A stretch of DNA of 64,000 bases from contig NW_024704743.1 of the NCBI RefSeq assembly GCF_018977255.1, forward strand, positions 100,130,001 through 100,194,000, given 5' to 3'. This DNA is from Callorhinchus milii. Taxonomy: Eukaryota. Both the position numbers and the translations under genes were made by a program. This document shows positions 1 to 64,000 of this stretch, in pieces; within the stretch, counting starts at the first letter, position 1; each line of letters starts with the position of its first letter. Below the pieces are notes generated by a model. That model saw only the letters and a list, made by a program, of their open reading frames with translations. It had not been told where the DNA came from and ran no database searches.

Positions 1-448
1 TCTAGACCTAGGTGGATTTTCGATCCATCTCCCCATTCTCCAGCACTTGCCTTTGGCTACTCCTCTGGCTGAGAAAGTGCTTTATGCACAATGACAAATG
101 GCTGTAAAATAATCATGCAAGATAGAATTGGGAAGAATGAATCTTAAAAGGTTGGTGTAAAGGCCCTTTTGGTAATAGTTGTAACATTTTTAATTGGTTA
201 ACTCCAGTCACCCAGTGGTGACAAAGTGATCAGCATCACGCAATACCAGATAGATTTGAAACATGAAAGGCACATTTCTACTCACTTGCAAAGTTACCAT
301 CCTTGGTGATGTGCATTTATGAGGGAATTTCCCATTAACAACCCATGGGGGCAAGTAAGGAACCGACCAACACAATTACATGGGTTTCGTCAGTGTCTAG
401 ATATCCAGTTGATCAAAAAGAATCATAATAACAGTAATAATAACGTAC

Positions 449-585
449 CTCATCATTTGAGATCTCCTTGTCGTTAAATATAAATTTACACTTTGCATTG
501 CCAGAGAGTCTCTCAGCCTCCAACCAGAAGCGCACTTGTCCTTTTTCCAGCAGTTCAACTGCTAGTTCTGACTTCAGAGGTACAA
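449..585 (-). CDS. MYOM1: MYOM1 exon (My10 Ig, first part)
   Basis: VPLKSELAVELLEKGQVRFWLEAERLSGNAKCKFIFNDKEISNDE; phase 1-0; donor GAG|gtacgt. Confidence 0.96.
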
Positions 586-710
586 CTGTCAACACAAGTG
601 AGATGATAAAGTGTGACTGTCAAATGTTACTTTACATCTAACAATTATAACATGCAATGAAACGATTGTACAGCACAACCTCAGGCTGTAATAATGTTTA
701 GAATACATAC

Positions 711-755
711 CTGGGAATTTGTGATCGTGACTAATTTCCAACAGACGCAGCAGTT
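711..755 (-). CDS. MYOM1: MYOM1 45-nt My9-My10 helical linker exon
   Basis: ELLRLLEISHDHKFP (human ELKRLLALSHEHKFP); phase 1-1. Confidence 0.95.
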
Positions 756-1029
756 CTGCAAGAGAATTAGAGACTCAAAACATTAACTGTTGACAAAGTA
801 ACGTGAATGTTGTAGATTTCCTCTCTAGATGTCAAATTATCTAAACTAATGAGGGCAGAATAAAGTACATCTACTGAGAGGATTAGGCATCATAAACTAT
901 ACACAAAAGATTTGAAAGAAGCATAACTGTGAGTTGAATACTGCAAGTGACTCCTTCCTTAAAATCTATTCATTTCCATTTTTAATGAAAAGATTTTATC
1001 ATATTTATTTACCATAAAAATTTACGTCA

Positions 1030-1340
1030 CAGAAGAAGGTCGTTCCACCCATTGTGTCTGTGCCGGCTCCCTGAAGAGCAATCCTTTAACTCCCATTTAC
1101 CTGCCATTTTCGCATACTCCTGTTGCTGACTCTTTAAGGTATTTGTCTAGTTGCCTCTTAAAAGCCAATATGGATTCTTCAACCTCTACTCCTGTCAGCC
1201 CTTCCATATCCTAACTACTCTGTGCATGAAAACATTTGTATCTTGAATCGATGCCCTCCCAGTTATTGAATCACCGAGAGTCAGTGGAAATGATTTCTCC
1301 CTACTGACTTGATCAAAACTCCTCATAATTTTAAAGACCT
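1030..1340 (-). mobile_element. Degraded CR1 3' fragment
   Basis: Similarity to the CR1 C-terminus and 3' UTR of other copies. Confidence 0.65.
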
Positions 1341-1930
1341 ACCAAACGTGAATACAGAAACAATAATTTGCTCAAAGAGAAGCATCATGCACAGAATTGT
1401 GTGTAAATATCTATATCATTCTACAGAAGGACACAAAGATAGAAGATGAGAAAAGTGCAAGGATTATTAATATTATAAGTATGGATTGACAGAAAAAACT
1501 TCCAGCGCATCAAACCCATTCCTTCCAAAGACCACCCATAGTCTGTTCCATCATACGTTATATTCACTGTCTACAAAGCCAGTGTTGAAATGAATGGCAT
1601 TCTTGTAAAAAAAAGTATTAGTTTGTAAAGGGCTGGAGCATATGGAGCATATGGAGCTATCTACACCAGGGGTCTACTGATAGCCTAATGCCATTGATGC
1701 TATTACAAGAGCACAGCAGTAGTCCCCTACAGGTTCCATCACTTCTCTACAAAGCAATCCATAACAATTGTTGCCAGTTTTGCAATAAAAAGGACTGGAT
1801 AGAATATTCATCACGTAGACCAGAGCACATAACATCACTTTTTAAACCTTTCAGTTGCTTTTCACATATTTCCTATACATTAGACTGTTACTGTGGATAG
1901 ATTCAAATATATACTGTAAATCTAACGTAC

Positions 1931-2037
1931 CGGCTTCATCTATGGTGTAGCTGGAAGAAGCTCCATCAGTTTCCGTGACAACACAGGAGTAAATGCCCAG
2001 ATCATCCTTCCCTGGGTCATTGAAAATCATTCTTGTC
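1931..2037 (-). CDS. MYOM1: MYOM1 exon (My9 Ig)
   Basis: TRMIFNDPGKDDLGIYSCVVTETDGASSSYTIDEA; phase 2-1. Confidence 0.96.
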
Positions 2038-2427
2038 CTGTGTCGGAAACAGAAGCCTTGAATGTATTTCTACACTGAATAAATCTGCTGTTGAATAATA
2101 CATTCCCTGCACATTTCTTCCAGGTGTGAAAATCCCATTATAAGATCACACAGCTAAAGTTGGTAGATTTTTCTGATGATTAGAGCATCACCACTCTATT
2201 ACTGGTGACTCTCAAATCTCAGGAGATCCAGTGTTGTTTTACAACTGAGCCCTTCTTGCCCCAACTCCCTAGCAATAGACCTTTGGAAATTACCTTTGGG
2301 GATGGAAATAATCTTTGAAGGGGATGCTGGACTGACAGTTTGCAGGGTGGCTTAATGTTTGGAATTAGGATGGAGTTAGGTTTGTGCAACTCTAATCTCT
2401 CTGAGGATGATGAGCTGTCAACCTCTA

Positions 2428-2450
2428 GTCTCTCTCTCTCTCTCTCTCTC
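2428..2450 (+). repeat. (CT)n microsatellite
   Basis: Read directly from the sequence. Confidence 0.9.
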
Positions 2451-3047
2451 GAGCTCTTATCAACAATTTAGAGAAAGTGATAATTTGCGGCTTGATTGAG
2501 ATTTTGGTTTAAGGCCAGAAGATAAGCACTGCCTTGGTATTGCGAAGGGGCTCACCAGTTTAATGCCAATTTCCTATTCTTTCCCCATAATAGATACTAT
2601 TGAGTGAACCCACTGGGATTCCAACCCTGAAATTTCTGGTTCTGAGTCTTTTGCTAACTCACAGAGCTGCTTACAAATTTTGATTGAAGTATAGGTTTGA
2701 GTTATGCTGTCTTGTCTGACTAGATTCAGAATGGACCCTATATTCACAGGTATTCACCTTGTACAAGAGCCCGTTATTGTATGAGAATGTTAAGCATGGC
2801 AGTGAGTATCGTCAGGTTTGCAGCTGACCCCAATCCTGTCTTCATCTAGTATACACACATGTAGTGATTACCTGTAATACGTTTCGCTCTGCTATTCTTC
2901 TTTTCAAGTATCTCAATACAGTGATTTTGTTGTACTTAACTGCATTCCTGACTTCATTTGAACCTAGCAACAAAAGGGGTTGCCCTAAAGGAATTGGACA
3001 GACTGAAAGGTCTGCATTACATCTTAACGATATAAAAATATCATTAC

Positions 3048-3204
3048 TTTCCGCCTTTGGTCTCCATGGAAACTCTTGATGAATCAATAAGGCTTTCATA
3101 ATTTTTGGACCAAATGAACTTGGAATCTTGACCTGCGTCAGCACATTCAAAGATCAACGATATAATTCCATCATCATCTACATCGACAATCATCTCCTTG
3201 GTTC
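3048..3204 (-). CDS. MYOM1: MYOM1 exon (My9 Ig)
   Basis: TKEMIVDVDDDGIISLIFECADAGQDSKFIWSKNYESLIDSSRVSMETKGG; phase 1-2. Confidence 0.96.
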
Positions 3205-4256
3205 CTGAGGAATAAACATAGGCAGAAAGGTTTCTAGCGTAATTATATATGGTTTTGTGAATGTTCATGCTCCTCAAGGTGAGCAAAATCATTGAGAAAG
3301 CATAGGACATATTCACTGTTTGTACACAGGGTCAGCATGAAATGCACCAAAGTATATTATAGCATAGGTTAAAAATTAGAGTAGTTGAGGCCAGGATGTT
3401 GAACATATAATGCTTAGTGCTGTGATGGGAGGAGGACAGGGTGGGTATTCAGGAAGGTTGAGATCAGACTTTTTCAAAGGGCCTTTTTTCATCCAATCCT
3501 CTTGTGTGATCTTTTGATAGGTCTTCTTTTCATGTATCTCAATACAGTGATTTTGTTGTACTCCTCTCCCATCAGATTCCTTTCTGTTTCTACAAGGTTT
3601 TGCTTCTACGGACAACTCTCTGTACCTTGTCCAAGAGCCCGTTATTGTATGAGAATGTTAAGCGTGGCAGTGAGTATCGTCAGGTTTGCAGCTGACCCCA
3701 ATCCTGTCTTCATCCAGTATCCACAGGCCAACCAATTATAACCAAGTGATTTGAGTCCATAAACTCAACTCTGCTTTATAAACAAGGTGCACTAAAAAAT
3801 GGCCACTGAGCTTGCTGCTGATGTTATTTTCTGTGCTTTGCACATGATGTGCACAAAGTCTTATTGACTTCACTTGCTTTCTGTGCTGACCTCCTTTTCA
3901 GAGTATGCGTGCATAGTACGCAGGACGTGACACCGGCGGCAGGTGATCCAGTGCCGGAAGCCAGAAATGTACCACAGTACGCCCATGCTATAACCAGGGC
4001 CCATTATAATGGGGTCAGCCTACACTTTCAACTCCAGCATCGGAGACTGGTACTTAAGATTCCTTGGGTCTAACTGGGAAGCAATTCAGCCACGGTTCTG
4101 ATACTGATTGCTAACCCTGCATCTTCAACATTGCATTGTGCTCAAAATCCTAAGTGAAGCTTGAATCCCCAACCTTGTAACCCAGCGACAAGATTGCTAC
4201 TATCTGAGAAGTCACTCTGACACATTTAATTGTTTCTACACATGGACAGAACAAAC

Positions 4257-4371
4257 CTGGGCGTGTTTCTGCAGTAATTGGCTCTGTGCTGTCAGATGGC
4301 TTTCCAACACCTGCCGTGTTCATAGCTCGCAAGCGGAAGATGTAATTCATGCCGTGTTCCAGACCTGTAAC
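4257..4371 (-). CDS. MYOM1: MYOM1 exon (My8 Fn3)
   Basis: VTGLEHGMNYIFRLRAMNTAGVGKPSDSTEPITAETRP; phase 0-1. Confidence 0.96.
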
Positions 4372-5137
4372 CTGTTGGCAATGTTAGCATTTTGGTGAGT
4401 TTTTCAAAGATATTTAACAGATCATCTCTTCCCTTTTTTCATATATTTCAACAATGAATACGAGAAAGATTCAATGTGCAAATAAAGCTCAACACAGGCT
4501 GTCAGTATAAAAATGTCCTCTGTAAAGGTCATACTGATGCTAGATTTTATTATATACCAACTGCTAAAATTAGCAACCCTTTCAATTCCATGTTTACAAT
4601 GGGAAAATAGAATCAATTATTTATTAGTGATTATCTTAACTATTCATTTTTGTAAATGCAAGTAGTTATTAAAGTAAGCTTAACTAATTATTAGTTTAAA
4701 TGTAGTCAGTGTTTAGTGTACATTTAACCATTTATTTGTGTATTTTTAACTATTAGTGCAAATTTAACTAGTTATTTATGTATGTTTAATTAACAATTGA
4801 TGCTATTGGTGTACAGTTTAAGATGACAATATCAATATTATAAACCATTTTCTAAATTTCATGCAAAGGTTGATAATGACAATTTTGCCTTGTGCTTCTG
4901 ACATCTGGAAAATGGTAATAATAATCCTTGCATTTGATATAACGTCTTATTGCATTGAAACATCTCCCAAATGCTTCATAGAATTTTCTGAAAAGTTTAA
5001 ATGTTTAGGCAAATGTGGTAGCAAATTTGGGTATAGTCATGTCTCACAAACAGCTATAAAGTGAATGATTTTTTATCTGTATTGCACTGATGTTTCAATA
5101 AAATATTTTACTGAATAGTGTTTAATTCATTTATTAC

Positions 5138-5322
5138 CTTGATGTATTTGTTTGCCGTTGCTTTTTCGTTAACACTTCTCCAATCCTCTTCATCTGCATC
5201 TGCTTTCCGAATGTCAGCATAGTAACCAGTGACCTCACTGCGACCCACATACACTGGAGGTTTCCAGAGGAGTACCAGAGAGCTATCCCTAATCTCAGAG
5301 CACTTGAGATCATGGGGTGGTC
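5138..5322 (-). CDS. MYOM1: MYOM1 exon (My8 Fn3)
   Basis: PPHDLKCSEIRDSSLVLLWKPPVYVGRSEVTGYYADIRKADADEEDWRSVNEKATANKYIK; phase 1-0. Confidence 0.96.
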
Positions 5323-5624
5323 CTGTAACAGTTTGTGAAATAGTTAATGGGCCAAATGACTTTATCATTTTCACAATTTCCTATGTATTCCTGTATAAAA
5401 TATATTTCTCATGGTGCAGGATTGACAGTGCTTATGCAGAGAATGCAGTACCAAAAAGGTGGTTGAGATAAAATCAATTATTTTCTGTTACTTACTAAAC
5501 TTATATTTTGTGAACATTACCACTTTTGCCTTCAATGCACCATTATTAGCCATTTGCAAATAAAAAGAAAATAGTCATAATATATTTCACTGTTGAAACA
5601 TTACATCCATGTTGTAAAATAATT

Positions 5625-5930
5625 ATAATAATAATCGTTGCATTTGATACAATGCCTATAATGCTGAGAATGTCACAAAGTGCTTCACAACATTTTCTGT
5701 AAAGCATTGTGACCGTATTTGTAGGTGAATTTGTGAAATGTAAATCCCATAAACAGCAAAAGAATTGTTGGTCAAGCCAGAGGGAGAAAATCCTTTCTCT
5801 TTTTGAATGTCACCATATGGTTTTAACGTCCACCTGAACAGGCAGATGGTACCTTGTTTTTCAAGTCTCATCTGAAAGACAATGTTGCAGTCCCACAGTA
5901 CTGGATTGGAGTGTCAGTGTGGACTATGTA
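5625..5930 (-). mobile_element. Deu-domain SINE, degraded
   Basis: ttttaacgtccacctgaacaggcag...tctcatctgaaagac. Confidence 0.7.
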
Positions 5931-6809
5931 ACAATCCTTCTAACTAAGGTTATAGAGGTAAATATACTAACCCATTGTACTAATATTCCTACTTGTAAAC
6001 AAATGGATTTTATTAGGCACCAGTTGTGATTTCAAGAGATCCAAAGAAGTCTGATGCACATCATTAGCTGCTTTGAACCCTTACAGGACCTTGGGATGTC
6101 CTCCCGACGTGAAAGGCGCTATACAAATGTAATCTTGTTGTTGTTGTTTGAAAACAATGTTATTGCAATACTCTTGGTGGGAGCAATTTTTCACTGGAGT
6201 CCTGGCTGATGTTTTGTCGATGCTATCAGTGAGCTAATAATGTGGAACTGCTACATGTTGTTTCTCATCCTCCTCCATGGAACAACATTAGAGGTAATGG
6301 GGAATCTCATTATGTATAAAATTTGTCACATCTGGTGAGCAGTGGTCCCTCTCATGTCCTGCGAAGTGTGCTCAAATTGGTATTGTTACAAATTTAAAAT
6401 ATATAAATATATAAAGTATTGTGACAATGTTGTTTGCCATCAGTCACATTGGTTGCGTACAGGAACAAAAGTTGCCTCAAGTGTCCGTCTATCTCAAACC
6501 TAGGCAAATATTTGGATGCCTGTTGTCCTTTCAATATTTATATGGGACTTTAACTCTTAAAGTAATGTTGGCTCTTTTGCACTAACTGTAGAGTTTGCTT
6601 TTATTTAGGGAACAACAAGTGAATGTGTATAGTATTATATGGAAATGGCTTAATCATAAGGATTATTTTGGTATAAAGCAAGTGTGATATTCAGTATGTA
6701 TATTTTGGAGCCAGTGGAGCACATTGTTTCCGTTTATGTAAAGAGCATTTCTAATCCTGATCTTGCACCTGAAAGTAGGTAGCGTGTCAAAAAGAATTAT
6801 TAGACTTGC

Positions 6810-6936
6810 CTGGAACAGCAATGGTCCACTCCTCACACTTGAACTTGTCACTCGGCAGAGATGGTAGACCAACCCCAGCCACATTGGATGCACGCACTTG
6901 GAACTGATACACCATGTTTTCCTTTAGGTTCTCAAT
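6810..6936 (-). CDS. MYOM1: MYOM1 exon (My7 Fn3), GC donor
   Basis: IENLKENMVYQFQVRASNVAGVGLPSLPSDKFKCEEWTIAVP; donor CAG|gcaagt; phase 0-1. Confidence 0.95.
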
Positions 6937-7074
6937 CTGGGAGAAGCAAATAACAAGGTCAAGAATTGAAGGAGAAATGTTATAGATATTGCATTCACAC
7001 CCAGACATATTAAGAGTCACACTGACTGCTGTTATATTTTACAAACTAGATGGTACTTCAACAAAACAACCTAC

Positions 7075-7271
7075 CCTGTATGCCCGTTCACTTATGGCTT
7101 TGATGTGGCCTTCGTGCCACTTGCTACAGATGCCATCAATGACTTCACAGTAATCCACAAAGTAGCCAGTGATTTCAGAACCTCCATGGAATTTGGGTTC
7201 CTTCCATCCCAGGACCATAGAGTTACGGACACTTTCAAGAACTGTGATCCCATAAGGTGGGTCTGGAGAAA
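7075..7271 (-). CDS. MYOM1: MYOM1 exon (My7 Fn3)
   Basis: SPDPPYGITVLESVRNSMVLGWKEPKFHGGSEITGYFVDYCEVIDGICSKWHEGHIKAISERAYR; phase 1-0. Confidence 0.96.
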
Positions 7272-8477
7272 CTGTTTGAAGAGTCAGTACATTCACACTC
7301 ATTAATAGTTCCACTTTATAACTCATATATTTGAATACAATTTTTACTATTAGGAACATTTTGTAAATCTTCCAATAGTCTGGTGGATAAAGGAAACACA
7401 AGAGAGGAGGAGGGAAGGATTGGGAAGGAGGGTTGGGGAAGGGGCAGGAAGGGGGAGATTTGGGGAGTAATTTTGGACTCCAGCAGCTTGGACCTTTTTA
7501 GAATAATAGACTTTTTGTGCATTGGACCAGGAATATTTTGACCATTTTAAAATCTGGTGATATGCTATAGAAACATAAAACATTTTATGGGGAGGGATTC
7601 TGCAGGTCTATATTTATACTATTTATGTATCATTGCAGAGAATCCATAATTTGGCAAAATCTTAAATGCAGCCTAAATTTTGAAGCCGGTTTTCTGACCC
7701 TTCTCTTAAGAATTACAGAAACCCGACCTCAAAGTTAAAAGCGATTTCAACAATTTTCAAAATTCTGGATGCTCTGAAACACTACATAAATAAAAAAATC
7801 AAGATCCAGATGGAATTTCCCCCACTAGCCATCTAACAGCTCCACATAACTATACGGAGCATTAATACATAGCCACCAGGAGACTATTTGAGAATTTGAC
7901 TATTTGAGAATCAAACAGGACCTAAAGTTGAGACTGGGAAATAAAAAAATGGCAGAGGCCACGATATATTGTGCGACATGAAATAGTCGTGAGCAGCGAC
8001 ATTGATAAGAGCCAAGCTGAAGCCGACAGTTCTTGGCAAATTATGGAGTATAACTAAGTGAGACGCCAAGGGACACTCTCACTTAACTCCTACTGGACAA
8101 TTACAGTGTCAACAGCAGAATCTGGGACCAAGTCACGTGCTCACTCCTAGGGAATACAATGTAGTGCAGAGAGATTTTTTTTGAAAAAAAGAAAACACCT
8201 TCAAAAAGTAAAAATGAATTAAAATGCATCAACTCAGAATACAATGCAAATAGATGTAGGTTAACACACGTGGTTGTGGAATGCAACCATCCATAGAGTG
8301 CTCATGAATTACAAAAGTGTGTTTCACACAAGTGAGAGCAAATTTAAATCAGTGCAGTGCTCTACTTCATCTGTGGGAGGCTCCCGTTTAGGGTATTAAC
8401 ACCTTAGTAAATTACCCCATTGCTGAGTAATAGAATTATTATTTGCACCACAGAGAAAAGCTTCCAAGTAAATATAC

Positions 8478-8750
8478 AATGGGCACCGGCCTGCTTTAAG
8501 TGTATCCCCTCCACCTGCTTTCAGCTCAACAGCCCCACCCTCTGGAATTTCTTGCCCGAGTTTGTTAGACTCACCTCCTTCAACGTCCATCTCAAGACCT
8601 TCCTCTCTGACTCTGCTTTTTGGCCATCTTTCCCCTTTGTCTCCCACCCCTTCAGCCACCACCCCCAGCTCGGGTACAAACCTTAGACTGTCCAGTGCCT
8701 TGGGATGTCAATCCGACGTGAAAGGCACTAAATACATATAAATTTGTATT
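8478..8750 (+). mobile_element. L2 LINE 3' fragment
   Basis: PTLWNFLP...HLKTFL; tail cttgggatgtcaatccgacgtgaaaggcac. Confidence 0.8.
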
Positions 8751-9775
8751 GCATTGTGTTCAGGAGATACTGGCCTAACTCAATCTGAATGGCAGTTTCA
8801 GTGCTTGCAAGCTGTAAAAGAGATTTTACTGCTATTTTCAAACCCAGTCAAACTGTGCAAATGCTGTAAAAGCCCAAAGAAACCGAGTTTCCATTCATCC
8901 CCTCTAAGTCACATGGACTTGCAAGACCTGAGCTCCAACCAAACAGCACCTCAAAGATGAAGTTGATGTGGCATAGAAATGTGGTAAGTATACAAATGTG
9001 CTCAGGGCCCTGAAAATTCTTAATCTGGCTCTGATAAAGGACTTCAGATGGTTACAGTATTCAAGCTCTCTTTCAAGCAATCCGGTGCGTCAAGTCAAAC
9101 ATGTCAACTTGTCAAAGTCATTGAAGATCCCTTAGATAAAATGCCAAATGAACTCAGTTGGAATAAAGAGAATGAAGTGGTGCAAGAAATTATAATTGAT
9201 CCCATTCAACATTAAGCACAAACCATTGAGAACAGTTAATGAGATCACCTCTCTTCCAAATAGCAAATGCTCTCAATGGTGGAACTGAGAGGAGAATAGA
9301 ATTCTGGTGACCCTTCTATGAAGAAGCATTTTGTTGGTTAAAACTGGCGAATTTTACATTGCAATTGAATGTTGATATGGCAAAACTCATTGCAAATGAA
9401 ATGGATCTTACCAGATGGGTGCCAGAATATTCTATACACCATCTCTTGCACATTATTTTATCTTTTTTATGGAACGCTGAAAGCAACATCCATAAAGAAC
9501 AAAGATATGGATTCCCCCAGTAATTAGTGCTGTTGTTGTGGGTATGTCAAAAAACAGTATCAAGCACAATAAATATAGATAAACTTTTCATCTTTGTTCT
9601 TGGTCCTCCTGATATTTTCTCAATGGATGGGACTGAGTGTGCTATCAGATATTGCACAAGACCTAATCTCATCATAGAATTGAGCAATGGCAACTGTAAT
9701 GTTTCCCTGATTTCTCACCTAAATCGTTCTCCTTGTGCATATCTTCTACCTTTGGACTTCTGAAGGTAGACTTAC

Positions 9776-10150
9776 GTGCCATTTCTGCATTTACCTTCTC
9801 TGGTGTATCTGGTACTGTGCAAGGTAAATTATCACGGCTAGTGGGCACCGAGCGTCTGTTAGGCACAACATCACAACTTAGTACAGTGTCGTGTGCGAGC
9901 TGAGATGTCTCATGCTTGTCATCCCAGCGTACACTGCTTTCTATTAATTCATCCGTGTGTATTCGACTTTCTATTAATACATCCACTTGTGCACTGCTTT
10001 CTGTTAGGCCATCCAAGTGCGCACTCTTTTCTGTTATTGCACCCCAAAGTGCACTTCTTTCTGTTATTCCATCCCAGTGTGCCCTCCTCTCTGTTAGTGC
10101 ATCAGTTTTACCACTTTGTTCAGGACACACACCATGAGGTACTCCTCTTC
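9776..10150 (-). CDS. MYOM1: MYOM1 EH-segment-like alternative exon (375 nt; a second in-frame donor at 9719 gives 432 nt)
   Basis: Lies between My6 and My7. Starts GRGVPHGVCPEQSGKTDALT (human EH starts GGGVSPDVCPALSDEPGGLT). tag|GA acceptor; donors C|gtaagt (9776) and G|gtgaga (9719), both phase 1. Confidence 0.82.
9924..10103 (-). repeat. Coding 30-bp minisatellite (6 units plus 1 degenerate) inside the EH exon
   Basis: DALTERRAHW/DGITERSALW/GAITEKSAHL/DGLTESSAQV/DVLIESRIHT/DELIESSVRW. Confidence 0.9.
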
Positions 10151-11533
10151 CTAGAGTTAAATAAAGTAATTCATCAGGGCACACGTTCACGTAACACATA
10201 ACAAGAAATACTTCATTTTTTCTCAAGAATGAAGAAAATGAAGACAACCAGTGATGCCAACACAGAACAAGAAAAGGGATGCAAGAAAATATATCTTACT
10301 GAGATTTAACACCATTGACAGGCAAGGCTCCAGACAAGGAACAGAACACACAGTTTCTATAATAGACAAGCACTTTGCTCCAGACTTTGTCGTTTGGCAA
10401 ACAACTCATTTTAGTTTTTNCTGTGTATCACTTGTCCAGAAAATAAAATAACATTGCTTGATGTAAGCAATTTCCCTCTTCACATGCATTAGGAAGACAA
10501 TTGCTTACTAATATGACTACAAGGATATTTCCAAATTTATTTCAGAATTTGAAAAATGCCTTCAATGATCATTTTGACCAGTAAATTCATTGCATGACAC
10601 ACATTATAACATATTTGATCAAATAAGGAAGGAAACAAAATTGCTTTAGTAAATTACTTCAGTTTATTCAATAACTATGACTGATTCCACTAATGAAATA
10701 TAATCTGATCACAAGTATTCTGTTGTGTTCAATGCAGAATTGCAACTTATTTAAAACTGTCTTGGGGCGCTTTAAATAAATTCTTTGTTAAGTCTATTTC
10801 ATTGGCATTCATTATCACTTCAATTAAATTCTTTGAAGTTTGCATGAAATTGCTACGATAATGAATGAGAGATGCTTTTGATATTTTTTGATGATTCCTG
10901 TGTGTTTGGTGCGTCATACAATGAGTTTTGGTTTGCTTATATAAGATGAGAGAATTTTTAACACATTCATCCACAAAATACAGTCAACTACTTTACAGTA
11001 TATCCTGTGAAGTACTTATCATAATGACATGATAAGGTGCTATATTAAATGCAAGGATTATTTAATATATTTATTAGCATTCACAGGAATAATAAGGGTT
11101 AGATGCACTCTTACATTTTTAAGACAAGCAGCTAGCCACAAAATGTTAGCAAATGCAGGTCAGCAAAGGAGTTAAATTACGTGTGTATGGACAGGATATG
11201 CACAGGGTGGTGTTGTAAGGGATACATTACGTTATGCTGAAGGAAAGCTGGTAGTCCATTGCTCGAGTACACTTTGAAGCATATGACTGTGAAGGAGTCT
11301 CATGTGAGATTTCATACAGTGGCTAATGGATAGGATGAGTGGTAAACAATAAACTTTCCATGTGATACAGGTACAATGGGGTGCAATACAGGTACAATAC
11401 AGTGAAGAACCACAACAACATGATGGCGCTGTGAAAACAGTTTGTCATTATTTGAAAAGTAAAATCAATGATAAACATCTTTACTATCAAAAATCTGAGC
11501 TCAGATAATATCAGCTTATTGTTCTGTACTTAC

Positions 11534-11655
11534 CTAGAGCTGCCTTGACCTCCAATGGTTCAGAATCCTGCGAGAAGTCACTGAGTCCAGCTGCATTAAC
11601 AGCCCTGACTTTGAATACATATACCTGACCAGTTTGCAGCCCATGACAAATAAAC
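11534..11655 (-). CDS. MYOM1: MYOM1 exon (My6 Fn3)
   Basis: FICHGLQTGQVYVFKVRAVNAAGLSDFSQDSEPLEVKAAL; phase 2-1. Confidence 0.97.
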
Positions 11656-12192
11656 CTACAAAACAGAAAAAGTTTATTTTCAGATTACCATGTTTGCAAT
11701 GATTTGCATTAGTTATTTGTTAAATCAAAATTTTATTGAGTTTGGTGGACATAACATATTATATACAACCAATTTTAGTTATATATAGTTATACCAAGAC
11801 AGAGCTTTTTATTTCGCCACAAACTGGAATGAAGATTGCGCTGTGTGATATGACATTGATCACAACGACGATAAATGTGATCAATGAGCCCAGTCAATGG
11901 CTAAAACTGGCCAAGGATGTGACACACACCCCCACCCCCCACTCTCCCACTACCATGCACCAACAACAACTGACTCCAACACAATGAATTGGCCTGAAGT
12001 CTTTAAAAAATGTCCATTGGACTTGCCAGCAGATCAGTTTCCATTCTTCTGACTCTCACAAAATACACAAAGCTCAAAGAAGATTTGCTAGCACTGGTTA
12101 TCAGATTCAGAAGTATTGTGTTTGCTCAAAACAACATTGTATCATTGCTTCTTTTGCAACGATGCAAGTAATGTGCATTGAAGCTGTCAGAA

Positions 12193-12582
12193 AATAATAA
12201 TAACAATCCTTGCATTTGATATGAACCTTTATCACATCTTCGAGACGTCTCAAAGCTCTTCACAGAATGTACTGTAAAGTGAATTGACTATATTTTGTGG
12301 GCGAAACGTGTCAGCCAATTGCACACAGCAGTGTCCCACAAACAGTCGTGGATTGAGTGACCAATTTACTTATTTATTTATTATTACTTTATTTTTTTGA
12401 AGGAATCATTACCCCCGGAAAAGTGATTAGGCAATCGACTAACAATCGGGTTCCTACTTACTACTAGATAAACAGAGGCATGTGGAGTAAGGAAACTTGC
12501 CCAAGGTTTTGCCCTGCTTGGAATCAAACCCAGGTCTCTTACTTGTGCAGCAACTGCTCTAACCACTGAGCTGCAGAACTCC
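12193..12582 (-). mobile_element. tRNA-derived SINE, long variant
   Basis: Same family, with the internal segment shared with the 29.4-kb copy. Confidence 0.9.
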
Positions 12583-12884
12583 ACAAATGGCCAATATTAG
12601 TAGTAAATAGCTACATATGAAATCTGAAAATGCAAAAACGTTATACTTTACCTCATTTATTTTCATACAAATGTCAGTGATGCTCGTCTCTTTCACTTAC
12701 CCACAACTACGCAGTTGGAATGAGTAACATTACATCCATTGTAACACTGCCAAGCTCAGTGAACATTGCAGGCCATTCTTCAAGCCATTCAATACTGGTA
12801 TTTTATCCCATATTAAAGGGATAAAAAAACAGTATTCAACCATATGTTGTTTCTTTCTCTACCCACCTTCTTTTAGATTATTAC

Positions 12885-13059
12885 CTTCTTCCTTTCACTG
12901 GCTTATTATTGCAAGGTTCCCATTTGCCAGATCCAGAGATGCTTGCTTCAATGTAGTATCCCACTAACTCTTTGGCATCTTTTGACTCATCCCAACTGAC
13001 AACAACAGAGGTGTCAGTGTTCCTTGAGGGCACAATGCAACCAGGGGCTTTTGGAATAT
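12885..13059 (-). CDS. MYOM1: MYOM1 exon (My6 Fn3)
   Basis: IPKAPGCIVPSRNTDTSVVVSWDESKDAKELVGYYIEASISGSGKWEPCNNKPVKGR; phase 1-2. Confidence 0.97.
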
Positions 13060-13096
13060 CTACATAGAAAAATGTCTTTGGTTATATCAGTTATTA

Positions 13097-13522
13097 TATA
13101 ATAATAATTATTGCATTTGATAAAGCACCTTATCATATAATCAAGACATATCAAAGTGCTTCACAGGATACACTGTAAAGTTGTGTGACTGTGTGTATTT
13201 TGTGGGCAAATATGGCAGCCAATTTGCACACAGCAATGTTCCTCAAACAGCTTTGGAGTGAGTGACCAATTTTATTTAGGGCATTGTTGGCCAGGACACC
13301 GGGGGAAACTCCCTTCTCTTTTTGAATGCGATCATAGGATCTTTAACATCCACCTGGACAGGTAGCCGGGTCCTCAATTCAATGTCTCATCCGAAGGACA
13401 GCACCTCCGACAATGAAGCACACCGCCCAAACCTGCATAGGAGTGTCAGCATTGACAAAATGGGTTCCAAGGCTCTTCTGACTCAAAGGTGAGAGTGCTA
13501 CCAAATGAGCTAGGCTGACACC
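13097..13522 (-). mobile_element. Deu-domain SINE (DeuSINE/SacSINE1-like)
   Basis: Minus strand gtcggaggtgctgtccttcggatgagac...ggtggatgttaaagatcc...gtgtcctggccaac resembles the Deu domain; tRNA-like head; L2-type tail. Confidence 0.8.
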
Positions 13523-13963
13523 TGTTAATAAAACTCATAGTTATTGCATTTTGGCATTATTTATCACTCGGCCCCTTGTGCAAGTATCAGGAGAATTAGT
13601 ACCTGCATGAAATCAGTTCAATATCATAAGGAGATGGAATAATGTGTTTTTTTTCCAATTAATGAATAATTGACTGAAATTTACTGAATAAAAATATAAG
13701 TAGAGTCAATTTTGCCAACTAGTGTGTACAAACTGAAATGAAGGGCTAAGGAGAACTTTTGGTCTTTGGTCTTTGGTCCTTTATCTTTGCTTCTCAGTAA
13801 ACAATGTGTTGATTTTTGTTCAGCATAAACATATTTAGGAATGACACCACCTCAGAGGTCAGTTAATGACCCATTTTTGCTCGCCATTACCAGAAGGTCT
13901 GATGGCAGGCCAGAATAGCAGTCGTACCATTGATCCCAATTCATACAGGCAACTCATACTTAC

Positions 13964-14147
13964 CAAGCTTGTCTCCCACAACAGTAGCCTCTGTTGCTTC
14001 AGATGGTGGACCGATGCCAGCGGAGTTGGCACAGCGCACACGGAAACAGTATGATTTGCCCTCAGCCAGATCAAACAAAGCAAAGCGTGGAGATTTCACA
14101 GGAATCTCTGCATTAACCCTCTGCCAATCATCAGCACCTGCAACGCA
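13964..14147 (-). CDS. MYOM1: MYOM1 exon (My5 Fn3)
   Basis: CVAGADDWQRVNAEIPVKSPRFALFDLAEGKSYCFRVRCANSAGIGPPSEATEATVVGDKL; phase 0-1. Confidence 0.97.
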
Positions 14148-14461
14148 CTGATATCAACAAGGGTACATATCAGTTCCCACAAAACATTTCTGTGCATATA
14201 ATGGAGTGAAAGATACAACACCTCATTACACATTTGACAGTTGTCGAAGGTTATTGAATCGATTACGAGATAACACATTTTTTTAACCATTCCCAACCAC
14301 AGAATTTGTGATTAAAAAGTGTCCTTGGCCTAAAGACTGGTCAAGGACACATTTTAACCACAAATTATGTCCATTTGATGAAATGTTCCTTAATAATTCC
14401 CAGCATTACTTAAGAAACGGAAAGTAGAATTTCTCCCTTTTTCCCTCATTGAATGTTGCAG

Positions 14462-14840
14462 TACAGAAACAGGCCTCTTGGCCCAGTCAGTCTGCGCTAG
14501 AGTTTTTTCCCTGCTCGTCTCATTCACATGCCGCTCACTCCCCATATCCTTTAATATTCTTCTTCTTCTTTGAGGATCTTTCCAATTCCTTTTTAAAATA
14601 AATCATGAACTCCACTTGAGCAAAGGTTTGTGGCAGAGAATTCCACATTCCTTAGAAATGTTTTCTAACCTCCCCTTCTGTTCTTTTTGCAATTATGTGA
14701 AATTTGTGTCCTCTCCTACTGATTTAGTAATAGATAATAATAAATAGTAATAGATACAGTGGAAAAAATCTATAACTACTTACCCCATATCATAACCTTT
14801 GGAAGCAAGATCTCTGTTGGGTCACCCCTTTATCTCCTCG
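14462..14840 (-). mobile_element. Degraded CR1 3' fragment
   Basis: CR1-like 3' UTR and WN-containing C-terminal motif. Confidence 0.6.
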
Positions 14841-14932
14841 GCCCCAATGAACACATCCCTACGTTCTCATGTTTTCAAGATCTCTGTTGGGTCATTCCCT
14901 TCTTGTCGTCCTCCCCAACTCTTCCCTCCATG

Positions 14933-15464
14933 ATCATCCAGAACTCTGCAGCTCATGTCCTCTTCTGCACCAGGCTCTGTGACCCCATCACCCCCACCCT
15001 CACCTGGCTCCACTGGCTCCCCATCCCTCAGAGGATAGAATTCAAAATCCTCATCCTCGCCTTCAAGGTCCTCCACGGCCTTGCCCCCCATCCCCACATC
15101 TCTGACCTGCTGAACCCCTATCAACCTGTCCACTCCCTCTGCTCTGCTGGCTCTGGCCTGCTCCATGTCTCCTGCCCGACCCACCCTATCATTGATGGCC
15201 AGGCTTTCAGCCTCCCTGCTCCCACCCTTTGGAAGTCCATCCCACAATCTCGTCACCTTGCTCCCTCCCTTACCTCCTTCAAGGGACGACTCAAGACCCT
15301 CCTTTTCAACCATGTTTTCAGCCACCCTTCTACCTTTCTGTCCTCCTTCATCCCAACCCTGCCCCCACCACCCACCATGCTCAGGTCCTAATCCCCGACT
15401 TCAGTTCCTTGGGAAGTCCTCCTGGAATGAAAGGCGCTTTACAAATGTAATTTTGTTGTTGTTG
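14933..15464 (+). mobile_element. 5'-truncated L2 LINE
   Basis: IQNSAAHVL...[13 protein letters not shown]...LKTLLF; (TTG)n tail. A second isolated tail lies at ~15631-15700. Confidence 0.92.
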
Positions 15465-16308
15465 TTTCATTCAGAACTGGAACCCTTGATCTCTGTGAAT
15501 ACCCTAATGAATCTGCACTGCACACTTTACATTCCATTTATATCCTTCCGTTCAATAGGGTAGCACAAAATACTCCAACTGTGGCCTAGTGTGGTCCTGT
15601 ACACATTTACCGTTACCTCCTTGCTTGCTTTCAGTGCCTTGGGACGTCCTCCCGACCTGAAAAGCGCTTTACAAATGTAATTTTGTTGTTTGTTGTTGTT
15701 ATGTTATATGCCTATGTATTTGTAGCATGTAACACGGAACACCAACCATTCATCATGTCAACTAAAAGCTGCAGCAACACATCTCACTTGGATAAACAGA
15801 GGATATTGTGTCATATAATGTTTAAATGCCAAGTGAGGCAATGACATAACACATGAGCACTGGGCACACTATATCACACTAGTGGTTACACATTAAACAT
15901 GTGTATGGTGATACTATGGTGATAGGTTCTCACATTTGAGATTAAAAAGACCAGCAAGGCCATACCCACTACCTAAACCTAAGGTCACATTTACTCTTCC
16001 AAGAGGATAAAATCTTGTTTTGTCTGGATGTTACTGTACCTCTTTAACGCTATACACTCTTTAGATTATGGGTTTTAATCAAGCAAGTGTGTGAGTTGAA
16101 ATCCATATTCTCTGATGGGTTTCCTATTCAGCGAAGACTGGAGATTATTACAGCACGACAATCACCTCAGGCACACTGTGATGACAAAGGGGTTCCTGCA
16201 AAATTATATCTAAAATATTACTGCTCATCTTTGTAAATGTTATGGTTGATTTCTAGAAATGTAGGTCCCATATTATATTGTTTTGTCCACATGTCTTGAT
16301 ATATTTAC

Positions 16309-16433
16309 CTTCTCTACATAGTACATGATTCCTTCATGGCCACGTTGACCAGGAGGTTTCCAGCTGAGGACAACATAATTCTTGGTAGCTTCAGTAACAG
16401 TCAGCTCTGTTGGTTTGCCAGGCACAACACCTT
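16309..16433 (-). CDS. MYOM1: MYOM1 exon (My5 Fn3)
   Basis: GVVPGKPTELTVTEATKNYVVLSWKPPGQRGHEGIMYYVEK; phase 1-0. Confidence 0.97.
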
Positions 16434-17015
16434 CTGTTGGGATACAAGTCAAAATATTGCTCTTTACTCTGTGTTAGACTGATATATCCAGACATTAATG
16501 CAGAAATTGGATATGTGCACATTAGGGAGCAACAGCTGTGTTGTGATGCTTTCCTATTTTTGAACAGTTTAAAACTTTACAGGCCTTATACTCGGACAAG
16601 ATACCAGAGTGGAACCATTGGCTTCGTGGAACTGTACTGAACATGAGTAGTCAATTTCAGGAGAAAAGAGATAAACATGGGAACAAAATGAACAGAAAGG
16701 GGGGGAAATGGTTAATCTGAATCACTGGTGAATAATGATTGAGAGTGAAAGATCTAAAATTGTTCCACCTCATACACTCTGAGACAACTGACTGATAACA
16801 TTGTTTCTCACTGCTATAAACACAACAAAACCTACAGTGAAATGTTGCACAAGACATTTTAAATATAGAAAATATTATATTCTGAATTGTTAACTGCATA
16901 GCTTCATCCACGAAAGACAGAAAAAAGACATAAATACAAATGAACAGAGATGTCATGGACTAGTTGGGCCAAATAGATTGTTTCTGTTCCATATCATTCT
17001 ATGTGACTATTTTAC

Positions 17016-17072
17016 CTGCTGGTTCTTCTTCTGTAACAATGATCTGTCCAGTCCATGGTGCTGATTGTATGC
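17016..17072 (-). CDS. MYOM1: MYOM1 57-nt My4-My5 linker exon
   Basis: IQSAPWTGQIIVTEEEPA; phase 1-1. Confidence 0.95.
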
Positions 17073-17324
17073 CTGAAGTTTAAGAATACATGGAGTCAAA
17101 GATTTATACTGAACAGATGTTTGATAAGAGTTCTTTGCAGCAGAATTTGTGATAATAATGGAATTCCTTAATAAGAAATCTTCTTAGAATTCCCAATTAG
17201 CTTTACTCTGGGAGTAGATCACCTCACAGTGGAATTCAATAATTACCAAAAGTTGTCTATTTGTATGACTTAGATTAAGGAATCCCATTGAGAAATACTG
17301 AAAATTAGACTCTTCTATAACGTG

Positions 17325-17564
17325 TGGGAAGAAATTCCACCTGGGTCTAGATTTACTGTACTTATGTACCAATTTAGAGCATTCAGAATTTGATACATTC
17401 TTAAATATAATCTTTGTTTTGAAGACACTTTTATGTATGTTCTTTTAAGAACTATAGAAAGCCAACTACAAAATTTAAACTGAATTCAAACAATGTATCA
17501 AATTCTGGATTGTCTAAATGTTGCACAACTAGAGTGAGTCCAGACCCAGGTGGAATTTCTCCCA
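17325..17564. repeat. Fold-back/MITE-like element with ~75-bp imperfect terminal inverted repeats
   Basis: tgggaagaaattccacctgggtctaga...aatttgatacatt versus aatgtatcaaatt...tccagacccaggtggaatttctccca. Relatives at 7587-7824 and 1-35. Confidence 0.7.
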
Positions 17565-18319
17565 AGAAGTAAGCACAATAGAGGTAGGAAAGAACGGTTA
17601 AAGAAAAGGAATGTGATGCAGCCTTCACCCATTCTCCACTATCAATTAGGCCACGGATACTTACTGTCCTAGTCTGTCCTTACTCGTAAAGGTCAAGGGA
17701 TATGCGCCGCATGAGTTATTACTTCACTTGAAAAGTGAGGCAAAGTCTTTCTCTTTTGCTTGCACTCCTCATATTGTCTGGACTCTCAGACCAAGAACCC
17801 AGAAAGGGCAGATTACCTGTCTCCAAGCCTTCATCACAATTTTGGTGTTTGAAAGTGTGTAAGAACAGCATAAGGATAATTCATCCTCTTACTCCACTTA
17901 GTCCCTGTGAGGAGACAGTCCTCAACTTCACTGGGACATTTTCTACAGAGTGGTTCATGTAGGGTTGGAAGCGTTGTTGTTTGGGGGGATCCAATTGTGG
18001 CCACCTTCCTCACACCCTCCCCTCCTCAGTTTGTGCTCCCAGCCAGCTCTGCAAAACACTTAGAGCATCTCGACATGAAACATGCTATATAAATGTAAAT
18101 CATTGTAATTGTTAAAAGGTTCTAGATTCTCTGATAAATGGGAGCGTGAGGGAGTTAAGTGTCGACATTCTGTGGATTTTAATTTTAAACACTGTTGGCT
18201 TGTTTCGATCACAGGACAAATGCATTAAAAGTGCTTGTAACAGCAATAGAGCCCTATTCCGTGTCACTCTTTACACCTTTCCTCTGTCTATGTAAGATAT
18301 GACAGAAAAGCCTACTTAC

Positions 18320-18519
18320 CCTTCAATCTAGCTCTGTCAGAAGGATCCAGGGCTGCAACAGGCTCAGATACACGGGATGGTCTGCTGATTCCAACGTTAT
18401 TGACAGCGCGTACACGGAAGATGTAGGATCGACCTTCCACCAGCCCAGTGACAGGGAAGCGCGCAAACTTCACTGGGGTGTCGTTGCATTGAATCCAGTG
18501 AGTGGTGCCTACTTCACAT
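18320..18519 (-). CDS. MYOM1: MYOM1 exon (My4 Fn3)
   Basis: CEVGTTHWIQCNDTPVKFARFPVTGLVEGRSYIFRVRAVNNVGISRPSRVSEPVAALDPSDRARLK; phase 2-1. Confidence 0.97.
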
Positions 18520-18609
18520 CTGTGAGAAAATAACTTTTAGCTGTTTCTACAAAGAATGTCTGGTCATTTTTCCTGGCATAAAAGTGTAACAAATCCCAGC
18601 ATTTTAATA

Positions 18610-18998
18610 GATTTAATAGAAGTTTTCAAAATTATGAGGGAATTTGATAGGGTGAACAAAGAGAAACTATTTCCACTGGCGAGTGGGTGAGTTGGTAACC
18701 CGAGGATACAGATTTAAAATAGTTGTTAAAAGAAACAGAGGGGAGGTGAGAAGAAATTTCTCAACACAGTGAGTTGTTCGGATCTGGAATGCAGGGCCTG
18801 AAATGGTGGTGGCAGCCAATTTGATAACAACTTTTAAGAGAGAAGTAGATAATTATTTAGGGAGGACAAGCTTGCAGGGCTATGGGGAGAGAACGGGGGA
18901 GTGGGATTGATTTAAATTTAATTTAATATGATAACTGTTTTAAAAGAGCACGCATAGACACAATGGACTCCTTCTGTGCTGTATAATTCTATGATTTT
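18610..18998 (+). mobile_element. CR1 3' fragment
   Basis: EVFKIMREFDRVNKEKLFPL, RRNFSTQ..IWN; CR1-type 3' UTR. Confidence 0.85.
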
Positions 18999-19239
18999 AT
19001 GATCACTATGGTACAAAATGGGATGCAATTTGCAAGTTGTGTGAACCATGCATAAATGCATTTGTGCAGAGGGAAATACAGATACTTTCAATTATGTAAT
19101 AAAAAACAGTGAAAAGGATTGCAAGTAATTCTGCACATATGTTTGCACGTGGTCTGCACAAGTCACAAATTAGATCTAAATCCTAATCGCCATGTACAAT
19201 TTAACCTGCTTACACCAGGTTCATGATGGACAACCCAAC

Positions 19240-19887
19240 CTGCTTTCGTCGCCCGGCTCCACGACTGTTTGTCACTGCAGGCCACCAAAACCCTCATACG
19301 TGCATTCATAACATCGAGGCTTGAATATGCAAACTCCTTTCTTGTCAACCTCCCCAACTCCTCCCTCCACAAGCTGCAAGTCATCCAGAACTATGCAGCC
19401 CGTGTCCTCTCCCACACCAGGCTCCGAGACCCTATCACCCCCCATCCTCGCCCAACTCTACTGGCTTCCCATCACTCAGAGGATACAGTTCAAGATCCTG
19501 GTCCTCACCTTCAAAGCCCTCCATGGCCTTGCTCCCCCCTATCTCTGCAACCTCCTAAACCCCTACCATCTGACCCGCTTCCTCCACTCAGTGGGCTCTG
19601 CCCTGCTTCACGTCCCACGCCTCGCCTGCTCCACCATTGGTGGGCGGGCCTTCTGGCACTCTGTCCCTACCCTCTGGAACTCCACCTCACCTCCTCCCTT
19701 GCCTCCTTGAAGACCCATGTCAAGACCCTCCTCTTCAACAGGCTTTGATCTTCCTGCTTCCCCCCTGCCCTCCACCCTCCCCAATCCCGACTTCCGGCTC
19801 GGGTCCAAAACACTGATTGTCCAGAGCCTTGGAACATCCTCCCGATATAAAAGGCGCTATACAAATGTAATTTTACTGTTGCTGTTC
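19240..19887 (+). mobile_element. 5'-truncated L2 LINE
   Basis: TLIRAFITSRLEYAN; [13 protein letters not shown]; L2 tail. Confidence 0.93.
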
Positions 19888-20064
19888 TTGTGATAAATGG
19901 ATTTAATGTCACCAAATGTCAGGGTTCATTACCCAACAGCATTATAAACATGGCAGCACTATTTTGAACAAGGGTGTTTACCCTGTATATCAAACCAAGG
20001 ATCATTCTAAATGTTAACAATGTTAAAAATGTTATTTCAGTGTTCAATGTTACTGAATACTAAC

Positions 20065-20206
20065 CTGTCAACAAAATAACCAAGGATGGCCTTTCCACCA
20101 TCTACCGCTGGCTGTTTCCAGGTTACAATTACATAGTCTTTATTGGCATCCATACAATACACATCCAATGGGGCACCTGGGCCACCGGCAACCTCGGCAT
20201 CAGTAT
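20065..20206 (-). CDS. MYOM1: MYOM1 exon (My4 Fn3)
   Basis: TDAEVAGGPGAPLDVYCMDANKDYVIVTWKQPAVDGGKAILGYFVD; phase 1-2. Confidence 0.96.
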
Positions 20207-21835
20207 CTGTCAATGAAACACAAATTTTGTGATGTAGTAGGTCACAGAAACAAACTATCTGCCTTCCAGCAATGGCACTTCCCTGGTGTTGGGAACGGCA
20301 ATGAAACTGTGGAACTTGCAAACTCCAAATAACAAATTCTGCCAGTAAGCAGACACAAGTCATGCTGAACTAAGGGAACTCTTTTAAAAAAAATTAAGAT
20401 TGCAGAGACTTGTGGAAAATTCTTACATAGAATTTTATAGACTGTAAGGCATGGAAACAGGTAATTTAACCCAACTAGCCTATGCTACATATATTTATAC
20501 TCCATACAAACCTCCACCCCTCCTAATTTCCTCTCTCATAATCCTCTATTATTATTTCCCTCATGCATATTTGTTATTAAATTCAGTTTTAATTTGGAAG
20601 CTGTTTCATTTTAAAGAATTGTGGAAAACCAGCTTCCAAATTAAGACTGAATTTTTAAGAATTTCCACAATTCTGCATTATCTTCAATGCTAAATTAAAT
20701 TGCTCTTTCAGGCTAAGACTAGATGGTATTTTAGATCTTGGTCAATATTAGCTAAGAGGAATGAACAGTACAAAATAATAGATAATTTGGAGATCTCATC
20801 TGCGGAATAAATATTCAAGATATGGACAATAGTACTTTAAATCCTATGAATAGAATTATTCTATTAGCATAATTTTCATTGCTTAGCTGTACTCATCTGC
20901 ACTGAATCTGAAGGCAGAGTGTAAAAAATTTACAACCCCAAGCATAAAACATACAAGGTATTTTAATCTCTCATGGTTTATTCTGCTATGTACGACATTA
21001 TGCAGTGAATTTGTTGGTGTGTGTTAAGTACCATTCTACTCTATTTGGTAATTCTATCTTAATCACCCAGAAATAAATATAATATAACTTTACATTGTAA
21101 ATAACATGATGTTATAGATGTGGGCTTCAATTATATTTTTAAATTGCATTACATTTATTTAATAAATGTATTTATTTTTTATTTGTGTTTATTATTGAAA
21201 ATTTATTTTTTATTATTTATTTATGAAGGGACAAATTTATTAAATGCATCCAACACACCAAACAAAGTACAATAATATTGGTTCCACATCAGCACTTAAA
21301 GTGCAAAAGCAGAAATAATCCCCTTTCCTTTTTCTTGAATATGACATTCATACACTTGTGTAGTTTTACTCCTCATTCAGATATCCATTGGCCCATTGCC
21401 TCTATAATAAAATACATTTAAATTAAGGAGCCTCCTCTCAATTGTAATAAGGTCTAATACATGCTGCAGTGAAAATTAGGATCTGCGAAGTATTAGTAAA
21501 GACATATTTGAAAAATATAGCCAGTCAGTATCTCATTGTATATGCTGGCTGAGCTGTGCTTTCTCTCCCCATCAATTCCATCACTAAGATATATTTGTCT
21601 GCCTGTCAGTTGGAGTTAATTCAACAAAAAACTCAGAATTAGGCTATTCAACAAACAAGTTAGACTAACTAGCCTCAGACGGGATTTTATAGAGAGGTGG
21701 AAACAAGACTCACCATCCCTTACTATTACTAGCTGGAATATGTCACCCATTATGATTCATATTATCTGTGTATTGAACTCTTTCTGATTGGTAAGGTCAA
21801 GGCTATTGTGCAAAATACTTATATGTAGCACACAC

Positions 21836-21997
21836 CTCTTACAAACACATATTCACTGTGCTGCTCATAGCCAGATTTTGTCACCACACGCAATGTGTAG
21901 AGCCCTTCATCCTCCTTGTTCATGTGAGTGAGCGTTAGTGTGGCACGCTCTCCACTCCAGTGCATTTGCATCCACTTGGACGGCTGTAACTGAACAC
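21836..21997 (-). CDS. MYOM1: MYOM1 exon (My3 Ig)
   Basis: VQLQPSKWMQMHWSGERATLTLTHMNKEDEGLYTLRVVTKSGYEQHSEYVFVR; phase 1-1. Confidence 0.96.
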
Positions 21998-22391
21998 CTA
22001 GGAAGGAAGGTAGAGAAAAGCAAAGCAACAAGAGTGTAAGGGAAGAGGAGGACAGAGAGATTAAAATAATAATAAGCCTTACATTTGACATCGCCTTTCA
22101 CGTCAGGAGGACATCTCAAAGCACATCACAGGGTTAACTGTAAAATGTTGCGACTGTATATTTTGTATGTGAATGCATTGCATTGGTATTGACTTCAGAA
22201 TTGCTACAGCTGCACATATACCAAAGTACTAATTGTTTTATTGATGATGAGATTTTGCTGTGAATAAATACTAAGTAATAAAATTAAAACTGAGCTCCAA
22301 ATGTTTTATGAGATTAATAAAATTTAAAACAGTAATTTCATTGATAGTGTGATAGTGATGTATCATTTTCAAGCAGTAACTCCAATTCCGA

Positions 22392-22697
22392 CCTCCTCAA
22401 TCCACCACCCGTGCCTCCGTTCGACTGGCACAGACCTCCTGCTCATCCCTCGCACCCTCCGCCCCATCATTGGAGGTCACGCTTTCAGCCACTACTCTGG
22501 AACTCTGGAACACTCTTCCTCAATCCCTCCGCCTTGCCCCCTCTCTCCACTTTTTCAAGTCCTGCCTGAAAACCATCCTCTTCGACTGTGCATATGGCCA
22601 CCACCTCCCCCTCTACCCCGGCTCCACTATTAAGAATTCTGAGATGCTACCCTGCTTGGAGGCCACTATATAAGTGCAGGTTGTCTTTGTTGTTGTT
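22392..22697 (+). mobile_element. L2 LINE 3' fragment
   Basis: LWNTLPQSLRLAPSLHFFKSCLKTILF; L2 tail. Confidence 0.85.
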
Positions 22698-23399
22698 ATG
22701 ATAACAAGAAAGTATGTGCCATTTATTAGTAACACTGCTATTTTTAAATCTATTCTGATTAGCAAAAAAATGGACCGATATTATTTCTTCAATTTAAATC
22801 TAATGACAACTTTATGACTAATAATGGTTTCCCTATTATAATCCTGCTCATAAAACTTCAAACATGTCACTCGGTTTATGATTCTTCCTCCCAATGGATT
22901 ATTCCATTGATAATACAAATTGAATAATCACTTTAATACTTCAGGGATTAATCTCCCCCTTGTTAGCTAGCCTTTGGCAGTGAGCCATTGTCAGTGTTCA
23001 GAAAGGTGGTTAATTTTAGCAACAAGAGGGAAAATGATCCCACTTGTGAGTGAAATCCCAATCCGAAACTGGATCACACCCTCAAAATCACTTGCAACTT
23101 TCACACTAAAGTCTTTGAAATTCATGGGAATGATTTTATTGTTTTGGGACAGTTTTAAATCATCCATAATTCACTTCCAAACAGTAGAAGTGTTCATCTA
23201 ATGGAAATTTCTAATAATAATAGTAATTTGTAAATAATAATTAGAAACTAATTATTATATTATAATTATCAATAATAATAATGGATATCTACTAATTTAT
23301 AATCCAGGAAAAACAAATAACATTTAAAAGATGAATGGAAAGTTCTGAAAAGAAGGCAATTCCTATTTGGAATCTTCTGATAATGACTGTGAGTGTAGG

Positions 23400-24120
23400 C
23401 AACAACAACAACAACAACAAAATTATGTTTGTGTAGTTCCTTTCCTGTTGGGAGGACGTGTTACGACATTAGACAGACAGAGTTACAGATTGAGCTGGGG
23501 GTTGGGGTGGGGGAGGGGGCGGGGGGGGGAAGCAGGGAGATCGAAAGCACGGTCAAAGAGGAGGATCTTGAGGTGGGTCTTGAGAGGCGAGGGAGGGGGT
23601 GAGACGGAGGGACTGCAGGATGGAGTTCCAGAGGTTGGGGGCAGAGTGGAGGAAAGCCTACCCGCCAATAGTGGGGCGAGCGAGGTGGGGCATGTGAAGC
23701 AGGCAGGAGCCTGCTGAGCTGAGGGAGTGAGCAGGATAATAGGGGTTAGGAGGTTGCAGATGTAGGGGGGAGCAAGACCGTGGAGGGTTTTGAAGGTGAG
23801 GACCAGGATCTTGAACTGTATCCTCTGTGTGATGGGAAGCCAGTGGAGTTGGGCAAGGATGGGGGTGATAGGGTCTCGGAGCATGGTGTGAGAGAGGACA
23901 CGGGCTGCAGAGTTCTGGATGATCTGCAGCCTGTGGAGGGAGGAATTGGGGAGGCTGACAAGCAATAAGTTTGCATAGTCGAGTCTTGATGTAATGAAAG
24001 CATGTATGAGGGTTTCGGCAGCCTGCAGTGTGAGACAGTGGCAGAGCCGGGCGAAGTTGGGGAGGTGGGGGAAGGCAGAGCGGGTCATCGCGCAGATGTG
24101 TGGTACAAAGGATAGTTGAG
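23400..24120 (-). mobile_element. 5'-truncated L2 LINE
   Basis: ETLIHAFITSRLDYAN...[13 protein letters not shown]; (CAA)n on the plus strand. Confidence 0.94.
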
Positions 24121-24242
24121 GGAACATGCTATACAGGATTTAGATAGCTCCCTTTGCCCTTATTGTCTTGGATTACTGTCTATAGTACAAAAACCATGTT
24201 TGTTGGAAAGTAACGCTTTGTCCAATTACAGCCATTGCTTAC

Positions 24243-24407
24243 CATCTCGCCACCACTGGATTTCTGGTTGGAATCGCTTCAAGTTAGGGTGAACAATGAC
24301 AGTGCATCCGAAGCTCAATGTATCTTCTTCCTTCCCGAAATATACGTCAAACTTTTCAACTATGTGTATTTCAAACTTGGTGTAAGAATCTGCCGGGTAA
24401 AATTCGT
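24243..24407 (-). CDS. MYOM1: MYOM1 exon (My3 Ig)
   Basis: EFYPADSYTKFEIHIVEKFDVYFGKEEDTLSFGCTVIVHPNLKRFQPEIQWWRD; cag|AC...G|gtaagc; phase 1-1. Confidence 0.92.
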
Positions 24408-24636
24408 CTGTTCGGGAGAGAATGAATCTTTTTGGTATTGCTTCGTAGTTACACTGTTCTTTCCAATCATTTATATTACTTTGCACAGGCCCAGAAATAC
24501 AAAAGTACAGATTCCTGCATACTGCCTAGAGATAGGCAAAAATTTAGAAATAATAAGCCCCAGATCGGAAATGAATAACGCGTTAGTTCACCCGGATGAC
24601 ACCTAGCCTTGGGAGCTATTGGTTATAATAATAATC

Positions 24637-24936
24637 TAATAATAATCCTTGCATTTGATTTGGCGCTTTTCATGTCTTCTAGATGTCTCAAAGCGCTTCA
24701 CAGAATTTACTGTAAGGTGAATTGACTGTATATTTGTGGGTGAAATACGGCAGCCAATTCGCGCAGCAGTGTCCCCCAAACATTCGTGGATTGAGTGACC
24801 AAATTATTATTTTTTTTTCTTGAGGGATTATTATCAGGAAGTAAGGAAACTTGCGCAAGGTTTAGCCCTGCCAGGAATCAAACCCAGTTCTCTCGCTTGT
24901 GAAGCGTGTGCTCTAACCACTGAGCTACAGGACTCC
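24637..24936 (-). mobile_element. tRNA-derived SINE
   Basis: Same family. Confidence 0.9.
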
Positions 24937-24959
24937 ACAATAAGAATAATTATTATAAT

Positions 24960-25400
24960 AATAACAATAATAATCCTTTCATTGGTTACAGCATCTTATC
25001 ATGTCATTGAAATGTCCAAGACACTTCACAGATTTACTTTAAAGTACAGTGACTGTTTATTTGTAGATGAACGTGGCAGCTAATTTGCCCAGAACAATGT
25101 TCCACAAACATCCATAATTGAATGAGTGGTTTAATTTGGGAGATTGTTAGTCAGGTCACCAGGGGAAACTCAATCCTCTTTCGAATAGTGCCATGGGATC
25201 TTTCACGTCCACCTAAGCAGGCAGACAGGGCCAATGTCTCATCTGAAGGACAAGACCTCCAACACTACAGTACTTCCTCAGAACTGCATTGGAGTGTCAA
25301 TCTAGATAATGAGATAAAAGTCACGACTTGGAGCTTGAACTCACAACTTTCTGACTCAGAGACAAGAGTGTTACCAACTGAGCTCGAGTGACGTCTGACA
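24960..25400 (-). mobile_element. Deu-domain SINE
   Basis: Same motifs as the 13.1-kb copy. Confidence 0.78.
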
Positions 25401-25437
25401 CATTACAACTAATTACAATAATGAAGTAGGTACGTAC

Positions 25438-25497
25438 AACCAAGAGGTGCAATTCTTCCAGGATGGAATGAGAAATCATCACACTCTCCTTTGAATC
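25438..25497 (-). CDS. MYOM1: MYOM1 60-nt linker exon
   Basis: (R)FKGECDDFSFHPGRIAPLG, cf. human RYKGEFDETRFH; cag|GA...T|gtacgt; phase 1-1. Confidence 0.88.
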
Positions 25498-25603
25498 CTG
25501 CAATGAATAGCAAATATATGCATTTATGTTGGTACAGACTCAGTAGAATAACTGAAATAGCTACAGCAGAAATAATATGAGGAAAGTCATTGACCAGACG
25601 TAC

Positions 25604-25692
25604 TTTTCACTACTACTGATGCAAAGGCTGACAATTCTCCCTTAACATTCATGGCTGAAACACGGTACTGGGCAGTGTCATCAAAGTTACAA
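25604..25692 (-). CDS. MYOM1: MYOM1 exon (My2 Ig)
   Basis: CNFDDTAQYRVSAMNVKGELSAFASVVVK; cag|...A|gtacgt; phase 2-1. Confidence 0.96.
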
Positions 25693-27454
25693 CTGAAAAG
25701 GAAACAGAAGATGGAGTTAGATAAAAAGCAAAGACATCTAGATTTCGCAAGTTTAACTCCGAAATCAGCATCTGACCATCTAACATACATTTGATGTTCT
25801 TGGGTTGCAAAGAATATCAATCCCAAATGTTGGGATTGAAATTGAAAAGGCTGATCAACTTTCCCCTCTCTCTTTCTCTCTCTAACTCCTTCTTTCTTAT
25901 TACCTTCGTTTGAGATTGAGTATAGAATCACGGTTAAAGCCTCTCCGTATTTTTGTACCTTGCTCCCCCTACCTCAGTTAACTGCTCTATTTATATGTGG
26001 GAATGTTTGACTAGCACATAGGGAACGTATGGCAGCCAAACCTATATAAGTGATGACTGGTGGCCTCAGGCCCTCCCACTCATCCTTGTAACATTACGGG
26101 TGGGAATAGTAGTTACAGGTATCAAAGCTCTTCTGTGTACAGAGGAAATGGTGAATAAAATACTTTTTTTTAAATGCAGCATTCAATGTCAAAACTACCA
26201 CCATGCTAATCATCACAGTCAATATAGAAGTAAATTGCATTCTATTATATTGTTGGCCTTTACGTTACACTCCTGCTGGTATTCAAGTGGTAGCTGGATA
26301 AAGGTGAACAGCCCTCCTACAGCCCATATGTTTGCAAAATGGTTGGGGCCCAAACCACAAACCCCAGTATTTCAATTTGAAGAATAAGATCTTTACTCAA
26401 CTTGGAAGTGGGAGATATGGGATAATGAACTCACTGTTGGACAGCACTGATCCCCACTCAGTATTCCTGAGATTGGAAAAGTGAATGGAGGACCACAGAG
26501 TAGGAATTAGTTTTATTATTAGAATTATTTCATTCACAAGATCATAAGATCGGTTCGGATGCCAAAGACCGTTCAACCCATTTGATCTCATCTTTGCAGG
26601 ATACCCACACTACCAACCTTCCCATCATATCATCAGGGTGTTTCACTGAATTTAAAGCACTTTGACATACTACCCACGTGAGGGACTCTATTGTTGAATG
26701 TGCACCTTTTAGCCAAGGAACTCAGAGATTTTATCTTTGTTTAATGTTAAGACAGCAAAGTGACCCTGAACTAATTGGTATGCGGGTACAACCAATCAAA
26801 CTATTATTCTTGTGTATTGATACAGTGGGGTCTAATTTATTATTTTAACAGAATGGTTTATAAACAGCAAATCCTGCTTGTGTTACGCATGATACGGTGG
26901 AACTCTTTTTGAAGTCACAAATCCTTCTGCTAGTAACACAAATCAGACTCCAGTGACACAAAATGGGTGCATTTGAATATAGAAAGATGGGATACATTTT
27001 CAAGCAGGATCATGAAAGGGTATGCTCAATGACCACTTTTAAAAATGACCATTTTAAGTCTGAAGATGTAATAACTATACTTCATTAATGCTGGGGTAGG
27101 CAATTTCTAGCAGCCAGACTGCACAGCTTCACAGCTCTGATGCTAAACATGGATGAAAGGGGATTCCTTCATCATGGGGCTGTAAGATATTGGCTGAACA
27201 TTTTAAAAACGGTGGGTCACTGCAGGGGTCAACAGAGATGGATCAACTTTAACACCATAAGCATGCTGTGAATTATTCTATTTCTGGCACCAGAGAAACA
27301 CCCCTGGGGACAGACTTTTCTGTTATGTTTATACAGTGGCTGCTTTTTCTCAATGATTCCCCACCCAAGCAAATTGGAGGAATGCCAGATGTGTTTCCAC
27401 TCCTGACTGCATCAGTCAGTGACCCCTACACCCTCTCCCATCCCTTGCACTCCC

Positions 27455-28026
27455 TGAAACTCCCTCCACAAGCTGCAGGTCATTCAGAACTCTGCAGCTC
27501 ATGTACTGTCCTGCACCAGGCTTCACGCCCACATCACTCCCACCCTCGCTCACCTCCACTGGCTCCCCATCCCCCAGAGGATCGAATTCAAGATCCTCAT
27601 CCTCACCTACAAGGCCATTCACAGCCTTGCTCCCTCCTACCTCTCCGATCTACTATCCCCCTACTTACCTGCCCGTACCCTCCGTTCCTCTGGCTCGGTC
27701 TGCTCCACATCCCCCGCCCCAACCGTCCTACCATCGGTGGCCGGGCCTTCAGCCTCTCAGCCCCGAGGCTCTGGAACTCCATCCCCCAGTGCCTTCGCCT
27801 TGCTTCCTCCCTTTCCTCCTTCAAGGCCAGTCTCAAGACCTTTCTCTTCGACCGTGCCTTCAGCTCCCCTCTCGACTCTCTACCCACTCCTCGCTCCCTC
27901 CCTTCCCTCCCCTCACCCTGACCATTTCCCCCCTGCTCGGGTCCCGACCCAATCTGTCCAGTGCCTTGGGATGTCCAACCGACGTGAAAGGCGCTCTATA
28001 AATGAAATCTTGTTGTTGTTGTTGTT
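27455..28026 (+). mobile_element. 5'-truncated L2 LINE (young, close to the 39.7-kb copy)
   Basis: Near-identical DNA to ~39725-40340; (TTG)n tail. Confidence 0.95.
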
Positions 28027-28356
28027 GCACCTGACTTCAGTAAGCACGCAGTGTGACTTGGACCTGAAGCTGGTGACATAAACCAGTTCTGCCTAATTTA
28101 CCTGCCTCCCCACGTATTAAGTACTTCTCTTTGTCTCAAACAATGTGGGAATCGCAGCTTAATCATAAACTTGGGGATGTGCAGCAGGAATCCTGACCTT
28201 TAAAAGGTTAGTTCAGTGGTATTCTATGAAGTGACACTCAAATGTAACAATAGCAACAGCTGAAAACTAATTGGTCTTCTAATGCTCCTCCATTACTACA
28301 CTGGAATGGAGCTAGACTGTAAGTCTTAAATTTAAGAAAGAAAAAGAATCTCTCAC

Positions 28357-28449
28357 TTGTTAATCTCCAAGGAGTGGACATTGTATTTGTTGTCGATTAT
28401 ATATTTGCCTGGATCATGATGGACGTTGATGGGGACGTTGTTTTTATAC
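28357..28449 (-). CDS. MYOM1: MYOM1 exon (My2 Ig)
   Basis: YKNNVPINVHHDPGKYIIDNKYNVHSLEIN; tag|...AA|gtgaga; phase 2-2. Confidence 0.96.
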
Positions 28450-29402
28450 CTAAGCGATAGAAAAGAAAAAGAAGTCAGCTCGTATAATCAAAGATGAATT
28501 ATGATTTTTCCAGTTGCAGACTTGGCCACATTAAATTAGACTACAGAACACTTTCTCAAAACAAGGAAATATTCCAATAAGGTTTCACAATAGGATCTAA
28601 TTTGTAACACCCATGTTTCTTTCAGAATTTACGAGGAATGAAGAGCAGTATGGCTTATTATTTTACCATGTTTTCCTGTAACTTTAATCTGGCCTTCAAA
28701 TTTCTTCCAGGCTGCCTGACATCTCAGTGAGTTTGAGGCACAAGAATGCCCGGTTTGAATTCTGAGTTAGGTCAGCATTTTGGCCACTGCATCTTCAGTT
28801 GGCGGTTTGCACGTGTGGGTACAGGTGACAAGATTGCACCAGGCTGCGATGCCCCCTTGAGGTTAAACAATGATAAATAATAATAATCCTTACATTTAGT
28901 ATAGTACCCTTCATATCAGGAGGATGTCCCAAAGAGATTCACAGGACATACATAATGTGTAGTCACTGTATACCTTGTAGGCGAACAATCTGGAGACACT
29001 CGCTGTCAAGGCTCAGGCGTGAGTCATGGAATTTGGTTCAGGCATCAGAGTTACCTAGATTTACTACAGAGTGATATAGCACGGAATCAAGCCATTCAGC
29101 GCAACCAGTATGCTCTGGAGCAACTCGATACTGTACTCCAATAGAAAGAAAAATAAGTCAAAGAAAAGAATGGCTGGCTATACAGTAAAACTTGCATAGG
29201 TCTGATCTGTATGAATCATTTAATCGCCTAAATTGTACGTCTTTCCAAATCCTGTTCGAGTTTATATTCTATGCAAGTTTCATCTAACTCATATTTTGCA
29301 TAAGTCATATTAAATGTATTATCTCAACTGATACGACTTATGTGAAGTTTACAGTAATTATATTGTATCTCGCCAGCTCTTTGTAAAAATAACACTAGAT
29401 TT

Positions 29403-29788
29403 TAATAATAATAATCCTTGCATTTGATATAGAAACTTATCACATTTTTAAGATGTCTCAATACGCTTCACACAATATACTCTAAAGTGTACATATCATG
29501 TATATTTTGTGGGCGATCGTGGCAGCCAATTGCGCACAGCAGTGTCCCACAAACAGTCGTGGATTTAGTGAACAATTTTTTCAAAAAAAATTTGAAGGAA
29601 TTATTATCCCCTTAAAAGGAATTATCATCCCCTTAGTCAATTGACTAAGAACCGGGTTCCTACTTACTGCTAGGTAAACAGAGGCGTGTGAAGTAAGGAA
29701 ACTTGCTCAAAATTTCGCCCTGCTCGAGAAGAGAGCCCAGGTTTCTCGCTTGGAGGCGAGTGCTCTAACCGTTGAGCTACAGGACTCC
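29403..29788 (-). mobile_element. tRNA-derived SINE, long variant
   Basis: Same family plus an internal segment (gactaagaaccgggttcctacttactgctaggtaaacagagg). Confidence 0.9.
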
Positions 29789-29858
29789 TTCTACCCTGTT
29801 TTGCCAAAGAGAAGCTTGGCAGTGGGGGTGAGAGTGATTATAATTGCTATTGATTTAC

Positions 29859-30016
29859 CAGGTGACTCGAGGATCAGGCTTTCCCGAGACAGTGCAGTGC
29901 AGTTTCACATTCTGCTTCTCCCAAACCGTGTGGGATCGCGGCTTAATTATGAACTCAGGGACATGCAGCAGGAGGTCCTCTCGCATCTTTTTGTGAAATT
30001 CTTCTTTCTCATGAAT
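29859..30016 (-). CDS. MYOM1: MYOM1 exon (My1/My2 Ig)
   Basis: IHEKEEFHKKMREDLLLHVPEFIIKPRSHTVWEKQNVKLHCTVSGKPDPRVT; tag|...TG|gtaaat; phase 0-2. Confidence 0.96.
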
Positions 30017-30439
30017 CTAGTGTAAAATGCAAAAGATGATGGGGGGAAAGAATCAAGAGACTGGCTTAGTATATAACACATCTCAGTATAACATCCATCC
30101 ATCCACATTCATCAAAAGGCAGTAACACAGCTCACCGCAGAATAACCATAAAAAGACCGGCCACATTTTACACTGTAAAACGAGAACAATCATGTATTCA
30201 ATGAAGCAAAATTCAAATTCAGAAAGTGGCTCTGATTTCTTGAACAACTCTCTGGCTAACTTCTTTACTGGTTGTTTGCAGCTCGTAGAGCAGTAGATGA
30301 TATTAGGATGCATAATTATGCCATTGTGGCAAAATAATGTTCACCATCCCGTAAATAAAAAGGAACATGGTTTAACCAAATATTTCACCGTGAAGATACA
30401 ATCCATTTGAGATGGATTTGAGGACGATCAATAACATGG

Positions 30440-30725
30440 TATCCATCAGGTAAGGAGGATGTCTCAAAATGCTTTGCAGGGATTCAGTGACCAATTTTAT
30501 TGGGGAATTGTTGGGCAGGATTCAAGAAGAGACTCCCTTTTCTTTTTGAATATCACCATGGGATCTTTAACGTCCACCAGAACAGGCAGACAGGATTTGA
30601 GGTTTAACATCTCATCCAAAGGATGGCACCTCCAACAATGCAACATACCCCAACACTGCAGTAGTGTCAGCCTATACAATGTGCTGAAAGTCCCAACATG
30701 GAATTTGAATCCACAACCTTCTGGC
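30440..30725 (-). mobile_element. Deu-domain SINE
   Basis: Same motifs. Confidence 0.72.
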
Positions 30726-31434
30726 AAGGTGACACCTAAATCATTGATATTGAATCCCTAAAACCTGTGGATAAAACTATTCTTTGGGCAATGGTGAGTG
30801 TTCATTCTTAAACTGGGCAAGAATAGATTTTTAGGAAACCTTTTAACTTCATTTTTAGCCCAAAGTGATAATTTTCACATCGCATAGCACATTTTTCTTC
30901 CTACATTTCCACCAACCTGATCTTACTGGTGCAGAAGAGGACATGAGTTATATATTCTGAGTGTAGGGATAATATAGAGGACACCAGAGCAATAAGCTCA
31001 CAAATACCATGTGGCTTCCAGCACCCACCCATGAAGCCCACTGCAGATATCAAAGTGAGAAGCTGTAGCTTGTTGTCAGTAATGGCACATATTTCACAGC
31101 TTATCATGCCGCTTATCATCACCTATATCTGTTGGGAAGGGGAGAAGGTTCCTTTGATTCTAACTTTGGTGATAGCTGGAAAGTAAGGAGACAGCTGTCC
31201 ACAGACACAGAAGCTGAGAATCATAGGTTAATACAGTGAGATATTAGCACTGACTCGGTTTCTCACAGAGCTCAAAAATCTTGCCTCTATTAGCATGAGA
31301 TATGATGTCTGGTGATATGCTGACTGTGACACCTCTATTTCTGGCACAGTGATGCAGTGTTCAGGAATGCCTACACTTGTCTGGTTGATAGACACTCAAC
31401 AACAGCGGGGAGCTAGACTTTGGCTTCTAGTTTA

Positions 31435-31830
31435 AGATAATAATAATAACAATAATAAGACTTGCATTTGACATAGTGCTTTACACTAGCACTTCATAGG
31501 ATTTGCTGCAATGACTGTGTCTTTTGTGAACGTGAATGTGACTGCCAGTTTGTACACAGCAACATTCCACAAGTAACCATGAAGTGAGTGACCAATTTTA
31601 TCTGGAGGATTTGGGGGTGGCGGGGGGTTTGGGAGGGTGGGAGAGGTGGTGGGGGTGGTTGGACATCGGAAAGAACTCCCTTTTCTTTTTGAGAAGATCT
31701 TCCACCTGAACAGACGGGTGGGACCCTTGGTTTAAAATCGCAACTGAAAGTTTCACCTCCAAACAATGGCAGAGCTCCTCCAGAGTACTGCACTGGAATG
31801 TTTGTCTAGACTGTTAGTTCAAAGTACCGA
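31435..31830 (-). mobile_element. Deu-domain SINE, degraded
   Basis: Same motifs. Confidence 0.65.
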
Positions 31831-31865
31831 AGATAGTTAGTGAGGCAAGAAATGAAGAGAGTACG

Positions 31866-32105
31866 ATAAATTTCTTTACACAGAGAGTTGTTAGTTTGTG
31901 GAAATGCCATGCAGAGTATCGTGTTAGAGGTAGTGTCCATGATAGTTTCAAGAGGGAACTAGATAGATATCTAAAAAGGAGTAATTTGCACAGATTGGAG
32001 TAAAGGCCAGTAAGTGGGACTGAGTGGGTTGCTCTTTCAAAGAGCCGGCACAGACATGATGGGCTAAATGACCTTCTCCTGTGCTGTACATTTCCATGGT
32101 TCTAA
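31866..32105 (+). mobile_element. CR1 3' fragment
   Basis: FFTQRVVSLW, FKRELDRYL; gacatgatgggctaaatgacc tail. Confidence 0.8.
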
Positions 32106-32514
32106 CATGGGAATGATACATGTAAAGGACCTCAGCTGCTCCCAGGACACTTCTAACACTCAGATAGGTTTTGAAATGTTATAATAGCTTTTAAAATCTT
32201 TCACAATAAAAGTTTTACAGGATTCCAAAAGTGTCCACTAATCTCCATGGTGGTGCTGAGTTATTGAGCTTGGCTTCAATGTCACCAAACAGCTGTGGTC
32301 ATGGATTTCATTCCCACTCCGGCTGCAGTTGTCCTGACTCATATCCCTGTCTCATTCAAACTCACCAACTCCCCCATTCTCCAAAAATAAAGATTAATTG
32401 TCTTCTCATCTCTTTGTTGTTTTCAGGCATTGCTGGGGTTCACTGTTCAACGTTCACTGTTGAGATTGCCAACAATGACAATTGTCAAAACATTGTCATT
32501 TTGCAAAGCTTTTC

Positions 32515-32900
32515 ATAACATAACATAATATGTAGGAGCAGGAGTAGGCCATTCGGCCCTTCGAGCCTTCCCCGCCATTCAATCATGGCTGATCTTCTAA
32601 TCTAACTCCAGCTAATAACCTAACCCTGCCTTATCCCCATATTTCTTAATCCCTTTTGCAATAAGAAATCTATCTACCTCAGTCTTGAATATGTTCAAGG
32701 ACTGAGCATCAACAGCCCTTTGGGGTAGTGAGTTCCATACATTCACCACCCTTTGAGTGAAGAAGTTCCTCCTCAACTCAGTGCGAAAGGGTTGGCCTCT
32801 GATTTTAAGGTTGTGACCCCTGGTTTTAATTTCTCCAACCAGGGGAAACAATCTCCCACTATCTACTCTATCATGCCCTTTGATGATCTTATAGGTTTCT
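32515..32900 (-). mobile_element. CR1-clade LINE 3' end
   Basis: YKIIKGHDRVD...TRGHNLKI...RRNFFTQRVVNVWNSLP...FKTEVDRFL; (TTATG)n tail. Confidence 0.94.
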
Positions 32901-33699
32901 ACATAATTGTAGGTTGATGCTGTTGTTGATCTGAGCTCTGGTGAATGGAGAGGGGGCAAGTTGAGACTGTTGCAGGAGGAACAGAGTGGGGAAAGTGACC
33001 CCTAAATGTCTCGTAGCTGTCAGATACAGGGGATGTTGTTAGCAGCCTGGGAGCAGGCTGCGTGTCCACCCTTTTCTGCTGAGTGAAACTAAGTAAATCA
33101 AGTAAAATAATAAAAAATTGAGGAAACTCTTCCCTAAATCCCTATTAAAATAAAGTTTAACAAACTTCTGAGAATATCCAGCAAACACAGGAATCAGTTT
33201 CTACCATTTGAAACTGGTATATTTGACTCTTCATTGTTGTGTGTGGGCACAGGACCAGACAGAAGATAGTTCAGACAGAAGGTAGCATAGACAGCAGTGT
33301 GAAAATGAAGGCGTTTTCACTGGACTGTGTGAAATGATTCAGGATCTGAAACAATTCGGCAGCAGACTCTCCAGCAGAAAGACGTGAGCTCATAACAGGG
33401 CTGCCTGTGATCTCCACCCACCTGTCTCGTCCCTATGTATTTCAGCAATCTGCTGTTAGATGGAAATAATTAATTTTGTGGAGTGGGGTGGGGGAGGGGA
33501 GAGGCTAGAGCTAACATCACTGGGTTTGCCCAGTTTAACCTATACCAGCTGTTAACCAGTCACACAGTCGCTTTAGTAACAATAAAAAAAGCGCACATAG
33601 TATGATAGCCTCTCACCCCAGCCTGATTCTCATAATTTTTATTTGACATTTGATGAAGATTTGATGAGGCCACAGAGGATTCACTAAAACATGCATTTA

Positions 33700-34087
33700 G
33701 GTTTCAGCCAAGACTCAATTGGTAGTACTCTCCCCTCTAAATCGGAAAGTTGTGCATTCAAGCCCTACTTTGGACTTTGAGCTCACGTATTCTAGACTTA
33801 CACTCCAATGCAGTTTTGGAGGTATGTTGCATTGTTGGAGGTGCCACCCTTTGGATGAGATGACATGCCCAGGTAACATCTGTCTACTCAGATGGACATT
33901 AAACATCCCCCAAATAAAATAACCATTTACTTTGCGTCTGTTCGTGGAACATTGTTGTATGCAAATCAACTGGCACATTTATCTACAAATACACAGTCAC
34001 TACACTTCACAGTAAAATCCTGTTAAGTACTTTGAGATGTCTTGACGACAAGTTTAGCCCTTAAATCAAATGTAAAGATTATTATAT
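33700..34087 (+). mobile_element. Deu-domain SINE
   Basis: gttggaggtgccaccctttggatgagatg...gatggacattaaacatcc. Confidence 0.72.
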
Positions 34088-35108
34088 TGGGATTGAAATT
34101 GTTTTATTCACTACCTGGTTTCACTAGTAGTGTCTTCTGCTGGTAAATGAAACATGATCATATCAAGCCTCAGGAACTCTCTCCCACATAATCATTTTCT
34201 GGACTGGAGTTTCTACAGGTCTGGGGATTCATGTCTGGTTATCGTCAAAAGTTGCGAGTTGGGATTTGGAATCACTGCTAGTGGTCAGCACCATCAGTGG
34301 GGTCCAATCCTATCTCATAACTGATCACCTTACGCACAAAATTTCTCTCAGCCTTAGCTTGAAAACCATGTCAGGTAGCGCTATCACTTTAGATCGTCAT
34401 CATGAGATGTTGAGAATGGATGTGCCTGTAAAACAGTTCAATGTTTCCAAATTGCAATGTCTGCATTCTAAATCTAAATAGAGAGACTGTATCCCTGGTT
34501 TAAAATAGAAGTGATAGAGATAGACTATCTTTAACATTCTGTTCAGAAGCAACCTTTTCTCATCTCAGGGCAAGACATGCCACATTGATGTTTTGCTGCT
34601 AGCCACTTTCAGAAATCCTGCATTCAGTGCCCCCCTCCCGACAGCAGGTCAGTCACTATGTCCCTCTGTGTGTACTGAGACTTAATGACAAAGCAAGTCC
34701 AGTGTTCTGACCTCAATCTTGGCTGTTAGCTGATCTGAGTCAGGGCATCAACTGGAGTACAATATTTGATTTAGTGGCTTTCAGATTGGGAGAATGTCAC
34801 AAAGTGCCTCTTAGGATTTACTGTAAAGTGTAGTGAACGTACATGTTTCTAGGCAAATCCAGCTGCAATATCTCACAAACCTTGACTTCTGTGGCCTTGG
34901 GTTGGGAAGGAGGAAAATTAACCAGAATTAGCTTTTGATCCCTAAACTACAGGTGAAGAAGGAAGAAACAAAACAAGAGAAAATTAACAGGAAAAAAAAA
35001 TCCGTCATCAATTTCAGTCGCTGAACGCAGCCTGATTCTTTGCGAAACCTAACTTTGATGCTGTATCTCTCTCGCGCTCTCTATGGCAATATCACTCTTT
35101 ATATTCAC

Positions 35109-35325
35109 CTTCTTACTCAGTGAAATGCGCTCAGCAGACTCCCGGATGGCAACTTTCCTTGACTTGTTTGAGGCTGTGGCACTGCGATATGCAGTGTGCT
35201 CCTCAGAGGCTTTCATCTGTGAGAATTGTGAGTCTGCCATGTAGAACTTCCTCTGAGCCTGGTATCCTGCAGTCGACTTCATACTCTCAGCTTCTGTGGC
35301 GGTATTCTTACTGATGTACTGGTGC
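35109..35325 (-). CDS. MYOM1: MYOM1 exon (My1)
   Basis: tag|G...AAG|gtgaat; HQYISKNTATEAESMKSTAGYQAQRKF...KSRKVAIRESAERISLSKK; phase 2-0. Confidence 0.92.
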
Positions 35326-37609
35326 CTAAAGGAAGAGTCAACAAGGGCAAAACTCGAATCTTTCTTCTTTTTCACAAAGAACATTTTTTTAATAAACATA
35401 AAACTGTCCCAACTTGTATTTTTACCTTGCTTCCCTATTCCATTGAAACTACTTAGCACAGTTAAGCCTCTTCTGTTAACACAGTTTTTTTTAGCTACTG
35501 AGATCAAGCCTTGTTATAACAAACTGTCCCCCTGATCTATAGAGTCCCTGATAAAGTCGATAAAACTGTACTTCTCAATAAAACAATTTGTATTTTCCCA
35601 TTCAGTCATTGGAATTGTTTTTGGGGGTGGTTTAATGATCAGTTCTATGGATTAATTACATGGTGTGATGGGTCCATTGTGAGATACACTGAGACACAAT
35701 CCAGAGGTTACACTGCTAGATAGCAGAATTGAAAGAGTTACAGCGCTGAGAGAAGGACGAGTTTACCCTGAGCTCAAGGAAAGGAATATGGAATTTATTG
35801 AACTTAGGAATCCTCATACATCACCTCCCAGGCCCCAGGCTCTTATTACAAGATCACAAGACTGGCCTGGATGAAGCTGGTCCATCTGATTTCATCCTTC
35901 CAGAACACTTATCCTATCATCCCTCAACACTGGATCAAGCTGCTTTTTAAATGAGTCTTCTGCCACCTTTATTGTTCCAGTCGATGATTATCCTCTGCGT
36001 TAAACAAAAAGCTTCCTGGTGTCTGTCCTGAACTCTAAACCTATGTCCTCTTGTTCTACTGTTTTGCTCATCTGATTATTCACCATTCCACTCAGTGTTC
36101 AGGGGACACAGATTGGAATGAAGAAATTAGAATTAAGAAGTCATTCTCAATAGACTTTCTGTATAAATTGTCAGGGAAATCCATTAAAATTGCTGCTTTA
36201 AATGAGTTGAAGAAGCAGAAGGACATATTACTGGGAAGAAGGTGAGAAGGTGGGTAAATAGGGCTGAGAATCAAAAAGCCCTTTATCTCCCTAATGATTG
36301 CTATATTCCGAGTAGGCCAGTTCTCATCAGAATAAGGTGACAATGATTTTGCTAATAAACACACATTTAATGCAAAGCTCTTACAAAGACACTATTTTTA
36401 ATGCATTTTAGTGTGCAACCAAAAAGCTTCTGTTTTAGCTCTCACAGTAATGCTATTAGATTTTACTAAATGTAGGGTAAATACACAAGATTGATGTGGT
36501 AATTATTAATAATAATAATTCTTACATCTGATTTGCAACCTTTCACATCAGGAGGTCATCCCAAAGTGCTTCACAAGATATACAGTGAAGGGTATTGACT
36601 GCCTATAAAAATCAAATAACTTCATATACCGCCCCACCGTCCCCACCCACAGACACACACATTGAACCATCAAGAAATGGGTGAGATGATTACAAATAGT
36701 CAGTGGCCTGTTATTGAAGGACTTATTTGATGAATTATTAATGAGAATAACTATGTCATTCTTAATGAGTTTATAACAGCGAAAGTTTACTTAAGCTGTC
36801 AATACCACCCTGTACCTCAGTGCTTTATCCTCTTGCGGGGGGGGTGGGGGGGTAGATGAGCAGGGTTTCTAAATTGACATGTTTAGCAATGGAATGTCAG
36901 AATCGAGCCAACCCTCTGTAGTGGTCTCAGTAGTCCAGTTCCTGAGCCAGGCGGGTCTGTAGTATTCCAGGATACTGCTGCTGACAGCACAGCCTGTCTG
37001 GCTCATCAACAGGACTTGGAGGGACAGATCAGCCACTGAGGAAAGGGACACTTCCCGCTCAGCTCCTGTTAACCCTGCAAGCCAAAGCCCTAATAGGCAG
37101 GGTGGTCCGAGCTAGACCAGGAGTGAGACAGCTTGCTTTCTATGCAGTTTTAGCTGGTTAAACTCCAGCAGTACCCCAACAGACTCTGGGGTTCCCCCAA
37201 GCCTTAGCTTTTGCCATCCTGCACCTAATATTGTCCAGTATTAGGAAAGCAGGATGCGTTCCTCCAGGGAGAGAGTGTGCATTCCATTCCAATAAATATC
37301 TCTGGAATTTCTATGCATAGGGAGGAAGCATGGAACTCTTAGTTTGGTTTGGATACTCTTTAGTATAGTGATAAGTTCCCGTATGTGGCAGACACCCGGC
37401 TAACCAAAACAAAATAGCTCAGTGCATGGAAGATGCACTTACATGGTAGGAAAAACTGATGAATGCTGCTGTTACCTCTCACATTATCCATCACCTTGAC
37501 AATTCTGGCCTGATCCATGTTTGCATATAGGGTTTTCAGTATGACTGCTGCATTGGTGATCTTCCTATCTATGTTACATATCTCTTGACTGCTACTCTTG
37601 AACACTGGT

Positions 37610-39010
37610 GAGTCATTTGTCATTGTCTTAGATATCTCCTAGACCTTTGACAGTGTCTGGCACTGTGAATTCTAAACAACAACTTGCATTTATCTAGTGC
37701 CCTTCACGTGGGGTAGGCTTTGGAGCGCTTAACAGTGCAGACAATGAGCCTGGAATAGAGGGGAGGTGACTGTAAGTAATGTTGAAGAGGAACGTCTTCA
37801 GGTGTGAACTGAAAATGGGGAAGGAGGGGGCAAAACAGAAGGATTGAGGGAGAGAGTTCCAGAGTTTCAGGGTGTAGGGGCTGAAAGCACAGCCACTGAT
37901 GGTGGAGCAGAGAGAACAAGGAACAAGTATGAAGCTGGAGCCAGCCGAGCAGCGATGGTGAGTAAGCAGTTCAGAGAGATAGGGAGGTGCCAGGGCATGA
38001 AGGGATTTGTAGTCGAGTGTGAGGATCTTGAAGTCAATCTGTTCTGTGAAAGGAAGCCAGTGTAGCCTGGCAAGGACTAGTGTGATGGGAGCAGAGTTTA
38101 GGGCAGGTGAGTATACAGGCAGCGGAATTCTGAATGAGTTGGATTTTGAGGATAATGGAGCAAGGAGAGCATTGGTATAATCAAGGCGGGAGTTGACAAA
38201 GGTTTTGACTACATTGAGTGTGAGGTACAGTTGGAGGTGGGCAATGTGATACAGGTGGAGGACAGTGCCCCAAGTCAGGGCCTGGATGTGGGGTAGGAAG
38301 GACAAGTTACCTTTTTCTGCTCTTCTACTTAAGTTGTCTATTTTCCTCTCAATTTGATCTATGCCACAGTTAATAGTCTGTTATCTGACTCTTTTATCAA
38401 TTGGGGGGTTGAGAGAGCTTGATTCTCTCTTCCAATGTGTTCTTCTCCACATTAATACCCGCCTCTCATCATCTAACACCATCCACTGTTTTGCTGATGA
38501 TTCTAGTCTATAACAGAACTTTCACCCTCTCACAGATGAAAGCATTGGCTGATTTTCCTTCACAGCCTTCAATAATCCTCTTTCTATTGAGTCCTAAACT
38601 ACATAATAATTTCCCTATTTATCTCACAAATTTATCCATCACCTCTTAACTTAGATAGTTCTATTCTTAATGTTATCGATCAACATTCTTGATCTTGCTG
38701 TAACTTGTGAACCCTATTGGATCTCCCATTTGCATTTCCAAAGTTGTCTCCATGAAACTCAATCTCCTCATTATGCACATCACTATTTCCTCACTCAATA
38801 ATTCCTAACTTTCAAAAATGTCCAAGTCCAACTGAGTTTTGAATACTGCTTCAATATTTGGGATAGTCCATCAAGCATCTGTGTTGTCCTCCCGAATAGA
38901 ATACTAGCAGAGATTTGTCACCCAACTGTGATTCGTTTCTCAAACCTAACCTCCATCCTCTCTGCTCGTTTTCTGTTATTATTATGGATACTACTTTGGT
39001 AGTACCTTCG
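37610..39010 (+). mobile_element. Old non-LTR RT remnant (clade uncertain) interrupted by the L2 at 37676-38305
   Basis: LDIS*TFDSVW motif before the L2 and HCFADD motif (~38485) after it. Confidence 0.6.
37676..38305 (-). mobile_element. 5'-truncated L2 LINE
   Basis: SRLDYTNALL...LHWLPFTEQIDFK...LWNSLP...LKTFLF. Confidence 0.92.
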
Positions 39011-39219
39011 CTGAGCTATCATATGTAAGTGCTCTAAGACACTATATAAATGCTTGTTATTATATATTTTATATTTTTTTCCTTCTAAGCTCCATAAATG
39101 CTACCCTACATGCTTCTATTGTCTTGGGACATCCTTCCAACGTGGAAAGGTGCTATATAAATGTAATGTTGTTGTTGTTGTTGCTTTTCTCTCCTCCCTG
39201 CATGCATATACAAATAATA

Positions 39220-39530
39220 ATAATAATATGATAATCCTTGCATTTAACGTAGGGATTTTCACATCTTCTAGATGTCTCAAAGCGCTTCACAAAATATGCA
39301 GAGTAAAGTGAATTGACTGTATACTTGTGGACAAAACTCGGCAGCCAATTGCACACAGCAGTGTCCCACAAACAGTTATGAATTGAGTGACCAAATTCTT
39401 ATTGTTTTTTTTCTTGAGGATTATTATCAGGCGTGTGGAGTAAGGAAACTTGTCCAAGGTTTCGCTCTACCGGGAATCAACCCCAGGTCTCTTGCTTGCA
39501 AGGCAAGTGCTCTAATCACTGAGCTACAGA
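39220..39530 (-). mobile_element. tRNA-derived SINE
   Basis: Same family, reverse orientation. Confidence 0.9.
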
Positions 39531-39668
39531 AGATTCCTTGCATTGTCTCCTGTTGTAGCTCAGTGTTTATCAGGGACTCAAATATGTTGAATACCAAAAG
39601 CAAGGTTTATTATTGAAACTCTTCAGTTTAAATGCAATTCTCTTTCTCATATAATTAAAACCCACATT

Positions 39669-40342
39669 GGTTGTCACCTCAAGGCTGGACTATGGGAACT
39701 CTCTCCTCGCCGGCCTTCCCACCACCTCCCTCCACAAGCTGCAGGTCATTCAGAACTCTGCAGCTCGTGTACTGTCCCGCACCAGGCTTCGGGACCACAT
39801 CACTCCCACCCTCGCTCGCCTGCACTGGCTCCCCATCCCCCAGAGGATTGATTTCAAGATCCTCATCCTCACCTACAAGGCCATTCACGGCCTTGCTCCC
39901 TCTTACCTCTCCAACCTACTATCCCCCTACCTACCTGCCCGTACCCTCCGTTCCTCTGGCTCCGGTCTGCTCCACGTCCCCCGCCCCAATCGCCCTACCA
40001 TCGGTGGTCGGGCTTTCAGCCTCTCAGCCCCTAGGCTCTGGAACTCTATCCCCCAGTGCCTTCGCCTTGCTTCCTCCCTTTCCTCCTTCAAGGCCGGTCT
40101 CAAAACCTTTCTCTTTGACCGAGCCTTCAGCTCCCCTCTCGACTCTCTTCCCCCTCCTCGCTCCCTCCCTTCCCTTCCCTCACCCTGACCATTTCCCCCC
40201 TCCTCGCTCCCTCCCTTCCCTCCCCTCACCCTGACCATTTCCCCCCTGCTCGGGTCATGACCCAACTGTGCAGCGCCTTGAAACGTCCTCCTGACGTGAA
40301 AGGCGCTTTATAAATGGAATCTTGTTGTTGTTGTTGTTGTTG
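39669..40342 (+). mobile_element. 5'-truncated L2 LINE (young)
   Basis: Uninterrupted ORF2 C-terminus [12 protein letters not shown]...[13 protein letters not shown]...LWNSIP...LKTFLF; (TTG)n tail. Confidence 0.95.
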
Positions 40343-41468
40343 TTTGTTGACTTATCTCATTTTCTAACTTACTCGTCTTAACCCTGTCAATTTATTGCAC
40401 TACGGACTTTGTTCGATCACTTGTTTCTCAATAAGAAGACAAATGTCAGTCTGCTCTTCCTCAGTTGACATATTGTAAACAAATCATTAATAACTAGTCT
40501 TGCGAGTGATTTGGATGGAGCTCTATATGCTGGAAGAGATTTATTTCAGTAATTTATCCCAGTTATCAGAATTGGATAAGGGAGCCTGATTTATACTTCT
40601 TTCTGCACATCACCTTGAATCATAGCTGAATAGACACAAGTACCTGATTTCAAAGATTTGTCCTTAGGGAGTTTGGTATTTCAATGCTATTGAAGAGCTC
40701 AATTGGGTCTTTAAAAGCGCTCCGGGATGTTACTCCACATGAAGGATGCAATATAAATGCAAGTTGTTGTAAAATAAATATTTTGTGAGTTCTCAGATTG
40801 TAGTGTCCAAAACACCTTCAAAGTGTAGCTCTACATCTAAAGACAATTGTGGATTGAATGCATGTACGTGACAATTATCCACAGATTATGTAGCTAATTA
40901 TCTAAAATTCATAGCATTTATAGCACTATTTGGTCCATCAAACCTATGCTTGTGCTAAACTTCTTAACACAAGAAGGGAAACAGATAGCAGAGAAGGATG
41001 AGCAGGGTAAAAGGGAAGAACAAAAGTCACGTCGAAGAGAAGAGCAAAACTTTGTGGACAGTATGCTAGTGCTAACTGCTCCACTAAAACTATATAGTTT
41101 GATCCTGATTTACTGTTTTTACCCTATAGAGGATGCTGTGTGAAAACATATCTTCAGTGCAATCACTTGTCAAGACACTAGCTCACTGAAACATAGAATA
41201 AGAGAAGTGGTCAGAAACTGCTCTGGTCAAAAAGGTTACCAACTGTGTTAAGATTCGTAAACCTGAATAGCATAAAGATTTGCAATGGTAAAAGGGAAAG
41301 AACAGCGAATTAGAGTAGTTAGCTCCCATAGATGAACAGTACAAGCTTAGATTTGATAGGCCAAATGGCCTCTTCCTGTACACCTCCTGTAATATCTTTG
41401 ATTCAAATCATAATACACTCTTTATTTTCTCCTCAAATACATATCTCCTTGTAAACAATTGGACATAC

Positions 41469-41603
41469 CGTCCTCTGAAGGTGGGCACAACATAGCCGGT
41501 TACTTCATTCTCTTTCCCCTCATAGTTCTGCTTTGCCCGCTTCAAAAGGGGGCTTCCCGGGAAGCTTTCTACCATTTCATCTGAATATTTGGAAGATCTC
41601 ACT
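41469..41603 (-). CDS. MYOM1: MYOM1 exon (My1)
   Basis: cag|A...CG|gtatgt; VRSSKYSDEMVESFPGSPLLKRAKQNYEGKENEVTGYVVPTFRG, cf. human KRAKH...YMVPIFSGR; phase 2-2. Confidence 0.92.
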
Positions 41604-42074
41604 CTGTAATAACAACAAAATTACAGTAGGATTCATTACTGCGATTATTTTATGTTGTATGCATGAGACCAATCGTACATAGTGACGCAAGGCAACAAAA
41701 ACACTGATCCTAAAACGTAATGAAAAGATTGCTATTTTTAGCAATTGGCTATGATAGACCACTTAGCTTTTTTACACTTTTCCAGCTGAGGGCATTTCCA
41801 AGAATAAAACTACAGCTGTTCAGTCCAGCAGCCATTTATAGAATCTATCGGTCTGTATTTTACTGCCTCTTAAAGCAATACTCCAGGGTAGGACTCTACA
41901 CTAACTAATCATTGAGCACTCCGGTAACCTGCACCTTCCACAAGAGGTTGCTGGATATTCATGAGGAACAGAAACACTGACTAAAAAAAAACTATTTACA
42001 TTTTCAAGTGAGGAGGATGTCTTCATACAACTGACTGGGAGCATAAATAGAGTGAATAGGCCAGCTGGATGAGT

Positions 42075-42270
42075 CAGGGGTTGGGGGGGAAGGAGAAAGG
42101 CAGATGGAAAATGTAATCAAAGACATAGGTCAAGGCAGGTTTTGAAAGCATGGATGAAGGGGGCAAGATGGAGGGACTTTGGGGTACAGTTCCAGAGAAT
42201 AGGTGCAGAATGTCTGAAAGCTGGCCCACCAACCGTGGGGCAGATCTGGTGGGGACGTAAAGCAGGCTGG
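42075..42270 (-). mobile_element. Degraded L2 3' fragment
   Basis: Similarity to the L2 C-terminal coding region of other copies in the window. Confidence 0.6.
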
Positions 42271-43766
42271 TGTTTGCTGAATAGAGGGAACGGCCAATCA
42301 TGCCAATGGGAAGGCCAACTATGGAGCCTCTGTCATCGCTCTGGCTGAAATCAGCTGGCTCAGCAAAAACTCAGCATCAAAACTCTGCATGGCTCAGCAC
42401 CACGTCAGATCAGCCCTCCAATTGGAAAAAAAATCTTGAATCAGACCAGGAAGACTGTGGATTTTAATTGTTCTTCACCTGGTAGTGGCTCAAAAATATT
42501 TATGAAAGTAAAAGATTGAAGTTAAAGAAACATCATTCTTAGAGTTGGGATTCAAAAATCAAACCCATTGATAGGTTAAAAATGAAGCTGAAATGGTTGA
42601 AGGGGAAACCATCGTCCAGATGTTGATGGGGGGTGTGGGGGCAGTGGTCAATCCTGAGCCTGTCTTTAAATACCAGACCAAAGCAACACACATGGCATAT
42701 TTTAACATTCAGTTTCTGAATAATATAGTTAATCAAGGGATACATCTGTTGCAGGACACATGTATAAACCTAATTTATTGTCCTCTGCCATATGGAAATC
42801 TCAGCAAAGAGATGCCAAACAGAGTGAGGAGTGAGCTGCTGATCAAGTTGAACGCTGCATGACCTAAGGAGCGGTTCCAGTATCTAACGCTACACCCATG
42901 CTTGCAAGGCGACAAAAAAATGGACACACGTTGATGCCAGGTCAGCATATTCATTATCTTACACTCGCAAGAGAAGTGACATCAGGATTCAGTACAAAGC
43001 TGCCTGAAGTTGAGAGCTTTTATATTTATAGTAGTAGGCAGACCCTTCAAGGAAAATAAAATTATTTATGGAGGGTTGACAGAGAGAAACGATGCAACTA
43101 AATTAATTGGACAAGAATAACCAGAGGGCAAACAGACTGAAATAATTCTCTCTGATGTTGGAGAAAAGATAATGTGGTGGAATGATTGATTGATTCAGCT
43201 AAGAGCAGATGAGACACGGTCAATCTTGGGCTTATTGGAGAATCTCAATTTTTCTTAGAAAAAATGTGTTACATTTGAAGACATTCTATTGTGAGGCTCT
43301 GTAGAGTTGAATTAATCTTATCAGAGGTTCAAAAGGGTGGGGGGGGGGGGTAATTATTTGTACTATTCAGAAAACCTAATGCTATTATTATATGTAATAT
43401 TGCAAAGCAATATCAAATGCAAGGATGATGATTATTATTCTTAATAATAATGATAATAATAATCCTTCCATTTGACAAAGCAACTTTCAGAGAAATTAAA
43501 GTGTACTGCCATTGTTCATTACATAGACTCATTCAGGAACAAGCACTTGAGCATGGCCCAATCTCTCTCACTAATACAACCTTTCTTTTTACTTTCCATG
43601 TTATCAATAGTACAAAGATCCTTGCTCCTTTGCTGAACAACATTCGCTTATTCCATCCAATCTACAAATACAATACACAATTACTTTTGTATAGCGCTTT
43701 CACGTGGTGAGGACGTCCCCATGGCACTGGACAGTCAGAGATTTGGACTGTCCCTATATTCCTTGT

Positions 43767-44090
43767 GGAGTCCTGTAGCTCAGTGGTTAGAGCACTCGCT
43801 TTGTAAGTGAGAGACCTGGGTTCAATTCCAGGCAGGGCGAAACCTTGGGCAAGTTTCCTTACTCCACACGCCTAATAATAATCCCTCCAAAACCCAAAAC
43901 AATAATAAATTGGTCATTTTCAATCTACGACTGTTTGTGGGACATCGCTGTGCGCAATTGGCTGCCGCGTTCGCCCATAGATATACAGTCAATTCACTTT
44001 ACAGTGTGTTCTGTGAAGCGCTTTGGGACGTCCTCCCGACGTGAAAAGCGCTATATCAAATGCAAGGATTATTATTATTATTATTATTAT
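43767..44090 (+). mobile_element. tRNA-derived SINE with L2-type tail, full length
   Basis: Head GGAGTCCTGTAGCTCAGTGGTTAGAGC (A box) and GGTTCAATTCC (B box); tail cgtgaaaagcgctatatcaaatgcaagga(TTA)n. Confidence 0.92.
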
Positions 44091-44850
44091 ACACTTCTCC
44101 TTTCCTTGAATCCTCACTGTGTTGAAATCAAAACTGATGGCACCATCTCCTACTCGCCATCATTCTTTTCCAAGGCTTTGATGTTGTGGAACTCCTTACA
44201 TCGCTCTGTCTTATCTTCCTCCTAGAAACTTAAAAGCTTTTCAAGTCGATACCTGGCATACCTCAACCTCTGTTTCTTCATTTATCTTGTTTTACAAGAT
44301 CATAAAGGCCAAAGAAGGCCCTTCAGTCCATCTGATCTCATCCGGACCAGAGCCCTGTGCTGTGCCATCTGGGGATCTAAACTCGACTGATAGTTCAGCC
44401 CAGCATCCTGTTTGTCTTGTTTATTGCCTTGTTTCTCTCGTTTCAATCTCGGTGACATTCTGCACTCTTGGTCCATGAACTTCACCTATATTTCTGATAC
44501 AAAATTTATTGTGTGGTGTGACTTTGACAGACTCTGAAAGGATGGGCCCAGAATCATTTCTTGGCTTAGAGGCAGAATTGTCAAGATTCCCAATTATGAT
44601 TTCAATTCAGTGACCTCTACTACAGAGTGCTCTCTGTGGAACACCAGCATGAAGTACTTTCTCCAGAAATGGAAGAGTAAAATGATGGAGTTTTTTTTAA
44701 AACCTTCTCTGGCTTTCACTTTCTTCATATATCTTATATTGCTTTAGCAGGACTGTGCCCTATTTTATTAATTCTGAATACAAATAGTGAACTACCAAAT
44801 TGTTCACAGCCATTGAACCATTCATTCTGCAACTCAGTTTCACAATAACA

Positions 44851-45110
44851 AAATAATATAATCCTTGCATTTGATACTGCACCTTATCATGTGGTTGAGA
44901 CATCTCAAAACACTTCTTTACAGTGAAATTTAGTAACTGTGTATTTAGAGGCACAGCAATGTCAGCCGTAAAGTGAATGACCAATTTTATTTTGGGAATT
45001 GTCGGCCAGGACACCAGGAGAAACTCCTTTCTCTTTTCAATCAGCGTCATGGGATCTTTAACATTCACCTGAACAGGGAGATGGGACCTCGGTTCAATGT
45101 TTCACTTGAA
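44851..45110 (-). mobile_element. Deu-domain SINE, partial
   Basis: ggccaggacaccaggagaaactcc...gggatctttaacattcacctg. Confidence 0.7.
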
Positions 45111-45716
45111 GGAGCAGCACACCCAGCACTGAATTCAGCTCCCACATGTACACAGGTTAAGTAATCTCATGCTCTGTTTAAATCGCAAGCTCGTTCTGTA
45201 CTGGTTCCATTAAAACTGATTCCAAAGCAGCTTGAATCTGATGGTACTGCAATAACCTTCCTGCTTATATTACACACTGGAATCCTGAGTATCAGAAGTT
45301 GCCTAGAAACAATTGGACTTTTGCAAACTTACACCTGCAGGTATTTGCAAGTGGCATTTTCTTTTGGCTCGGATTTCCCTGAATTCCCTGACCTGGTTAA
45401 CCTCTAGTGGTATCCGCCACGCATACTCTGGGGTCCCCATGCCTTGGCTCTCCCCATCCTAAGCCTAATATTCTTCATAATTGGTTAAAGCAGGCTGTGT
45501 CCCTCTGGGGAGAGAGTGCAAATTCCATTCCTGATGCATCAATATTTCCATGCCTAGGTGGGTATGGAACTGGTTTGAATACCGTTAAGCATGGTGATAG
45601 GTTTCCACGTGTCAGACGCTGAGCTGAGTGAAACATATGTCCTCTCGTCCAGTAGAAATTTGTAAAATCTGCATTACTGAGCTGTCAGCACTGGTATGAA
45701 CTGGCCCATGCCTTAC

Positions 45717-45853
45717 CCGTAAGAGTGGGCTGCACTACTGCGCTTCTCCTCCTGGTGGTACTCTCGCATTGTGGACTGCAGCTCGCTACTGCGATATCCA
45801 CGGTCATAGTGCCGATGGTGTTTCTGGTAGAAAGGTAAAGACATGGAGGACAT
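45717..45853 (-). CDS. MYOM1: MYOM1 first coding exon (My1 N-terminus; likely acceptor at 45919)
   Basis: ATG 45853 (or 45844): MSSMSLPFYQKHHRHYDRGYRSSELQSTMREYHQEEKRSSAAHSY; donor GG|gtaagg, phase 2. Confidence 0.93.
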
Positions 45854-46177
45854 GATGTACACCTAGTATCCCGGCTTCTCCCACTCAGTCAAGTGTTGCC
45901 TCGTCCCAAATCTCTGGCACTGTTCAGACAGAAAATAAGTGATCAGCAATAAATCCTTCACAACGTGCAATTGCAAAGATCAGGGGTTCTCAAATATTAT
46001 CATACTGAGCCTCCCTGAGCTAAGAAAAAAAACAATTACACCTCCCATAGTTTACTTAGGCTCACAGTACTGGTAATAATGTAGAAGAGCTTTGATCAAT
46101 ATAGTTATAATAAGAGTATAAGTATTAAAAGTACAATTTTTTATTTCATAAAGCACCTTTTGTGTTATCCCAATCCA

Positions 46178-46330
46178 TGACTGTTTGTGGAACACTGCTG
46201 TGCGTTATTGTCTGCCGCAATTGGCCCACAAAATACACAGTCAATTCACTTTACAGTATATTCTGTGAAGAGCTTTGAGACGTCTCGAAGACGTGATATG
46301 GCGCTATATCAAATGCAAGGATTATTATTA
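46178..46330 (+). mobile_element. SINE 3' fragment
   Basis: Tail half of the tRNA-SINE family. Confidence 0.8.
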
Positions 46331-46736
46331 TCTCGTGGTTCTGCCCGCTCCCTCCCACCTTGCACTTTGATTGGTGGCCAGATTCAGACCAGGGCCTGCC
46401 ATTGACTTGCCGACCTCTGATCAATCTGGATGTCTTCCCCGCCTTCCCTGTTGTCGCAGGAATTGTTGTGGCGGGAACCGTTGCTGCAGGGTTTGGTTGT
46501 CAGGGGAGCAGTTTTGCTGGGATGTGGGGTCAGTCCCGTAAAACCTGGGTGTTGGATTAAGCACCCGAGCCACACCCTTCCCCCCCTCACTGAGGCGCAC
46601 TCCATAGTTTGAGAAACTTTGGCTTGTATCAAATACTCTCATGGGGCGAGGGCATCTTTCAAGCAATACAAATCTAGCTATCTCTATCAGGCTGCATAAA
46701 TGATAATTATAATCTTTGCATTTGATATAGGAGAAT

Positions 46737-46850
46737 AATGATAATAATAATCCTTGCATTTGATATAGCACCTTATCACATCTTGAAGACATCTCAAAGC
46801 GCTTCACAGAACATACTGCAAAGTGAATTGACTGTATATTTTGTGGGCAA
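46737..46850 (-). mobile_element. SINE 3' fragment
   Basis: Tail half of the tRNA-SINE family. Confidence 0.8.
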
Positions 46851-47387
46851 AATGGACTTTAATGCAATGTTATATATGCTGACTTTCCCCCCCACCTTGG
46901 TTTTCTTTTTGGACAATACCAGATCAGGGCAAATGGTAAAGTGACAGCTCCCATATTTTGATTTAGAGGCCACACTGAAACATCAAATGCAGGATTATTA
47001 TTATTTCAGACATGTCATCAAAATTTAATTGCAAATAACGCATAATGTACTGTAGGCGTGCAGTACAGTGCTTTAAATAAATTCTGAATGCCGCAGAGGT
47101 TTAAACATCTTAGGGAAACACAATCTAACCACAAAGTTGGATTGCAATGACCTGAAGGCATCTAAATAATCCGATCTGTTTGAATTCAATGGTATCATCC
47201 TCACTAACACCAATGTGGATAGCAAAGTGCTGTTGCAAATACTAGTTTTATTGCAAATGTAACAAAATAAAAACTATATTAGAGTTTCCACTTGAGGTAC
47301 AACATCACAACTTCTTCAACTGTTTTAAGATCCGGGCAGAGATTATTTCTGGCTGAGGTTTTAATAACTAAATGCAATACCTCTAGT

Positions 47388-47397
47388 TTAAAAATAA
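47388..47397. promoter_or_regulatory. MEF2 consensus site in intron 1
   Basis: TTAAAAATAA fits YTA(W)4TAR, ~280 bp into intron 1. The AT-rich context weakens specificity. Confidence 0.3.
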
Positions 47398-47677
47398 ACC
47401 TGCATTAACTTCAGTTTCAAAACTAAAGACATATATAATAAAATCATAAGACAATTAAACTGTTTTTAACTATATAACTAGCTTAACCCAAGCAACAGCT
47501 TAAAACTCCCCAAAGCCTCTGGTGTTTCTGCACCAATATCAAGTGTTAACTTGTGCACTGAGAGGTGGTTAAAATCTTATTAACTAATGCCAGGAACTTA
47601 AATTTTTACAAACAAAATAAAGCGTGAAGATTCCCTAAGCTTCTGCTGAAAGTGAACAAGTGATCAAGAGGACTTAC

Positions 47678-47810
47678 CAATGTGAAAGCCTTAAACTAAA
47701 TGTCAGAATGAAAGCCCAGCCAGATGAATCAACCAAAGCTACAGAGGAAGAAGGCTGCAGACTGGTCTACAGGGTCCGGTACAAAAATAATGTCTCCCGT
47801 CAGTGGAATG
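47678..47810 (-). other. MYOM1: Candidate non-coding exon 1 (5' UTR) of MYOM1
   Basis: Strong donor TTG|gtaagt at 47678/47677, directly downstream of a cluster of muscle promoter motifs. The 5' end is only estimated. Confidence 0.6.
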
Positions 47811-47920
47811 TAAGAGCCAGAGTCCCGACCTTTTATGGCCTGAGAGATCGATAAATATAGCACCAGAGGAGGCAATCAGCCCACCACATCGGCAGCAACA
47901 CATTAGAACTGCAGGTGAAG
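47780..47920 (-). promoter_or_regulatory. Candidate muscle-specific proximal promoter
   Basis: CArG box CCTTTTATGG (47829-47838; minus strand CCATAAAAGG with a CATAAAA TATA-like core), MEF2-like CTATATTTAT (47851-47860, minus), MCAT/TEAD ACATTCCA (47804-47811, minus), E-box CAGGTG (~47912). Confidence 0.7.
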
Positions 47921-47949
47921 TGACATCCTGCTTGATTTTATTATTGTGC

Positions 47950-48104
47950 TGTCCAAAATCCACAACACGTTTCGCCCACAAATATTACAGTCAATTCACT
48001 TTACAGTATATTTGGTGAAGGACTTTGAGACGTCTCGAAGATGTAAAAAGCGCTATATCAAATGCAAGGATTATTATTGTTATTATTATTATTATTATTA
48101 TTAT
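47950..48104 (+). mobile_element. SINE 3' fragment just upstream of the promoter
   Basis: Tail half of the family with (TTA)n. Confidence 0.8.
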
Positions 48105-48489
48105 AACAACAACGTCTTTGAATTGCTTCAATTGAGGCTCCTGTTCTCCAGTTCCTTTTAAGTGATTTTTTTAAAATGTGTATACAATGGAGTGAACTCC
48201 CACTTACTCCTGTGATGGACTTGATTTGATCCATGTATTCAGGCATCCAAAGTAATTGCATATACATATCTGGAGGTGTGGTTTGAAAGGTGGAGGTTAA
48301 ATCTAGATTTATTGTAATGTATGAATAGATGGTCACCCAGATATAATTCTGTGGCTGAAAATGGATCAGGGATTTAGATCCTCACCCAATCTGATTGTTT
48401 GTTGGTTGTTCCCACAACCACTGTTAAATATAAATATTTTAAATGCCACATATACCATTTAGTTATGTAGTTTCTCTCCTCTAGCCCTC

Positions 48490-49113
48490 GGACCATCTCG
48501 TGCAGTGTTCCTCAGGGCTCTGTCCTTGGTCCCCTTCTCTTCAACATCTATATGCTCCCTCTTGGTGACATCATCCACAGACATGGGGTCAACTTCCACA
48601 TGTATGCAGATGACACCCAACTCTATCTCTCTGCCTCCACCCTTGATTCCAGTACCGAGGCCTTTTTGATTGACTCCCTTCAGCGTCTTCTCACCTTAGA
48701 CGCTGACAGCATCACTATCCAAAGATGCACACTCCACCTCACTGAGTCAGTCCGGAACCTTGGCATCTTGTTTGATCCTAAACTATCCTTTCTACCCCAT
48801 ATCCACACCATGACCCGCTCTGCCTTCCCGCACTTCCGCAACAGCGCGCGACTCCACTGGCTTCCCATCACACAGAGGATACAGTTCAAGATCCTGGTCC
48901 TCACCTTCAAAGCCCTCCATGATCTTGATCTCCCCTACCTCTGTGACCTCCTAACCCCCTACCATCCTGCCCGCTCCCTCTGCTCAGCAGACTCCGGCCT
49001 GCTTCACACCCTCCTGCTCGCCGTCCCATCATTGTCGGGCAGGCCTTCAGCCACTGTACCCCCACCCTCTGGAACTTCATCCCGCAGTCCCTCCGCTTAC
49101 AAATGTTGCTGTT
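48490..49113 (+). mobile_element. L2 LINE fragment with internal deletions
   Basis: [39 protein letters not shown]. Confidence 0.92.
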
Positions 49114-49720
49114 GTATTTGAACAGTGACTTGTGATTTTTAATTCATCATTTGTTGTAGTAATTCCAAAATAGAGGAATTGCTTCTCTCTTTTTTTCCAC
49201 ACTATTTTGTCATTTATGTTTTGTGCGTATGTGTGTGTGTCTATGATTATCAAAATAAAAGGCCACAGTGTTAGAGAATCCTTGTGAGATTTTATATCTA
49301 CTGTCAGCATATGTACTGACATACAGTTCAGGTTTAGCTTGGGTAAGAAACACAGTAACATCACCCTAAATTATTCCCTTTACCTCAGCCTCAAAATACG
49401 AGTGTGACTCTTGTATTTTAGATCACGAGACTGCCACGTGACCTCTCAGCCTCAGGCTGTCAATGATTGAAGTCTAAAATGTGACATTTCTTAATGGGAT
49501 TCTTCAATAAGAATACCAAGTAATGGAATAGGGAACTCCTTCAGCTACAGAGGAATATGCCAGGCTGACTCTTGAAAATCCACTCCAATGTTATTTAATT
49601 CCAAAGCAGTATTCCTACCTAGTGGAAGAGAATTCCAATGGGATTATTTGTTAAGAAATACCATACGTTAGATCCCACTAATTTTGTATCAAGTAAATGC
49701 CAAATAACAACAACAAATTA

Positions 49721-50039
49721 TAATAATAATAATAATCCTTGCAATTGATATAGCACTTTCATGTCTTCTCGACGTCTCAAAGCGCTTCACAGAATAGACT
49801 GTAAAGTGAATTGACTGTATATTTGTGGGCGAAACGCAGCAGCCAATTGCGCACAGCAGTGTCCCACAAACAGTCGTAGATTGAAAATGACCAATTTATT
49901 ATTTTTTTTGTTTTGTTTTAAAGGGATTATTATAGGCATGTGGAGTAAGAAACTTGTCCAAGGTTTCTTCCTGCCTGGAATTGAACCCAGGTGTCTCGCT
50001 TGCAAGTCGAGCGCTCCAACCACTGAGTTACAGGACTCC
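49721..50039 (-). mobile_element. tRNA-derived SINE
   Basis: Same family, reverse orientation. Confidence 0.9.
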
Positions 50040-50044
50040 ACAGG

Positions 50045-50535
50045 ACAAATTACATTTGTATAGCGCCTTTCACGTCAGGAGAACGTCCCAAAGTGCTGGA
50101 CAGTTAGGGATCTGTACCCGAGCTAGTGGTTAACATAACATAACATAACGTAACATAACATAACATAACATAACATAACATAACATAACATAACATAACA
50201 TAACATGTAGGAGCAGAAGTAGGCTATTCGGCCCTTCGAGCCTGCCCCGCCATTCAATCATGGCTGATCTTCTAATCTAACTCCAGCTGATAACATAACC
50301 CTGCCTTATCCCCAAATCCCTTAATCCCTTTTGCAATGGTTGGGATCAGGAGTGGTTGAGGGCGGGGAGGGTAGGAGTAGGAGGGTGAATGAAGGCACAG
50401 TTGAAGAGGAGAGTCTTCAAGGAGGCAAGGGAGCGGAAGAGGCGGAAGGACTGTGGGATGGATTTCCAGAGGGTGGGGGCAGAGAGGCTGAACGTCTGAC
50501 TGCCAATGGTGGGGTGGGCAAGGTGGGGGACGTTT
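50045..50535 (-). mobile_element. L2 3' fragment interrupted by a CR1 insertion
   Basis: L2 tail at 50045-50125 and SAPTLWKSIP...LKTLLF at 50345-50535. Confidence 0.8.
50132..50337 (-). mobile_element. CR1 3' end with expanded (CATAA)n tail
   Basis: Near-identical to 32515-32660; ~14 CATAA units at 50132-50205. Confidence 0.9.
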
Positions 50536-50779
50536 GCAAATAAAAGTGGGCATTTGCAGTTGTGATTCTGCCAAACCATTTTGTAACATCATACAGAAGA
50601 GATTTTGTGCAGGAGTTGATCTCCTGTCTTGAAGATGGAAGAATAATATTGGAACCTAATAAAAAAATAGAAATGCTAGAATGCTGGAAGTCCAGCAACC
50701 TCTGAAGGAGAAAAATACATTAATGTTTTGAATTGTCCTCACTTTCAAATGCAACCTCCACCTCACATCACAGGATTCA

Positions 50780-51040
50780 TGGTAAAGTGTGTTTTGTATT
50801 TTGTGGACGAACATTACAATCAATTTGTGCACATCCATGTCCCACAAACAACAGTAAAGTAAATAACCAATTTGAGAAACTGTTGGTCAGGACACCGGGA
50901 GAAACTCCCTCTTTTTTTTCGAATAGTGCAATGGGATCTTTATTAACAACTAAACAGGCAAACTGAACCTTGGTTCAACTTTTCATCCAATGGAAAACAC
51001 CTCCAACATTACGATGCTCTCCCAACACTGCATTGGAGAG
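50780..51040 (-). mobile_element. Deu-domain SINE, partial
   Basis: ggtcaggacaccgggagaaactcc...atgggatcttt. Confidence 0.65.
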
Positions 51041-51604
51041 CCATTCTAAATTGATCACCATAATCCCACCCAAATCTTTTATTTTCACCTTTGTTGAAGG
51101 AATTCTAGTCATTTTGTAACTATGTTATAATAATCCTTGCATTTGTTTATTGTTTCCTACTTCAATGTGCATAACCATAGATGTATCAACATTAAAATTC
51201 CTTTCAATTTCCATAGCTTATTCTTTTATTTTGCAAATGTATTTCAAAGAAGAATGAATGCGTGCAGGATTGATAATATTTAATTTGTTTTAATACTTTT
51301 GGATGGCGGCAGGAGGTCTTAATTTTTGGTGTGCTTATTTGTTAGTTGCAAAGATTGAAAATGGTTTAAATAGAAACAGAGACAACTAGGGATTTCCTGA
51401 ATTATACAATTATATATGGATCAGAGGCAGATTCAGTGCTGAGCAGACCTTAGATTCTGACTCAGGGGCAAGAGTGCTATCAATTGAGCTAAGCTGACAT
51501 CTGATTCCTTATTAAGATTATCCCTTTAAGATTATACCTCAATGTATATATCTATCATTCTGAAATGCGAAAACCTGTTAACTTCCCATGGGGTGATAAA
51601 GAAC

Positions 51605-51890
51605 CAACAACAACAACAACTTGGATTTATATAGCGCCCTCCATGCTGGACGGCGTCTCAGAAACAGATCCCGGGGCTGAGCCAGGGGGAGGGGGAGGAA
51701 GGTGACCAAAGGCGCGGTCGAAAAGAAAGATCTTCAGCAGAGAACTGAAAATGCGAAGGGAGGGAGCGAGACGAAGGGAGTGAGGAAGGCAGTTCCAGAG
51801 CCTCTGGGCATAGTGGCTGAAGGCACGGGCGCCGAGGGTGGAGCAGAGGACTCAGGGGACGAGGAAGAGGCCAGACCCGGAGGAACAAAG
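51605..51890 (-). mobile_element. L2 LINE 3' fragment
   Basis: Closely similar to the 3' end at 55603-55860. Confidence 0.88.
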
Positions 51891-51924
51891 GCAATGGGTA
51901 CTGTTTTGTACAACCTTTTGGAAG

Positions 51925-51990
51925 AGATTGTTAAAACCTAAGCCAATCCTCAGTACAACCACTGAGGATTGGCTTAGGTTTTAACAATCT
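51925..51990. repeat. Perfect 30-bp inverted repeat with a 6-bp spacer
   Basis: AGATTGTTAAAACCTAAGCCAATCCTCAGT-acaacc-ACTGAGGATTGGCTTAGGTTTTAACAATCT. Confidence 0.97.
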
Positions 51991-52201
51991 TGACCTGACA
52001 GTTACAGTACTCAGAATTATTGGGAAGATATCTAATTCCATGTGCACACCACACTTGTCAAAAACTACAGGGATCGTTGTAAACTCAAGTAACTTTGAAT
52101 AAATGCTGCATTAATGTACTGAGAAATAGTGATTGTATTTTTCTGCTCCTGACTGCTCCAGTGTCTCAACGATATATGTAACTATGGAGTCCTATAGCTG
52201 T

Positions 52202-52520
52202 GGAGTCCTGTAGCTCAGTGGTTAGAGCACTCGCTTTGCAAGCGAGAGAACTGAGTTCAATTCCAGGCAGGGCGAAACCTTGGGCAAGTTTCCTTACTCC
52301 ACACAGAGCCTAATAATAATCCCTCCAAAACCAAAAACAATAATAAATTGATCATTTTCAATCTACGACTGTTTGTGGGACATTGCTGTGCGCAATTGGC
52401 TGCCGCGTTCGCCCACAAATATACAGTCAATTCACTTTACAGTGTGTTCTGTGAAGCGCTTTGGGACGTCCTCCCGACGTGAAACGCGCTATATCAAATG
52501 CAAGGATTATTATTATTATT
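52202..52520 (+). mobile_element. tRNA-derived SINE, full length
   Basis: Near-identical to 43767-44090. Confidence 0.92.
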
Positions 52521-52859
52521 AACTATTGATATATTACGTGAAATACATGAAACTTACCAATTTCTGGTTTCATCTTTTTGCAGCAAACCTGAGGGTACTT
52601 GACTCACACTGAGTCAGGGAGCTGGAGTCAGTGAGTTCAGTGATATCCTCTGTGGACCACAATTTTCCATTGTAATGGTTGTAGTCAGAGGTTATGCATT
52701 CGACTTTGTGCAGAGAGCAGCCTTTTGTTCCGCTGCCCTTTTAATAGAATACAGATCCCTCCCAGTGAATCTGATGAGAGTCCTGACAATAATTTGTAAC
52801 ATTTTAATGCATTATAGTCAATTAATGTTGAGATTCTTACAGGTGAAGTCAGACACTTT

Positions 52860-53143
52860 AATTTCCTCCAGGAAATGCAAGACGAAATAAGTGATCTTTT
52901 GGTTATCATTTTAAGGAACTCTATTAATGACACTGAGGAAGTACTTAAAGAATGGAGCTTAACAAATATCCTGTTACTTGCCTACAAGTAGACACTCATT
53001 CACTCTACAGTAAACTCTACAAAGCACTATGAGTCATTTGTCTGATGTGAAAGGTGCTATATCAAATGCAAGGATAGTTATCCTTTTCTTGTTTTAATTA
53101 CAGAAAAAAGACAGACATGAGCCTGGAAATTATAGACCAGTAA
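52860..53143 (+). mobile_element. CR1-type RT N-terminal fragment, split by an inserted SINE/L2-type tail
   Basis: LQEMQDEISDLLVIILRNSINDTEEVLKEWSLTNI ... KKDRHEPGNYRPV. Confidence 0.7.
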
Positions 53144-53193
53144 CAGGGCTGATAGCCTAATGTTTCTAGTGGGAGTGGGGGGGGGAAGCATTT

Positions 53194-53513
53194 AAGTCCT
53201 GTGGCTCAGTGGTTAGAGCACTCGCTTTGCAAGCGAGACACCTGGGTTCGATTCCCAACAGGGTGAAACCTTGGGCAAGTTTCCTTACTCCACACGCCTG
53301 ATAATAATCCCTCAACAAAAACAATAATAAATTGGTCATTTCAATCCACGACTGTCTGTGGGACACTGCTGTGTGCGATTGGCTGCCGCATTTCACCCAC
53401 AAATATACAATCAATTCACTTTACGGCATATTCTGTGAAGCACTTTGAGACGTCTAGAAGATGTGAATAGCGCTATACCAAATGCAAGGATTATTATTAT
53501 TTATTATTATTAT
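53194..53513 (+). mobile_element. tRNA-derived SINE
   Basis: Same family; A and B boxes; (TTA)n tail. Confidence 0.9.
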
Positions 53514-53864
53514 TAAGAGCATCATAAGAGGGCCATACAACAATCAATAACACTTTGTATTTGATGTAGTAATTGTCATATTGAAACATATCAGAGCATT
53601 TCATACACTAACCTCCAATGGAGTAACTAGAACCAGCACAGACACAAATGGTCTCCTAGTTTGATGTAAACATTCTATTATTCTGGAAATTTTACAATGG
53701 TACTTGCTGTGCAGTGACTACTGTCATTTAAGCAAATGCAACAACCATTGTGTAAAACAGCAATGAGATGAGTGACCAATGAATCTGTCTTCAGATGATT
53801 TTAATTGAATGTAATTTCTAATTTGAACTATTAATAGACAACACAATGTAATAATAAAATTGTC

Positions 53865-54160
53865 ACTCCAGCATAGGGATACATCGTCAGAGGTGTTGTC
53901 CTTCAGATGAGAGACCAGGGCTCCATTTGCCTGTTTAGATGCGTGTTGAAGATCCCATGGCACTATACAAAAAGAGTAGAAAGTTTCTCCTGGTTTGCTG
54001 GCCAACAATTCCTCAAATAAAATTGGTCATTCATTTCATGCCTGTTTGTGGGACAAATTGATTGCCATTTTCGCCTACAAATTTCACAATTATTATTCCT
54101 GTGAAGTAGTTTGAGACATTTCAACAGTGTGAAAGGGTTATATAAAATGCAATCAATATT
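53865..54160 (+). mobile_element. Deu-domain SINE, partial
   Basis: gtcagaggtgttgtccttcagatgagaga...gatcccatggcacta. Confidence 0.7.
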
Positions 54161-55055
54161 ATTTATTTTTATAACTAACTCATAGTGAGGTACAATTTGT
54201 GATGGTCCTTATAAGCTATTGTCCCCAAGGGGACAACACACCCCTCCAGGTTAATGGTTTCTTCCACTTTGTTTGAATCCCATTAAGTCCCTTCAGCCTT
54301 TCACCCTTTCACAGATGATAGAATTAGCAAAGTTGTGCAGGCGCACAGCAATGAAAAAATAAGAATAATCCTTGCATTTGATATAGGGCCTTTCACGTTG
54401 GGAGGATGTCTAAAAGCGCTTCATAGGATTTACTGTGAATTGTAGTGACTGTGTACATTGTAGCTACACAATTCAAGGCATTGTTGAGAGTGTACATCAG
54501 ATCCATTAAATATCACATGTCCATGTTCAGAGTTCTGCACATAGGCACCTTAAGCTACAAGGTCATTGAGAGCCTAACAATAACAAACCACAATGTTTGG
54601 GTTCGCTTGTCTCCCAACACCTTGTCACAAGCCAGAAATGTGTCTTTACCAACACTGTCCCAAACTTAGTTTCACAGAAACATTCCTAATCTTTTATTAG
54701 ACGTTTATCAGTGTGGGCCATGTGATTAACATAGGGAGTTAATAACTTCATTCCACTACCCAGAGCAATAAATTAAAATGAGAGCAAATAACTCCCGAAA
54801 TCTATTTTAATCCTAACAATTGTTGCTGTCATTCCCTTGTAGTGTTCGGGACTGTTACCACAGATATACTTGAAGCTCTACACAGAGGACTTTCCATGTG
54901 TTCCTCCTCCTCACATTAGTGCTGTCAGCAATTTGTTTCATTCAATGAAATAACACAGCTTCATTTCATTTTTATTTACACTTTCATACGGAAATAATCT
55001 CTTGTGTATGTTTACAGATATGAAAGGGGGGAATGCGAAATAAAATGCAGGAACG

Positions 55056-55367
55056 TGGAGTTGTGCAGCTCAGTGGTTAGAGCACTCACCTCGCAAGCGA
55101 GAGACCTGAGTTTGATTCCCGACAGAACAAAACCTTGGGCAAGTTTCCTTACTCCACATGCCTGATAATGATCCCTCAAGAAAAAAAACAATAATAAATT
55201 GGTCACTTCAATCCACGGCTGTTTGTGAAACACTGCCATGCGCAATTGGCTGCTGTGTTTCATCCACAAATATACAGTCAATTCACTTTACAGTATATTC
55301 TATGAAGCGCTTTGAGACATCTAGAAGACGTGAAACATTATATCAAATGCAAGGATTATTTTTATTA
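55056..55367 (+). mobile_element. tRNA-derived SINE
   Basis: Same family. Confidence 0.9.
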
Positions 55368-55602
55368 TAACATGCAAGAGCATTTGGATAGTGCCTATCA
55401 CACAAGGCATCTCAAAGCCCTGTACAGTGGTAGGGTTGGATGCCGAGCAAGAGAAAGGGTGACACGACCATGGGCAAGGTCAAAGAGGTAGGTCTTAAAT
55501 TCCAGAGATTAGAGACGTGGTGGCTGTAGTCACTAAATTCCAGCCAGCTTTACGTATGAGATGATTTTGCCTTAGTGCTTTGGGTCCATTTTAAATTCAT
55601 TC

Positions 55603-57230
55603 AACAATAACAACAACTTGGATTTATATAGTGCCCTCCACGCCGGACGCATCTCAGAGCGCTTCACAGTGACGGATCCCGGGACCGAGCCAGGGGGAGG
55701 GGGAGGAAGGTGACCAAAGGCGCAGTCGAAAAGAAAGGTCTTCAGCAGAGACCTAAAAATAGGAAGGGAGGTAGCGAGGCGAAGGGAGTGATGAAGGCAG
55801 TTCCAGAGCCTCGGAGAATAGTGACTGAAGGCATGGCTGCTGAGGGTGGAGCGGAGGACACGGGAGAAGCTGTTTGTGCAGATGTACTGCTGGTGGTTTG
55901 TGAGGTAGGACTCGAACCAGGCGAGTGCGGTCCCACTGAGGTGGATGACGGAGGAAAGGCGGTGGAGGAGGATGGAGCGATCGACTGTGTCGAACACAGC
56001 GGAGAGGTCGAGTAGGACAAGGAGGCAGAGAGAGCCCTGGTCACAGATAGAGAGGATGTCGTTTGTGACTTTCACAAGTGCAGTCTCTGTATTGTGGGCA
56101 GGGCGGAAACCGGACTGGAGGGGTTCGAAGAGGGAGTGGGAGGAGAGGTTTGCGCGGAGTTGATTGGCAACAACACGTTCTAGAACTTTTGCGAGGAAGG
56201 GCAGGTTAGAAATAGGACACTTATGCCTGGGGTTTGAGAGATCTAGGGACAGTTTTTTCAGGAGAGGGATGATGACAGCAGTTTTGAGGGAGGCAGGGAC
56301 TGATCCAGAGGAGAGGGACTGGTTGAAAATGTTAGCTAGTAGTGGGCAGAGGAGGGGGAGCTGGGTGACCAATAAGTTGATGGGGAGGGTGTTGAGGCAG
56401 CAGGTGGTGGGTTTCATGGAGGTGATGGTGGGTGAGAGGGAGGAGGGAGAGATGGGGAGGAAGGAATGTAGAATGGGGTTGGTGGTAGGAGCAGATGATG
56501 GGGAGGGTGAACGGGACAGAGAGGGTGTGGTGGTGGGTGACAAGAGACAGGTGATGAGGTTGCTGGTGGATGTTAAGTATTTTAGATGAAAAGAAGTCCA
56601 TGAACTCCTCGCACTTGGCGTTTGATACGAAGATTGAGGAGGCCTGAGGGAGACACGGAGGAGGTAGTGGGTGGTGGAAAAAAGGATTTTAGGGTTGTGT
56701 TTAGCCTCCAAGATGATGTTGGATGATGTTCCGTGTGTCAAAGAACGGCGGTAGCTGTGGAGATGCTCGAGCCACAGTTGGCGGTGAACTGTCAGGCCAG
56801 TTTTCCGCCATTTGCGCACAAGCAGCCGGGTTTGGGTTTTTTGGCGATGAAGATGGTTGTTGTACCAGGGAGTTTGGGTGGGTTTGGAGATGGTCCTGGA
56901 TTTCAGGGGGACGAGGGAGTTGAAGGTGGAGGAGAGGTGATCATGGAGCAGCTGGACGGCTGCTTCAGGATCTCCGCGGGTGGAAGGCCAGAGGGATAGG
57001 ATGTTTGATGATGAGAGGGCCTTCGTGAGGTCTCAGGGGGTAGCCTTTTCCAAGGGCGGTAGAGGATGGTTGAGGGCTTGGTGGAGGAGAGAAGGATGTG
57101 AGAGGAGAAGGAGATGAAAAAGTGCTCCGAGATGGCCTTGTCCACTATGCTGAGATCGGAAATGTCAAGGCCGTGGGTGATAACAAGATCAAGGGCATGG
57201 CCACGGTTGTGGGTGGGTGAGTTTATATGA
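55603..57230 (-). mobile_element. L2-clade LINE fragment (ORF2 endonuclease end, RT, 3' end; internally deleted)
   Basis: PTHNRGHALDLV; PISNLPFLAKVLERVV; QSGFRPAHNTETAL; LLDLSAVFDTVD; (TTG)n tail. Confidence 0.93.
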
Positions 57231-57944
57231 TACATTCTTCACTTTCTTTTAAAGAAGTGCTTTCTTTTAAAGATCTGTGAAGGAAGTAGGTTCCAAGTTG
57301 AGACTGACCTTTACAATTTTCCATTTTAGCATCTCTGAGCCTATTTCAATTCTAAGAAAAAAAGGCTGGGTTTACACGCTAAGACTAGTGGGAACTTCAG
57401 AGCTCCTGCCCTTAAAGCTGGGCTTTGGAATGAGCATTCCTGTGGATGGTTCACCCACAGGTTCTTTCGGAGCCATGTACTTAATCTAGCCTGACCACAT
57501 TAATCCAGGGCACCAGAGCATAGTTACAAAGTCTCTTCAATGGATACAGTATTTGAACTTAATTGAGCTGAAGCTCAGAAGTTTTGAACTTTCATTGTGT
57601 ATTTTTATACTGTTGTAGCTGTGGTTCCTTGCTGGGGTTTGCAATGCTTCACTGATTGCTATTGAATTCTAAGCCATAATCAATGTTCAAATGTAGCAAT
57701 TAGCACCAAGCTCTTAAAAGTAATAACATCCAGAACCATTATCAGTAGTTAGTGAAAGCCTGAAACATGACAGGTAGCTTTGGTATTCCGAGCCCAGATA
57801 AAGGATAAAATTTGCTGAGCTAAATCCACATGACTGAAATGAAATCTATCTTATATTCACACAGATAGATTTCTATGCTTCATGCCAACATACTGGAGAT
57901 TTTTTCACACGTGAACTGTTCCACACACCCAGAAATTATATAGA

Positions 57945-58560
57945 GTTACATAGAGTGATACAGCCACAGGCAGTCAGCCCAACTAGTCGGTGCTGCCTAT
58001 ATGTGGCTGATGCAGGTCACATTTCTTTATATTAAATTTCATCTACCGCTTATCTGCCCATTCTGCAAGTCGATGTACTCCACGCAAGTCTCCACCCACA
58101 ATACCCACTATTCCACCAAGTTTTCTCTTAAATAAATTAATGTTAACCACAGCTTCTAGGAGTGAGTTCCACATTTTCATACCCCTCTGTGTGAAGAAGT
58201 TCCCCTTAAACTCCTTAATAGATTATTACCAGCTATCGTATATTTACGCCCTCGAGTTTTGTACTCACCAATAAATGGAAATACCTTATCAACATATATC
58301 TTATTGAAACCTTTTCAACAACAACAACAACTTACATTTATCTAGCACCCTTCACACGGGGTAGCATCCTAAAGTGGTTTTCATAATCTTAAACACCTTT
58401 CTCATGTTTCCTCTCAATCATCTCAACTCTAGAGAGAAGAGCTGCAAACTGGTCAAACTTTCTTGATAGCTGTATCCACTTATCCCTAGTAACATCCTTG
58501 TAAATTTACTCTGTACTCTCACTACTGTTATATTATCTTTACTGTAATATAGCGACCATA
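57945..58560 (-). mobile_element. Degraded CR1 fragment
   Basis: FFTQRGMKMWNSL-like and TRGRKY-like motifs on the minus strand. Confidence 0.7.
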
Positions 58561-60506
58561 ACTCAATACTCCACCTTGCAGTAAATACTGTGAAGTGCTT
58601 TGAAATGTTTCATAGACGTGATAAAGCTCTGTATTAAATTCAAGGATTAATTATTTTATTCTAATTTACGAATAATAGAATTAATTTGCAAAAATTTCCC
58701 AATTTCTAAGTGCCTATGGACCAATGCCATTATACCCATGCTCCTGTGTGACAGCACCGCTTGGTGTATTCTATGACTAATCCTCATCTGTAAACTCACT
58801 GACTGCAGCTTTGCCCCTTCAGAAATAATTTCTGTGTTGATGCGTCTTCTCTGCCTGGCAGTGTGCGGCAAATTCCTCCTTAATGACCATAATAACAAAC
58901 CTAATTATCATTTGTTTCATTTTAACAAGCATTTTGATCCCGATGAGGAGAAACAAAATATGGTCATATGTGCAGTCACTCAATATTCCCCGTGTTTACC
59001 CCAATGTGAATCTATCACTGTATTTACTTTGCTCTGTTTGTCACTTCTACTTTTGCAGTTGTGGACAGAGCAACAACAACAACAACAATGGAAAACTTGG
59101 GAGAAATATACAGCCATGGTTGAATGAAGGCTTGCTTGACATTATCAATTCTGAGAAGAAAACACTCAAGCATGATCTAACCAGCATTTCAACCCCATGG
59201 CCATTTTATAACCAGGGGCCTCCTCTGCTGTATCAGTTGCTTTTAACCCTCCCCCACCCCATCTGCTGCAGACATTTTTTTGTATATGGGCTTTTTATTG
59301 TGTTTGTGGTCAGTTTGTGCTGGCAGCAGTTGTCAGTGCGGATGTTGTCAGTTGATGTGCTTGTCCTTGACAAGTCTATTTCAATTCTAGCAGTCAATCT
59401 TCCACAGAAAGCACACACTTCATTCTGCTTCATCTCCTACTGCCATCTCCATCGGAAATATCTTCATTCTCTAGCAGCTTTGAAAAGTAAAAAGCAAACA
59501 CTATGCCATTCATGGGGATGAACTTTGTAATAATAATGTAATAATAAAATAATTATCCTTTTATTTAATACAGTGTTTTTCACATCAGGAGGGCTTCTCA
59601 AACTGCTTCACAGGATATACTGTAAAGTATAGGGGCTGTGTATTTTGTAGACAATCACAGCAGCCAACTTACACACAGAAAATAATATCATTGAACAGCA
59701 ATAATGTGTTTTGTGTATAATGCACTATCATTGAATAATTCTAATGTTTAATATGTAATGTATTGTCATTGAATAATTCTAATGAATATTCCTTATCGTT
59801 AATGTTCTACCCATTATTGATTCAGTAATTATCAGTGATCTGTTTACTTTACTACAGTGTCTGTCACTGACTGCTAAAATTCATGCCTTCCCCCACCTCC
59901 GCAACATCGCCTGGCTCCACCACTGTCTCACTGGTGAGTGTTGTTTTTCATTTTCTTTCCTCCTCTGAAGATGCTTTTTCTTTCCTCCTCTCTGCTGGAC
60001 TATTGACTTATGGCATACAGAAAGAAATATCCAATCAAGAAAATGTATTTTGGTGGCCAACAATAAAAGTTGGCCAACACTGACCCATTAGTGGAATCTA
60101 TTCATTCACACATTCATACCAATTTACCCAGAGGTTGTCCATAACATTTAGGCCAAGATGTTGAATAATGCTATATGTCCTACTGCTGAGCCGATGGCAA
60201 TTGATAGACAAGTGGTGAGGCATCACAGGGCTTGGAGGTGAAAATGCCAAACTGTTTACTGCGAGACGTGATCTACATTGTAATTTGTGATTGAAGTGGC
60301 ACTCCATGTCAGTCTGCAGCACCACACATTGTATATGCTCTACGTGCTTTCTATTTATAAACAGATACAGAGGTGCAGTTCAGACAAGAGTCTGACAAGC
60401 TTTGGAAAGCAAAGGTCTTTGTTTGGTGCTCTCTCTCTATCAACACTGCTGACACAAGAATGTCTGGCTTCATTAACTGTGATAAGGAAGCTATTTCATG
60501 GGAGAA

Positions 60507-61810
60507 TCAACAACAACAAAATGACATTTGTATAGCACTTTTCACATCGGGAGGACGTCCCAAGGGGCTGGACAGACAGAGTTTGGGACCCGAGCTGGGG
60601 TCTTGAGACCATCCTAGTCAATCCATAGTCATAGTCATAGTCATAGTCAAGCCTCGATGTAATGTATAAGGGTTTCGACGGCCTGTGGTGTGAGACAGTG
60701 GTGGAGCCGGGCGATGTTGCGGAGGTGGGGGAAGACATGGTGATGATGTTGGGTAGAAAGGACAGTTGAAGGTCAAACAAGACCTCAACGTTCCGGACTG
60801 GCTTAGCAAGGTAGAGTGTGCAACCACGGATGGTGGTGCTGTCAGCACCTGAGGTGAGGAGGCGCTGATGGGAGCCAATCAGGAGAGCCTCGGTCTTGTT
60901 GATGTTCAACTGAAGAAAATTAGCTCTCATCCAGGACTTGATGTCTGACAGACATTTTGTCAGGACAGCAGTGGTCCTGGAGACAAGGGTGAGGCAGAGA
61001 GGTACAGGTGGGTGTCATCTGCATACACGTGGCAGTTGATCCCATATCTGCGGATGATGTCACCAAGAGGGAGCATATAGATATTGAAGAGGAGGGAACC
61101 AAGGACAGAGCCCCAAGGAACGCTGCACAAGACGGTGCGGGGGNCTAGAGGAGAAGCTGTTCATGGAGATGAAGTGGAGGCGGTGTGAGAGGTACAATCT
61201 GAACCAGTCAAGGACAGAGCCGTGAAGGTTGAGATGAGAGGAGAGGCGGTGGATGAGGATAGAGTGGTCGACGGTGTTGAAGGCAGCAGAGAGGTCAAGG
61301 AGGACGGGGAGGCAGAGGGAGCCCTGGTCGCAGATGGACAGAATGTCATTTGTCATTTTGACCAGGGCTGTTTCTGTGCTGTGGACGGCACAGAAACCCG
61401 ATTGGAGGGGTTCGAGAAGGGAGTGGCGGGAGAGGAAGGACCGAAGCTGAGAAGCAACAACTCATTCCAGGACAAGGAGAGGAAAGGGAGGTTGGAGATG
61501 GGGCAGTAGTTTTGGAGTAGAGAAGGGTCTAGGGAGGATTTTTTAAGGATAAGAATGATGACAGTGGTTTTTAATGGGGTGGGAACAGTACCAGAGGACA
61601 GGGAGATGTTTAGTTTAGTCAGTTTCACCTGCGTTATGGTGGAGATGAGAGAGGAGGGGGAGACAGTTTCGAAAGTGTGGAGGGAGGGATGGGTAGGGGC
61701 CAGGGTGGGAGGGGGAGATGGGGAGGGGGTGGCAGATGGAAGGGGAGAGGCAGCTGATTCCCTTGATTTTGGATTCGAGGAAATCCAGCATCGCCTCGTA
61801 GTTGGCATTT
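60507..61810 (-). mobile_element. L2-clade LINE fragment (RT, degenerate)
   Basis: PISNLPFL, LLDLSAAFNTVDH, YADD-type motif, NFLQLNINKTE; L2 tail. Confidence 0.92.
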
Positions 61811-64000
61811 GAGGTGAGGATGAACGAGGCGTGATCAACATTTTAAAAACCATTTTTGTTTTGATTTATGGAAAGAAGTGCTAAATAAAGGACAATGTGA
61901 GTGAAATTTACAATATTTTATAAAAGATTTGATGTGATAATTTTCCCAACTGTATAAATGTATATAAAACATAAAAATTTAAAAATGGAAACCTTTTGAG
62001 GTAAATGATGGTAAGCCATGCAAAAATCGAATATCTCTAAAATCAAATTAATCTACAGACTTAACCCACTGTGGACGGACTGTTGGGAGAGTTCTCATTG
62101 GTGTGATTTTCCATAGGCCACAGTGTGAGGATGCTAATAATGATAATAATAATAATAATGCGTGCATTTGACATAGTGCCTTATCACGTCTTCAAGACGT
62201 CTCTGTGACATCCTCCTCAACATGGTCTGTAAGTGACTCTGCGGTGGTCTAGGTTGTATTTATAGTCTGTGCATCGGTGCTAGCAGTCATTTGCCTCAAA
62301 AGGTTTCCATTTCTATACTTGTATTGATATATTTTTTTCACCAGCTCCTGTAACAAAGCTCGGGCATATTCAGAAACCGATGAAAGCCACTAACTGCACC
62401 AGCAACAGACATTTAAAGATACAACGACACAACAGATTTCAACTACTAATTTACTTGGGAGTTTTAGATCTCCGGAAAGACAGCAGAAGACAAAAGAAAA
62501 GGAATGTTGACTTTAGCCTCTGATAGTCTTACACAGAAGAATTGACCTTTGACATTCTCCTGTCAGAATGCTGTTCTTTGGATGAAAGGTCCTTATCAAA
62601 GGCAAGAATTTTTATTGTATTAAACCTAAATTCAGAAATGAGTAGAGCTGACTGCTAAACACAGAAGTGAAGGAGTTGGGCAAGTTTTACATTTAGTCAG
62701 GCTGACAAGGTTGTCAGCTTGGCTCAGCTTGTAGTACTCTGAGCTGAAAAGTTGTGTGTTTAAGGAACGCATATGGCCATTGCACTGTGTTGTAAGAGGT
62801 GAGCACCTTATTGTCAGAATGCTGTTCTTTATTATGAGAATTAAAAGCAAGGTCCCATCTTCAGTCAAGGAAGAAGAATAACAACAATTTGCATTTATAT
62901 TGCGAGACTCTCACGGAGTAGAGCCTCAGAGTGCTTAAAGAACATTCATCAAAAAGACAAGGGAGTTTCCCCCGCTGTCCCAGCCAACCATCTCCAGATT
63001 AATTAATCATTCACCTCATCGGACTTTGCTGGTTGCAAAATGACTGCCACATTACCCTATATAAAACCAATGACTAATATGTGATATTAATTACAATTAA
63101 GTGGTATGAGACTAAAGGTATTATAAAAACAAAAGTTAATTCACAAAGGCTGTACCTCAACTGGACCTATGTGTTCTTTTACTTATTATAATAGGTACTT
63201 AATGCTAAACCCTCAAATTTTAAAATTAAGTAAATAGTGGGCTTATCATTTATCACAGTGCAATGGCCATGGAAAGACACCATAGTTGTACACAACAGCA
63301 ACGACAATTGACAGTTCTGTAGTGCATTTTATGTCAGGAGGACATCTCAAAGCACCCAATTACAGTGGAATATGGAGGTCATGGGGGAAGATGACTGAGA
63401 GAGCAGTCAAAAAGATGGATCTTAAGATTGATAGATCTGACTCAGAGTACTACAAGCTTGACTAAAAAGATAGATCTACCACAGTCAGTAGACTAAGGAT
63501 TCAAATGCTATAGTTTTTTTAATTCTGAGGTATCTTTGCAAACCTTTTTCAGATGTTGAATTTAAGTATAATACGTCAGCAGATTTGGGAAAGGAGGGAA
63601 AACCACTGGGGTTGGCGGGGGGGGGGGGGAGGGGGGTGGAATAACACAACATAACAGGATGTAATAGTGGTCCAGTAAAATTAAAGAGAGAAAAAACAGC
63701 TAATGGTGACATTAACAAAGTGGAAGACCAGACTACAAACCAGAGGAAGGAACATCAATATCACGTAGGAGGAGACTTTCACTGCTCCTGTCACAACAAA
63801 ACAATTGGCCTAGAATTTAACTAGTGAAGTGATCGTGCGTGCAGCATATATATGTTGATGGATTAGGTGTGACGTGAACTATTTAACTCCGAATTTTATA
63901 GTTCATGTAAACAAATAAAACGGTGTTGGGAGAGGGAAGGTTATCAATATATGATGCCTTTTAATAATCCTTACATTTGAAATATCTCTTCTTAGAAATG

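Follow-up and report, generated by a model that had tools for sequence, protein, structure and literature searches.

The window, the whole stretch of 64,000 nucleotides of Callorhinchus milii DNA that was analysed, carries the myom1 gene on the minus strand, with a 100% match to RefSeq. The exons of RefSeq isoform X1 map in turn onto this strand from 45853 down past the low end of the window, and the isoform extends into the adjoining stretch. A cassette exon is found between the exons for the Fn3 domains My6 and My7. The features of this region are:

11534..11655, minus strand: constitutive exon closing Fn3 domain My6 (...EVKAAL), donor TAG/GTAAGT, phase 1
10181..10430, minus strand: flank in the upstream intron with six TCTT words, from a motif count
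9719..10150, minus strand: EH cassette exon, full form, 432 nt, 144 aa, distal donor TAG/GTGAGA at 9719; RefSeq X1-X3
10133..10150, minus strand: short form (stub) of the EH exon, 18 nt, GRGVPH, proximal donor ATG/GTGTGT; RefSeq X4, UniRef V9K7R8
9921..10100, minus strand: six tandem 30-nt units (10 aa each, ALTERRAHWD type) by sequence comparison, with one unit in the other aligned jawed vertebrates
9770..9778, minus strand: in-frame donor-like site CAC/GTAAGT, encoding R-K-S, that would give 125 aa; use not seen in four runs
7075..7271, minus strand: constitutive exon opening Fn3 domain My7 (SPDPPYG...), acceptor AAACAG/T, phase 1

The gene had been taken for a cartilaginous-fish myomesin-1 and this was borne out. 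Isoform X1 has the unique head, the Ig domains and the five Fn3 domains, with five fn3 and five passing I-set stretches in Pfam. The protein falls inside the MYOM1 clade with shark and ray proteins, away from MYOM2 and MYOM3 (SH-aLRT 99-100), in quick maximum-likelihood trees of 30 and of 14 rows hand-picked among the matches, and the cyclostome proteins are the sister of jawed-vertebrate MYOM1. Two further myomesin loci are present in the C. milii genome, on C3 and C10. No match to LPIN2 was found within 40 kb downstream. The 124-aa translation of a 375-nt version of the exon has a 100% match to one database protein, C. milii myomesin-1 isoform X2, and among 201 candidates this was the sole match; a flank-anchored search was therefore needed to reach other species.

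Some further variation was seen in the rest of the gene. RefSeq isoform X2 is without 45 head-domain residues (47-91, window about 35327-35460) that the other isoforms have, an extra splice choice in the myosin-binding head at the start of the exon ending near 35091. There are two C-terminal tails outside the window (G000:C2:100118768, the My13 exon, and 100103564-100101607), a short one made by donor read-through and a long one of 114 aa encoded by two downstream exons. The long tail resembles bird, turtle, gar, sturgeon, bichir and shark tails, with blastp E values between 1e-4 and 1e-34 in a small comparison set; its likeness to Xenopus and alligator tails was judged by eye. Long open frames on the minus strand at about 55575-57032 and 60600-61900 resemble fragments of a LINE (CR1/L2-type) ORF2. 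Short repeat-like pieces are spread over numerous introns; one example lies near 11030-11062, a place to which many unrelated contigs align.

The My6 exon ends with ...CTAG/GTAAGT at 11534 in phase 1. The cassette exon begins at 10150 with the acceptor TTAACTCTAG/G, its frame opens G-R-G-V-P-H-G-V-C-P and stays open as far as 9675, and all junctions are phase 1-1. Transcript evidence was taken from assembled contigs of 4 of 12 sequencing runs, which are RNA by the tool's guess and carry no tissue or stage labels; such contigs tell the presence of a form rather than its level or tissue. Introns are removed exactly at GT-AG sites, and the contigs are therefore spliced. The full form 10150-9719 was found in two of the four putative RNA runs: X2 and X4, which belong to two studies, both contain the joints 11534-10150 and 9719-7271. 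One contig of run X2, 3798 letters long, spans four exons and includes both joints. The joint 11534-7271, which skips the exon, was found in one of the four (run X3). The stub joint 10133-7271 was also found in one (run X5), where a 17-letter loose end ties the stub to the My6 exon; the stub is the main contig of that run, with a depth of 842. Contig differences inside the exon amount to four letters, three synonymous and one causing D>G, and the frame is intact in all.

With a single acceptor and two or more donors, the linker between My6 and My7 gains 144, 6 or 0 residues. The three forms are already present in the public annotation of RefSeq and UniProt, and a cluster of nine database records contains six with 144 residues, two with GRGVPH and one without insert. 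The original prediction of a skippable phase 1-1 cassette between My6 and My7 agrees with the skipping joint, and the junction 11534-10150 that it had named for checking is present in runs X2 and X4. Its 375-nt exon with canonical sites was right as to acceptor 10150, reading frame and a donor-like sequence at 9776 and wrong as to the end, since the observed full exon ends at 9719 (432 nt). The junction 9776-7271 was found in none of the four runs, and RefSeq X1-X3 carry 144 aa rather than 125; 9776 was rejected as the main exon end on these grounds. The third form, of six residues, had been overlooked, as had the six tandem 30-nt units at 10100-9921. The opening GRGVPHGVCP stands as predicted, and the GGGVSPDVCP start to which it had been likened as human was found in primate records, the human record itself being outside the comparison.

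The donor consensus recognised by U1 is CAG/GTAAGT. The open frame contains 17 in-frame GT sites, and site 9776, one of these at a distance of 375 nt from the acceptor, agrees with this consensus at 8 of 9 letters, followed by 9719 (6) and by 10133 and 10112 (5 each). The joint 9776-7271 is absent from the contigs of all four runs; contigs drop rare forms, so that this is not proof of absence. The R-K-S of the site stands 19 codons before the exon end, and in the alignment an [R/S/C]-K-[S/F] motif is found about 20 residues from the insert end in sturgeon, gar, bird, lizard, marsupial and teleost. Four bird, four teleost and two orangutan records stop just before the aligned motif (12 residues from the end in the orangutan), and most of them show the junction residue predicted by such a donor, from which 9776 is probably a real, conserved minor donor. 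Another in-frame site, GTG/GTAAAA at window position 10112, is found 39 nt into the exon and was not seen in the four runs. Forms of 13 residues that end at the place aligned to 10112 occur in Chiloscyllium plagiosum (three records) and Silurus (one).

The distribution of the forms was examined in 313 pattern-matched records, which are records rather than species, are mostly predicted models and come from match lists biased by score. The 291 non-mammalian records comprise 166 long, 76 skip, 45 six-residue and four thirteen-residue forms, and the 22 mammalian records 11 long, 11 skip and no six-residue forms. The six-residue count falls from 45 to 44 when the UniRef model P0018, with six read-through intron residues, is dropped; P0017 is likewise omitted. 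The 44 records in which the stub is annotated are from chimaera, sharks, a ray, teleosts, turtles, a monitor lizard and birds. Of the 162 non-mammalian long inserts compared at residue 7, 159 have Gly; the 11 mammalian ones all have D, A or V there. In C. milii, the sole species where the codon was seen, this Gly is encoded by GGT. For a phase-1 donor to follow the sixth residue, the next codon must have the form N-GT, and mammals can therefore not have the stub donor at that position.

For the comparison between species, My6-My7 linkers were cut from the matches that two flank-anchored searches gave and from the members of the clusters of those matches. Long inserts at this joint are found in sharks, rays, sturgeon, reedfish, gar, teleosts, coelacanth, turtles, squamates, birds and mammals, while the Xenopus, caecilian, lungfish and crocodilian records examined are skip forms only. 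The predicted jawed-vertebrate age of the EH insert is thus upheld by a homologous insert at the same joint in sharks through mammals, and a 2022 review states, in the passages used here, that EH is found in all species (PMC8900313). Local scores against the chimaera insert are 254 for catshark, 123 for sturgeon, 87 for gar, 78 for a teleost, 88 for coelacanth, 112 for hoatzin and 93 for a lizard, and each of these seven scores was reached by 0 of 2000 shuffles. Three mammalian inserts score weakly (44-51), with 25, 1 and 4 of 2000 shuffles reaching the score. Direct similarity to the mammalian EH is weak, and homology leans on position and on the intermediates.

No insert is present in the records that represent the Myxine cluster (1 of 2 members) and the Petromyzon cluster (1 of 11). 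These cyclostome models weakly suggest that the insert arose in jawed vertebrates, a cassette missing from a model not being the same as absence from a genome. The Eptatretus model was set aside as uninformative, being broken at My6/My7. A record labelled Lampetra planeri (P0243, CAM9107718.1) was rejected as a lamprey EH; it nests among percomorph teleosts with a support of 99-100 and is likely mislabelled or contaminated. Within C. milii, the myom2-like and myom3-like loci gave no tblastn match to EH, and no convincing cassette was found in their My6-My7 introns. A genome search with the exon gave the exon itself and one weak match, G000:C12:16212694-16212927, which has 35% identity over residues 12-91 (E 9e-4), matches the repeat part in a 263-aa open frame and is probably another 10-residue repeat.

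An N-terminal core of about 55 residues is common to chimaera and bird inserts in the alignment and the rear part is not conserved; L18, T19 and H79 are invariant across the 29 alignment rows. This pattern can also be read as a conserved binding or regulatory motif at the front of the insert, with six copies of L-T-x4-W multiplying a docking site and elasticity being secondary. The duplicated unit does belong to the conserved core. The mammals have, however, lost the Trp and three further residues of the unit, the Trp is kept in just three of the six chimaera units, and the passages of the cited literature name no partner. Conservation near the exon start may also reflect splice signals, as the proximal donor is located there. 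A docking function is accordingly considered improbable as the main role.

The 30-nt units of the chimaera exon are 57-80% alike. Identity at a lag of 30 is 0.71, compared with 0.29 in codon shuffles, and 0 of 10000 shuffles reach 0.71. Each of the other 23 aligned species has one copy, which indicates that five copies (50 aa) were gained in the chimaera line; without them the chimaera insert is 94 aa, near the 96 aa of mammals. The 11 aligned elasmobranch inserts, of 138-164 aa, are instead lengthened by a rear 10-residue repeat (KGPKVQDMHE type), of which the chimaera has one copy. From the alignment, chimaera and elasmobranchs appear to have come to similar insert lengths separately, by different repeats. 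The inserts of Hemiscyllium X1, Scyliorhinus X1, Rhincodon, Hemitrygon and Leucoraja are about 60% identical to that of the chimaera over the aligned exon and share with it the core, the approximate length and a 10-residue periodicity, and the stub is annotated in several of them; they differ in the repeat that is multiplied, the unit that is six-fold in the chimaera being single. The expectation of a longer insert was correct against the mammalian 96 aa; the figure of 125 aa was replaced by 144, and the extra length is a lineage-specific tandem duplication rather than ancestral. Many teleost inserts are about 135-160 aa, so the chimaera length is unexceptional. Internal duplications are also seen by alignment in the EH inserts of P0114 (Antechinus) and P0072 (Gymnothorax), which means that repeat growth in this exon happened more than twice.

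These length differences can be interpreted in two ways, both tentative. The exon may be functional and its details neutral, with repeats produced by slippage in a linker that tolerates varying length, and with the stub and 9776 as tolerated splicing noise. The range of insert length, 75 to 260 aa among 229 records, the drift of the repeats and the weak proximal donor (5 of 9 consensus letters) would fit this possible but doubtful reading. The prominence of the stub in run X5, its own UniRef entry, its recurrence across non-mammalian records and the retention there of the Gly that enables G/GT argue against it. Alternatively, and with similar hesitation, the exon could be ancestrally a multi-step dial rather than an on/off switch, in which a single acceptor combined with three donors (one at +18 nt, one some 20 codons short of the exon end and one at the end itself) yields 0, 6, about 125 or 144 residues. 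The +18 donor would then have been lost in mammals, and a 95-residue core would have grown by about 50 residues in chimaeras and, independently and by different 30-nt repeats, in elasmobranchs, under selection on the length of the M-band spring in the muscle of cartilaginous fish.

No Pfam family was matched in the insert. Disorder-promoting residues make up 67% of it (by the author's residue list) and Pro 6%. The chimaera insert is poorer in Pro and Ser than most bony-vertebrate inserts and richer in order-promoting residues, with a fraction of 0.26 compared with 0.14-0.26. AlphaFold2 gave no folded domain (mean pLDDT 54.6, pTM 0.28); residues 81-143 are coil with a block pLDDT of 40-52, and residues 26-46 and 52-80, the repeats, are low-confidence helices with a block pLDDT of 58-73. 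Given these modelled helices, the repeats may not be random coil. They could in principle adopt a helix of marginal stability which opens reversibly when loaded, as the helical linkers of My9-My13 do, and make the spring partly helical. The two helices lie exactly over the repeat block, 22 residues reach a pLDDT of 70-90 and the units are without proline. Low-confidence helices are, on the other hand, a common guess of AlphaFold, the overall confidence is low, the units contain Gly, Asp and Ser, and the repeat block has no alignment depth beyond one identical row. A helical spring is regarded as unlikely.

The preferred reading is that the exon is the elephant-shark counterpart of EH and that the long insert is an unfolded, stretchable linker that makes the M-band cross-links more compliant, and this is considered probable. 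The exon is a single frame-preserving one between My6 and My7, and inclusion and skipping both occur. A disordered chain has a contour length of about 0.36 nm per residue; the long form, as a mostly disordered entropic spring, would then measure about 52 nm per chain, the 96-aa mammalian insert about 35 nm and the stub about 2 nm. The stub is predicted to be mechanically near skipping, and the proximal donor would therefore be a second way of switching the spring off. Muscle types would pick forms by donor competition and skipping, with the long form probably in heart or slow muscle. The passages of PMC8900313 used here describe an EH of 96 aa that separates My6 from My7, is predicted to be disordered, lends elasticity as titin PEVK does, and is found mainly in embryonic heart and slow fibres; those of PMC7023976 also give EH an elastic role. 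EH-myomesin of mammals and birds (MYOM1 exon 17a, mouse exon 18) has in common with the chimaera form the gene, the My6/My7 position, the frame-preserving cassette, the homologous N-terminal core, the lack of a predicted folded domain and the choice of inclusion or skipping. It is 96-110 aa long compared with 144, and the chimaera adds five 10-aa units and the six-residue stub. In titin PEVK a disordered length set by splicing determines compliance, as in the account of EH in the same part of PMC8900313. No sequence relation to PEVK is claimed; PEVK is in the I-band and the insert in the M-band, and the Pro content of the chimaera insert is only 6%.

Six TCTT words upstream of the exon is the highest number among 21 exon upstream flanks (0-4 in the others), and there are three downstream. 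TCTT was taken to be an RBM20-type site. No enrichment of YGCY or TGCATG was found in the 250-nt flanks. From the motif count, the TCTT words are possible, weak candidates for RBM20-type sites upstream of the EH exon. Control of EH by RBM20, MBNL and SRSF5 and its re-expression in dilated cardiomyopathy are described in the parts consulted of PMC7023976, PMC3032906, PMC8482499 and PMC4413555. In fish, the portion of bioRxiv 429704 available lists myom1b among the genes respliced on cold acclimation in three species, the exon being unnamed there, and that of PMC4280514 reports fibre-type lattice differences in shark with speculation on myomesin isoforms. The passages of PMC6808450 consulted do not treat fish EH splicing.

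No published account of EH in cartilaginous fish, of the six-residue stub or of the 30-nt repeats was found in the literature searched, subscription papers being outside reach. The derived repeat length, the non-mammalian stub and the alignment of 9776 with a donor of bird, teleost and orangutan records are thus apparently unpublished details. The EH exon itself is ordinary in kind and well supported, with its boundary corrected.

The evidence, which includes transcripts from the deepest branch, places the splice-set M-band spring in the last common ancestor of the jawed vertebrates now living, or earlier. This dating was expected and is not surprising, and the details are more useful, among them a conserved six-residue form missing in mammals and an internal donor, likewise conserved, used by an orangutan model. 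Re-expression of EH marks dilated cardiomyopathy (PMC3032906 and PMC7023976, in part), and forms of intermediate length could therefore matter for measuring EH splicing. The two independent repeat expansions are a natural series for testing insert length against M-band compliance.

Follow-up and report, generated by a model that had tools for sequence, protein, structure and literature searches.

The locus analysed here raises the question of whether a short run of tandem 10-residue repeats, read from the minus strand of a 64,000-nucleotide window of the Callorhinchus milii genome (the whole stretch of DNA under study, on contig NW_024704743.1), is a genuine part of a muscle protein, how it came about and whether, if it has a function, this lies in the residues it contributes or simply in the length of chain that it adds. 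Most of the myomesin-1 gene lies on the minus strand of the window, and its isoforms can be mapped exon by exon. The repeat-bearing frame matches a protein record named myomesin-1 from Callorhinchus milii at 100%; for the open frame containing the exon, Pfam returned no family. Embryonic heart and slow muscle contain myomesin with the EH segment, which reappears in dilated cardiomyopathy. The literature treats EH as an elastic and disordered insert (PMC8900313, PMC4142248, PMC7023976, PMC3032906; these and the articles below are cited from their accessible parts), with the 96-residue insert placed between domains My6 and My7 (PMC8900313, which also provides the domain numbering used here). The chimaera repeat follows the second exon of My6 and precedes the first of My7, and its assignment to the EH exon of myomesin-1, as proposed in an earlier note made from the letters alone, is confirmed by the protein match, the isoform exon map and the splice joints. 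The relevant features are as follows.

11534..11655, minus strand: upstream exon, second half of fibronectin domain My6 (exon map, spliced contigs)
9719..10150, minus strand: complete EH exon of myomesin-1 (432 nt, 144 codons, phase 1-1) with AG acceptor and GTGAGA donor (splice joints found in X2 and X3 contigs, protein records P0002-P0005, splice contexts)
10133..10150, minus strand: mini EH exon form, 18 nt, 6 aa, spliced from a GT donor that lies inside the exon and ahead of the repeats (X4 joint 7271-10133, records P0007 and P0008)
9924..10103, minus strand: tandem array of six 30-bp units (60 aa), amplified from a motif that EH segments of other vertebrates contain once
10103-10074, 10073-10044, 10043-10014, 10013-9984, 9983-9954 and 9953-9924, minus strand: the six array units
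9894..9923, minus strand: ancestral single-copy EH sequence, listed in the earlier note as a seventh unit (11/30 nt to the unit consensus)
9770..9775, minus strand: in-frame consensus donor GTAAGT under Arg-Lys-Ser codons, which would give a 125-codon exon (sequence)
9723..9752, minus strand: single copy of the 10-aa unit that is amplified about six-fold in sharks and rays (alignment)
7075..7271, minus strand: downstream exon, first half of fibronectin domain My7 (exon map, spliced contigs)

The EH exon is spliced into transcripts; that it is never expressed was one of the results which the earlier note had named as refuting its reading. Assembled contigs of 4 out of 12 runs (X1-X4) were mapped, for which the RNA label is a guess and no tissue label is given, and which provide no expression levels. 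None of the runs in which the search listed the sequence is recorded as RNA, and the other runs (X5-X12, in five groups) are probably DNA or do not contain it; it is the GT-AG joints across introns, and not the run labels, that reveal spliced transcripts. In run X2, a single 3798-nt contig joins My6, the whole 432-nt EH exon and My7 without a gap, and both joints of the full exon are also present in run X3. The exon is skipped in run X1, and in run X4 use of the internal donor keeps only 18 nt of it. Thus, the exon is alternatively spliced in frame to contribute 144, 6 or 0 aa, and each of these forms has protein records as well. Among the joints shown by the four runs, none was seen at GTAAGT and none inside the array, and the joints give an exon of 432 nt instead of one of 375 nt ending at GTAAGT. 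Since 8 of 120 long EH segments, from birds and teleosts, end at a place resembling this donor, a fourth splice form may nevertheless exist. Among their records, 11 species of sharks and rays and one catfish have the 6-aa mini form, and by this distribution among records its internal donor is old; no description of this form was found in the accessible text of the myomesin literature cited here. Elsewhere in the gene, a 45-aa exon of the N-terminal domain (approx. 41400-41610, minus strand) is missing from the records of protein isoform X2.

Within the exon, all six units are in frame, with neither indels nor stop codons, as the earlier note had stated. The units are 70% identical overall, i.e. 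they differ by 30% (Jukes-Cantor distance 0.39), with pairwise identities of 17-23/30 nt and 2-6/10 aa and a mean amino-acid likeness of 4.3/10. The best lag match of the EH exon is 0.71, whereas 1000 shuffles of its codons averaged 0.38 and never exceeded 0.47, and Tandem Repeats Finder calls a period of 30 at the array. Two elements of the initial description have to be trimmed. The EH segment is not as such 'built from' the repeat, which accounts for 60 of its 144 residues, and there is no degenerate seventh unit: the 11/30 nt that 9894-9923 shares with the consensus fall within the background (mean 8.4, maximum 14), and the stretch can be aligned with single-copy sequence of sharks and rays, where it represents the next ten ancestral residues; hence it is not a repeat unit. 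Nor does the unit belong to a dispersed non-coding satellite, which the earlier note had named as another result that would refute its reading. A DNA search of the genome gave a single match at E<=0.01, and among 72 genome matches of a degenerate 17-nt core a 30-bp spacing is found only in the five at the array locus; arrays of the same unit were not encountered elsewhere in the genome.

Where the array came from can be read from other EH segments, which were taken from the best 120 of 1147 homologues plus cluster members, a set biased toward high scores. Alignment of the chimaera segment with all 16 shark and ray records (12 species) reveals an exact 50-residue insertion, with 60-65% identity outside the repeats over 94 shared positions. 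This identity and a motif in common with birds and teleosts mark the segments as homologous. It is this motif that the array unit corresponds to: it is present once in other jawed vertebrates, i.e. in 117 of 120 long segments (with L-T as the search key, and counting isoforms and two chimaera models with apparently mis-predicted inserts among the 120), and its position 10 is Trp in 102 of these 117. From these alignments, the array is a six-fold amplification of a single-copy ancestral motif, and the idea that tandem expansion has lengthened the EH segment holds, with 50 residues added. An ancestral array that was lost elsewhere is rejected on grounds of parsimony, because the motif is likewise single in bony fishes and tetrapods. 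The ten residues that follow it in the ancestral sequence start with Asp-Gly, as the unit does in several species, and carry Glu at position 5, a local similarity that may have seeded a 30-bp slip. In one of the searches for a second chimaera, eight of 11 matches are not myomesin EH, and the five inspected are unrelated short-repeat proteins whose resemblance was taken to be due to chance. An EH segment from a second chimaera species was not found in the collections searched, which given their content is weak evidence, so that age and stability of the array have to be judged from unit divergence alone.

The C. milii genome is reported to evolve at a lower neutral rate than that of any other vertebrate in the comparison, and chimaeras and elasmobranchs split approximately 420 Myr ago (PMC3964593). 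With units that are 30% diverged in such a slowly evolving genome the array is likely to be ancient. The divergence itself looks neutral, with 24 amino-acid changes among the units against 23.4 expected at omega 1 in simulations that reject an omega of 0.3 (p=0.004) but not of 0.5 (p=0.07). The 34 substitutions among units include no stop codon, whereas 79% of neutral simulations gained one. As the units resemble each other less (4.3/10 aa) than the flanks resemble those of sharks, the extra copies have evolved under relaxed constraint.

These data bear directly on the strong form of the original proposal, according to which an active minisatellite varies in copy number between alleles while recurrent Ser/Thr residues tune stiffness as phosphosites. 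The size of the unit is minisatellite-like, i.e. tens of bases arranged head to tail, and 12 of 60 array residues are indeed Ser or Thr. This 20%, however, is no enrichment, with 17% outside the array and 18-21% among several EH segments used for comparison; the array lacks a PKA or CK2 consensus and the shark repeat contains only 2% Ser/Thr, which argues against the phosphosite idea. Likewise, units that are only 70% identical do not suggest ongoing turnover, and all four runs show six units without any gap the size of a unit (one contig each in X1-X3, two pieces in X4), among at most four samples and in contigs that drop rare variants or alleles. We thus give very little credence to an active minisatellite, and allelic variation in unit number, which the earlier note had thought possible, is not supported by these four runs. 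EH length does differ between species. With units 70% identical, a neutral-like divergence and six copies in every run mapped, the array looks old and fixed, with length being switched by splicing rather than by copy number.

An unexpected result came from sharks and rays. All 12 species of these with a long form carry a 10-residue repeat of their own in the same exon, with about six copies and a total EH length similar to the 144 aa of the chimaera. Their repeat is located at the opposite, C-terminal end of the exon, its unit is unrelated, rich in Lys, Glu and Asp and strongly disordered (FoldIndex -0.44), and it is present once in the chimaera (at 9723-9752). Kinship of the two units was considered and rejected, as the best rotation matches 14/30 nt and shuffles 14.2. 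Read from the alignment, the unit number is six in most species, approximately 5.5 in skates, approximately 7 in the catshark and 8 in the whale shark. EH lengths across vertebrates, in groups assigned from record names and with several sharks listed only as skipped or 6-aa forms, are as follows.

chimaera: 144 aa
sharks and rays: 138-164 aa (12 species)
bichir, sturgeon, gar and coelacanth: 97-111 aa
amphibians: 89 aa (n=2)
cetaceans: 95-96 aa (n=4)
reptiles: 105-109 aa (n=13)
birds: 75-110 aa (n=26)
teleosts: 81-260 aa, median 151 (47 proteins)

Thus, most tetrapods and non-teleost bony fishes have EH segments of 89-111 aa, compared with 138-164 aa in sharks and rays. Since bichir, sturgeon, gar and coelacanth are in the shorter class, a rule that fish need a long EH is not general. 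A relationship of EH length to the type of myosin lattice was also considered and dropped, with the chimaera having a superlattice and teleosts a simple lattice (PMC6888758). Periodicity with z of at least 7.9 was observed in 7 of 99 segments, i.e. in five elasmobranchs, a moray eel (8 aa) and a catfish (12 aa). The repeats of the latter two (records P0072 and P0128, the catfish EH reaching 260 aa) are independent ones.

Taken together, our preferred explanation, which we hold to be somewhat better than evenly balanced, is that in-frame amplification of the 10-residue motif to six copies adds 50 residues and thereby likely lengthens and softens the flexible My6-My7 linker of the M-band. In the chimaera lineage, once sharks and rays had split off, slippage would have generated the array, which would then have been frozen as its units diverged, with the open frame and chain length being kept rather than particular residues, and compliance would be set by splicing and not by unit number. 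In a worm-like chain model with an assumed 0.38 nm per residue, contour length would increase from approximately 36 to 55 nm and stiffness at small stretch would drop by approximately 35%. Chimaera, sharks and rays would then all have a longer and softer spring, and the similar length reached independently in sharks and rays suggests that length may matter. This explanation is weakened by the neutral-like divergence, which fits a functionless tolerated insert equally well, and by a convergence that involves only two lineages and was spotted in hindsight. The competing possibility, less probable in our view though one to be taken seriously, is near-neutral growth, i.e. that any in-frame expansion of the EH exon is tolerated, the similar lengths in chimaera and in sharks and rays being coincidental. 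The range of annotated EH lengths across the proteins examined (75-260 aa) and the separate repeats in moray eel and catfish are in line with such tolerance, and any included exon has to be free of stops and frameshifts. On the other hand, near-neutral growth does not readily account for shark and ray arrays that have stayed at approximately 5.5-8 units across 12 species, nor for two unrelated units that share a period and lengthen the exon by nearly the same amount; in addition, both of two variants in the array and three of the four in the exon are synonymous, which is a weak hint of constraint.

Beyond a softer linker in the chimaera, one may tentatively ask whether EH contour length is under selection in cartilaginous fishes, with chimaeras and elasmobranchs each having added approximately five unrelated units at opposite ends of the exon and converging on approximately 140-150 residues. 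We consider this doubtful. If true, there would be a three-position splice switch (0, 6 or approximately 144 aa) with a conserved 6-residue form, and a natural test of an M-band spring that is set by length and not by sequence.

The make-up of the array speaks in part against a softer linker. FoldIndex is -0.05 for the EH exon, which thus scores as disordered overall, similar to other EH segments, and borderline for the array (+0.01), which contains three Trp and no proline. AlphaFold2 predicted no tertiary fold, either for the EH exon alone or with a 39-row alignment in which other species are gapped over five units (pTM 0.22 and 0.31). As an alternative to a purely entropic chain, the proline-free array could form marginal helices that unfold reversibly at low force and thus act as a force buffer. 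Both AlphaFold2 runs place helix over the array (pLDDT approx. 60-83), and its mean helix propensity (0.44) is nearer to that of four presumed helical linkers (0.29-0.41) than to that of the rest of EH (0.75). Yet the missing prolines explain most of this gap, the hydrophobic moment of 0.23 at 100 degrees reveals no amphipathic face, the two runs disagree on the helix, their five models differ (mean pLDDT 44-63 and 52-58) and the shark array is a poor helix former (0.64). The helical linkers of myomesin My9-My13 do act as springs (PMC8900313, PMC4142248) and provide a precedent for helix-based elasticity in the same protein, but there it has been shown by crystallography and force data (PMC8900313), whereas the helix in the chimaera array is weakly predicted, and overall we regard a helical buffer as improbable.

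A comparison with titin, also made in the earlier note, is apt only in part. The PEVK region of titin is rich in Pro, Glu, Val and Lys and consists of approximately 28-residue, exon-encoded units that are added or dropped by splicing. Like it, the EH segment of the chimaera is a repeat-built, splice-controlled and presumably elastic sarcomeric region, but with no proline and only 18% P+E+V+K the array is not PEVK-like in composition, and its six units share one exon and are not spliced separately. EH as such has been likened to PEVK (PMC8900313, PMC4142248), and a separate, duplication-driven lengthening of the titin I-band has been reported in C. milii (PMC12241362).

The residues of the amplified unit could also matter in themselves, as a binding motif or exonic splicing enhancer, with the array raising avidity or exon inclusion. 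The motif is well conserved in EH, as judged from a search keyed on L-T and from its Trp, and it lies directly downstream of the conserved mini-form donor. Three of the six units have lost the Trp, however, as have cetaceans, strong amino-acid constraint among units is rejected and no EH binding partner is named in the accessible text of the cited literature, which makes such a function quite unlikely.

With respect to the EH of vertebrate myomesin-1 at large (exon 17a, 96 aa in mammals), the chimaera exon shares the My6-My7 position, the organization as one in-frame alternative exon, the N-terminal motif and the flanks (PMC8900313) and differs from the mammalian one by its 144 aa, its six-fold internal repeat and the additional 6-aa splice form. 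Cetacean EH also has the motif just once, and the dolphin segment shows no periodicity (z 1.7). Hence, the array is a real, expressed and lineage-specific variant of a known element and not a new mechanism, with a putative function. Whether the extra compliance of EH-myomesin is adaptive has been described as an open question (PMC7023976), and two independent expansions of equal size provide ready-made variants, differing in length and sequence, with which to ask whether chain length alone accounts for the action of EH. In addition, the supposedly featureless EH has, by alignment, an N-terminal motif and alternative donors that are conserved from chimaera to birds. The EH sequences themselves are already in public annotation; a prior account of an EH repeat in Callorhinchus or shark myomesin was not found among titles and beginnings of abstracts, a search outside subscription journals and supplements.

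Several other features of the gene and window may be mentioned. Chimaera, shark, turtle and gar records (P0005, P0007, P0091, P0166, P0174, P0049, P0053 and P0186) have a long alternative C-terminal tail of approximately 90-110 aa, the exon of which lies beyond window position 1 and which has a short acidic motif in common with the long tails of birds (P0036, P0043). These tails may represent the long 'H' variant, which has been reported only from birds in the accessible text of PMC8900313. Introns and upstream sequence contain decayed reading frames (55575-57032, 60499-61865, 23486-24139 and 37697-38380) that resemble LINE reverse transcriptases. Finally, a short interspersed repeat at approximately 10970-11065 and 12190-12300 is matched by very many contigs in all four runs.
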